Shown here in pieces: positions 1 through 64,000 of a stretch of 64,000 bases of DNA. The notes under the pieces are model-generated. The model was not told the DNA's origin. It did no database searches and was given only the letters and a program-made list of their open reading frames with translations. The stretch spans positions 21,142,001 through 21,206,000 of the forward strand of contig CM060733.1 in NCBI GenBank assembly GCA_030704615.1, given 5' to 3'. The stretch is from Takakia lepidozioides. Its lineage: Eukaryota; Plantae; Bryophyta. How positions within the stretch are numbered: the first letter of the stretch is position 1; each line of letters begins with the position of its first letter. The position numbers and the translations under genes are program-made.

Positions 1-1032
1 CCCTTACCACTAGGCATAAAGAATTTTCAGGAAATTTGCTTTGTATTTTGAGTGTGCTTACCACTCATAAATGAATCTTCTTGAACTGCATGATCATCTC
101 ACGAGTGCGTTATGGTTTGTAACACCCCTTGACAGTGGGTTACATTTTGTAACCGCACTTCACATGATATACTTTCTTTTTCTTTTAGAAGAGTTAAATC
201 TTTATCTGTGTGGAAAGATTTCTTTCCATTCAATTTTTGAACACAACGACTGCAACGATGTTCATGTGGAACCAATATCAAGTGTGAGCAGTGGTGTAAA
301 ACTTGATAATTCTTGTATTTCTGACACTAATGTTATGGTGCTTGCACCTAATAAGCAATTTGACCCCTTTCTTTGTGGATGATGATTTCTGGGGAACACC
401 TAATGTACACAAGGCTCTGGAGGACGAGATTAAGAAGCATGAAGATCGAGTGAAGCTACCATACTTCGTTGGTGGAGGATCAACGTCGAATAGGGTTTTA
501 AACTCCGGGCATCACTTCGAGAACATGACTAACTGCCTAATCATTATTATTCATATCATGGATCTTTTTGTCAGTGCCAAGATGGTGAACGATTTGAAGA
601 TCCTCTGTGTAACAAATCTCGGCCCTCAAGCGATGAGAATGCTGATCCTATAGCTTAAAAGATGGTCGAGTTGGAAGGCATGTAGTTTTATATAGCTTCT
701 TTTCAGTTTCACAGTTTCACATATTACTTAGAGGCTACTCTATTTAACCTCTACCAATTTTGCTATAAGCTTATTCCACAACCTGTTGATATTAAGCATC
801 AGACTTTAATAGAAGCTCTTCGTGAGCAAATTTCTGACCCAAACTCTTAATGAGTTAATCTTAGGTATAGCATACAGGGTTCTTTTAAGCACCACAAGTA
901 GTGTGTTTAGTACCTTGGTGATGGTGATTGAGGAGCTAAGTGCAGGAGGGAGCGAGGGAGGGTGCGGCATCCAAACATGGCTGTCCAACATCTATGAAAC
1001 TCTTAACTCCTCTACCTCCAGTGTTGCTCCAA

Positions 1033-1505
1033 AAACAGGTAAACAGAGATGAGGAGAAACTGTGGGATGAATACTTTTCTGACCCCAGTCAATGGTGGGA
1101 CAAACGAGGCAAAAAGGTGAATGCCTGCAGATTACCAGATGTCATTCTGAATGCTGCAGACTCGGCCCTGAGATGGTTCGTTGGGTGGATCTGTGGTGGT
1201 TAGGAGAGACTTTGACAAGTTACTGCCAGTGTGGCAGCAGGAAAGTAACCAAAAACAGATAACATTGGATGAGGAGAAGGCACCTTCTTTACACATTTCA
1301 CCCTGTTTTCCCCTCTTATCAGAATTTGCCCTAAATTTCCATGTTGAATTTTGCATGTTAGCTGGTACTTTGGTAGTTTGGAGTGACTTTGACATGATAC
1401 AGCCTATGTGACAACAGGAAAGTATCCAAATTAAACAGGTAACAGAGATGAGGAGAAGCTGTGGTATAAATACTTTTCTGACCCCAGTCAATGGTGGGAC
1501 AACGT
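1033..1505 (+). pseudogene. Triplicated fragments of an organellar single-stranded DNA-binding (OSB, PDF-motif) exon
   Basis: DEEKLWDEYFSDPSQWWDKRGKK (about 1048-1116, followed by a GT donor) resembles the OSB PDF motif (W..l...P..WWDnR..K). The unit AAACAG(g/a)TAA..GATGAGGAGAA recurs near 1033, 1253 and 1432, with decay in the later copies. No complete gene. Confidence 0.55.
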
Positions 1506-1829
1506 TGATTCGGCCTTCCAATGTAGAAATAGGTTTAGCTTGGTACCAAAAAGTGAAAGGATCATTTTACTCCTATGATTTGACGCACAATATGATGGTT
1601 GATCTAGAGTCTATCATAGCATTAGCCTTTTTAAAGTATGATGCAGCCTCTAATAGGTACAAGCTCGATCCAAATGATAGAACAGTTTTTAACAACTTTA
1701 ATTTGACGCTAATTTTTATTTGTTATACAAGTCATTTTAAATATTTTTTAAATCTGAGAGGAGATTCACAAGGACGATTAGCATGCGTATTGGCAAGAGA
1801 AAGAGCCCAAGTGGTGGGCACAATATTAT

Positions 1830-2621
1830 GAGTGCAGACAATGGAATTTCCTGAACCAGAGGCCTTGTGTGAGCATTAGCGATTCATAACGAACACTGCG
1901 AGGTAGGTTCTCTTGAGGAAGCTCGTGATCGCCAACTCCTGGCACTCATCTACAGTGCAAGGAGACCACGAAAAGTCTTTGGAGAATTTGTACAAGCAAG
2001 TGCAACCTTCCTAGCCAATGCAGATCAATTTACTGTCCACTTACGTGCCGCTTCGCTTCAGCTGTTGCAACTGGTGACCGTCGAGCATGCTCCTGGCTAG
2101 ATCAAAGATTGGAACCTGTTTCTTTGCAGCTTGGGGCAAAATGCTATATCTTCTGAGGTCTGCACTTTGTAGGGTGGGGGTGGGGCGCGGTGTGGGGAGG
2201 GGGAGGGGGAGGAGGGGAAACCTAAAACTTCTGATCATACAGTATGCGAGTGATGTGGTAGATTGAAGTGGCTGCTGTCAATTCGAGCATTGGCGATGCC
2301 CTCCTAGCACTGGGTCGCGACTTAGAAGCAGAACTTTCTTACCAAAAAGCTCTCGAGGCATTCAAGGCCTTGAAAGGCGACAATCATGCGTTGACAACGT
2401 CTGCTTATGTGAGGTTAGCGGAACTCTACCTCAGAACCAACAAACCTGGCGACGCAAAAATCTACTGTGAATGTGCACTGCGGATCTATAGAGAGCAGGA
2501 GGCTGAACATACCCCTGAAGATATCGTTCAAGGATTGACTGGCATTGCCGCCGCCCTAGAGCAATTGAATGAAGAGGAGTTAGCGCTCCGCCTCCTTCAA
2601 CGAGCACTCAAAGCTTGCCAG
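1830..2621 (+). pseudogene. Kinesin light chain-related TPR protein (KLCR/CMU-like) pseudogene fragment
   Basis: ORF 2268-2672 has TPR repeats (IGDALLALGRDLEAELSYQKALEAFKALKGDNHALTTSAYVRLAELY). Upstream 1830-1995 gives frameshifted QTMEF..EALCEH/LAIHNEHCEVGSLEEARDRQLLALIYS/GDHEKSLENL. An unrelated insert interrupts it at about 2030-2260. Confidence 0.7.
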
Positions 2622-2749
2622 GTAACCAATCTAGTCATAGAAAGTCAGAAATTGGACCACAATGAAAAATAAAGAAATATAACTGAGCCTATATATATAT
2701 ATATCATCTGTCTGGCCTGTCCAAGTCTTTAATTCACAAGTATCTGCAT

Positions 2750-4160
2750 GCTCAAGCGGCATAGAGTTCACCTCTTGATTGTGAGGTGACAATATCTTTG
2801 AAGTCGTGACTGCCCGAACTTTCTTCGGAGGCGACTCATTCTCCTCATCCCCACCACAAGCCTCCTCTGTGGGTATAACCACAACACCACTAGTAGCACC
2901 CTTGGAATTTTGCAGGCCAGGCCAAATCCAAATACAGATACTCAATGCAGATACTCAAAGATGAAAATGAGGTTAAACAAATGAGAGCTGTAGCTGTAGC
3001 TTTTTCTTAATCTTCAAACCATGAGTATCTTGTAGGGATTCACTGCATCATGCAAATGACAATCCACTACTTTACATTGTTGATCCACTAAACACCTTGT
3101 CACATCCAAACGCCAATTCTTGGACATACCTTGTGAAAACCTTAGTACCTCACCAATATGAGTCATATGCAAAGAGAAATCAGAATTCATTAATTTACGC
3201 AATTCAGAAGCCCCTCTTATGAAGCACTTCAATAAGCGATAAAACATCGATGGGCTTCGTGGCTTTCCCGAAGCTAGCTTCTAGACCAGCTCTGATAGCG
3301 GCCTCATCCCCCATCAATTTCACACGCAAGAACCGCACATCGTTGAAAATGCGCACACGGTGATACGAAACTCACAGATAGATAGCCTGGTCTACTGACA
3401 CATGTAATCGATTGGCTTGAAGACATGAACTTGAGTAAGAAAGCTTTCGAGAAGCGCGAGGAAAAAATACGCGAACGTTTGCTATCATCGGACTTTTGTG
3501 ACCGCCTCTCCTCTATTCACAATATAGTGAGGTTGTCCAAAGGCATAGCTGCGGGTAAAGATGTTAAACCTCTCAGGGAATTCTTGAGAGTTCTGATACA
3601 AAAATGTGAGGATCGCTCACAACATACCTTGAACACTGCACAAGATATGTACAATTGTGATTAGTGAATAACACAGATAGAAAGAAACACCATAATCAAG
3701 AGTTTCGATCGGAAAGCACCTCCCATGGGGGTATAATGTGTCATCTTTTTTTCGCACTTCTGACGTGAATTCGCAGAGCATATCGACAAAGCTCTTAATA
3801 TCTTTATGCTCAGACAAGTCTTCAATCGACAACTGTTTATCAAATCCCCGAAACTGACACCATTCATCAAAAACGTTTTTCGCCCACTTCACTGCAACTT
3901 TGCTACACCGATGACCACAACTATTTACATTCTGTAATTTGATAGCATCAGTCTCGCCAAAGCGACGTTTGTTCTAAACATATTGAGCATCACATCCATC
4001 AGAATCCTCACTAAGATCTCCATTCTCATCAAATTCTAAATCAGCATCAAAATAGTCAGTATCACTCGACAATTTAGGAGAATTGACATCATGGATAGTT
4101 GTCGCAAGAGAAGACACAAAAGGTTTAACAATTGTTGAGTCGCGTGACACAAACACAACA
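2750..4160 (-). mobile_element. Degenerate DUF3504/Crypton-like (tyrosine-recombinase-related) element ORF
   Basis: Minus-strand peptides KWAKNVFDEWCQFRG..FVDMLCEFTSEVRKKDDTLYP, IFNDVRFLRVK..AIRAGL and CFIRGASELRKL..LRFSQGMSKNW match DUF3504/ZMYM/KCTD1-type motifs (WA..F.eW; L..F..EvRk.dG..YP; F.lRG..E.r.L; SKn). Stops and frameshifts present; no catalytic C-terminus found. Confidence 0.6.
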
Positions 4161-5787
4161 AGAACATAATGATTGAACTTGAGATTGTCAAGAGCACTCC
4201 GCTCAAGGATAACATTAACATGAAGATATATTGTAGGAGTGACTTATAATGAAGCTGTTGGCGAATCCTCAATGCTCAATTTTGCTAGTACACTGTAATC
4301 AAAGATGATGTAGAAACAATGGCAAGAAGAGAATCATCATCGTTCAGTTGCGAAAAATTCAGAGAAAGCCTCCAAAAATGTGCGGCATGCTTTCTTGTAA
4401 CATGACTCTCAGCCTTAGTACGTTCCATGCTGACGCAAAAATGACGAGCAACGTTTGGAAAACAAGTAAACGGTTTACACAAAGGACGTGGAAAAGATCT
4501 GGCACAAGAAAACGGCGACTGCAATGATGCAAAGAGCACCCCGAAGACAACCCGAAAAAGACGACCAACAAAAATCTTGCCACGTGACAAAAGAGGAAAA
4601 CATGCCTTGTAAAACACCCCTACTCGGTGCCTCACATGTTCTCGTCGCTCATGGCAAAACTCTCAAACAGGTGAAGCACCTTGTAGGGGTGCTTTACCTT
4701 ACACTAAATGTTGGATGTCATAGAGGTGTCCAATGTCTACATTTGCGTTCAAGAGACACTTGCTTTGGTAATGCATCCACATTTTGTGGCCTCCGTTGCC
4801 TAAAAGGGGGAAAAAAGGTAAAATTTGTGGATTTGTGAATGTTGTGATTCAACATTGCGTCATTCTTAACATGATACCAAAAGGAAAAGAAAAAGAGAAA
4901 AAAAGCACGTGCCGATGTGCCAACATGGTGAATCATGAGTGGAATACGGAATTTTTCTCAAATTGATGTGATGGGCGACCGGTCTTTACGTTACCTTGAC
5001 TTTATATTTGTCCAATCCCATCCGTACACTTGACGTGTCCAAGACAGAAACGTCACCGCCCACCCCATCAATCATGACGGACAACTAATTCACGGAAACG
5101 AAAACCACTCCTCGGTTTGCTAATATCAGATACCGGGGCGAGAATAATACGAGCAACAACAACCCCCGGAACTTGAACGTCGAACCGAACCTATTAAGTT
5201 ATGGGTTTCTCGGATCTCAAGACGCTGCGGTCCGAGGAATATTAGTACGTACATGCAGTAAAAGTTAAAACTGATGGTTAGTGAACAAGCTAAAAGATGG
5301 GTTGGTAACAGTGGTTTTAGATTTGATCGCCAGATTTCAACCTGGAAAATAGGTCGGCTACTTTTATAAAAGAATTAAGTGAGTAAAATTTTTTTTGGCC
5401 AGAAAGCGCCAATGGTAAAATATCAGAAGCCAGAGTTTTCCTACGTGGACCTGTTAAAATATGACACCTATTATATAGCAACTTTTCTAACGCTGCCACC
5501 TCGTTATTCTCGCCACATGGGCACTGGGTAGAATTTACATGTACTTTGTTTTTGTTTTTGTTTTTAATGAAGATTTTGGAAAAGTGAAAAAAAAAACACT
5601 GGTTGGTAAGATGAAGTTTACGTAGTGAGGGGATTAACTTAGTGACCGCGGTCGGGTTAAGTGGGGTAGTAAGCGAGTGTCGGATGGCAGGACACCGACA
5701 GCGATACTGTCTGCCCGCGGGGCGCTGCCTGCCCTAACTAGGAATTAGTTTCCGTGCCATTTACTATTTTCCGAAAATAATCACCTC

Positions 5788-5827
5788 CCCGAATATATAT
5801 GAAAGCGCCCGAATATAAATGAAAGCG
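5788..5827 (+). repeat. Two-copy 20-bp tandem repeat in the FBT promoter
   Basis: CCCGAATATATATGAAAGCG followed by CCCGAATATAAATGAAAGCG; each copy has a TATA-like core. Confidence 0.6.
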
Positions 5828-6800
5828 TAGCCAACTTGCTAAGGGTGCGCGAGAGAATGGACGAAAAATGTGGTGATGGACGACTCTCATCCAAGAGTAC
5901 TAAACCATAATAAAGGATAATGAATGATAATTGATGTGTAATTGACCAAGTACAATGGGCAGTCTTCCTTCTTCCTTCCCCGCACTGGCCTGTTCCTTCC
6001 TCGCTCGCTTTCTTCCTTCTCTCTCGCTCAGATCTTCAGAGTTTGTTGAGAAGGCGAGGGATCGTGGATGCTAGCAAAGCAGTCGGCAGCGAGGATTGAT
6101 GGAAGGTGAGTGTTTTGATGCAATCTCCTCGTGTTTTCAGCTGGGTGCTGTTTCTCTGCTTTATCGGTGCTTTGGATCAAATTGTTGAGATGGATTTTTT
6201 AAGCTTTCTCTTTTGCTGGTATTTTATGGTGTTGTTGCTGTCTCGCTTCTGTCTGTCTTGAATCAGGCCGGTGGGGTGTGTGATTGAGGAAGCGGAAGTC
6301 AGCTGAGCTTGGAAGGGGAGCTGTGAACTCCATTTTCCCTTGTTGCCGCTTCCGTCTCTTTCTCTCCCCGTTTCGTGGTGGTCGCAAGGCTGCGGGGAAC
6401 GAATTTTAGTGACTTCGTCATGATCATTCTCCTGTAAAATAAGACTAGCTGCTCAGGATATGCAACGGAGAGGTGCACAGGTGGCTGTCAAAATGACAGC
6501 TTGCTCGCCTGAGTGGAACATCCTCCCCGACATTGGAACAGAAAGATTCTGTTTCTCGTCTCGAAGGACTGGGTTACGTTCCATACTTCCGGTGGTTTTG
6601 AAATCCTTGGTTGTGGGAGTTGAGCTTTTTAGTGGACTATGGATTAGAGGGGAAGACGTCTTATTTTGGCTTTGAAATTTCAGGATCAAAGTGCAATTCT
6701 TCAGGGAAAAACTGGACGGGTCAGGATGGGAGTGCGCTCTCCCAATTTCAACAGCTCACAAGATGGTTCCTCCTTACCCTGCACAAACACGCACCTGGCT

Positions 6801-9800
6801 ATGTTGATACTAGATGCAGATGGCGATTCCACCATGCACTCAGCTAACCGTGCCCTCCTATTCACTCCCCCGTCATCTCATCTGGGAGATCCCAAGAGTG
6901 GGCCCCTTCTGCTGGAGACGAGTGAGAAAGAAGACATGTTCAATCCCAAGCAAGAAACCGGGGTGCGCGCCAGAGCATGGAACACCACTTTGGTTCAGCC
7001 CTTGACATGGATGATCATGTTGTGCAGGTATGCCCCTCCTGTATCGCTCGCACACACTCAGCTTGTCCAATATCCACTTTATTTGCATGTTTGGGGGTGT
7101 GAGGAACTTTTGGTTATTCAAAGGTTGTATGTTCCTGTGCTGGCCATTGAGGATGACTGAGTTAATTCCCACACTCAGTCATTTTGCTTGAAGTATCTCC
7201 CACGCATAGTCAAGAACACTTGTTTGTCAGAGGGAGAAACAAATCAGCTCGTGTGTATGGCCTTAGTAGCAGCCCAGTGTTGGTCAACGTTCCAGACTGC
7301 AACATTATTCATTTCAAATGTAGATACCGTTTTCGAACTTGTTGCCTCATCAGGAATTTGCAAAACTGCAGGGAGCTGGATGCAACCTTTGTTTTTGGAG
7401 TGATGGTGGTCTACGGCGTGAGCCAGGGCCTTGGCGTTGCCATTGACAGAGTGGTGGTGGACTATTACTGGAAAGATGTACAAGCAGAGCAACCATCTAC
7501 TGTGCAGTTTTATCGGGGCTTGACCTGGATCCCATGGGATGTGAAGCCCATATATGGCCTCCTCACTGATATGCTCCCTGTTGTCGGGTACCATCGCCGG
7601 CCTTACTTTCTTTTTTCAGGTTTTTGGCACAACCTTAGAACTCAAATACCTCAAGTAGTCATGGTGTTTGGTTTGCAAAAGCCTGATAATCTCCCTCGCC
7701 CACCCCATCCCATACCCGCCCTCTGTTTGCCCTCTTGGGTGAGAACACCATGTTCTGATCCATAATACTTCGAAACTTTAATGGCCTGTGGCAGGAAATA
7801 TCCATGAGTGCAGTCTTTCCTGCTAACTTCTCTACCCCCTCCCACAAAGCCCTCTCCTGGTCAGGCATGAACCAGTTTACCTTTTGCCATAGATTTTGAA
7901 AGCATTAGGGTGCAAATCCTTGGCTCGAAAAATGTCTGTGGATGATGGGACCACATTTTGCCTTGCCGAGCCTTTCTCTCTCGCTGTTGATGCTGAAGCT
8001 GTACACTGCTGTCCTTTCTTACTCAAGAAATCTTGGCCCCCGTCCCCTCTTCTCTCTCTTCCTCTGTTCAGGACTCATGACCCTCCTTGTCAAATTCCCT
8101 TCAAATAATAATTGTGGAACTCTGAGCCCTGAAATATGAATTTGGGAGAAATCTGGAAGGCCAGATGCATTTGTATTGACAAACATATTTCCGGGGAAAT
8201 ATTGCTGTTTCTAAAGAATCCAACTTTGTGGCTGTGTGTGGGGAAGACAGGCATTGTGACAGTGCTCACAACTCTAGTGCTAGTGTTGGGGGGCAAGCTG
8301 CATGTAGCAAGTGCGCTCACCATGTTTGTGGGACGCTCAGCTGCTTCAGCGATGGCTGATGTGACCATTGATGCACTAGTGGCTACAAAGAGTCGGCAAA
8401 AACCTTTTTTGGCTTCCCATATTCAGAGTCTCTGTGCCACATGCGCATCACTTGGTAGCTTGATTGGTTTTTTGCTGAGTGGGCTGGCAGTGCACACTCT
8501 TGGCTCCCAGGTCTGACTACACTACCTCCTATTCCAGAATTGTATTTGTGTGTGTGGTATATATAGAGAGGGAACCTGGTTCTTAGAATTTTCCCCTAGA
8601 TTCATCACAAGGTGCTTTTGGGGTGCCACTCAGTGTTCTGCTGTCTTGGTGGCCTACTCAGATGCATCGAAGGGAAAGTCTTGCAACGTTAACATAGAGA
8701 AGCTATGTACGTGGGAATGTTTCAAATTCTCAGTTTGAAAGTTGCTGATTCACACCTCGTGGAGACAGAAGAGGTACAGGCTTTGGGGAAGGGGAACTAC
8801 AGCACATACTGGAGAAATAGGGAGGGGGCTTGTTGGTGGGCTGATGGAGGTACAGGGTGCAGCTGGGAGGCCATTTGTAGATGCAAAGAGTTGGGGCTAG
8901 GAGGGGGAGGGACAGCAGTTTATTGGGTCCTATGTGTTGCTCGCAGGGTGCACTGGGGGTCATGCTGGTTCCAGGGGTTCTTCTCCTTCTGCTTGGCTTT
9001 GTTATCTATGAGCCCCGCCTTCCCCGCCATCTCTGGCATTCTGACAAGGTATGCTTTGCTTTTTGGTCTCCTTCTGTAAAGGACCAGTGTCAGCCTTTAG
9101 CTTTGTGATTCTGCTCTCCTCTTCCCCTGAGAGAAAAGTCTTATGAATATATCCATTCCCAAGCAGAACTCCCTCTATCAGAAACTTTCAGTTTGGGATG
9201 GATTTCAGATGTCTCCTGAGTGAGTCCTTTGCTTAAATTATGTGCTTGGGGGAATTGGCAGGTGGGGCAGCAGATGTGGCAAGTGAGTGCCAACATGTGG
9301 GCTACTCTGAAGCATGCGGAAGTCTGGCAGCCAACATTGTACATGTATTTGTCATGGGCCTTAAGTCCTGACATCTCAGAGGGAAAATTCTATTGGTACA
9401 ATGATACATCTGTCGGTCCTGCATTCTCTGAGGTAAAATTTGAGATCTTCACCTCAGTTTCATGTTTGCTACTTCAAAGCAGAATTTGTGGAGGCTTGGA
9501 GCAATCACCAGTAGTTTCTGTAAGACCAGGTGCCCCAAGGCGATCGCAAGTGTGTATACTCTCTTTACGTAGCCATTCAACCACAGTCACCTGTTTCAAA
9601 AGTCACAACATTAGGAGTTAGGGGGCTACAGCAGCAAGTGCTGGAAAAACCTCATACTTCTACTTTGATGTCGATTCCAGCTTAAAGCAACGTTCATTCC
9701 CCCATGATGGACACTTGACAGCTGCGGAGAACATTTCCATGTAAACCCCACAACCTGGTTTGGGTGGATAATTCCATAGGACTCCTCTGCCCTCCAGACT

Positions 9801-11508
9801 GTTATTGGAAACGTTCACAGGACAGTCATCTATTCACATCCTCTGTCTACATTGGTTGGACTTGTGGCAGGAGTTTGTGGGTGTAATATTTGCAATAGGG
9901 TCGGTCGGCACACTGTTGGGGGTGTTTCTATACCAGAAATTCTTGAGAACATGGTCTTTCCGAAGGCTGCTGTGCTGGTCACAGCTTCTCCTCGCTGGCT
10001 CAGGCATGCTAGACTTCGTACTGGTGACACGCCTCAACCTGAAGCTGCATGTCCCTGATTACATGTTTGTGGTGGTTGACGAGGCGGTCTCGCAGGTGTG
10101 TGTCTGCCATTTAGTGGAGGAAAACTTACTTTAGGTGGGGTGACGGAAAGAAAGAAAGAAAGAATGAAAGAGAAGATAACATCCACAGAGGAGTCCTGAA
10201 GGCCCATGGGACAGGGTCTAGCAAACCAAGGACCACCTCATGATATGGGTCACCCAAAGATGAATTGCCTTAAGGTAGGCTGCAAGGCACTGCACAGCTG
10301 AAGGTGTCCAACTAAGAATTGGGAATCTCTGAAAAGGATAGCAGTATCTCCCCCGGATCTCAGACTGTGCAGGACAGGAAAAGTAAAAGTGCTCTTGTTT
10401 CCACTGATTGTAGCTTCTCAGAGAGGAATCCAGCTGCTATGCAAGTTGATGATTGTAGGAGAAGATCTTGGCCTGTAATGCAGTGCATGTTTGGGCAAAA
10501 TGTTTTGTCGCTGTGCACCAAATGAGCAGCACTCAATGACTTTGAGGCTCATTGATGCAAAACACTCATGTAGCTTCTGGTTGAAACCAGTGGTGGCAAC
10601 ACTGTAGCCAGAGTCAGGTGGTGTTGGATAACGCTCCCGCAAGCCAATGCTTGGTCATTGACCCCAGTCAACCTAGCTGCAAACCTATCCAGCTATCACC
10701 TCAGTAAGCCGATTGCTGGCCTTCATAAAGAAAGACTGATCTGGTGGAGGATGGGTGAAGAATCTGGGATCCACAGGCTATAGTCCAATGGAGTATTGGA
10801 GCTTTGAAATTACAATATGTAGTCTCAAAGCAAGAACTCCTTGCTAAGGTTTGCTCTTCTCTAGAGAGGGTTGCGCGTCATGGGGCTTAACCCAACATCT
10901 CACAACGCAACCTGACAACAGCCATGCAACGCCTGCATGAATTTTCGTACCATCCCATTAAGGACACGCAAACTTCTTTATATGTCAAGCACCGGTTCAT
11001 GGCTACATAGAGATTGGAAGGGGAAGTCTCACTGCTGTGTTAATGAAGATTTGAAGTGCTGTGCTAAAAGAGTTATTGTTTGCAGGCAATGGTGCGCATG
11101 AAGTGGATGCCGTTGCTAGTACTAGCTGCAAAGTTGTGCCCACCAGGGATCGAGGGCACCTTCTTTGCATTGCTTATGTCAGTTGACAACATGGGGTGGC
11201 TCTCGGCTTCTTGGGGTGGGGGAGTGCTGCTCAAAGTGGTGGGCGTCTCACGCACAAATTTTCAGTTTCTGTGGCTTGCAGTGTTGGTACGCAATCTGAT
11301 GAGACTGCTACCACTTCTTTTTCTGTTTCTGGTGCCCAGCAGTGATCCAGAGAGACCTCTTCTCCCTCCTGAGCTTGATGGGTTGCATTCAGATGATAGT
11401 CAGGAGTCATTAGGGCCAGATAGTGAGGCCCAAGGTGCTGAAGTAGAGACCCTCCATTTAGTTGTCTTGCATCCACCAAAGAATACTGATGACACTAGTT
11501 ACACCTGA
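6801..11508 (+). CDS. Folate-biopterin transporter (BT1/FBT family, MFS)
   Basis: Exons 6801 (or 6834)-7027, 7372-7619, 8251-8510, 8947-9048, 9262-9432, 9871-10095, 11086-11508, all GT-AG and phase-consistent. Motifs IPWDVKPIYGLLTDMLP..GYHRRPY, AMADVTIDA, AAKLCPPGIEGTFFALLMSVDN. Probable 5'UTR exon ends near 6105. Confidence 0.93.
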
Positions 11509-12747
11509 CGTACGACACATTTATCTATCTTCTTGGTGCCATCCTTGGTCTACGAACACATGGACAAGAGATCCTCTCAACAATTGTTCAGCATCTGGAA
11601 CCAAGAGTATTGGGAATTCTCTCTGAGCATCAAAGAATCAATCAAACAAAGCCAGTGAAGTTCAAAATACTGAAGACAAAACTGATCCGACAAAATTTTT
11701 ATGACTACAAAAACAAAGATATACTCTACTTGAATAAAAAAGTGGCAGTGTCTAGTAAATTCCTTCAACTTTGTCAGTTGTCATTATTATTCAAATGCCT
11801 CTTCTAGATGTTTGAGTTCTTTCTCTCTATCAACCACCTCTTAGTGCAGAACTTGCATGGGTATATTTCTGGAATGGCCATAGTTACGTTTTCAATGCTA
11901 AGACCTCATTGGCATACATTTTCCAGTTTATCAGATTACTCTGCCCATAAAAGACAGACATACAGAGAGAAAAGATGGGTACTTATGGACAGATAATTCC
12001 CATTTATTAGGGTCAATTTTTGTGGGTTGCAATAGCATCATACCGTAGGCAGCAATGAGATGATTATAACTGGTAACCTAGAACATTTCAAACACCTGCA
12101 GGTCATAACAGCACCTCATGACATTCGTACATCTCTGCATCTTTAGTTCACTCCATTTCAAGTTTGTTCCAATTCTCTAGCTAGAACACATCACCAGCTT
12201 GAGAAGGCACAAAACCCATTCCAAGTGCACCTGAGAGCTTCGACACTCCACAACATCACACATCCATGCATACACAATCTTTTTTCATGGAAACTCAAGG
12301 AGAGCGATAATTACAATTTTGAAGGGTTTGCTAAGAGAGCTCACACGATCATCCTTTCATAATAGAGTTGAATCTCTTCTCATCGGATGTAGCACTTGAT
12401 TATCATGAGAGTGCTGGTATATTAGTTTGAAGTCAAGATGATCATCCTCCAGAAGGCTCTTCCATGCCTGCATCACTCATCCACAATCAGCATATCACAT
12501 TCTATTTAGTAAAACTGCTAGATAACTGCAAAGGCCTGATCTTACAGAACCAAAACTGAGGTAGCCAATTTGGTAATTAGGTGTCTAAAGCATGGGGAAC
12601 ACAGATCACTGGTGCATTAAGGTAACCTTCTTTAACTTTCTTTCAAGTGAATAGAAAAAAGTGATATTATCTGTACCTGGTGACGACGTTTGGAAAGCAG
12701 CTGCTCAGACATTGTCCCAGACAAGTGCTGCATAGTGAGGGCACAAG

Positions 12748-15700
12748 TCAGGAATCAATCTCTTGTTGAGGAGAAGGCAGTAGCTCCCTGAAAGCCTCCA
12801 CAAGCGTGGCTGCCTTGTACGTGAAGAACCCCACCAGCATTGGGATCAGCTGCAACTGCATCAGTCCATACTCTGGCACCACCAACCTGCCATCCTCCAC
12901 AATCTCCTGCCGTGTTACTGCTATGGTTCATGCATATTTCGCAAAATGCTGAGTGCAGAGAGTTATTGCAAGTAGCAGGTGCTTCACAAAACAAACAACA
13001 AGAATCGTACCCATTCCAGCGGTTAAAGAACATGACCAGCACCATCGGAACCAGCAGACGGGGTTGCCCCAATGCTCCCCTGCTCGTCCCCACCAATCCA
13101 TGTCCTCTTAGCATTCCTCCACTTGTGACCAGCTGCACAAGTCTACTAGGAAGGACTACATAGAAACGTCATAGATTTCTTGCAAACACACAAGCTGATA
13201 GCAATGTGTCAGAAAGCTAGTGACTCCATCAAAGCCATCCTGATAATAGACATACCAATCCAATGGATGGTTACAAGCCAGGCATCTGATAAATACTGCT
13301 ATTGGACGCTAGTTGATCAGAGGGGCAATGTAAGCTCTATCAAGTGCTGAAAGGAGCCATTTACTTCGACTCTGGGGGGGCTAGTGTTATTCGGAATATC
13401 TTCAATCAGAGTTATAGTCGGCTTACCATTTGGTGATACAAGGACAGAAGCAACAAGGCTGGATACAACAATACCTCACAGCACTACTCGCATCGGAGGC
13501 ACCAATAGAGTCTGTGCTGTTGGCAAGCATCCGAATGTAAGCCACAGCTCCTAAAAGTCCTGCTCCATAACTACTCCAAACCACACATCCCAACATCTTA
13601 GAGCCAACTTTGCACAGCTAATAGACTATCCATGACCAACCAGCGAGGCCGAAATTTCTGTGTATCTGACTAGTAATGCAGGGTAGATAGAAGAGAGGGA
13701 AGCAAACAAACACAAAGTCAACTTTATTCAGGGAAAGCTTATCAGTTTAAGAGGTATCAACAAAAACTTGCAGGATAGCAAACCCTAACTGATCGAGACT
13801 CCAGTCCTAGAGAGAGATAAATATATGTAACAGAAAAAATGTCAAAGTTAACTAATCAAAGCATGGCACCTGGCAGCAATTTCTGGAGAATAGGATACAT
13901 AGGCCATCACCACACCAGCGCCCCCAATTGCAAGTGTCAGTACCTGAAGGTCTCTCTTCAGCTGCTCACCTCCGCACAACCACCCACAATTTTTCAGCAA
14001 TAGGTTGTCACCCCTGGAGGGATCATGCAGTCATCACGAATTATGACAGATAGCAATCTACAAGCATTTGTTGAACTGCACAATTTTCCAGAAGCAAATT
14101 GCGTGACTTAGCAGGTCAGTTTGAGGGAAGACCTTAATGTAACGCTCCCTTTCAGCTGCAGCTACCTTAACAGGGTCTGACCTCTCTCTAGCAACCTCTC
14201 GCATGAGCATCTCCTGCACAAATACATCAACATTCCCAGTGCCAGTTAGGAACTTCCATGACTAGCATGGACAACATTGCAGAGTGGTCTAAGCCATTAA
14301 TGGCCTCCTTACACACATCGGTGTCAAAAGGAAATGTGCTAAGGATTCTGATACCCTTCCTAGTATGCAGAACCAAACAACGCCTTTAGAACTCGTACTT
14401 CCACAAGTGAGAAATTTAAGCTGTGCAACCATCTCCTTAGTTCTCCTGGATAAGGAATAGCCAGTTGCCGGGCTAAATCATGCCCAGTGCTTTTGGATGA
14501 GGTTAAAGCAAAGCAAGTGCACATAGAAACAAACCGTGCCCCCTGAAGCTGCCTTGCGTGCATTGGACCAAAGCTGTTCCTCCCGCTTCGTTGGAGCAGG
14601 TCGCCACTTTGACTTGTTGACCTCTGCCCTCTGCATTTCAGTTGTGCAGAAACACACCCCATTCAAACCAACCACCCCAAAATCTCAGCTTGGTACCTAG
14701 AAGCTTCGTACTACTCCTCCCTTTCGACTTATTTTGTATCTGCCTGTCTCATCATTCCCAGGAAAGAACTGCAACTGGACCATGTACACTCCCACAGCAT
14801 GAAAGAATCCCATGTAGAAAAAGTATATTAAAATAAACAAAGCTACAAACCTTTGCCATCAGAGCATGCACACAAGGAACTACTTGATGCACACCACAAT
14901 ACCTTAGCAGCAGCAGCAGCAGCTTGACGAGCAGCTTCAACCTGGCGATCTAAAGTAGCCTTCGATGGCTTCATAAGCTCCTGGCTTAAATCGACCTCCA
15001 TGCTGCAATCCAATCCCCTTGGTCACACGTAACTACAATTTCGGGTACATGCCAAATATAACATATGAATTCCTGAACTTCACCTGATTTAGGAAATCTT
15101 AGAAATAAAGTGGGTGCATGCTCAACAGTTAAAAAATATCCCTTCAGAGAAAAACGCATGCACTTCCTCTTCCAACTCAACCAGCACAGAAGATCTTGGA
15201 AATCTGCAGTCCACCTTTCTTGAAACTTACTCCTCACTGCAGTACTGTAATCCTAGCATCCAAATGCAAAGAGCCCAGTGTTCACACTTTAAGATAACGC
15301 TGGATGCAAGCTAGGTTTGGAAACCAACTAGGGTACCAACCTGTCGAGAACAATCGCTCTGTTAAGGCTGAGAAACCCTGACTCTGGCTCCTTAGGCTGC
15401 CATTTTCCACCACTGCAGAGAATCACAACATGCCTGACAAACTAGTTCGCCCTAGATATAACAATGGAAGCAGCCAAAGTCTTTTGGGAAGACCCAGCCG
15501 ATAAACAGTTTATAAAAAGCAAAACCACAACAATACAGTGAAAGACAAGTTGACTAAAAAAGAACCCTGAACATCAGGGTTCAAAGCTTCCTGGACGCAT
15601 GAAGAATGAAAGGAAGAGAAGAAAAACCGATTCAGAGAAATGGAGAAGAGCCAGAATGGCCTTAAACAGATCCCCACTTACGGTACATTGATGTACCGTA

Positions 15701-16183
15701 ACTTCATGACCTCGACATGATGCCACATTTTTTAATTTCAAGCACAGCAACTCCATATCAACTGGTATTTCCTCCTATCAATCAAGTGGGTAAGAGAGAG
15801 CTAACCGGAGGTGAGGCAGGGACTACAGAAGAGGGAGCAGCTTCCACATGTGGCTGCCACACTTTCTTCCAAATGTAATCGTCTGTACTTGTGAGAGGAT
15901 CTTCCATTGGATTCCCACCCCAAGTTCGACGGAGGCGAACATCGGAAGGCGGTCCTCCATACTCTCCCGGTCCATCCCCCTTGGACCACTGGGACTTCCG
16001 CTTCAACTTGGGAGACGGCCTCAATATCATGCTGTCTTCTCCATTAAATTGCTCTTGTGAGGAAGACGAAGAAGACGGCGATGAGGCAGCATTCCGCACA
16101 GAAATACAAGGAAGATACTCTTTGGTAAGGCTGCTGGATTTGCTAACTCCCAAATTCAAGCTGCTACCTACAGATAGATACAT
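12748..16183 (-). CDS. CGL160: Chloroplast ATP synthase assembly factor CGL160 (Atp1/UncI-related)
   Basis: Exons 16183-15806, 15396-15341, 15002-14903, 14630-14535, 14213-14133, 13961-13870, 13570-13475, 13079-13011, 12886-12748. Motifs WSKGDGPGEYGGPP, WGG..EDPLTSTDDYIW, SGFLSLNR..LDSMEVDLS, QPRLLVPMVLVMFFNRWN, LIPMLVGFFTYK. Ser-rich transit peptide. Confidence 0.95.
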
Positions 16184-16282
16184 CGCTCACACCTTCGCAA
16201 TCTCGTCGATTCCACCCTGAAAATTCTCAAAGAAATCGCTTCGCTTCACTCTTCAATCCAACCCACAATGCAGAATCGACCA

Positions 16283-16284
<2 letters not shown>

Positions 16285-16322
<38 letters not shown>
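16285..16322. repeat. (CT)n microsatellite at the 5' end of CGL160
   Basis: Perfect CT dinucleotide run. Confidence 0.9.
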
Positions 16323-16325
<3 letters not shown>

Positions 16326-16433
16326 CCGAGGCTTTTTGGATCATGTTTGCAGGCCCTTCATATATCGCCGCGTATCGTGAGATGAATGTGATGTAAGAAT
16401 TATATAAACCCTTTATAGTAATAAATTTCGAAC

Positions 16434-16677
16434 GTTAGTCAGTAGCTCAGTTGGTAAAGTGCACTGGGTACCACCCAGATGATTCTGGGGTCAAATCCTG
16501 CTACTTGACTGGTGTGGTATACTCTTCCCCTCCCCTGGGTTGGGGGGTGTCCCATTTTTCAGCCTCCATTGGCAGGGTTTCTGTGAACGAGGTTATTTTC
16601 TCCTCTCACTATCAAGGGGCCTGATTTGTGAGCTGTCGCTCCCAGGTGTTAAAAGAAAAAAAAAGAAAAGAAAAAAA
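16434..16677 (+). mobile_element. tRNA-derived SINE
   Basis: A-box-like AGTAGCTCAGTTGGT (16441-16455), B-box-like GGGGTCAAATCC (about 16487-16498), unrelated body, A-rich tail 16651-16677. Related degenerate heads near 16708-16765 and 37095-37140. Confidence 0.65.
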
Positions 16678-16957
16678 TCGGGCTTATAGGCCCTTCTTTA
16701 CGATAAAAACCAGCTTAGTTGGTCCAGTGGTTTGGGGCTCAAATCCTGCTACCTTCTCCTGTGTGCTACTGTTGTAGGATATACGAGAACTGTTAATCCA
16801 AAACCCAAGTTTGTATTCATCCATGGAGCTCATTTTGTATCCAGGAGGGAAAACTGTCCCGCCCATCGTCTTTCCCACTCCAGCGCAACGTTCGAAGAAT
16901 CACAGACAGACAGAGACAGACAGAGTGAGAGAGAGTGAGGGAAGGGGTAAGGAAAGG

Positions 16958-19900
16958 ATGTTGTCATGGCAGAAACAGGAGGATAAGGAGCTGAAGAAGA
17001 AGCAGGAAGAGGAGAAGAAAAAGGAAAAAGAGCTGAAGAGGCAAGAAGAGGAGGCTCGGAAGGAGAAGAAGATGAAGGAAAGAGAGGCTGCGGAGCGGAA
17101 ACAACAGATTGCTCTACAGAAGCAAGCTTCAATTATGGACAGATTATTTCGGCGTAAGGAACCAGAGACCGCTGGGCAAAATGGGGAGTTAGAGGTCAAT
17201 GGCTCCACACCGTCTCCTTTGCAAGAGAGCAGCCCATGGGCCCCCTGCACGCCGCCATCAGAGGAAAGGATGGCGCGCATGGATCAGGAGCTGGGTGATG
17301 CTCAGAACTGGAATACTGAAGATTTGTTCAGGTACTTCTGCTCTTCCCTCCGTTCTTGATGTCAATATTGTTGGACACGTGAAGCTTTGGTCTAATTCTA
17401 ATTCATCTGTGAATATTGCAACCTTGCAATGTCCTCGTTCATTCCCAGAAGACCGGCAGTCTATTGTTGATTTGCAACCATATCTAACAAGGACATTACC
17501 AACAAAATTAATAAGATTGCTATATTTTAGAGGGGACTTTCCCTGTAGAAAGTGCTTTCGGGGCTTGAAGGCACAGCACTATCCTTGAAGCACATTCAAG
17601 GCACTATCCTTTGCTGTTGTGATTCGGTACTGTGGGAAAACTCAAAAGTCTGGATACTGGACTGCAATTTTCGGTCCTCTATGTACTGTAATTGATAATG
17701 GCAAGAACAAAAGCTGCTGAATTTGTTTCATCACTTACAAGTGAAATCCCTTGCATAATACAGTTTCATTCAAAGTCAGGTGTCTGAGTTTGCTTTACCT
17801 ACCAAGCCTATATCCCTACGGATAGTTGTTGCGGGGATCCAAAAGAAAGCATCACCCTTGTAACCCTCATACTATGCTGACGAATGTCTTGTCCATACGT
17901 CCATACCCCTACTGAATTCCAGGTGCCACTTATCTGGTTGGAAAGATCAGCGAAAGCACATTGCTCCAAATAGGCTGCTGAGGTGGGGACTTCGCAGGAA
18001 ACCAAAAGTGACAGTCTACCGGGCGCTCCGCCTACATGGTGCAAGTGTGGACATGTGTAGAAAGAACCCTCCTGGTACGAATGAGCAAGAGAATGACAGA
18101 ATCGTGATGTCAACACCAAGCCCTAAGCGGTCTAGAGAAGAATTTGAGGAGGCTATCAAGTTGGATGTACAGAGGGAGGAGATTCACTCCTTGATACTCA
18201 ATGGGGATCCCGTTGACAACCCAAGGAAGAAACTTTGTACAAAACCCTGGAAATTGTTGCAGTTTGACAAGGCATACAGGCCTGCTTACTATGGCACTTT
18301 CTCCAAGAAAAGGTGATACCCCTGGCTGTCCCTCTTGGGTTATGTGTGTCTCCTTCCACCACAATGTAAACATAACACAGTTTGTGGCAGCATGATAGTT
18401 GTAGGCATGTTTGCATGTGACCATACAGTTGAAGTGAGTAACTCTTCTGAACGAAGAATCAACAAACAGATTGCTGCAGTTGGGGTGAAACTCCATGTTC
18501 ATCAAGCATAATAGAAATAAGCTTCTGCACCTTAGAACTTCAAATTTTTACTGGTTTGCTTCCACAAACTCTATTCAAGACCACAGGGTGGTATTGGCTG
18601 TGATTAGTAAACTCAATCCATGTAGTTACTGCTGCCATTGTTGTAATATTCTACCTGTTGCCTTCTTTCTATTCACTGGCTGCTTCAAAAATTGCTTGAG
18701 CTGCTTGCCATGCTTTTAGCTACAAAGCCTCATCGCCGACTTGCTGGCTTTTTACAAAATCTAGTTTTTCTGGAATGTGTGGGTTCCTGACTAGATGGAA
18801 TCAATTATGCAGATTGCTCCAGTATAATCAACAGATGTAATGCTTACATGCTTGGGATGTGGGAGTATTAAAATTGTATGTGGGAAAAACCAATGTGATG
18901 AAAGTTGTGTTGATTGTCTGCAGTGAGACCGTCAGACCTCGTCGTCCTCTGAATAAAGACCCATCCTTGAATTATGAGGTTGATAGCGATGAAGAGTGGG
19001 AAGAGGTATGCGTTCTCGCATCACCGATAATTTTTGCATGGTCTGCTAGTTATGCTACTGATGCATGGGGTTGCTTCTGATGTACACAAGATAATGAGAC
19101 AAGATATGCACTGTGAGAAGGCACAAGAAAAAGAGTCTGATTTAGACAGGTCATCCAGAGATGTATCGTCGTTTATCTCAACTGTGGCAAGCTGCCCCAT
19201 TCTGGAGAACAATCTTGATTACTTGTTAAATGAGATGTATTCATTAGAATTTGCAAAAATGGGAACAAATGCAGAGCTGATTGGGGGCCACTATCATCAT
19301 GGAAGGCATGTGGGACACATGTTTATTGGTGGAGTCATATTAGACGATGAATGGAGAAGATTTTCTCATCTAGGGATGGCATTTGGGGATTGTAGGAGGA
19401 CCCAGGAGAGAGCCTGTCAGACTGTGAGGACAAAGAGGATGACATTGACAAGGCTAATTCTGAAGTTGATGAGGAGAGTGCTGATGGGTTTGTTGTGCCT
19501 GATGGTTATCTCTCAGAGAATGAGGTATGGAGCCATCTCAACATATGTTCATGTAACTAGCTGCGAATGTTTTCTGGCATAATTAGTCCCTTTTGACCTG
19601 CCATGGATACAGTAAATTCTGGACTGAATAGTTGCATATTCAGAGTTGATAGTTTCTTGTGTGATTCACATGGGATGTCCTTTTGTGCAGGGGGTGCACT
19701 TGGAAGACTCTGACTTCTCCAACAACCCTCTTAACCATGCATGCGGTAATGAGGAAAATGGCGGCCAAATGTGGTCCAAGCAGGCTGATAAGGAGCAAGA
19801 GGTCCGAACATTGGACCGCCTAAGAAACCTCCTTGATGATGCAACCCAGCACGCATTGAGATGCAATCGACCCTTCCTGGTGTCAATTCTCATGCAACAA

Positions 19901-20122
19901 TCTACCAATCAGGAACTCAAGCCCCAACTTCCAGCCAATTGCACAGAGCGCTTGTGCCTGCAAGCTCTGAGCATGCAGATTGCTGCTGCAGAGCTGGTCA
20001 TCGAACCTCCTGATGAAGTAGCATCTGGAAAGGAATTCACCAAGGGGGTGAAGTCGGGAAGGATGAAGGCTAGAAAAGCAAGAAGGCGTGAGCCCAGTTT
20101 GTACCAAGCGATACCAGTATAA
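16958..20122 (+). CDS. FAS1: Partial chromatin assembly factor 1 large subunit (FAS1/p150-like); truncated gene or recent pseudogene
   Basis: In-frame exons 16973-17331 (KER, ALQKQASIMDRLF), 17923-18312 (RWGLRRKPK, KLLQFDKAYRPAYYGTFSKK), 18924-19005 (DPSLNYEVDSDEEWEE), 19396-19524 (EDPGESLSDCE, DGFVVPDGYLSENE), 19691 to about 20090/20122. Possible last exon from 20606. N-terminal and WHD exons not found. Confidence 0.75.
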
Positions 20123-20829
20123 AAAATCTGTATATTTCTTCCAGTGTCAAGTATCAACTGAGCGACAGGTTACAAAATCTCTAGTAGCAGCAGAGCATTT
20201 GAGGCTTTTTAAGGATGTACACTGTTCTTTATAACTGTACAATGATACCAATCAGCACTCCACAGTATTGTAGTCCAGATATGTCTGTTGTTCTTTCTGA
20301 ATGTACAATGCCACTGATCAACACTCACAGAAGGTCTGCCAGTATCAAATTTCAACAAATTGACATCCACAAAATCTCACTCTCGTGGCAGTGTTTGCAT
20401 TTTATTCTTCTTGTCCTACATTAAGGACGGCAACTGCTCTTTTTCAATTCTACTATGTTTTCAATGCTTCCCTGGAAGGACAACTGCTCTATGTAAAGGG
20501 CCTTGTCAAGGCGAGGCAGTTCTGTAACTTCCAGCTTGCTGCTACACCTAAAGCATGCCTTATTCAAATTGTTTCGCAGAGACATCTCAAACTGTGGTGC
20601 TGCAGGCAGTAAGCCCGAGTCTCATCACGAGCTTTCTTTTAAGAAGGAGCAGCAAACCAGCAAACTATCTCACCAGCAAACTGTATAAACACCAGCAAAC
20701 TATCTTCACTCCTCGGCTTCTTCATCGCCACTCCCAGCACGACTCAACATCACACACTTCATCTCACCCACGCACCCCAACCCCCTAAACCACGCCCCCG
20801 CCTCCCAAACTAAACAAAACGAAACGGGC

Positions 20830-21645
20830 TACCCAAGTGTCCAGTGTCATCTAAGCCCAAGTGTAACTTCTATGTATCCGGGTGTGTCTCCTATGTCGAG
20901 GCCCAAGTGCAACCTCTAGGGTATTCTGTGCCTTTTGCACATGTGTGAAGAATTGAAATGTAAGACCAAGTACAATTTCCTTTGTATCCAACTATGTCGG
21001 AGGTTGGGTAGCGTGTGAGCATGCTCACCCGAGCACAAGCGAATATTAAGGACATTCCTTAGATGCCTATCGAATATTCGCCAGCGAAACTAAAATTGAG
21101 AAATTAAAAGCTTTGCGAAAGTTTTTTTAACTGCTAACATGCCCTCACAGCATCACTTAAGAAACAAGTAACACCTACACACGATAAACATGTTACCCTA
21201 TAGGCGTGGGGTTTCCTCACGTAATGCGAACCAGATACCCCATAAAACCCCTCAAAAACAAAAATCGCCAGATATCGGCAGTTTAAGCCCTAGAAAAGTT
21301 ATTTTCGCACTGAGAAAATAAATCTGAAGGTACTCATATGCACCGGGCCTGTTAACATGTAATTCCTATGACTGCGGTTTGAAAACATTTAACCCCTATG
21401 ATCGCGGGTTGTGCTCTCGCCGTGCTCACGTGAGCGTGCTCATGCTGTGCTCACAGATACCAACCCCCCTATGTCGAGGCCCAAGTGCGACCTCTAGTGT
21501 AGCCTATGCTGTTGGCCCATGTGTGAAGAATTGAAATCTAAGTCGACCAAGTGCAATTTCCTATGTATCCAAGTGCGTCTCCTATGTCGAGGCCCGTCTA
21601 AGCCCAAGTGCAATCTTCTATTCATGCATCCAAGTGCATCTCCCA
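20830..21645. repeat. Short-unit repeat array (GCCCAAGTGCAA / CTATGTCGAG), probably CACTA subterminal repeats
   Basis: Many copies of CCAAGTG and CCTATGTCGAGGCCC on both sides of the MITE, next to a CACTA transposase relic. Confidence 0.55.
20999..21468. mobile_element. ~470-bp MITE with G-rich TIRs (Mutator-like), nested in the repeat array
   Basis: Left end GGAGGTTGGGTAGCGTGTGAGCA; right end reverse complement GGGGGTTGGTATCTGTGAGCA. Flanked by the direct duplication CTATGTC(G) starting at 20992 and 21469. Confidence 0.7.
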
Positions 21646-21647
21646 CG

Positions 21648-22290
21648 TAGCGAACGGACTCTTTGAAATCCTTCATAGCCCGCTTCACAGGGTACTTCCA
21701 CCGGGAGGTCAGAGGGCCACACAAATCCAGCTCGTCAACTAGGTGGATAAGCAAATGAAGAGGGTGAGAACTCTTTTTCAAGGAGGCAGAGTATGACAGT
21801 CATGTTCTTCTTCAACTCTTCATGCTCGCTGGGATCAACCACTTTTGCACAGAGTTTGCGAAATACTCGCAATATGGCATTTCGTACGCCCTTAGCCATT
21901 AAACCACATAGAGCAAGAGGGAGAACTTACTGCATAAGCACATGGTAGTCATGTGACTTTAGTTGTGAGAGTTTTTTTTCTTACAACATGTTTTTTAAAG
22001 GCAGATGCATACCCCGTTGGCACTTTCAGCTTTGTGATTGTGTCCAGGAACACCCTCACCTCATCTCTTGTGAGCACATATGGCGCTGCGGGCATCACAA
22101 ATGTGTTCTCCTTCGTGGGATGCCTTTGCAACCACAGGTGGGGACGAATGCCTTGTAGCTCAAAGTCACAACGCACCTATCCTTTTCCCCAAAAATTGTC
22201 TTGATGATATTTTCTGTGACATTCTTCTCGCAATACATCGAGTCAATGGTGTTGCGGATCACTAGGTGCTGCAATTCATGTGCCAAAATG
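21648..22290 (-). mobile_element. CACTA/En-Spm transposase (Tnp2/DUF4218-type) relic
   Basis: IRNTIDSMYCEKNVTENIIKTIFG, GIRPHLW..MPAAPYVLT..LKVPTGYAS, HDYHVLMQ, HLLIHLVDELDLCGP..RWKYP, with frameshifts and stops. Confidence 0.85.
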
Positions 22291-22821
22291 ATTCACAGGA
22301 AAGTCAAATGGTGACACAAATATGCCAACACACTATCACACATCTGTGAATAAAAAACAAATGCACAAATATGCAAAATAGACAAGCATGAGTGAGGAGT
22401 CCCCATACCTCCCAATAAGGATGGACAGCCGCTTGACACCATGGATTTTTGAGGGATCAGCATGTGCGATTGAATCCTCATCCTCAACCCAATACTTATT
22501 CAAAACTTAATGTGTCAATGTGGTGTGTGGACATAAGAGGCATTGAACTCAAAGCAACGGTTTACGCATTGTTAATGTGTTTAATCATTGACTCCATTGG
22601 GTCCAAACGTCCAAACATTTAGATGGACCCGCAGGCATTGCTTAGAACGGCACTGTTGGGTTTGAAGCTTGCAATATTCAAATAAAATATCGGTTTTTTT
22701 TTTTATTAATTTAAAGAACAGGGGGATTGTAGCCCTGAAGACGGGGTTTCATGTTTCATCGCCCTTAAAAAAATAAAAATAAAAAACAAAAAAATGACAT
22801 GCATTTGGCTTATGTTTCCAG

Positions 22822-23140
22822 CAGCGTTTTTTTTTGGCGAATTTTCGCCAAATGGCGACTCAAAAAATAGAAAAGAATATTCCGTAGCAAATTCCATGTT
22901 TTTTCATGGATGAAATCGCCAAATTTCTCCAAAAAAAATAAAAATAATGGATGAATTCGCCAAATATGGATGGTATGAATGGATGAAAGTATGGATGTGG
23001 ATGATTCTGTCCTAATTTGAATGGATGAACAGAATATTTGCCTAATTTTTGCAAAACTCTGTAGCCACTCGTGCTATTTTCCGAATTTAAAAAGAAAACT
23101 CTGGTTTCCAGGTCAATATATTGAACTAGTTTCGCCAATT
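22822..23140 (+). mobile_element. MITE-like repeat with a CAGCG-T(n)-GGCGA end
   Basis: End CAGCGTTTTTTTTTGGCGAATTTTCGCC with internal TCGCCAAA and GGATG repeats. A related end in the opposite orientation lies at about 48899-48999. Confidence 0.45.
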
Positions 23141-23224
23141 AGGGTTTCAATGGCTAAAATCTAGCAATAGCTTGCTACTTCCCTTCACAGCGTCGTCGTC
23201 TTGGCAGAGAGCTGTGGATGTGCG

Positions 23225-26200
23225 ATGGAGCTTCTCTGGAGCCGGCCTGCCCTCCTCCCTTTGCTTCTACTTGCCTTGGCCTGCCTGCACATCTGCACCT
23301 GCTCGTCCTCGGATCCTACATCAAGGTATTTTGGCTTCCCCCTTTGTGTCATTGCCGTTCGCTCTCCCCCCAGCTCCGTCTACATCAGCATATAAATTCA
23401 ACGATTGCAAAGATATGGCTAGTGTAGTCGGTGTAAAATGACCCGAATCTGATAATTATAGTGCATACTGAGGAGTATAGCTCTCTGGAGGCGGTGGCAC
23501 TACTCACCTTCGCATGTGTATCGCATGAGTCTAACATGTGGTCTAGCACGTTGGGCGTAAATTGGTGGGGAGAAGCTCTGAATTTAGCTGGTACTCGATA
23601 CTGCCGGTCTGACCAGGCAGGCCTTGACGTCTATATCTTGGGGATCTTCAGGGCTCTTATGTTGCATGGAATTTAGGGTTTAAAGGAGGCAAGTGCGGAG
23701 TAGTCAATTCGCTGTATGCTATTAGGCTAGGTCAGCTAACTCTTTCACTTTGGCCTGAATCCTACGTTGGAGACCTTCAGATGGCATATCTTCTCCTATC
23801 CCCTTGTGATGCAGGTTGGGTCGAGAGATCCTTGATCAGTTTCAACTCCTTGACGTACTGCAGCGATGACCTCCATTTGAGGCGATGTTATGCATCCAAT
23901 TTTTGCGTCAACCATGTTGTTGAAATCAGTGATTCAGCAAACTGAATAGTGATTCACCACGTTGTTGAGTCTATCTATTCTCTCTGTGGTGTTATGGTGG
24001 AAATTATATTTTGCGCCAGACCATCTGACAACTTTCTGGATACTGTATCTCATGGGGTAAATTAGCCCTGATCAGCGGGAAACCCAAGTATGAGCCAACA
24101 AACAGGGCCTGGTTACAGCTCACTGTCAAGGTGATGGAAGATTAAGATGAAACTGATCTTTGCAAGGGTTTGTTGGGATGCAGGAGTACTGAGGGCTACA
24201 CTGTGGATGGCAGAGTTAAAGTGGAAGGTGGGTAAATCTTGAATTTCAGAAAATTGAGTGAACGACGAGATTGTACATTGGATGGATGTTTCTTCATAAC
24301 ACATCACTCTATATATTGTAGAAATGCACAATAAGACTGGGGAATTGAATGATGTGTCTTACTGTGGACTACATTTGATTGAGTCATTTTTACCCTGATT
24401 TGATTTTTTTGTCATAGTTAGGCACTGTACTCCTTTCTGTTTTGATGTTGTTCATATGGGCAAAGCTCAAATCAAATGTCATCATATACCTTGATCACAC
24501 TTTCCAGGAAGTGAAAAGGGATAATGTACGGAGCCATTGCCCTCCTCTGTGTCAGTAGATCATTAATACTGGTTGCGATCTGAGCATCTCACCTGATCTT
24601 ATCTGCATGTGTTTATGGAAGTTGACGTAGGATGTCATGGGATTTAGCTGATCTATGTGCCATCTTTTGATTCGGTACTGAGATGTCTCGGTACCCTCTC
24701 TATCACTGACTGACACTTGATTGTGCTTTTGTCAAGGTCATACTTTCCAGCATGGTATCTGTGCTCGACACAGAACTGATCATAGTCATTTGGACATGCT
24801 TGGTTCAAAGTCCGTCCTTGGTTTCTCTCATGTGGTTGAGGCATGAACTTCTGTTGTCTTCATGCAGGTTTGGCAGGGAAAGGAGCCCTCAGCAAGATAG
24901 CCAACATTAAAGTAGTTTTGAATGGGGGTCAAAAAGTTGCTTTCATCCGGCCGGATGGCTCTTTTGCCTTGTATCCTCCTCTGTACCTGTGCCCTGTCTT
25001 TGGTGCTCAAAACTGTTAGTCAAGGACTCTGCAGTCGTTGGTAGTTCCTTAGCATATGAAAAGAACAATTCTATTCATATATCATTAGGAGCCTTCCAAA
25101 GAATTTACTTTCAGAGAGAGGAAAGGCCAGGGAGAGAGCAAAATGTTGTCTGCCTTGACTGTTAATTTGAATGACTGAAGCCAGGATGTGCCAGCCGGGA
25201 CACATTTATTAGAAGTTGTGGCATTGGGCTTTTTCTTTCCTCCGGTAAGTCAACTTTCTATGTTCGTGTTCATCTGTGTGAAGATGTGTTATCAGTCTGT
25301 ACTCAACATTTCCTTGTCCAGGTTGCGGGTCCAGGTCCTCACCCATTTCATGTAGGAAACTGGTAGCCAATGGTCATGATGGCTTGAATTGTTTTGAACA
25401 GCTTTATTACCAGTCATGTAAACGTGTGGTACTTGAAGTGGTAAACATGTGCTGAGAGGCAGAGTTAGTCAGGTAGGAGTTGCACTTATTGCTGTTTTAA
25501 TGTATGTGCAGGTTGACTGGTCACAATAGCTTGAATTGTTTTTTAACAGCTTCATCATCAGTCATGTAAAGAATTGGTGTTTGAAGTGCGCTAAAAGATG
25601 CCCTGAGAGGCAAAGCTAGTCAAGTATGAGTTGCCATTTATGCTGTTGGTAATTTATTGTTCAGGTTCGAGTAGATGTAAGTGCCAGGCTGCAAGGGCAG
25701 GTGCGTGCAAGCCTCGTGGAGACTCGCCGCAGCCTTCCTGACTTCTTAGTTCTGGAGCCTCTCCGCGAGGAATACTACTATGAGGCAAGCTCACACTCTT
25801 TCAGGGTTGGGTTGTGAGAAGGGAAATTGATAAAGGATGTGGATAGAGATAGATTGGTCAGTATATTTGTAGAGGTTCTGTGAGATGCCCTTTTAGTGGA
25901 GGTTCTGTGGGAAGCCCTTTCCCTTGCAGCTGCCTTTTGACGAGGTTAAATCAGTGAGTTTGGTCATATGTGGCAATTGAACACTGTTAGTACTCGTGCT
26001 CCTTTGTACCGTGACAGACTTGGCTGATGGTGAATGGAAACCCGTTTCATGTGAACTAGGAAACTGTTGTGGTGTAAGGAGATACATGAGCTTGCTGACT
26101 ATATTAAGCCGAGCAACACAATCGTCTCTTTTGATAGCCCAACGTGAGGGCAGTGTACTTGAAGGACTATAGGAGGAGGCACTTCAATCTCATTGGATGG

Positions 26201-27262
26201 AAATTCAATGAGAATCCTATTGTATATCCTATATAATAGTATCTGAAATATTGAAAGCTCACCACACGACAGATGATTGAGTGAATTTACTTAGAACTGA
26301 TTCTCTGGGACTTTTAAAAAGAGACCATTTGGCTGATATGCTTTGCAAAATTTTGGATAGAGGAAAACATAAGTTGATTTATTTTGGAAGTGGGATTTTT
26401 GGCATGCAGAAGCGGGAGCCCCCTTCGGTGATGGGACTTCTCAAGAGCCCCATGGGCCTTATGGTTGGCTTTATGCTTGTTGTTGTCTTTCTCTTGCCCA
26501 AGCTTATGGACAGCATTGGTAATCTCTCTCTTTCTCTCTTCTTGCACCACTCGCATGAAAGATCCGTTTCGTTTTTATTGAATTATCCCTCAAAAGGAAA
26601 TAGTCAAAGACTCTTTGTTGTCTGTCCCATAGGTCCCCTGGCTCTGGTGGTCATTATAAGATTTTTTTCCCCGATCTCTCTCCCTCGCAGTGTTATAGTT
26701 CGTGGTCATTCCCGCAACCAGTGGGCAAGCTGCATGGTGTTTTTCGGAGTGTCATGTACCCTGGTCTGACGACCAGCTGAAGGGCAGTTAGCATCCCACA
26801 GAAATTATGTCCCAAAATAGTAAATGGCTGACTGGAACGGTCAATGAGTACTTCACTCCATAGGGTGATCAATAGTAGAGAAGAACTGTAGCGTTCTAGC
26901 CTGGGCTGGCTAGCTTTCAGACAGCACACGCTGTCCCACTGACTTTTGAGAGTAGCTCAATCCTGCAAATTGGACTGTTCGTTGTGAGGGCTATGGCAGT
27001 TCAACTGTGAAATTGTTAGCCAATTTGGAGAGGCTATATTCTGCAGGGTCCATGGCTCCGAGGCTGTGTCAGATGCTTTTTCAGTCCTTCCTTGTGATTG
27101 GCAGGCCTCTTATATGTGACTTTCCATAAGGCAGAGATCCTAGTGCTGAATCCTGTTGTTTATGTTGTGCTAGATCCGGAGGAGATGAAGAGGGTTCAGG
27201 AAGAAATGCGCAACCAGCCCACTCCATCTTTCTCCAACCTCTTGCAAGGGGCGCGCTCGTAG
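23225..27262 (+). CDS. EMC7: ER membrane protein complex subunit 7
   Basis: Signal-peptide exon 23225-23325, then 24184-24227, 24868-24970, 25181-25244, 25665-25784, 26410-26518, 27174-27262. Motifs KVVLNGGQKVAFIRPDGSFAFQDVPAGTHLLEV, VRVDVSAR, LEPLREEYYYEKREP, LLKSPMGLMVGFM..LPKLM..IDPEEMK..QEEM. Confidence 0.92.
24971..25180 (+). other. U12-type (minor spliceosome) GT-AG intron in EMC7
   Basis: 5' site GTATCCTC and branch-point-like GCCTTGAC (25152-25159) about 20 nt before the AG; no polypyrimidine tract. The intron is needed to keep the frame. Confidence 0.7.
25368..25667 (+). repeat. ~150-bp diverged tandem duplication at the 3' end of EMC7 intron 4
   Basis: TGGTCA..GCTTGAATTGTTTT..AACAGCTT..CAGTCATGTAAA..CTGAGAGG..GAGTTGC..CAGGTT occurs twice. 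Confidence 0.75.
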
Positions 27263-30051
27263 TGCTTGTCATCAGGGCCCCTTCTCTGCTGTTATCCAAC
27301 TGTGTTTTCACCCATGGTTGGAGATACAAGTTCTGTTCATTATCAGGGGGCCAGTGGGCGAATCATCTGAAGGTTCAACTTTTCTATTGTGATCAACAAG
27401 CCTTCAAAGTCGGGGTTTGTCAAAATTGTAACAGATATGATATATATGCCAGATAATGAAGCTGGCATAGATAGGTGGGTGAGATTAGCCTTCACCCTGT
27501 CGAATTATCTGGCGATTCTTTCTTCTTAGCAAATCTGTCTCGGTTTCTTATCTTGGAATTCATTGATGACACAAGGTCAAAATGGTCTGGCTTCAATCTT
27601 TCATTTCCATTACTCTCCTTGATCGATCTTGCCAGCTCTCCTTCAGTTCTTAGGGTCGGTCACACACGTAGGTTCACCGTAAAATAGCCATCCACATTGA
27701 TGCCACACTACCTTCATCTGACATCTCTCATTCTGTATGCAAACCCTGATTACAGTCCAGATTGGCAGATGCGATTGTGGACTGTGTGTATTGTTTGTCA
27801 ACCTAAAGTTTGTCATACTGAGTCTCTATCTGACTTCACATGTAGTTTAAGAGCATTTGTCTTCACCACTAGCTTTTGAAAAAACTACATTAGAATCTGG
27901 AGAACCTTTGCAACCATCACCTACAAACATGGCAGTGATGTAGAGGCCTGAGCTGCTTGATTTCACAACTGTGTCAACTGCCCAAGTGGTCAACAATTCA
28001 TCATCGACAAATACCTCTTGCAGGATGCAGAAGCAAAAAACTCTACTAAGACCTGACTTCAATAAAGGCCAAGTTTGACTATCTACTGACTCAACTCTAC
28101 TGAGGGTGAAGTTAAAGTTAGAGGGTGTCCAGCACGGGCAGTTACGACTATTATTCTCTGCCCGAGATCACGTGCATGTGCACGCTCTCCTTAGGTATCG
28201 CCAGGCTTTCGCCACTCCAGTTTGTCACAAACACTGATGCTACTGGCCCCATCTAAAATGGGGGCGATTCAACCTTTCCAAGTGGCTAAACCCATCTCAT
28301 CACAAGTTACAACAGTGCCCTGTATTTCGGTGCCTTGTCGCACGCGTGACTGTCTGGCTGTCGGTGCTCATTTCAAATTTGTCATCACTGCACTGCAGAG
28401 CAGCAGAGGCTTTCCTCGCACACCGACCTGCCCTGTGCTCAACCTCCAATCCCCACACAAACCATGTCAAACGCTTGTTTGCTGATATGGGTTTTTCTTA
28501 AAACTGGGTTGGGAGTTGGTGTTCTCTCCCCAATTTTTTTGTCTGTTTTTTCAAAGGGAAACTCCAAAGGAGCGACCCCATTTTGTTTTGGGAGTGGTCA
28601 GAAAACAACAGCCTGTGAATTTTGTTGTTGCCAAAGTCCTCCAATCTAGTGATGAAAATACAGGACCTTTTGTGTCTGTGTCCCAAGGAGAGAAAAGTTG
28701 GAAAAGCAAGGAGAGAAAAGTTGTTGTGGGAGTTTGAGCTTGGGGAGGTGGAAAGGGGGAAGCTCACATTTGAATGAGCTGGTGATGGCAGGCAAAGTGT
28801 GAGAGAGCAGGGCAGTACCTACTACTTACTTAGACAGTGAAGCAGTGGAATGGGTAGCCTTGCTACTTTAGTACCGATGCAGAAGAACTCTGCCACACTT
28901 GCATGTGGCCACCACTGTGTGCCTGGCCCCTTGCAAATACTTTTCTTGTTTTATTACTTACTGTTGTTCGGTTTCTTCTCACTGTCTTTGACTCGGTTCA
29001 GGGAAAGTGTAGGCCTGCTAAAAGCTCGAGCTTGTAGGCGAAAAGCTTGAGCTTGTAGCCTAACAGACTCTCTCTCCCTCGCCTTTTTGAAAAGATTGGC
29101 TCTCGTACTGATGAGCAGTCTGTTAGCGAGAGACCGCTGGAGTGGTGATGGAGGGCCCACATGGGGCATGAGAGGCAGGCACATGCTGCTTCCAGGTGCC
29201 ATGAAAGGTGCGCAGCTGGGCACCAGTAATGCCCGCGCCGCCGGTAGCAACTGCCTAGCAGCCTTGGCACTGACTGCATCTCTCCCTACTGTCTGCATGT
29301 CTCTGGTTGCTTGCAGAGGCCTTTGACTGGAGATACTCTCGTTGGAACTGGGTTGTTAGCTTTTGTAGAATGAGAGCTGCTACATGAGCTTTGGCGGATT
29401 GCTGAAGTGGGTCTTCTCTCTCTGTGCGGTTGGGTTTCACTCGCTTGCAGTGGTTCCGATTCTGCTCCGTTTATATATATGCACTCTTGGTCTGCGTTCA
29501 TTACAATTCTCTAGCAGCCTCTTCCTCTTTGTTTCTCTCTGCGCGCTGGTCTATGCGAGTGTCCCTCTGGTTATTGCTCCATTAATCCCCTCATTGTCTC
29601 TCAATCCCAACTTCCAAGTGCTCCGGTCTCCAAGTGCCGGATCTCGTCCCTCTAATCAAACGACCTCTCGAGGGGCTGCTTCCTGGAGCTTCAAGTATTT
29701 ATACGCAGTTTGCGGGATGATTTAGCCCTCCATCTTCCACTGCAGCCCGTATTTCCCTATATTCTTGGTTATCACTTCTTACATTTTCCAAGTCTCTCAG
29801 CCCGCCGTTCGATCTGGCGCGACACTTCTTAATCTCAGGAAGGACGTCTCTGTTCCATCCAGAGGAGGTTAGACAAGTCTATATCGAAAGTGCACTTCAG
29901 AGTCCTTCTTTCCGTTGATCCGATAGCCCTTTGGCTTCATCGTACACCTCATCTGCCCCCAATCTGAGCACGTATTGGGAGGCGAATATAGCTGAAAGCA
30001 ATAGCTGGGATCAACTTTGACGTTCACCATCTCCCATCAGATAAAAGAAAA

Positions 30052-32417
30052 ATGACTGTCATATTCCCAGATGCACTGCAAGAGCCCAGGAAGCTCTGCA
30101 CAAAGAAAAATCTGGCATGGTGCTCGTGTTTGACAGTGGTAGTAGTATCCATTATACTCGTACTTTGCCTTGTTGTGCCAGCGGCGAAAAGGAGGAAGAA
30201 TGCCAACTTTGAAAATGATTTCTACATCATGTGGGCTCAAGACCATACGAGGTTAGTCAACCACGGAGAAACGCTGGAGCTGATGCTGGACAATATTTCT
30301 GGTATGCTCCCATCCTGCCATCATTGAAGAAATTAAGCTGCATGCATTATTTGATTGTTTCAGTAGCCTTAAATCCATAGGACTCCGGTTTGGAGTCTAG
30401 TCGGAGCAGATCGGTGTAGACTTCCACATTTTTTGACAAGACGTATGTCCAGCCAGGGTTGAGGCTTTCGTCTTCGGGGAGATTTCCTTCTATCCATTCC
30501 TACTCTCAGACTCTCTGGAGGAGCTAGGGGATTTCTTGTTTGCATATACATTTGTGAGGATTCCACAAATCACCAGAAATTTCCATGTTTATCGATAGAT
30601 TGGACATTGCTCATGCACTCGATCATTCTCGGTCAGCCATCCACCTCTTCCGCCGAAGGAAGCTGATTGCCCTCTCGTGCTTGGGTGTTCGCACATTTAT
30701 ACTTCTCCACGTTCTTGTACGCAACTCTCCAAATGTTGCATTGTTTGATTTATGACGCCTTTAGTACAACAGATCCCATGTGGGATGCCCTACACCTGTT
30801 GGATGCTATTTCAGCGTCTGTCTCACTTGAGCAATTTTTGTCCCCAAAAAATCTCGTGGATGTTCCCCTCAGTTATTGGAAATAAGATGATCCAGAGGCC
30901 TGTGTGGCAGGATCAAAATTGACAAGAGAAGTGTCATTTTGTGGCTTGATTGGCTGTATGATCAGTCCTTCATTTTGGAATTGTGCAGGCTCTGGGTTTA
31001 CGTCTAAGGAGAAATACCTATTTGGTAGCATAAAAATGCAAATCAAACTTGTTCCTGGTGATTCAGCTGGCACTGTGACTGCCTATTATGTAAGTCTTTC
31101 GTGTGCTCTGTAGGCCAGAGCTAAAAACAGACACTTTGGGCATTATATGAATTCCAATCTAGAACTTCCCTAGCCAACTTTGACGACTTCTCATATAATT
31201 CCTGTCTAGTGCTGTGTCTTTGCTGCTGTTTGCATGAACCCAAAAGCTTGTGCCCTTGTAGTGATGACACAGTCTGCAATCTAATAGGACATTTGGAAGC
31301 TAACAAACAATTCTGCAATGTGGGTTTGGTAACAGCTCTCCTCCCAATCAGCCAACCATGATGAGCTGGACTTTGAGTTTCTAGGAAATGTCTCAGGGCA
31401 GCCCTACATTCTCCAGACCAATGTATTTGCGAATGGGACTGGTGGCCGGGAACAACGCATCTTTTTGTGGTTCGACCCCACCCTGGATTTCCACACATAT
31501 GGTGTTTTTTGGAATCGACATCATATCATGTATTCTCTCCCCCCACCACCTCGTTTGTGCAGTGACATTTTGGGCTCCAATCTGTGTTTGAAGGGGAAAC
31601 ACTATCCCTAAAGTCACTCTCTTGATCAAGTTGTGCACATAAGATTGAGGTGAGGGGGATCAGTGAGCGAGGCCTTATCATGATGTGGCTGTAGGTGCTT
31701 TGAGATCTCTGTAGCTACTTGAGTCAAAGAGGGACGGAAGATAGTGAAGAAAGTAAGAAGCTTTATACTGTCCACTGCAAGGACATGGGTGAGTCTATTT
31801 CGAAGGGATGGTTTTTCTGTAGAAGGTAGTTCATGAGTTATGACAGGTGAATGCATTATCGAGTCAATTTTCCCTGTACTGCTCTTGGGGTTCGTGAGTC
31901 ATATGGAATGTTGTGCACCTTGAACACAGGCTTGAGCAATTTTGAGCAAGAGTGAAAGAGTTAGGATCTCACTCGAAACCCATTTAATCTGCCTAACAAA
32001 AGATCGTGCCTTGTCCCCAGATTTCAGGTGGATGATTACCCCATTCGTATATTCACCAACAATGAGGACCTGGGAATGGCATATCTGGACCAACAGCCAA
32101 TGAACATATTCTCCAGCATCTGGAATGGGGATCAATGGGCAACTCAAGGGGGACGGATAAAAGTTGATTGGACCCAGGCCCCCTTTATTGCTTCATATCA
32201 GAATTATCAGTTGGATGCTTGTGCAGCCTCAGATGCCTTAGCAGCCTGTGCAATGCCCACAGCTAACAACTGGTGGGATCAACCAAGTTATCAGACTCTA
32301 GCATCTAACCAAGTAGACAAGGTCAGATGGCTTGAGCAGAATTACATGGTCTATAACTACTGTACAGATACAAAGAGGAACCCCACACCCCCCATTGAAT
32401 GTGCCGGCAATTCTTAG
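30052..32417 (+). CDS. XTH: Xyloglucan endotransglucosylase/hydrolase (GH16 XTH), paralogue 1
   Basis: Exons 30052-30301, 30989-31089, 31336-31529, 32021-32417. Catalytic [51 protein letters not shown]. Confidence 0.95.
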
Positions 32418-33620
32418 TGGGGAACATCACTACATAATCAAGCTTATTCAAGGGAGTATTTGGGGGCAAACCCACACGTTGGCCGAGTAGTCAGACCCTC
32501 CCATCTGTTCTGTAGGTTTGGTGGAAGCAAGTAAAGTAGGATTCCTAGCAACCCATCAGGTGAAGAGAAAAGTAAGGCCCACTGTGTCAGCCAAGGAAGG
32601 TCCAGGAATGCCAGCCCTTGTCTGGCTAAGTAGCAGGGATTACATTCTTGGGGATTATTTGGTAAGGGGTGCTGCATATGAGATTCTTAACTAGTGGTTG
32701 ATAAATGTGCACCTCACAAGCTATAACTGATTCAAATGTTGTTAAAGAGACTCATAGGTAGTTTCGAACTCTGGAAAGTCTCTGGTGAATTCTTGTTTGA
32801 TGGTCACTGATCTCTCCAGTGTGTTGTGGTCGATTCAGTACATTGATTGATCTCTCTGCAACAATTACTGTGAGAGCGTGAGCGCTTCGACTTAGACCTA
32901 CCTTAGCTGGAACACCTCGCTTGATTAGCAAGTGTGTGCGGTCGGCCCGTCACTGTTATACAGCAACAAATGATACCATCATCATGAATCCAGCTCTTCA
33001 TCCAGTTGGAGGAGACGGCTGATGATGACGATATGAATAAGGGACATCAGTACCGGCAGGTGTAATGTAATCCCTGGAGTTCTGTTTAGGTCTTGCCCGT
33101 CAGGCTTTTGCTCAACGGAATCGAGGCGTACAGGACGCGTAGATCCATGGAAAATAGAGCGATGGTTACTTAGCAGTTACTTAGGTATGGAGTATGGAGT
33201 ATGGACGATGCTTTATATACCATACCCCCAACGGAAGCTGGAATTCGAAGGGATGCCAAATTACTGAATTATTGTTGCTGTGCCCGGCCACTGTTCAGAG
33301 TCAATGAAATTCTTGCGGGAAACCTGGATTGTCATTAGCAGAAAGCCTTTTTGTTAAGAGGGTGGTCATTATTGAATTGTACTAAGCTAGCCCAAGAATG
33401 GTGAGAGACACATTTGCTGAACCCTAAACCCTGGATGTAATGAGCTTTTGGGTTGTCTGGGATTTTGAGAAGATAGGGAACCCTTAGGAGGATAAGAAAG
33501 GTAGATGCTTGAGGGGTGTGCTTTGGGCATCCCCGCTGTTGTGAGGTCTTCAGTTGTGTGGAACTTATGTAGCACTTGCAGGTAAAGATTATTACTTGAC
33601 GCGATAGGAATTTGTTTGGG

Positions 33621-33621
33621 G

Positions 33622-33655
<34 letters not shown>

Positions 33656-33665
33656 AGGGGGGGGG
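33621..33665. repeat. (GA)n plus poly-G tract in the NRPD7/E7 5' region
   Basis: Direct observation; a telo-box-like AACCCTAAACCCT lies near 33420. Confidence 0.8.
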
Positions 33666-33713
33666 AGCAGAAGCAAAGGACTCACATCGAAAACCGGGGA
33701 AGATTTCGAGAAC

Positions 33714-34280
33714 ATGTTTCATGAGATAGCTATGAAGAGATTGGTGGTGGTGCAGCCCAAAGAGTTAACGGCGGACAATTTGGGCAGCAGGAGGAATATG
33801 GTTCGCAGATTACTTTCGGATATCGATACCCTGAAATGTTCCGAGGAGGACGGCTACTACGTCGCGGTGACAACACTCGAGAGCGTCAGCGAGGGGAGAA
33901 TTCGGCCAGGGACTGGGTGTGTGGTATATTGGGTAGAGTTCAAGTGTCTGGTTTTCATGCCCCACAAAAATGAGATTGTTGAGGCCGAAGTTACCAAAGT
34001 CAATGATTACGGGTTCTTCGCTGATTGTGGGCCGCTGGCTCAGATCCTCGTTGCAAAGAGAGAGATGGCCGGGTTTGAATTTCGGAAGGCGGAGGTGGAA
34101 ACATACAACAGTTACAAGGATGAGTCTGGGTCCGAAATTGTGGTGAATGCTGTAGTCCGGTTGAGGATCATAGGCATCAAGTGGATGGCTGAAGACCGTA
34201 AGTTTATTGCAGTCGGAAGCTTGAACGGGGACCTTCTTGGTCATCTGCCAGATTTTGGGAAGAACCCACCATCAATCTGA
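33714..34280 (+). CDS. NRPE7: Intronless RNA polymerase IV/V seventh subunit (NRPD7/NRPE7-like)
   Basis: 188-aa Rpb7-type sequence with GYYVAVTTL, EGRIR..TG.V, CGPL, IIGIKWM..R.F.A.GSL.GD.LG. These are typical of the NRPD7/E7 clade, which is known to be intronless and retro-derived from NRPB7. D7 versus E7 cannot be resolved here. Confidence 0.85.
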   Translation: MFHEIAMKRLVVVQPKELTADNLGSRRNMVRRLLSDIDTLKCSEEDGYYVAVTTLESVSEGRIRPGTGCVVYWVEFKCLVFMPHKNEIVEAEVTKVNDYGFFADCGPLAQILVAKREMAGFEFRKAEVETYNSYKDESGSEIVVNAVVRLRIIGIKWMAEDRKFIAVGSLNGDLLGHLPDFGKNPPSI

Positions 34281-36603
34281 GTAAGAAGATTGTGAGTATG
34301 TGTGACCGATTCTGCAGTCCTGCTTGTCTACCTAGAGTTGAAAGCAGTGGGTCAGTGCGCCCCGATCAGTTATTCAGCTCAAGCTTTCTCTTCCTAGCAG
34401 CAATTATCGGGGTTAACTTTAACATGGGCCGGGTGAGAGCAGAATCTCCTTAAAGAACTTAACTGCATATGGAGCTTAAAATGCTTTGGGGTCTGTGGCT
34501 ACAGTTAATGGACCTTAAATGGGGGTATCATATTATCACAGATAATTACAAGGATTCGGGTCGAGTGTAAACCCTTTTGTGGAACTTGCCAACCGAGTGA
34601 AGAAGTGAGGCCCTGAATACTGTTTGTGTTCTCTCTCCCTCCACCCTGTTCCATGAGCCCTCGTGGCTATCTGTGGACTTAATAAAGTTTCTTTCCTTCT
34701 TTCTTCCCCTCTCGGAAATCCCACTTGTAGAACCAAGCCTTCTGTGTTAGATCCGTGTCGAGCTGCTTCAGAAGCAGTGCCTGTATGACATGCTGTAGTG
34801 TGATGTCAATACCAGCCCTGAATGGTCTATACTCAAGTTCCTTGGAATCTGATTGCTGTGTGCAAGTTAACAGCAATATTTTGGTAGTTGAAACCTTGCA
34901 ACTGCTTTCCAGAGGAGTGAGTATCTTGTGGGAACATTATATTGCGTAAAGTCATAGCCAAAAAGCCCATGCAGACACCTCAAAACCTGCTCTTCTGGAC
35001 TCCAATTTGCAAAGGTACCATGCTCTGGTGGGAGAGACCCCCGGACGCGGCTCTCCGTGTTGTCAAAGTGGGGTTGCCAGCATTAAAGCTGTAACAGGTT
35101 TTCGTAAGCGGGGGACATGTACCATAGGCTGAGTTTCATACCCTGTTGAGTGTACTTCCCATCACAGTCTTCGGAAGAACAGTGTTGTCCTTTTTGGACT
35201 TTCCCTCAATGGTATGTCATAGCCAACATTTTTGGGGATGTCTGTCAGTAGGGGCTTTTCTTCATGTCAAAACTGATCTGTGCATACTCGAAACAAAAGT
35301 TGAGGAACTTGTTTGTTCAACATGTCAGAATGTAAGAATATAGGAACGCAGCTTTCATGCAAGCGTGGACCTGTTGAATGGAAGTTTTCTGTACATACTC
35401 TGTACACCTGGCAACATCAGCAGTGCTGAAATTGGCAGTATGCCTTCTGGTATGATGATCACACCAGCCAATCTGATCAAGCCTTAATGTTGTTCGCTTG
35501 ATTGTTGGCAGTTCAGTTGAGCAACAGCGACACGGCGATTCATGATGGGTTGTCTTCAGATTTTTGTCAGGCATTATCAAATGTGAGTGTGTGCACAAGT
35601 GTGGTTGAGATCATTTCCAAGGCTCTGTATAATGCGTACTATGACTGACTTATCCTGTAAAGCCAGCAAGCTGTCCTACGCATTCAGAATTAGAAACTTG
35701 TCAGTCTAGTCATTCCTTATAAGTTGATGAGTGGCATTGTTTTTTGCAGAATACCATGGCATGATCATAGCTGAGGAGGGAAAAACTGTTTTTTCCAACC
35801 TAGATTTGGCATTTTGTAGGAAGTCTCATGGATGGTGTTGCATTGAGTTGCATTTTGATTTCAATCATGGGCCAACTGCTGGAGAAATAGTGACTCTCAT
35901 CAAGATACATCTAAGATGCTCCACTGGGTTTTTCAAGGGTTAAACTTTGGTACCTAGTGGGGGACTAACAGATGAAGTATTCTCTTTTAGGCACAATCTA
36001 AATTATGCTTGTCGAGTCATGCAATGATAGGGCCACAATTTTTGTAATTTATGGGGATGCATCCTTACCCCTGTTACCATCAAGGCCTCAAGCACTCTGC
36101 AGAGGCTGTACTATGTTCTTAAATAGCCCTGATGGAAAGAGGAGCATTATCAGTCAAATACAATGTTCTGAACATCGTCTATTGCAGAAAAAATGAACTT
36201 CGCAGGTTTTTCTATGTGGGCGATCCCTTAAGGTTGAAAGGCAGCTTTTACATTTCCCGTTGTTAGGGTGGGTTTCAATAATATGCTGGATTGGAATACA
36301 GTCTATCCTCTATATGTGCTGGGGAGGAGCCAAAATGTAACAGGTATGGAATGATAACCCAATAACACTACAACAAAATACAACATAATAAGAGCCTAGT
36401 CTTATATGTCAATACACTTCATCTTGAACACTAGAGTAAGACACAGGAGAAACTAATGAGTTGACCTAAGGGTTACAGGAATGGTCTAGGTGGAAATATA
36501 AATTTAAGTTAACTAAATGAATGGTCCCCATGTTAGGTTGAAATAACCAGGTGACTTGAGTGGTTGACTTACTTACGGAGGGAACACTTATTATAGAAGT
36601 TAG

Positions 36604-36786
36604 ACTCCGATACCATTGTGGTGTAATAAGAAGTCTGAGGCCAGCGATCTTATTAGGGAGATCTAAGATCAAATTGGACTCTAAATTGGACTCCCAATTT
36701 TCCAATCCTTGAGAAACATCAATGCAGATGTAACCTAAATTTACCAGTTCTGAGTTTCTGCTTGTCGGCCTCGTGGCCTGTCAACA
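36604..36786 (-). mobile_element. Short LTR plus tRNA-iMet primer-binding-site relic
   Basis: A ~170-bp TG...CA bounded segment (36617-36786) is followed on the minus strand by TGGTATCGGAGT, close to the TGGTATCAGAGC PBS. No second LTR or PPT identified. Confidence 0.35.
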
Positions 36787-38306
36787 ATGATCAGCACAGA
36801 ATATCGTTATGCACATACTAATAAGTACCTAGTTTAGAAATGTGCCATAACCAACAACAGATCGAAGACATGAACGGTGAAGATAAAAGCCATTCGACCT
36901 CATCAAACTCCAGCCGAACTCCCCTTGCTTGGAGCATCTACATTCAAGACCTCGTTGTCTGGTTGTGCATGGACTCCTTCTCCGCTTTCCTACGCACACT
37001 CCAAATACAATCATTGCGCACCACCATCCATCCCAGCTTCGGCCCTTGTGCCATCCCCCTCGCCTCTCATTGTCTACCCTAAAAACACCCTGAGGTAGCC
37101 AGACGATCCTGGGTTCAAATTTGGCTACATGGTAGGGCGAGGGGTTTATTTCTCCTTTGCCAGACGTGGAAGAAGTATCATAAGGTTTAACTAAATTTTC
37201 GCACTGTCACGGATGACATCCACGACGGACATGCAACGAATGATTATTCCATCAACTAGACTAAAATGAGGATAAATGACGTGGAGACAAGTCACGGGCA
37301 CACAGATCGAGGAGCCGCGTGCATAATGCACGGCCCACACTCGCTCCCCCAGATCCGGCACCGGATCTGGCTATACTCAACCCCGCACCTTGCCCGAACC
37401 CTCCAATCTGCACCCGTACACCGGCAGGTACCTCTCTGTCAAAATCTACCTACCAAGCTAGGTACCTAGGTACGGATTACGCCCTGGTACCTGCGCGCGC
37501 CGCGGGGGCGGGACTCGGGAGCGCCAAGCTAGCCCCGCCTTATTTGGGGCGGGAGTAAAACGGATGAACAGTTGTTGCCTCATCCGCCTAGGATTCGCGG
37601 GATTCTTTTTCCCAGTTGCAGTGACCAGGTTTCAGTTACCCGTTGAACGGTCGATGTGACTGTAAACGCTGGAATCTTCTAAATATATGGCATATCCGTG
37701 GATGAAATTTACGGATGGATGAGCTCCAACCTAGCACCGACGTTGTTGACTCTACCCGTGGCGCCAACTGGGCGCCAGTTGGCCCCGACAGCTGTGGATG
37801 AGAAACATCGACGAAAGCTTGAGCGCCGACATCCAGAGCTCCAATTACGCCACGAAGTGCATTAATTGTCGTCATAACGTCCCTTTTGGCAGTTTCCGTT
37901 GACTACAGTGAACCTGTTGAAAATATTAAACAAAAATAGATAGAGGAAAAAGAACATACAAATTAGTAAACAAATGCGGCGATAAACTGCTGTTCCTGTG
38001 AACGGTCGGCACGTGGTCAAGGGCGACATTGTGAGCCCGCGGCAATCTGAGAGCGCGTGCAGACAGAGAGAGAAAGAGAGAGAGAGAGATGGAGTTCTCT
38101 CTCTCTCTCTCTTTCTCTCTCTCATAAAACTCATATAACGCAAAGCTTCCCTTCAATCTCTCTCTCGCGTGTCCCGATCTCGCATTTGGTGCGAATCCTT
38201 CTTGTGCAAGTCCGGATCTGAATCGGCTCTAGGCTGGTTGTGTCTCGTTAGAAGCTGTCTGTGTGTAGAAGCGCTTCCGGAGGCTTGAGCGGGGAGGAGG
38301 AGCAGC

Positions 38307-40526
38307 ATGAAGGTCAACGGATGTAGGCTGCAGGGTAGACGAGAGAATGCGGTGGTTGTGGTAGCTGTATTCCTGGCTATGGTGGCCGGGTGCTCTGCTG
38401 CAACGTTTTGGGATAACTTTCAGGGATTTGCTGATAGCAACCATGTGGTAGTGTTGAATAATGGCCTGCAGGTCCAGCTGATTCTCGACCAGCAATCTGG
38501 TACGCTCGTGGCTGATCTGCCCTTACGTTACACCCGATTTGTGTGAAGCTGGCTAGCTGCAGGGTGGAAGTTTAGACGCGGAAACTGTGTAGACCTTCGA
38601 ATACGTGAAGTCCGGGGTGAACTTGTGTAGCCTTGTGGTAGATTGAATCATTATTAATTGGTTGTTTTACTATGTTTGCTTGTGGTACAAGGGCATTGCC
38701 CAAGGTACTGCGCCTAAGCTTTTCACCATCCAGCTAGTTATAATGTACAACAAATATAGTTATGGAAAGTCAGCCCTTCTTCTCGAAGGATCTGCCGGTC
38801 CAGGCTTGGCCACATTTTTCCTCACATGGCGATATGAGGGAATCTACTATATTGACTTCCCCCTTTTGGCCCTATTGGATTGCAATGTGCTGGTGGGAAT
38901 GTTATGAGCAGCTACCCGAATTTGGTTCTGATGTGTTATAGTTGCGTGGTTGTGAAGTCAAACTGCTGTAGAGGTGGTATCATCTCAGCCAAGCTTCGAT
39001 ACGGAGATCCCCCTCTAGTGAACTGTTTCTGGTGTTTTCTGTGTAGATACGAGTCTAATATGCGGCCTCCCTTAGACATTTAGAGAGACAGAATTTTGCT
39101 TGAAGTTGTGATTACTAAGATGGCACGGGGCAATTTGGATTTCCAGCTTCCGGATTTGGTTCGAAGAACACGTTCCTTTTTGGGCACATCAGTATGCAAA
39201 TCAAGCTCGTCCCTGGCAACTCGGCTGGCACTGTTACGGCTTATTACGTACGTTTATCTATCCCGTAGTGTTTGTGCAACATACAGGTACTATATGTAAA
39301 CTATCTGAGTAGTGGACTGCCGTGGGTCAGCAACTCAGCTCAGAGTTAGGAGCAAGTGGCCAGATGTCTGACTGGCTGGATGGAATTCATGGTGATGTGC
39401 TTGTTGTGACACTGTTGTATAAGTGATCACGGCTCGATGCACTGGAAAGCCGGTTACATTCTGTGAGATCCTTGAAGTAAATCAAGTTCCATACATGTGA
39501 ATCTGGTAGGTGTGATTTTCCAGAAACGAAAGGAAAATTTTGGAGTGCTCTGAAGTACTCCACCTGAGGATGATGCCCCTAATTCTCGGATCGCCTTGTG
39601 GGCTTATGCAGTTGTCATCTGGTGGGACTGCTCACGATGAGATGGATTTCGAATTTTTGGGGAATGTTTCAGGCCAGCCCTACTTATTGCAAACAAATGT
39701 GTATGCTCAAGGAGTGGGCAACCGAGAGCAGCGTGTCGGCCTCTGGTTTGACCCCACAGCCGATTTCCATACATACTCCGTCCTGTGGAACAAGAACCAG
39801 ATCCTGTAAGCGTTGTCTCTCCCGCTGTTCTACCACTCATCCTGACAAATAGGTAGCAAGTGTTGATTTTCACCGAGCAAGCTGCGCTCCGGTCAGCTGA
39901 CCACGCGGTAATTTTAGGGTAACACGCGCATTTCTCTCCTTTACAATATTCGCCCTTCAGGATCGAGTGTTGTAGTATATTTAGGGCATTGCATAGGTTG
40001 CTCATGCAGTTAACAGAACAACTTGAGGTTTTCTATTTAACACATTTTCGGACAATCTATACCTGGTGATTCTGTTCGACTTATTTCTCGCTTATTTATG
40101 CATTGTTGCTGTTTTTTCTTCAGTTTCCAAGTGGACAACACAACCATCAGGGTATACAAGGACAATGAGGATTTGGGCGTACCTTACCCTAACAGCCAGC
40201 CAATGGGCCTCTATTCCAGTCTATGGAATGGCGATCAATGGGCTACCCGTGGCGGCCTTGACAAACTTAATTGGACCTCGGCCCCCTTCATTGCAACATA
40301 CCAGCAATTTGATGGTCTCGATGCTTGCACTGTGTACAACAATGATACTTCTGCTTGCCTTACCGCGTCCAACAACTGGTGGGAGGCGTCCGCTTATCAG
40401 TCGCTGGACTCCACACAAGTCGGCCAATTGGCCTGGGTTCGGCAGAATTACCTTGTCTATGATTACTGTTCGGATATTGTACGGTTCCCTACAACTCCAC
40501 CTGAATGCTCGCGGAACGCTTCATGA
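38307..40526 (+). CDS. XTH: Xyloglucan endotransglucosylase/hydrolase (GH16 XTH), paralogue 2
   Basis: Exons 38307-38499, 39147-39247, 39612-39805, 40124-40526. Signal peptide ending [40 protein letters not shown]. Confidence 0.95.
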
Positions 40527-42619
40527 AGTAGTGATGGTTCTCTTTCTAAGGGGAGCATGAAGCCACGGTTCTGACAAAAAAATTCATCCCGGCCCATTGA
40601 ACCTGGAAAATCTGTATCTAGTACAACGCTTCTCTTCTTTGTTAGGGGGAGAGGCCGGGGAAGCTATGAAGTCATCACCTTGAACATACGAAAGGTGGGA
40701 TTTCAAAGCTACCCCGATAGTATTTGTAGGATATTGTTGATAGTCGTTGCTGTATAAAATTGGATCTGGTGCAGATAGTGAGGAACAGGGTTTCATCTAG
40801 CACGGAAATGTAAATGGCTGTGGATCTGATGGCTGGATTTGTCAATCTCACGTTAGGTCATTGCCATTGGGACTGAGTTATCAGCTCAGTTCAAACAATT
40901 TTGGGGTTATCGCTGTCCTTTTCACAATTCTTTCCCAAAAACAATAAAACGGTTGTCTGGCTACTGTTCTTACTTCAGTCACATTTGCAGGCTCGATAGT
41001 ATCACATGTACAGTTCTACTTAAGAATGAGTTTCCCATTTACGATCTTTGAAATGGCCTTTAGCTGTAGCTGCCTCTCTCATCGATTTGTGAGAAAGACC
41101 ATCACCAACTTCATCCACAGAATTGTGGAAGGGTGCATCTCTCATGTGAGTATGACGTGTACGAAGACGAGTGTCGAGAAGGGCCGTGAACAATGCACAT
41201 CACACGACCCAAAACGATCTAAACTGTCCCGGCCAACACAGGGAATCCAGTGTTCATATCAGAGCCCCAGTTTTTGACACAGCTCTAGTTCTTTGCAGCA
41301 AAATGGAGGGTGTTTTGGACGGCACGTATGCTAAGCACCCTGCATGTATCTTGTCGCATCTTTGAGAAGGGACTAGTTTGCAACAATCACTTTTGAGATG
41401 ACAACCTCTTGATATTTGTCCTGTAATTTGTGTGGAACTCAGTTGTATCATATCCCCAGCTGAGAAAAATTGCCCTCGATTGACTGCAACTTTTTGCAAC
41501 AGGTCTGGTGGGGTGCCCAAGTTGTACAGGCAGTACTATCAGGTCCTGCAAGTTTCCCCGAGGAAAGGAAGCTGAGGGCTAAGTTCCACTATAGATGCGG
41601 GTCTGCAAAAGATGTTTCCATTTATTGTTGTAAAACGAAGCCCTCGGTAATCAAGGTTTTTACCAGAGGGTACTTGGACAAGTGGATCTGAGCGTCAATT
41701 GCCATATCTTGACTGGTTCCATGGGTTGAAGGAAAAAGGGCACTCAGATTTGTTACCCATGCTACTGAGCCCTCCACCCTGCAGACCGGGTTTACAAGGA
41801 CCCTTGAGGAGAAAGGACGTCACTTTTCAGGTTGAATCTTTTCATTGTAATTTGTTTACAGGATTAACAGCTTTGATAAATGTAAATGTGGGATACAATA
41901 TACAGTTACCACAAGTGGGAGGTATGTTCATTTATACAAGTACATGAATGGAGGAATGGATGTGGATCTGCATGCATGATGCCTGTATCCATCAGCTGCA
42001 CCTGCGATTATTCTGTTCCCTTGTTAACCTGCAAGGGCCACACCTCAATGTGATTTCACACCTACTTTGCTGCTACAATTTTTTGGCAAAAGACACCTGC
42101 AACAATTTCTGCTTGGAGCATCACATATGCTGTTCACCAGTCACACAAACATACATTGATAAGGGACCAGCTGAGAAGCTTTAAGAGGTGTCCAGGGAAA
42201 GATGTGCTCCTTGGTAAACTGATTCCCTGTTTATAGTAGCTGTGACATATCCTTTTCAGCTGACAATGACCTTTCCTGAGCAGCTTGTGGAAACAAGATC
42301 CACCTGACTATGAAACTCAAATCTAATTTCTTACTAACGAATTTGTAGTTGGAGGGACTAGTTGTTGAGGCACTGACATCATAATAAAGAGCATAAAGTT
42401 GCTTTGACCACCATTACAGCAGCCCCCTCCCTTACTGCACCAAGCTTGCACTGCCAATCACACGGTAGAAAGAAAAGGCAGAAGACATTGAAAGAGAGAA
42501 ACCGTAGCAAAAAGCTTGAAATAAATGAAATGGATGCCCAATTTCACACCATATCAAGAAGACACCCCTTTGCTTCCCGCTATTGCTCACAACTGGGGAC
42601 AGTACCATCCCGAAGTGGC

Positions 42620-43285
42620 TTTCCTGAGTGTCAACCACTCCATCACCAGCACTCTCTGCCACTCAGATGGGGTGAACTTTGGGATGTAAAGCCATGGCAA
42701 GTGGGCATGTGCAGCAGCAAACTCTGCAGCATTGCAGGACTCAAGTCGGTAGTCCAGTCCTCCATACATTAGTTGGGTGTAGTTGTTTGTCAATTTCGCC
42801 ACTATTTTCAAAGACTGCTACCTGCAGGACAACTGAGAATGCCCTGTACAAAGGAAATCAAACTAACATGCTGCCCCAGATCCCACTTCAACTACTTTTC
42901 AATCCATAATTTCAACTTGAGTGGTACCATTCTTAGATATATACTGTTCTTTCACTTGTCCAATACACACCACCATCTCAAACTTCCCTGTTTCTGCCTC
43001 CTATAAAATGAGAGTTAGTGGGGCACACTCACTACCTCTAGACTGCCTACACACGGTTTGGCAGTTAGGGTGTGGAGAGAGAGACACAAAGATAGGGATG
43101 ACTCGATAGACTTTGCCAGCAATAGCCATATGGCCGTAGATCCACACCAAGTTGTCATACAAGTCACTGAATGAATGACAAGAAACCCACCGCAATCTGA
43201 AGAGAACGTAAACCTCCCGGGCCAGTGAGAAAAGGAAGTTGGGCCACTGCACCTTGACAGCCACCTCTTGTCCATCTATTTAGAC
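42620..43285 (-). pseudogene. ABC1/UbiB atypical kinase (ABC1K) exon fragments
   Basis: V*IDGQEVAVKVQWPNFLFSLAREVYVL (about 43285-43195) and GLDYRLESCNAAEFAAAHAHLPWLYIPK..RVLVMEW (about 42770-42620) match the ABC1K VAVKVQ and ELDY..E..N/VL.MEW motifs. In-frame stop and deletions present. Confidence 0.75.
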
Positions 43286-44161
43286 CTGCTCCAACCAATG
43301 ACCAGCAATATTCAAAGCAGCTCAACTGTGTATTTGGAAAGGAGCAAAAGCTGAACAGTTTACAAGAATAGACCCAAAGCACTGTGAAGCAGAATGTCGA
43401 AATCATAAAGAACGTTTAATCCCGGTGACTATGTGGGCCAAGGGGGCTATGTTGTAATCGGGGTTAGTTCTCATTCTCATTCACAGAAGACCGCTGTCCT
43501 GAACCACCGTATTGCAGCACTTTCTTTTAGTAAAGTTTCAATGAGAAGGGAACACATTTGAACGTTACAAGAACGGTCACCAAAAAGAGATTTCTATAAT
43601 CAAATATCTCAGTGTGATTGCTACCGTAGCGAGACCTGAAGAACTGTAACATGTGGATAGCATGCGCATATCAAGAGTGGATTCCAGCAAAGTGTCCTAC
43701 ACGAGCAATGGCAAATTGGGAATCTTTTCTATGTTATGCTCAAACTTTGAGGTTGTTTTCCACAAGCTAGGTTCTCCCAAAACCCTAGCTGGAAAAGAAA
43801 ACAGCAGGGCCGAAATTTATTACAGGTACTGAAATATTCCTCTTGGCTAGCCTTGTCACCCCAAAACCAACCATCCCTCCACAGCTGGCAGGTAAAATAT
43901 TCACCTGTGATCGTTCTCACTGGTTGACTGCATTGAGCCCAACACCAATTTTAACACATGACCATTTCCGGCCACAGTGCTATATCTAGTAAGCTATCTA
44001 TTGGTGGCTTGAGGCTCATCAAATTGAGACTCCACAATGTGGTCAGGCTCTCAAACCCAATGTTAATCAAATATTGCGGTAGACATGGATAACAGAGAAA
44101 GACATCAGAATGCCACAAGGGGATACCCACAGAAACAATTAAAGTGTGCTACACAGCATAC

Positions 44162-44223
44162 CAGGCGTTGATCCAAACAGAAGATAACTGCCCCTGCTCC
44201 AGCATACAGCATGTTCTCATTAC
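44162..44223 (-). pseudogene. Isolated exon with canonical splice sites, possibly from a WD40 protein
   Basis: ttccttcag|G NENMLYAGAGAVIFCLDQRL|gtatgc; no other exons recognised. Confidence 0.35.
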
Positions 44224-44469
44224 CTGAAGGAAACAAACTGCCGTGAGACTTAATACTTCTCCATGGCTGTCAGTCGAATCTCTTTTCAGTGGCTGGGTCT
44301 GTATCCAGGGTACTTTCACCAGAGAGACGCCCTCTACAATTCCATCAGGGGAATTGTTCCTGTACCTCAGTTTACCAACTTTGAAAGTCTCGAGCCTGAG
44401 CCAAAAGCCCAGGCCCTTTTGGGGGCTAGCTATTGGGCAAATCACACAAAGCGGGCTGCTTAGTATGGC

Positions 44470-44702
44470 ACTTGACTAAGCTCTACTCTCTAGGAATACT
44501 TTTGCAAAACCAAGGGCTTCTATATGTGCCCTTGCTTGAGTACTCGGTCTGCCTTTTGGGAATAGGTGCTCGTTGTCGTGCTTACTTACATGGACTTGAT
44601 TAGCTCTACTCTGATTCTATTTTTGCAAACCAAAGGCCTCTGTGGCCCCTTGCTTGTGTACTAGGCTCTAGTGACACCTTCCTCTTGGGAATGGGTGCTT
44701 AC
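44470..44702. repeat. ~125-bp diverged tandem duplication
   Basis: ACTTGA..AGCTCTACTCT..TTTTGCAAA..CCCTTGCTTG.GTACT..TTGGGAAT.GGTGCT occurs twice. Confidence 0.65.
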
Positions 44703-45725
44703 TGACATGAGACCCCCCCTCCTTCCCTCTGGAGCATGGGCTGAAATAGGTGCTACTGAGTTCTGTACCTATGTTGACTGAAATGGCTGAAAGGACCTCC
44801 CTTACCTCTCCTCTCTTTGCTAGTATGACCTGTTGCAGGGATGACATTGATAACAAATGTGAAGTGGTTTAAGCCTGGGTTCCAAAGGGATCTCTGACCT
44901 GTTGGTTGGTTGGTTGGCTGTGATGGATCCAGGTGATGCCACTTTAACTTCTTTTGTTGCAGGATATGCTACTAAGGGCAAGAGACTAAGGGAGTGAGGC
45001 TTTGAGCTCTCTCAAACCTCAAATCTGTTTGTATGTGTTGATTATGTACACATACTACTGCTCTGATTGGCTTGATGGATCTATGAGCTAGTACCTACAT
45101 GGAAAGGAGTTATTTTTTAGCAGACACTTGTGTTCTTCCTACTTCTACTGTCGCTTCCTACAATATGAAAGTGAGGAGGCATATCTGTTTCTGAGAAGGG
45201 CCTACCTAGTGTGCATCTGGTTGCCACTTTGTACACCTAAAAACTGGTTTTCCAGCAAGGATGTGTAAAGGGAGGTATGGAGGCAGATCCGGTTCGATGG
45301 TACCTACATTAGGCTGTCTGATGTCGTTAGAAAGAGACAAACACAGCATGCTGTGCTTAGTGTTTCCTTGTCTAGCTTTGACATTCTATGTGAATCTCTC
45401 TTGCAACATTTCGAAGAGGCCATGTCCCCTTTGAAAGATAAGCCCTACTAGCCTCATTCCGCTCTCCTATTACCCTTTACCACTCCCACCCTAACAAGTC
45501 AGCAAGCAACATCATAGAGAACTTCAGCATCATAATCTCATCTTCGAGTCACCATACTGAACTCAGCAGTCGAGATGTGTATGCTGAAAGGCATTGGACC
45601 AAGGCATAGAAAGGGCTGTAACAAAATGAGGGGCAGGGATAAGGAAAGGAACTCGGCTTAGAGATACTGACATCACCTTCTCCGCGCCAAAGCATCGGAA
45701 CCTCTGAGAGACGGATTTTGTGCCA

Positions 45726-46332
45726 AGAAACATGTACAAACTGGCCAAGACAGTCTTACTCCAAATCAAAACTTGAAACGGCCTGTCCTTCCAGCTCCAG
45801 CCCTAAACGCAGGAGACGTAAAGCGACCAGGAGCGCATGGCATTATGAAGCGGGACTTTCTCTTGACACAAGTTGAACGCGCATGCCATGTGCTCGTGCT
45901 CGATCTACGTCTCCTGTGCTGCGGCATATATCCCGCAGGAAATGTTCAATGAGTCCTGTCTTTCCTGTCTTTTTCTCTACCCCCTCTCACAAAGCCCTCT
46001 CTGGTCAGGGATGAACCCCTCGTCGCAAGAGGAATCCAAACTCTGTTCTGACAAGAAGAAACATGTAACCAAACTGGCCAAGACAGTCTTATTCCAAATC
46101 AAAACTAGAAACGGCCTGTCCTTCCAGCTCCAGCCCTAAACGCAGGAGACGTAAAGCGACCAGGAGCGCATGGCATTATGAAGCGGGACTTTCTCTTGAC
46201 ACAAGTAGAACGCGCATACATGTGCTCCTGCTCGATCTACGTCTCCTCCGCTATGGCAAATATCCCGCAGGAAAAGTTCAAAGAGTCCTGTCTTTCCTGC
46301 TAACTTCTCTACCTCCTCTCACAAAGCCCTCT
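45726..46332. repeat. ~330-bp high-identity tandem duplication
   Basis: AGAAACATGTA..AAACTGGCCAAGACAGTCTTA..CTCTCACAAAGCCCTCTC starts at about 45726 and again at about 46057. Confidence 0.85.
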
Positions 46333-47800
46333 CGATTAACTGGTTCACCTTCTGCCATAGATCTCAAAAGCATTAGTTGGCTCACAAATGTCTGTGGATG
46401 ATGGGACCACATTTTGCCTAGCCTTTCTCTCTCGCTGTTGAAGCTGAAGCTATACACTGGCGGCTGGTCCTTCCCCTTTTGTAGGTTAACCCGTAAGTGC
46501 GTAAGCGACCCATTTTGGGTCGGTTGGGTTTGTTTAATCAACCCTAACTTCCTGTGGTTAAGGCTGATTGGGCCTTTTTTGGGTCCCCCTTCATATAACA
46601 TTGGCAAATTGGTCAATGGCTTGAAGGGGTATGGGTCTGGCCCAATGGGAAGGGGGCCAACTCAGCTTTTTGAGGCCATTTTGGCCACCCTAACCAGCCC
46701 AAGTTGCTGACATGGCAACTGCGGTCAGGTTAGGGTGAATGAAAGATACCCCATAAAGGAGCGGGAGGCACGCTTCCCCAAAGGCCTTGATTGCCCGGCG
46801 GCGGCATGGCGGCCGGCAGGTCTGGGTATTCCCAGGCCTCCGCCCTAACCTGAAAGCGACGGCGATGAGAGCTCCGGCTGGAGAGAGTGCAGCCGCGGCT
46901 CGAGGAAAACTCCCATGCGGAGTGGGCCAAACCTAGGGCGGGGGTTTGATAAGGTTGGGGGTGGAGTGGGCCCCCATGAAAGCAGGGCCGGGTACCCTTC
47001 TGGGTTATGCCTCCAAAAATCCTGGGCCTGTAGGCTATAACATGGGTGTTTCATTTGAAGTCTTGGGCAGGGAACCTAAGGATGCGATGGCATTGCCTGA
47101 TTGGTCTCAAACTGTTTTGGGGACTTCATTTGGATGCCCATGACATTTCTACCGGAGGGATTAGGAATTGAACGGCAGAATGTTTTTGTATGATTTTAGG
47201 AAGAGAGATTTTGGCCTGCCCAGAGAAAATGGCAGATTTTCAAGTTTGACCCCCAAATTGTGACTACAAAGGAGCCCATTTGACAAAAGTTCAGAAAAAA
47301 CTGAAAATTTCTGAGACTGTGTGTTATCAGACTGGTATGGAGCAACATTCTTGAGACTCTTTTAAAATAAAATAAAAACTGCCCAAATACGCCAAAAACT
47401 GCTTTTTTGGCACCTATTTCTTAGTGAAGAGTTTTTTTGGTCCCCACTCTACACTTTATAATCTCCGGATCTGGCACTTTTTGTGGTAGGAGGTGGGGTA
47501 GGTGGGAAGTAATTCCAACGGTCAGTTTTACAGGGACAGAGAGATAAAAAGTTTTTGTGGGCCAGGGTCATGTTTTTCCGCCAGTGCTGGAAAATGTGCC
47601 CTGGCACTTGCGGGTTGTGGTCTAGTTTTGTTTCCTGGGAAAATGGTTGTTTGCTGTTTCTGAAGAATCCAACTTTGTGGCTGTGTGTAGGGGGAAGAAA
47701 GGCATTGTGACAGTGCTCACTACTCTAGTGCTCGTGTTGGGGGCAAGCTGCATGCAGCAAGTGCGCTCACCAGCTGCTGCAGCGATGGCTGATGTGACCA
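46266..47800 (+). pseudogene. Duplicated fragment of the FBT gene (intron 2 plus start of exon 3), split by an insertion
   Basis: About 46266-46460 matches about 7791-8008; about 47630-47800 matches about 8186-8368 (GIVTVLTTLVLVLG..AMADVT) with indels. About 1.15 kb of unrelated DNA lies between. Confidence 0.85.
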
Positions 47801-47829
47801 AAAATCAAAACAACACTCCAGCATATTGA

Positions 47830-48868
47830 ATCTTCCTCACCTAGTCTTGAGATTAATTTTGTTACAATCTACCAACTCCCAACTTCAAAGGTGGATTTTC
47901 CTAATTTCTTAGGGGTAGATGGAGGTGGTAGACAAGAATATATTTGTAAGGCTCAAAATGGTGGATGATTCAGAGTGGTAAGATAGAGCTTCCTACATGT
48001 AGCTATGTACAATTTTTGGAGTGACCCACCAAAATAGGTCTCCTTTAATGGTTAATCTAATGTTTGGATAGTTAATGTGACTATCCCTTCCACTACCTAG
48101 TGGACATGCATATCCGGAGGTTATTTGCCGATAATGCACATATGCACAACCGAAAAGTGTAGCCCCCGCAAGAACCGGCTATGGAAAGGAACCGGCAAAA
48201 GCCATCGAGCTTCCCAACCGGATAGAGAACCGACATCGTGATTGTAAGGATGTTATACCCGGAGCAAGATCCGGAGCAAATGTGGATGTCGTTGAGGTGG
48301 TTCTAGATAATACAAGTTATGTAGGGGCTGGTGATGGTAGTTAAGAACATTACAGATGGACTGATCCTGCGGGGAATGTTATGTCTTACTAGTTACAATA
48401 CATTTACAATGGTTAGGGAGAATGTCCAAGTAGATAGGAAATTAATTAGTCGGGCATTTGGCTAAAATAATAGTTGTAAGATGTAAGCTTAGCCAGAGAT
48501 AGATGACTCGAGTTGAACATTTGAAAATCAGATCCACAGGCCAACACACAAGTGGCTTACCACCAGGCCACAACCCTCTTGTGTAGTTTTACACACATAC
48601 ACAAAAAGTCTAGAAAAAGTAAGAAAATATTAGTGGATGAATCCCATAACCAGTACCATGGAACCATGGAACCGGCATTTTTTAAGATGACATAACCGGT
48701 AGATTGAGAACCGGACAGAAAAAAAATTCATGTGTTTAATGAGAACCTGTAACCGAGATGTTTTTTATACCTATTGGTATACCCTGCCCCGACCATCCAT
48801 TTTTTTCAAAGCATAGGCTATAACCCGGACCGGAAGAGGGCTCAAAACATGGTACCCGGCCAACACTG
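47830..48868. mobile_element. Non-autonomous DNA-transposon-like repeat rich in AACCGG motifs
   Basis: Many (GA)ACCGG motifs; the right end reverse complement CAGTGTTGGCCGGGTACC resembles a hAT TIR. Left end and TSD not found. Confidence 0.35.
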
Positions 48869-50301
48869 GTGCATACCTAAGCACCTTACCATGTCAGGAT
48901 TTGGCGAAAAATCCCTTGTGAAGCTGTTTTATTTGCATGGACGCCCCAACTTTTTTTGAGGTCAAAATTTCACAAAAAATCGCCAGAAAAAAGCCGCTGC
49001 AAGTTCCAGGGACCTGCTATCACGCCCAAGTATTTTAAAACAAATCTAATCTCAACAACTAAATACAGATCTGAGAAGCATATTCTGTTCTCATGGAGCT
49101 TGAAGAGCTCTTATTGCCAACATGCTTGTTGTGAACAACTCATCCGCTGCAAATAGATTGTTCGCACACCAAGATATAGTTGGAAAATGAATCAGACATT
49201 GGATCTACAAACATAAGACATGTAAAACGATTTGGAATCAATAAAGACATGGATATCAACAAGAGAAAAGCTCTTTCCTGGCTCGGTAAACCTTTGAAAC
49301 TGTGGAGATATCTGTTGGCCTCAACTGCAGAACATCACATGTGTGCTATTATGTCATACCAACAAGTGACAACTGCTACCACTGTGCCTCACCCAAAACC
49401 TGAATTAGACTATACATTATCCATGGATTTCACATGAACCCAGGTGCCAAATGGCAGAAACTGGACTCATTAAGTCTTCCAAAGTGCTCAGGTGCTGCTG
49501 TTAAGAAAGCCCCCTTGGGTGTGTCATGAGCTAGCCTGCCTGCGAACAGCAACCAGGACCAGCCCAGTGGTAGTGAAGCAAGACTTGTTCTGGGACCTAA
49601 TGATACAACACATCAGGAACGACAGGGCTAATGACTCTAGTCAAAGAGAGCCTGACACACAGTTAACTTCTCATAATGGCCTGTGGATGTATCTAAGGTG
49701 CCTTTGCAACTGCTTACCCCAGTTAAATAGCTATGACAGCTCAACAGAAACTGACCAGCATGCACGCCAAGCCAGTGAATATCTGAAAGCCCAATCGAAG
49801 ATATCCCAGTACCATGGAGGCAAGAATGCATTACCTGCATGTGCAGCATCTGTGGATGATGCGCTCTCCTTCAAAGGTTATAACAGTGTGCTCTGAGACA
49901 TCTATAGGTAATAACCATCCCAGAGTCTCTGCATGTTTGAAGCTATCCCCTGCAAAGACCTTTCTACACGTACCCCCATAAGTTTCAGGCAGGACCTCTC
50001 TCTTACTCTCCTTCAACTTGGATTATGGGGTATGTCACCATTCGGCTAAAGTCACATTCAGAGAAAGATGACAAGAAAGAGAGGCTGAACTACTGATTAT
50101 GCACTTACAAGGTCCGGCTGGTATTTGACCTCAGCTCAATGTGACCAGGATGCAACAACCCATCAATGCTATTCATCATGTAATACACATACACCCACTT
50201 TTGACTAGAAAGTGTCAAATATGGGATCAAAGTCCCGGTCCTTAACCTGATGGACCAGAAAAATATAACGCCCCACTTAATCCTAATTCATGTAGTAATA
50301 G

Positions 50302-53187
50302 TTAAGTTATGCTGCTACGAACATCAACAATCAAGTCATGCAGCTCAGGAAAGGCTGCAAGAAGGAGCATCTCCAGAAGGCTGTAGGCCAGCTGCTTAAC
50401 ACAAACTGTTGACTGCATCCACCAAGCCCCACATTCACCAAAGCTGTTCAGAGAGCAAACCAGTTATGGCCTTTCTGCACTCCAATTTTTTGAGCCCCAC
50501 TAGTTGTTTTTTTTTTCTCTCCCTTGGACAAATGCATTTCTTCTTTTCCTCTTTTGTGTAACCATCTCACACTGAGCACTTTCTCAGTGCTCAGGTGTGC
50601 CAGTCAGGTGCCATGGGATTTACAGATACAAGCTTAAGGCAAGAGCACTATGAGAAGACTTTCCTGTCCCGCACATGGGGACAACTGAAGAGCACATCCT
50701 CAGTTGTCAGCCCTAAATGCTTGAGAAACTTTTCTGTATGCTTCCAAGAGCAGAGTTAAGCCAAACATCTGACATGAGCACTATGTTGACTATCTTTCAT
50801 CTTTGGCACTATCAGATCATCCCATTTGAGGCTATCATACCTGAAGAAAGTAATATATATCCTTGGCGCATCTCTGATATTGCTTCCTGCCAATAAGGCT
50901 CACAAGTGTGGCAGGAGCTCTGTCTGCAAACACCGTGACAAAGTCCAGTCAACCTAACATTTCATAATTCCAAATTTTCATCCCCAGGCTGCCTAAAATT
51001 CCTGCAGGTGCCCCTTAACTATTACTGGACTTCTTTTGTTTTCCTCAGGTAGGTGTTAGAGCATGCCCACATCTTCTGTAGTTCGCACACAGCACTCCAC
51101 TTCAACAATCCAAATCTTCAATCCGGAAATAAAATGACCACCAATCTTGCAAAGCAGGGTACAAATCAACCCACCAAGAATGATCTCCCGCACAACCATG
51201 GCTCTGCGTGCAGCCTCAAGACGTTGCTCAAATGAAGTCACTGGAGGAGACCCCTCCCGCCGCTCACCCCCTATCCCTTGTGGATCCCCCATCTTCCGTT
51301 GTGATACACCAACCCGACTGCGATGCTTTGTGATAAAGATCCCATCTGGCCAGAGCACCTGTGATCCCAATCCCCATCCTCAGCCCTACATTTAACTCTA
51401 CGCCTATGTTCTACAAGGTTATTTGAGATAAAAACTACAGGCAGTCTATCAGCCCTGCCTAAACAAGATCCACATGGGCTCCTTGCTTACTTCAGCACCC
51501 AAAATGAGATGCTTCTGCTGCTATAGAGGTCCTGGTCATCCTTCATTAGATGTCTCTTTGTTGAGGCAAGGGAGGGTCTTCTGCTCTCTCTCCCTGTCAA
51601 CCCTGCACCCTGCACCTCTGATGACCAACTTTCAAAAACCTCAAGGCTGGCCCTGAAGCCTGGCCCAGTTTGGATTAACTCCTGGGCAGATCACACACAG
51701 CAGATTGATGCTAGTGTGACAGGCTTCCTACAGGAAATCTGGAAAGCCCAAACAAAGTGGTTATATCACAGTAAGTCCCACTACTGGAGAGAGCCCCTCA
51801 CAAAGGTAGTGTCTGTTCCCTTCTGTTCCACCCACACAGGGCTTGGGGCCACAAGGCTACAGCAAATGTCCTACGAGTACATTCTCTCCCTGTCAACATT
51901 ACTCAGTTTTCTTTCTTTCTGCTCTTCCACGGGCCTTCAAAACCCCCGAGGACATTATAACGTCTATTTTCCTCTTTCTTTCTCGCCCATGGGCACCCCT
52001 CAATATAATAGATTTCTTACCTTCTTTTCTTCTCTCCTTGTAGGCCCCTGCATCTGTGTTTGTGTGCATAAGAGAAAAATCCATGTCTGAAAGACCATCA
52101 ACCCGGTTTACAACTGTTTGATCTATTACTGGCACACTACATAAGGTGAGAAAAGATGAAGGAACTTGCTCTTTGAATGCCCCGAATTCCTGAAGCCACC
52201 ACATCCTCTCTTCGCAGCCATTGAATTCTACTAAGCAGCCAGTCATCAAAGGCATCGCCTATACCAAGCTGCAAAATCTGCTTCACAATCCAAAAGACTT
52301 GTCGCCTGACAAAAAACTCCACTCCCCCAAATCCAAACTTGTCAGGACTCTTATGTTCACACAGTGGATGGACAGAGATAGGACGCCAGTTGCACACAGT
52401 GGACGGACAGAGATAGGACGCCAGTTCACACAATGGATGGACAGAGATAGGGCCATTTGAAAGGCATTGGTCATGTTCTCCATGAGACAGCAATAAGGCA
52501 TAGTAAACTTACACGATAGAATCTACTCACCTTTGTGAGGGGCTCACTCCAGCAGTGGACTTACCTTGATGAAACAATTAATTCGGGCTTTCCAGAAATC
52601 CTCTAGAAAACCCTTCACACAGGCATCAATCTGCCATGTGTGAGCAGCCCAAAAGTTAGACCCCAACAGGCCCAGGGCTTTAGATGCAGCCTCAGTATTT
52701 TGAAAGTTGGTGATAAGAGGTGCAGGAACCATGTACGTGATGTTCCTGAGGAGGGTCACTCTCTGGTGAGAACCCTGGACCAAGTATGGATATTGTCTTC
52801 AGTGCCGAGAGAATGCACTCATAAGACTTTGTTTGCCATAACCTTGTGGCCATAGACCCCGTGCCCAGTTTGAAACATAGGGAATAGACACTACCTTTGT
52901 GAGGGGCTCACTCTAGTAGTGTCACTTGCAACCATGTTCAGTGCAGATAGAGAATGTACTCATAAGACGTTGTTTGCCGTAGCCTTGTGGCCATTGGCCC
53001 CGTGCCCAGTTTGAGCGGAACACAAAGAGACAGAAACTACCTTTGTCAGGGGCTGACGCCGGTAGTATGACTTACCTTGGAACAGACAATTGATCCGTGT
53101 TTTCGAGATATCGTTCAGTGGAGGGAATTGAAACTGCACAACATCCGCGGTTCAGTGGAGAGAGAGACAGAATGTACTCATGAGACG

Positions 53188-53221
<34 letters not shown>

Positions 53222-56200
53222 CACCTGATCCAGCCCCGGCCCTGTAGTTGAAAGATGAGGTCCACCAAGTTAAGCAGTGGCACACTCACTTTTGGTGGGG
53301 ACCACTGCACATACCAGTCAACACCAAAAATGCCATTAATCACTCCTGATAAAGATATTCATCAAGGAGGACCACCAAAATACCTCAACAATAAAACATG
53401 AGACCGAAGAAACTCTGTTGTGGAAGAAACGACATCACAGGGGACATTTTGTCAAAACCAAAAACATGGAACTTGCTGAAGGGAGTATTTACATCCTGTG
53501 GTATTGCCAGCTCATCGTCAACCATATCAGATCCAGCAGACGATTCAACTGGCGAATGCCCTTCTGACAAAGCTCTCTCAAGCCGGCCATCGAAGTACCG
53601 GCTATCCCTTACATCCAAAGACCCAAACATGTGTGTTGAAGGTCCCAACACTTGGGCTTCAACATTCAAATCCACAGGTATTTCACTGTCTGAATGCCAA
53701 TCAACAGATCCAAAGCCTTGTGCACTCCCAGCTAATGCCACCCTCTCCTCATCATCTTCTGACAGCGAGTTGGCAATGGCTTTTTCTCCAAACCCACTAT
53801 CAGTCAGGGAAAGTGTTTGGGACGCTCCTAGAAACCTCAAGATTGAACTTCCAGCCGAGCTGGTGCCTTGGATGTGGGTGGCAGCCACCATGTGGCTGCT
53901 ATTACTACTGCTTCCACGGCGCTGCCGGATTCCTGAGGTCGCTGTTTTCAAAGCCCCTTGGATGTCATCAGAAACTCCACGAATTTGTCGAAACATGTCA
54001 TCCACAGCATCATCCACATTCACTGATACAGAACGAATCCACATCAATATGTTGATGTACCAAGTAACCATTGAATATCTATAACTCAATTCCTTGACTG
54101 GCAATTTTCAAGGCATCTAACAACAACAGATTCGGTCAACAGCAGCAGGGTAGCTCCAAAGCATAACTGAGAAAGAGAGGACACCTGACACAAGGTCCTA
54201 AAGCAAGGCCGTCTATTTTCTATGCTTATCAACAGAGTGCTCAGCAGATTACCAAAGCCAAAAATGTTCATAATTAGGTTTCGACACAAGGGTTCCCCTT
54301 TCCCAAGTACAGGTAACTCAGTTGGAAGGGCTAACAAGAGGTGTGTGCATTTGCACAATTCTTACCAGCTAAGGTAGTCATCACGGACGGAGAATTGATA
54401 AATGCATAGTGCTGCATGCCACACACAACTCATCAGAAAGTAGTCAAACTACCGCCTAAATTGTGCTTATTAAACAACACTTCTGGAGTGATCTTAAAAA
54501 CCAACAGAGGTGGATTATTCGCTGCTGCCAGGATTTTCACCTATTTGAGGATTTGGTTAGCATGAAGGCTGATATCAATCGCAATGCCTAACACCCTCTA
54601 GCTTCATCCTGTTACCCACTTGAGCCACTGGTCCCCCAAATTGGAGAAAGGCGATATAACACTCACAACACTTTGCGTGCCACAGACCCACTGCCAGAAT
54701 GGTACCATTCTGCTGTGCTAAAAATAAAGTGGTTGAATATGTGATAGTGCAACTCAGCATTTTTCAATCAGGGAAAGAAAGAACTGCTAACCACAAAACA
54801 CCTTGGCATCACAACATGATCTTCAGTTCCCAACCTCTCACCTGAGAGTTGACACTCAAGAAATCCCAGACTTCATGCAGCTCTGCAATACTCGGTATCG
54901 CTAAGAGATCCTGTCCCAGACAGAAGCAGTGATAATTGAATTTTAGTGACACGATGCTCAAACATAATGCTGTAAGGTGCCAACTGTGTCCCTCTGAAAG
55001 AAAGAACGGAAGTGACGTTTTAACATCGCAAAGCCCAAAGCACTTATGGAACATACAGTGAGAGAATGAAGAAGATATCTTTTGGGTCTGGGATGCCCAG
55101 ATGCCTATGGCACACAGGACAACAAGGGACAAACAGAAGAGTACGGAGTGCCTCACTAAGTCAGCGTCTACACACTTCGGGTCCTCACAGGTGAAGGCTT
55201 CTGCGAAGGACAACTCTAAAGCACACCCTTGCCTTCCCCTGATTTCGCTAGCAGTCAGCGTACTTATAATAATGTCTCTACTTTAGGTGGTCTATGTTAA
55301 GCAAATCCTACCCTTATGGATAGAATGTGTATCTTCAGTTCTTGATCCATAAGATGTTACCCCCTCACGAGGGGTGCAAAGAACTTAGCAAAGAGACAGA
55401 AAGACATGATATGTCGTTGTCACTGATGACTGAGAGTCATGTACAAGTGGGGAATTTTGTATGAGCTGGCTCACTGCTCTCATTGCACATGTAGCTTTCT
55501 GAGATCTTAAGATGATGAAGCACATTATCAACACACAAACTCTCACTAGGGTCAACCACAAGAGGTACAGTCCAAGTTTGATCAAGAGACAAAAGTCACA
55601 GACCCCAACCCCCTTGAATGCTGTGTACATACAGAATGACATTGGATGGATCATCTGCAACTCATCACATACTGTCATTTCACACAGTACTTAAAGAGCT
55701 AAAGCCCACAAAAAGTAGGAAAGGAACCCACTTTCAAGTACTTATCCAGAAGAATGCACCGTTCACGAATGAAATCATTGTCCAGGTTGGAGGAAAGAAA
55801 GCGCTTTGGTGGCAGATTAAGGCAATAATACATCATGTCCTTCAAACGCCTATGTAGTTGCTCGAAGTTGCGAAATCTACGCATACGCACACACAAGCAT
55901 TCTTACATTAAATTCTTCCTATCATTCCGGACCTGATTCGACCAGGTTTGGATATTAATTCTCTACAGTGCCCCTTTCCCAATAAGCTGACAATATAACA
56001 TGCAAGTCCAAATGAATATAATTGATGTCGTCTGACAATCATTTGTACATGGCAACATCACATAACAAAGGCAAAGAAAGGGCTACCTTCTTTGAACCCG
56101 CCAGGTTTGACTGTCAGAATCTGTTACCCTGATGTTGTACACTGCAAAAGCTTTTGATCCAGTCTTTTCAAAATGAGCCCCTATCACCTGCATTTTATTT

Positions 56201-59200
56201 TATCATGAGTCATGTCATGTTGGAGGCTCCAAAACACATTTAGAACCTAAATTCTTATGTAGCTTAGCTCGGATTGCTAGGCCAAGGGTCTGGGAACAAA
56301 AGACAGGATGGGGACAAGGCAAGCAAGTTCAACGGGTGGAATGTTAAGTCAGGGCCATAAACATATCTTGTAACTCATGGTGCCAACAGAATGAGTGCAA
56401 CCCTTACAATTTGATGTAGCGTGAAACAAATTAAGTGCTCAGTCGTACCCGACAATGTAGTTTACTCAGAGACAGATGGGATGTTAAGCTGGATGAAGGG
56501 TTGCCACTCCCAATCCGTGTAGATACCTGCACTGCGTTCTCAGTAGAGTTGCAATTGTGCAGGTTGGAAGCCGGGTGTGCTGCTACAGCTGCAGGTCCTT
56601 CGCCAGTGTTCAGCAAAGTCAATATGCCCTCCTGATGATGAGATACTCCCTCCAGCTCTTGCCACCCTTCCAGCCCACCCCCAATACTCCTTGACCGCCG
56701 ATGTGACAACATCCTCACAGCTTTCCCAGATCCATCTTGGCCAGTAATGCCGAGTTTCTGTGGTTCATTCGACGTATCTAATGGATGCCCACTAACACCA
56801 GCATTCTCTTGGATGTTCCTAAGGGTCGGCAAGTTGTCTAAGGTTTCGACTGAACAGCTACTGTGATCGGCAGCCTCAAGGCTTCTCGTACCCACTGCCT
56901 GCAGATTATCTGAAGTGTCCAATGGATGTAACATCTGACTGGTGGTCACCCGAGCCCCAACCCCAGCGAAGCCTATTCCTGATAATTTCTCCTCCCCTTG
57001 TTCTGCCTCTCCAAACAACAGCACCCCAAACTGGTCATGCACACTCTTAGTGTCTCGTTTAGCTTCCGAAATGCCTGTCCCAGTGGCTTTGTTTAGAGGA
57101 GTGGGGTTTGAACCTTTAAGCTCTACCAACTTGGTTATCTTGGATGCTCCTTCCATCTCGACTTTGGCCCCGACTTTTGTTTCTGGTGGATTGACCTGGA
57201 TTGGATTTATGGGTGACTCTGTGGCCTGCTGGACAGTTACCCCTAAAGTGGCAGCCTTAACAACCTCTCTTTTCCTGTAGTTGCGACCTTTTGCCCATAG
57301 GTTATCAAGATGCTCCGGTGCCAGTGCTTCTGTTCTTCGCTGTGTCACAGCTTCCAGCATTTGCACCCACTCACCACACACAATTGGACCCCCAGCCTCC
57401 TGATCTGTAGTGACCATAGTTTCACTGCCCTTTGCAGGCTGAATCTGCACTGAAGAATAGATATATTTCTTCAACAGTTCCATTACAGCAACATCATTCA
57501 TAGCAAACCAAGTGGGCCTTCTTTCCTAGAAACAATGTGGCTTTTACAAATTGACTACACAACAAAAATGGTTACAAAGCCCGCATTGCTCACCTCTCGT
57601 GTGGACTTTGCATTGGCAGGTCCTCCCCCCACAGACTCTGGTACACCTAATTCTGTCAATTCAAGGCCAGAGAGAGAGGGCTTCCGTGGGGGCAGTCGCT
57701 CAGGGGCACGTGATCTGGTGCTTGCAGATTCAGATGCTTCTACATTAGATGCTTGGTTGGCCTGTTGTAAGTTCTGTTTTGCTGAAGCTACGGCAAGTGA
57801 CTCAATCATCTCATTGATAAATCTGCAAAATAGCAATGGTGCACAAACCAATTTAGGTTTGGAAAGCAGGCTTCAGTCTTTGCAACTAAATCCATCTAAG
57901 AATTTATATCCCAGGATCAATAGGATCTTTTGCTGGATAGAACAAATGTTGACAGCACTCTCCCCCCCGCCCCCAAATCAAACCCGTCAGTGCACCATTC
58001 CTGTTAAACAAAAATGTTACATCATGATGGCTTGCACCAGTGATTTCCTTGCTAACAAAGAGCTGAATGGCCTCACCATGACCACATGCAAGACAAGCTT
58101 TTGGAAACTTGTGCACTCTTAAGAAGATTGGTCATGCAGCATACCCACCCAGGGCAGGCAAAGTTGAGAATGGGTCGCAACACTGCACATGCCAGCAGCT
58201 CCCTTGCTAAGTTCCGTAGCAACCGACACCGTGCATCTTGGGGCCTCAGCACTAAAGCGACCACCCCACCTATAAGCCGCTGCAATACCTGAAAAGAGTT
58301 CCACATTTTAGAACATGATGATACTTCCACTTCCTGCTTTGCCTATTGGAAGCAAATCCACAAGGATGTTGCTAAGTGCGGCATTAATTAATGCTCAGAC
58401 TTACACAACACTTGGACTCCAAAGGTGGGTCAGCTTTATTGGCAGCTGACTCCCATGTCTTTGCAGTCCCTCCCCGTTCTCACTGTTTTTCTCTGGTATC
58501 TTTCATTTAAGCGGTTCTTCTTTTGACGACCATAAACACAAGTCAGAAGCTTAAGATAAGGTGGAGATATCTGAAAAAAGTCAGAAGGCTTTGATGCCTT
58601 TAGCATATACAAATAAGATAGTAGGACAACAGACACATTCTATCCAACAATTTTCTTCCTTAGGCTGCAGGTGCAGTTGCATTTGAGCACGTAGTTTAGC
58701 AAATGCTATTGGTGACTTGGAACCCTTGTTGATCTACTTTGTCTCATGGGCCTATGAGGTTCCCCCTGTGGTTGTTATAAAGTTTCTCTTTCTTCCTCTC
58801 TTTCTTTCTTTGTAACTCAATCTCTCTAAGTCTTCCACTATGAGGATCAGAAATGCTTGGCAGCTTGCCTGCACACCTGGACCCTTCAACAATCCCTTGA
58901 GCATTAGTTGCTTTTGGGCTGTTTTTTGGCTCTGGTTTTGTTTCCTCTCTTTTGTTTTTTCCATTTTGTCCCATAAGCTCTTTGAGCTTTCCGCGGACGT
59001 TATAAAGTACCATCTCATGTGTTCCGCCCAAACTGGGCACATGGTCTATGGCCACAAGGCTATGGCAAACGTATGTTTTTTCCTTTCTGTATACTCTCCC
59101 TCCCTGTGTGGACCACAAATAACAGAGAAACATAGCACATTCCACTCCTAAAGTTCCTAGAGGCCACGTGCAATAGGCTCCAGTTGACAATGCCCAAGTT

Positions 59201-61596
59201 ACTGATCTTGTGTGGAGTAGTATCCAATATCTATACATCCATACAAGAGCTCACCTTGTGCTCTGCATCAGGCGAGATGAGGGCAGGGTGCAATTCCCGA
59301 CCAGAGATCAATGCCTCTTTTAGCCTCTCATCCCTCTCTTCAGACGAGAGTGTGCCTAGCACATTTGGCCCAATCCTTTCCTGCATGCGGCGATAAAGTT
59401 CTAGATGGCTCCCTACTAAATCAACCATGTCCCTGCATGTACAATGAAAAGTTGGATGTTAACATCCATTAAAACAACATTATGTGACCTATCTGCCTTA
59501 TCTTCACACCCATCTTGAGTCACTCTGTGCAGGTGAATGAAGAATAGAAGCGTCAACATCCACCAGAAACCATATCTTCAATAGATGATAGCAACACACA
59601 AACTCTTATATACATCAGCTGTAATTGTAGAAGATTCATTTGCAGAAGAGAGCTGCATTTACAGGGATCATGAAAAATGAGCTACTTGCAAATATGAGCC
59701 AGCTAGTTGGTCCACTGTCCAAACCGCCAAATATCCATGTAAGTGCAGATAAGATGTACAATTTAATGGTAACCAATTGACAAGGTCCATCCACCATACC
59801 TGGAAAGAAGTGTGATAAGGTTCACACACTTGGCACGCTGTGAGACTTCAGAAATCACGCCATTGATCAGAATCCGCAGCTCTTCAGGGGCATCTTGGTC
59901 TGGGGTGATAGATGAGTACCAGAGATTGGTGACCCACTCATCAACCACACACCTTGTGAGCTCATCCACAGCTTCCTCGACAGCTGGAGAATCAATGCTG
60001 CGGCGCCACCTGTACAATAGGCAACTACTATTAGTCCACAAAAGATCGTAAAACAAACAAAGGCATTATATACTACAGCCTTGAATTTGGACAGCATCAC
60101 AAAGCAACTGGATACTTACCCCACAATGATAATCTATTGGCTATGTCTGTTACACCCACATAGAAGTCCACATGGATACAGTTCCACAACTTCACCTATT
60201 ACTGGCCACGTTCGTTGTTGCTGAGAGAAGGGGATCACTGGGGGCAAGCTGGCGGCGATGCAGATGGTGAAGATGGGATGGGCCCTCATAGACTGGAGCT
60301 CTCCATCGCACTTCAATCTCCGAAGAAAGGCGGCGCATTACAGCAATTATAAGAATGGCCACAGGTATGTTGATCCAAACTGAAGTGCTTGTCACTGCAG
60401 AATGGACACAAAAAGAAGTTCAAAAATAGCAAAATCAAATCAATGGCCATATCTGCCATATGACAAAAAAGTAATCACTAAATGAGTCTCCTGATGTGGC
60501 CCACTGGCAGCCTGCTGCTAATCCAAAAACAATGGAGGGGAAGTAGTACGGGGATACAGATGATATCCCACAACAGGCCCTGTGGAATCTCAGCATTTCT
60601 GTGAGAACCTACGAAGTGTCCAAGGTACTTATTAGGTAGCAGCCACCTCTAGAGTGCTCGGGAGTGAGAGAGGCCAACGGCAGAGGGGAGTAGGAGACAG
60701 GAAGGGGGACATGGGAAGTAAGAGCAAAAAACGTGAGGAAGTGAGTATATTTAGGAAGGGTAGGGGTGCATCAAAGTCTTTGAGGAAGGCAGTGAACAGG
60801 ATGCATTATAGCCCTCTTGCACAGAGGTTACAAACGTGCCTATGATTCCAGTGCAAGTCATAGAAATGTACTTATGCAACACCCTGCGAACGTTGGCTTG
60901 CCATAGCCTTACAGCCATCAACCCTGGGGGAAACTAACCCTCCTGGACCCTTTTGTGGGGTTCACACCCATCAGGGTTCCAGTGTAAGACAGACAGAGAG
61001 AAAGTATAAAGAGGAAACTTTCTAAATCCAGGGGACAAAGCAGATTGACAAATGATTCAATGAAGAGCCTGCAAATGTGGGCGTCAACGCCCACTTCAGA
61101 GACCATCAAACAATAGAATGCTCATGTAGGTAGGCTGCCAGGCACTTCAGGACCTCAAAGCTGTAAGCCTCTGCCAAATAAATATCATCCTGCCCAAAGG
61201 GCCCGTGGGGAACATGAACAAGACAAAGGGAAAGATGTATATCCAATCACTCCCTCCTCCAAAAACACACATGAGACAGGCAGGGCAAGGTTACATGTAC
61301 TCGCTGAAATTGCAAAAGCTGTGATCTCAAAACTTAGTTTAGTAAACTGAGTCATAGGAGCAATATTTCCCAATCAATGGAAACTTACCTGAACCCTAGT
61401 GCCCTAGAGCAGTGCCACATATGTTAGCCCAATAAACAAGAATACTCATGACATCACAGGCCTTGCAGAAACACAAGTTTTAGTCTCAGGTTGAAGACAA
61501 CATACAGGACATTAGATAAGCAAGGCTGATGACACAGATCCCCACAAGAATTGTCCTTCGCTTCACCTCGTCCAGTAAATCTTGCAGTGTCTCCAT
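50302..61596 (-). CDS. PXA-PX-Nexin_C sorting-nexin-like protein (EREX/EREL, SNX13/14-type)
   Basis: 17 exons, approximately 61596-61506, 60394-60196, 60009-59800, 59432-59255, 58288-58149, 57822-57576, 57446-56449, 56187-56087, 55877-55732, 54910-54842, 54411-54366, 54022-53491, 53304-53225, 52305-52170, 51358-51175, 50923-50841, 50412-50302. Motifs METLQDLLDEVK, VTNLWYSSITPD, RRFRNFEQLHRRLK..LPPKR, VNVDDAVDD, WSPPKVSVPLLNLVD, VLWPDGIF. Confidence 0.93.
51608..53080. repeat. Inverted repeat arms in the two introns flanking PX exon 14
   Basis: 51608-51890 is the diverged reverse complement of 52525-52727, 52806-52925 and 52949-53080 (e.g. GAGCCCCTCACAAAGGT versus ACCTTTGTGAGGGGCTC). A partial copy lies at about 59021-59070. 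Confidence 0.85.
52355..52452. repeat. Three-copy ~34-bp tandem repeat
   Basis: GTT(G)CACACAGTGGA(T/C)GGACAGAGATAGGACGCCA three times, just upstream (on the - strand) of the exon 14 acceptor. Confidence 0.85.
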
Positions 61597-61872
61597 GGCT
61601 TTGACAGGAAGACGTGATTGTGTTCCTGTTTCTAGTTCTTGTACACATGTGATCTCTCCCTCCCCCAACAACCTCAGTTGTGTCTATGTAGAGCCTTCCA
61701 GTTGTTGATGACCGCCTCACAGTGAACGAATCAATGTCTATCCTTGATCTCCTTTCTTGCTTCTTGCCTGCTCCCTCTGGATTATGAACGTAGTCCACAA
61801 AACAAAGTTCCAGCACACACTTCCCACCCAGTCATATTATCCAGTGACAGTAATCCCAGGAAATGGAACATA

Positions 61873-62719
61873 TCAGTACTTGCCCTGAACATAGACGGTG
61901 CCAACGATGAGAGCCACAATGGCAGCCTGGAAGCCCACATGAGCCCTCATGAGAACTTGACTGCGGTTGAATTTTCCCTGCTTGAAGGAGATCAATCCCG
62001 CTAGTAAAACCCCTGATGTTGCAAGAGCGCCTGCCACATATATCATACAACATATTAGGTGAAACTCCAAATGTGCCCAAAGCCAGAGTGCCTCCTCAAG
62101 AGAAAGAGAGAGAGAGAGTGGACGAGAGTGACAGGGGTTGAGGTTCAATTATTCTCAGAGACAAAAAAGCACCAACAAATTCTAACATAGAAGATGCGAT
62201 TAATAGGATGTTGTCTTTCAATCCAAGATCAAATATGGTACAAAACCGGGAATTAGATAACTGCTGCTACGAGAGTCCATGCAATAAACTGCAATCTAAC
62301 CCTAGAAATGCCAGTGCTAGAATGCTATCTCCTATTGCGAGGAGTGTTTTCGGTATAGGAACAGTAAAGAGTACATTTACAACTTCATACATGGGATATG
62401 GCACAAGAATTTACTCTAATATGCATAATGCTTTGCAATTACACAGATGTCCCCAACCTCGGCCACTGACCCAGTGAGATACAATCCCTGCTCTGTCACA
62501 ATGGCTTGTACTCTTTAAACGGACACTGCTTATATTCTGGGGCATGCACCCATGTTCCCATACAGAAAATAGAGATGTCAATTTCTGAATCCTGAACAGC
62601 GCTGTCAGATGGGAGGGAGAAAGAGAGAGAGAACCAAGTGGAACAAGAGGGTTGCAGTAGTCCTTCTTGAAACCAAACATGTCCTCTGCCTCAATAGCGA
62701 CCAGCTCACTTGACACCAT
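61873..62719 (-). CDS. HIG1-domain (hypoxia-induced gene, Rcf1-like) small mitochondrial membrane protein, 80 aa
   Basis: Exon 62719-62635 (MVSSELVAIEAEDMFGFKKDYCNPLVPL-G), GT-AG intron, exon 62030-61873 (ALATSGVLLAGLISFKQGKFNRSQVLMRAHVGFQAAIVALIVG..). Matches the plant HIG1 consensus NPLVPLGAL.TAGVL.AGLISF..G....Q.LMR.RV..Q. Confidence 0.88.
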
Positions 62720-63170
62720 TGCTCCTTCCAGGAGAAAACAGCGTGGTCTGAACCACAATTTCCTCCAACAATCCAGTACGCAACTACGAGAAAAGATATA
62801 GGGATACCTCAACCAAGTCAAGGTGAAGCTTGGTATCAAAACGTCTTCGGGAGCAAGTTCCTTGTGACACTTGATGCAGGAAACGCGGCTTCGTTGCACT
62901 TCCAAATTAAGCTACTCGAGCAACTAAAGCATGTCACGCTCAAATCTAGTCCGTCTGTCAAAATTACGCCAAGCAATTGGCTCTAGGTTTTGCAATGGCC
63001 TGATAAGACAACCTCTACTCCATTGGATCGATGTAACGGATCACAACAACAAAGAAGCTTCCTTGAGCAAAACCCAACTATCCAAAATCCAAATCTTCCA
63101 TCCGCACCGATTCTCTGCTCCCCCTCTCTCCCTTCTCTCTCTTTCAAGGCAAAGGGAACGAAGAGGCAGA

Positions 63171-63186
63171 TTTTATAGGCCACGTG
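63171..63186 (-). promoter_or_regulatory. TATA box and G-box upstream of the HIG1/PX locus
   Basis: CTATAAAA on the - strand (63171-63178) next to CACGTG (63181-63186), followed by a GA-rich leader. Confidence 0.45.
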
Positions 63187-64000
63187 TACCAAAAGTAGAT
63201 TCATCCCTGGGTAAAACCATGGTTATATCAACACTTTTACGTGTAAAGTAAGTTTGTAATTTCAGCTGCTTTGAATTTCAAAGCTCTGGACCCAACGGCC
63301 TTCCAATGCTCCCGCCCTCGGTTTCAGTAAGTACTGCCTGGTCTCTGAAAGGAAGGAAGGAAAGAGTGACAAGCCACACTGCCTACTTACTCAAGCCTCA
63401 CAAACCCAGTCAAACACACCGCTCACACGTACTGCAAGCATCACACATAAAAAGCCTGGGGGCTAATAATATAATGTATCAAGCAATCCTCTTCTTGCAG
63501 ATATTGATCAGCAGATATGAATTTTGGCTTGATGATGTTGTCAATGGTGGGTACTAGTCTGAAAGTGGGCCCTCAAGTGTAGCATGATATAGAGGGAGGA
63601 GTTCACTTCATTGTTACACTATAATTTTCCAGTTTACTAGTAGCCTGATTTGGTGAACTTCAGGCTCCAATTTTAATGCAAGTGTCAAAAGAAATGAAGT
63701 GCACTCAACTCATATGATGCAACAAAATTAGTGAGAATGTGCGGTGAGGAAACTGACCAACAATTGCAAGAAAAAAGCTATTGTGGAAAGCAGAGAGGCT
63801 GTTGATTGGTGGCCATGTGAACCTTTTTGGGGGTTCTTTGTACAAGGAAAAACCCAAGCTTTTCGAGAAACGAGACCGAGGCCCCTTAAGAGGGGGGGCC
63901 CTCATTATGTAAAGCACTCCAACCAACTTAGAGTTGTGATGTGCATAAAAGTCTGGAGTTTGGTGAAGGACCAAAGAAATTTGCTGTGTCCAAAGGGATA

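Follow-up and report, generated by a model that had tools for sequence, protein, structure and literature searches.

Shared transcripts in plants and green algae

Nuclear mRNAs with two real protein-coding ORFs are, to our knowledge, still rare in land plants, and the readthrough RNAs that have been reported mostly represent minor by-products. The locus described here is located in a 64,000-nt window of the moss Takakia lepidozioides (the window being the whole stretch of DNA that was analysed) and consists of a small HIG1-domain ORF followed by a PXA-PX sorting nexin gene (hereinafter HIG1-PX). Polycistronic readthrough transcripts have been described for 271 loci of Arabidopsis (Kurihara et al., 2022; PMC9768141). 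HIG1-PX resembles these in that two nuclear genes on the same strand appear, on contig evidence, in one spliced RNA, the first stop codon is far upstream of exon junctions so that sensitivity to nonsense-mediated decay (NMD) is expected, and the layout is not conserved in evolution. In many of the Arabidopsis cases, however, an intergenic intron removes the poly(A) site of the first gene, whereas here the spacer is retained whole and alternative splicing instead removes the start codon of the first ORF. Judging by contig depth, the joint RNA also looks like the main product rather than a minor one.

In the bicistronic CDC26-TTM3 mRNA found in plants and green algae (summarised in PMC11291117), a small ORF for a conserved protein (65-80 aa in the two systems) likewise lies upstream of a larger, unrelated ORF. 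According to the same summary, conservation of CDC26-TTM3 extends from algae to angiosperms and translation of both its ORFs has been shown, whereas HIG1-PX is absent in every relative checked and is known here from sequence and RNA contigs. Other bicistronic loci of green algae are translated by leaky scanning (PMC11291117). Their ORF1, like HIG1, often encodes a small mitochondrial or respiratory-assembly protein, and the short spacer between the ORFs, as here, contains no IRES-like structure. In contrast, these spacers are often shorter than 100 nt, compared to 276 nt in HIG1-PX, and the start contexts of the algal ORF1s are weak and AUGs within them few, whereas HIG1 has an optimal start and is followed by multiple AUGs before PX; the weak ORF1 start and paucity of AUGs ahead of ORF2 that mark leaky scanning are thus not found in HIG1-PX. 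Finally, ATL48 (AT3G48030) of Arabidopsis is given as an Rcf1 homologue (PMC5877523), in agreement with the earlier note on this DNA that had linked it to HIG1. In ATL48, as in HIG1-PX, a plant HIG1 module is coupled to an unrelated downstream module (RING in ATL48), but ATL48 is one fused protein, whereas the ORFs of HIG1-PX are separate, with stop codons between them and no fusing splice.

The HIG1 ORF

The HIG1 ORF is located on the minus strand and consists of two exons that together encode 80 aa, from the ATG at 62719 to the TGA at 61875-61873. Coding exon 1 (62719-62635; 28 codons plus 1 nt) and coding exon 2 (62030-61873) are separated by a GT..AG intron of 604 nt (62634-62031), with CT-rich tracts at both ends and zero contig depth at 62524-62163. 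The complete spliced ORF reported in the earlier note was thereby recovered. The start context, GCAATGG, is optimal, with A at -3 and G at +4. All searches were run exon by exon, and the exons were concatenated only to list upstream AUGs. Exon 2, which encodes the second helix and carries the stop codon, by itself matches the Pfam family HIG_1_N (PF04588) over positions 9-51 of the 52-position profile with an E-value of 3.4e-11 and 43.6 bits (profile cut-off, 22.4 bits), and human HIGD2A (PDB 9i6f_N) with an E-value of 3.3e-4; both matches are far above chance.

The QRRQ motif of type 2 HIG1 proteins has been defined as (Q/I)X3(R/H)XRX3Q (PMC7762129). The Takakia copy departs from it, reading Q-VLM-R-A-H-VGF-Q (QVLMRAHVGFQ, hereinafter QRHQ), with His replacing the second, invariant Arg; an expressed HIG1 paralogue codes for Arg at this position (CGG or CGC). 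This copy is accordingly a HIG1-domain protein whose motif is deviant. No homologous protein was found with either exon 2 or the 91-aa ORF (region 41-91) as the query, and a metagenome scan with exon 2 yielded 598 pattern matches, none of which was a relative, so that synteny is testable only from the PX side. Capture of HIG1 by a transposon was rejected given that the HIG1 segment is not bordered by repeats in either direct or inverted orientation.

The nexin gene and the spacer

The PXA-PX-Nexin_C gene is intact and extends on the minus strand from the ATG at 61596 to about 50305. PX coding exon 1 (61596-61506), with the start context GCCATGG, encodes a hydrophobic N-terminal anchor. The remaining exons (60394-50305), including exon 2 (60394-60196), exon 3 (60009-59800), exon 4 (59432-59255) and exon 5 (starting at 58288, with further exons beyond), were delineated by GT..AG joints, domain matches and tblastn with the Ceratodon protein P0160 (PXA, PX, Nexin_C), residues 1-1160 of which align to 61596-50305 with gapless coverage. 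An RNA joint, 61506>60394, links PX exon 1 to exon 2. Single PX exons match PXA (5.7e-12) and PX (3e-8); bryophyte orthologues share 60-70% identity with the N-terminus, and the best match of the PXA exon in the protein collections searched is 86%. By its sequence, the gene fits the PXA-PX-Nexin_C sorting nexins (SNX13/14/25-like, annotated as 'phox domain-containing protein'), with PXA, PX and Nexin_C in this order behind the anchor and Nexin_C assigned through the Ceratodon alignment. The N-terminally extended PX gene models of Chara and others contain no hidden HIG1 domain; one contains DUF502.

The gap between the end of HIG1 and the PX ATG on the same strand is exactly the 276 nt counted in the earlier note (61872-61597), and is present whole in mature RNA contigs. 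Neither a TATA nor a hexamer resembling AATAAA occurs in the spacer, which also lacks an A/T-rich stretch of the terminator type; given the degeneracy of plant poly(A) signals, the missing AATAAA is weak evidence. A pyrimidine-rich patch directly precedes the PX ATG. Folding of the spacer is not unusual (z = +1.13) and no Rfam family matches it, so an IRES-like structure or a known RNA family was rejected.

RNA contigs and alternative first-exon splicing

The RNA data are Logan assembled contigs (k = 31) from two runs, X1 and X2, of two studies, with depth given as one mean per contig; because depth is zero in introns, the contig material is RNA. In each run, a single mismatch-free bridge contig begins at 62031 (X1) or 62088 (X2), reaches 61506 and continues, after a splice, at 60394-60291; it thus runs from HIG1 exon 2 across the entire spacer and PX exon 1 into PX exon 2. 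Within each run, the 5' exon, the bridge and the PX exons match in depth (31.4, 32.6 and 24.5-41.8 in X1; 4.3-7.5, 4.67 and 4.3-5.3 in X2) despite a 7-fold change in level between the runs, whereas the depth of the HIG1 paralogue (32.6 and 44.1) varies independently of the locus. The suggestion that one mRNA carries HIG1 and PX thus stands at the level of contigs, in the form of continuous spliced contigs of equal depth in two studies, which is compatible with a bicistronic or long-uORF layout.

The transcript probably starts near 63198, where an X1 contig (record 6, 63198-62807) ends, although a contig end is not a mapped transcription start site; depth is 0 above 63249, and a TATA-like GATATAAC is present at 63229-63222, some 30 nt upstream of this point, which makes 63229-63198 the likely promoter edge. 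The TATAAAA (63177-63171) and CACGTG (63186-63181) of the earlier note are indeed upstream of HIG1 but are contained within this contig, and hence within the transcribed leader, so that a role as core promoter is not supported. The common 5' leader exon (63198-62808; contig depth 31.4) contains three tiny uORFs, with ATGs at 63101, 63023 and 62932, and ends at an alternative donor, GAG/GTATCC (62808). An optional extension of this exon (62807-62635) holds the HIG1 start and coding exon 1 and ends at the donor TTG/GTTCTC.

Both isoforms use the exon 2 acceptor at 62030. In X1, and in this run only, the HIG1 start codon is bypassed by the GT..AG joint 62808>62030, which has a depth of 15.9 and is carried by a single contig, one side of which measures 28 nt; the corresponding 777-nt intron comprises 62807-62635 together with the HIG1 intron. 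Another X1 contig (record 5, 62836-62638, depth 12.2) runs through the 62808 donor. The two depths add up to approximately that of the 5' exon, suggesting that about half of the upstream-start transcripts lack the complete HIG1 ORF. The donor of HIG1 exon 1 falls within a masked CT repeat, for which reason its joint to exon 2 is missing from the listed joints; we infer it from a contig whose last 32 nt are unaligned. The earlier note had not foreseen the alternative donor at 62808 and the loss of the HIG1 start that its use entails.

In the HIG1-including form, AUGs precede the PX start at 62680, 61950, 61940, 61892, 61871, 61835 and 61648, such that two in-frame and several out-of-frame AUGs follow the HIG1 start; the last three are located in the spacer, and the ORF starting at 61648 overlaps the PX start out of frame. 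The skipping form still has six uATGs ahead of PX. Distant starts and AUG-rich leaders seem to be usual for the PX gene, given that the PX cDNA of another moss (L013) has a 1453-nt leader with 23 uATGs.

One transcription unit or two

On balance, we consider it probable, with moderate confidence, that HIG1 and the PXA-PX nexin gene are transcribed together as a single unit of the readthrough or bicistronic kind, with the reservation that contigs cannot prove single molecules: separate mRNAs overlapping by at least 31 nt would give the same contig, and a contig that spans two genes shows no single transcript. Thus, the genes might instead be independent and tightly packed, with HIG1 mRNAs ending in or just past the spacer, PX mRNAs starting in the spacer, in exon 2 or in the HIG1 intron, and the two sets of ends merged by the assembler. 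This is a real possibility, albeit a clearly less probable one. It is compatible with evidence that consists of contigs only, with the pyrimidine-rich patch before the PX ATG, with the low weight of a missing AATAAA, and with the X2 bridge contig (record 10), which enters the HIG1 intron by 58 nt, to 62088, and could reflect either initiation of PX transcripts at an internal site or RNA that is still unspliced. However, two independent genes would not be expected to show matching depths along the locus in both runs across a 7-fold change, the more so as the HIG1 paralogue varies independently; by skipping the HIG1 start in about half of the upstream-start RNAs, an independent HIG1 gene would be wasteful of its transcripts; and the spacer lacks a TATA and a terminator-like stretch.

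It is unlikely that the joint RNA is readthrough noise, that is, that a weak HIG1 terminator lets a fraction of the transcripts continue into PX as chimeras that are spliced like the PX mRNA and are non-productive NMD targets, while PX protein derives from its own, less visible start, as at the 271 Arabidopsis loci. Polycistronic readthrough is common in Arabidopsis, where the second ORFs are rarely translated and the RNAs are removed by NMD (PMC9768141); the strong HIG1 start and the many internal AUGs disfavour translation of PX from the inclusion form, and retention of the layout in no relative is as expected of a non-selected by-product. Yet, in neither run does the depth of the PX exons exceed that of the upstream exon, so that nothing points to a further pool of transcripts containing PX alone, and the skipping isoform is abundant.

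Splicing from a donor at the HIG1 end to an acceptor before or inside PX exon 1, yielding a HIG1-PXA-PX chimera, is highly improbable: although HIG1 and PX share a reading frame on the unspliced leader, ATL48 is a precedent for plant HIG1 fusions, and the GT/GC donor-like strings at the HIG1 stop and the acceptor near 61776 noted earlier are present, neither run has a listed joint between 62030 and 61506, the proposed sites included, the bridge contigs follow the genomic sequence without interruption over this interval, and five in-frame stops separate the ORFs (61875, the HIG1 stop, 61839, 61740, 61719 and 61686). Most likely, no HIG1-PX fusion protein is made.

Conservation of the layout

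With both HIG1 exons as queries, tblastn gave no matches upstream of PX in nine other bryophyte loci (L001-4, L005, L008-10, Marchantia L006/7, Ceratodon L011, Sphagnum L012, L014 and L015; 3-10 kb upstream in each), and HIG1 is also absent from the 1453-nt leader of the L013 PX cDNA. A blastn comparison of 64000-61400 with all these loci yielded PX exon 1 as the sole match. The layout therefore appears to be lineage-specific, and most likely is a recent juxtaposition rather than an ancient operon-like pair. Accordingly, the idea that HIG1 is a recurrent 5' passenger ORF of PXA-PX genes finds no support in these nine loci or in the cDNA.

Proposed expression of the locus and implications

If HIG1 and PX form a single transcription unit, transcription would start near 63198, and the first exon would have two donors. 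Use of the 62635 donor would retain the HIG1 start and yield the complete 80-aa ORF, followed 276 nt downstream by the PX ORF, whereas splicing from 62808 to 62030 would eliminate the HIG1 start and leave short uORFs, mostly in weak contexts, before the strong PX start; both forms would continue through the spacer into the PX exons. HIG1 would then be translated from the inclusion form, which is probably exposed to NMD because the HIG1 stop is upstream of many exon junctions; PX would be produced mostly from the skipping form, through leaky scanning or reinitiation. A more tentative extension, which we regard as rather unlikely, is that the choice between the 62808 and 62635 donors is a regulated switch by which one promoter makes either HIG1 mRNA or translatable nexin mRNA, with the QRHQ copy drifting from a respiratory-complex factor to a regulatory uORF. 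If so, this would be a young, observable case of a protein-coding gene becoming the uORF of its neighbour.

Under the alternative explanations, the locus would be merely a tightly packed gene pair. Under the single-unit interpretation, both genes seem to be expressed mainly through the joint RNA, and whether HIG1 protein can be produced depends on which splice site is chosen. The locus is also a warning for genome annotation, in which HIG1 might be overlooked by being assigned to a 5' UTR or might be joined erroneously to PX in a single gene model. Given the young layout and the expressed free-standing paralogue, the locus could illustrate how the promoter of a neighbour is taken over and a coding gene is converted into a long uORF.

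HIG1 and sorting-nexin genes

The small HIG1-domain gene lies on the minus strand, with a start codon at 62719, exon 1 at 62719-62635 (28 codons and one further base), a 604-nt GT..AG intron at 62634-62031 and exon 2 extending from 62030 to a TGA at 61875-61873. Exon 2 alone matches Pfam HIG_1_N (3.4e-11) and human HIGD2A from the PDB (3.3e-4), indicating a genuine HIG1-domain gene rather than a chance frame. The start codon of the PXA-PX sorting-nexin gene (PX gene), at 61596 on the minus strand, has a strong context (GCCATGG), and the downstream exons encode PXA (5.7e-12) and PX (3e-8) domains. In a tblastn search, residues 1-1160 of the 1161-aa Ceratodon orthologue align to 61596-50305, showing that the nexin gene is intact. 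The earlier note located these features accurately, including the 80-aa two-exon HIG1 ORF and the 276-nt spacer between its stop and the PX start. All homology searches used single exons; exons were joined only in the script that listed upstream AUGs. The HIG1 intron has a CT-rich, microsatellite-like tract just within each end (62607-62637, directly after the exon 1 donor, and 62100-62125).

The type 2 HIG1 motif is (Q/I)X3(R/H)XRX3Q (PMC7762129). In the alignment, His replaces the second Arg in the window copy (QVLMRAHVGFQ vs QLMMRTRIAAQ in HIGD2A), and the RNA of a diverged HIG1 paralogue has an Arg codon there. The paralogue, seen at 61898-62028 and at 62670 and 62696, shows 9 differences in 131 nt of exon 2; eight differences between the copies are listed, at seven sites, and half of them are synonymous, a number too small to measure selection.

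RNA contigs across both ORFs

RNA contigs from two public runs of two studies (X1 and X2) were aligned to 58000-63400. The introns have zero depth and the joints are GT..AG, indicating that the contigs are RNA; the key contigs have no mismatches, and the organism is the same. In each run, a single contig comprises HIG1 exon 2, its stop codon, the entire 276-nt gap (61872-61597) and PX exon 1, and continues through the joint 61506>60394 into PX exon 2 (62031-61506 plus 60394-60291 in X1; 62088-61506 plus 60394-60291 in X2). Depths in X1 are 31.4 for the 5' exon, 32.6 for this bridge and 24.5-41.8 for the PX exons; the respective values in X2 are 4.3-7.5, 4.67 and 4.3-5.3. Thus, although the level of the locus changes seven-fold between runs, the HIG1 and PX parts keep a ratio of about 1, as predicted for one transcription unit.

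The earlier proposal of one mRNA over both ORFs gains from the continuity of the spliced contigs and their nearly equal depths in both runs, but assembly from 31-letter words merges any RNAs that overlap, and each contig has a single mean depth. Two independent overlapping mRNAs joined by assembly are therefore an appreciable, if lesser, possibility. The gap (46% G+C) contains neither an AATAAA-like hexamer nor a TATA; its predicted fold is no better than that of shuffled versions (z = +1.13), and Rfam gave no match.

Expressed paralogues of both PX (60321-60360) and HIG1 are present in both runs; the HIG1 paralogue contigs (970 and 1050 nt; depth 32.6 in X1 and 44.1 in X2) diverge right after the coding part. 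Separately, large numbers of diverged RNA contigs (90-95% alike, summed depths up to ~34,000), with many odd joints and loose ends, match 58724-59085 inside PX intron 4 (59254-58289), a stretch resembling a transcribed dispersed repeat or a piece of a transposon.

Probable splice choice in the leader

The likeliest reading of the locus, with odds slightly better than even, is a single transcription unit: depending on which of two donors is used, the RNA does or does not contain a complete HIG1 ORF before PX. The joint 62808>62030 (GAG|GTATCC ... CAG|G; depth 15.9), found in one contig of X1 only, splices the leader exon directly onto HIG1 exon 2, with loss of the HIG1 start codon. Another X1 contig (62836-62638; depth 12.2) crosses donor 62808 toward the HIG1 exon 1 donor and ends in 32 unaligned letters consistent with the exon 1-exon 2 junction, which is masked in mapping because its donor sits in the CT repeat 62607-62637. 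Added together, the two forms come close to the depth of the 5' exon that they share.

The inclusion form presents the HIG1 ATG in an optimal context (GCAATGG), where, judging from sequence, it would capture most scanning ribosomes. The skipping form retains upstream AUGs at 61950, 61940, 61892, 61871, 61835 and 61648, mostly in weak contexts. Translation of the HIG1 and PX ORFs is predicted, and the RNA may be exposed to NMD. Non-productive readthrough alongside an unseen PX start is an unlikely account of these data. A HIG1-PX fusion protein, suggested previously, is highly improbable and without support: the gap holds four in-frame stops in addition to that of HIG1, and none of the joints listed for either run uses the proposed donors near 61883 and 61879 or the proposed acceptors at 61776 and 61627-61639.

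At the 5' end, the X1 contig reaches 63198, so that the TATAAAA and CACGTG noticed earlier (within 63171-63229) lie inside RNA; a TATA-like GATATAAC is located ~30 nt upstream of the contig end. Two alternative core promoters in this region are possible.

Comparison with relatives

The PXA exon was searched against 1.84 billion representatives, and PX loci were retrieved from Marchantia, Ceratodon, Sphagnum tenellum and five moss-like assemblies (L001-4, L005, L008-10, L014, L015), along with L013, a PX cDNA contig of another moss seen in many public runs. Among these, L001-4 is nearest: its PXA exon has 86% identity, and its introns are arranged in the same way. Using tblastn, neither HIG1 exon was found in the 3-10 kb upstream of any relative PX locus, and the L013 leader (1453 nt) likewise gave no match. 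The adjacency is thus confined to the lineage of the window, and the idea of HIG1 as a recurrent 5' passenger of PXA-PX genes finds no support among the bryophytes compared. The L013 leader has 23 upstream AUGs, showing that a long leader rich in AUGs is usual for this gene; it contains no recognisable protein ORF, and its alignment to the L005 genomic sequence is confined to the last ~75 nt, suggesting that the leader contains an intron. Neither leader homology to the relatives' loci nor repeats flanking the HIG1 segment were found that show how HIG1 came to be here.

Mosses seem to have two PX lineages: the window type (window, L001-L005, L008-L010), with introns between the first coding exons, and one with an intronless N-terminal half (L011, L014, L015 and L006/L007), with conserved DUF155 and Methyltransf_16 neighbours upstream and BURP downstream. 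Both are represented within one genome, since L005 and L015 belong to a single assembly. The Marchantia gene is wholly intronless (3165 nt for 1054 aa). Some PXA-PX gene models (P0043, P0015/P0012) have long N-terminal extensions, one with DUF502, and Chara braunii models carry ~200 extra residues in which no Pfam domain was recognised; such extended models may result from gene predictions that merged the PX gene with an upstream neighbour.

Relation to known systems

The closest known systems are Arabidopsis readthrough RNAs (PMC9768141), CDC26-TTM3 and algal bicistronic loci (PMC11291117). The HIG1-PX locus differs from the functional bicistronic class in both conservation and leaky scanning, nor does it have an intron across the intergenic region, a common feature of the Arabidopsis readthrough transcripts. 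It fits best as a readthrough/bicistronic locus confined to one lineage, in which the splicing out of a start codon is unusual.
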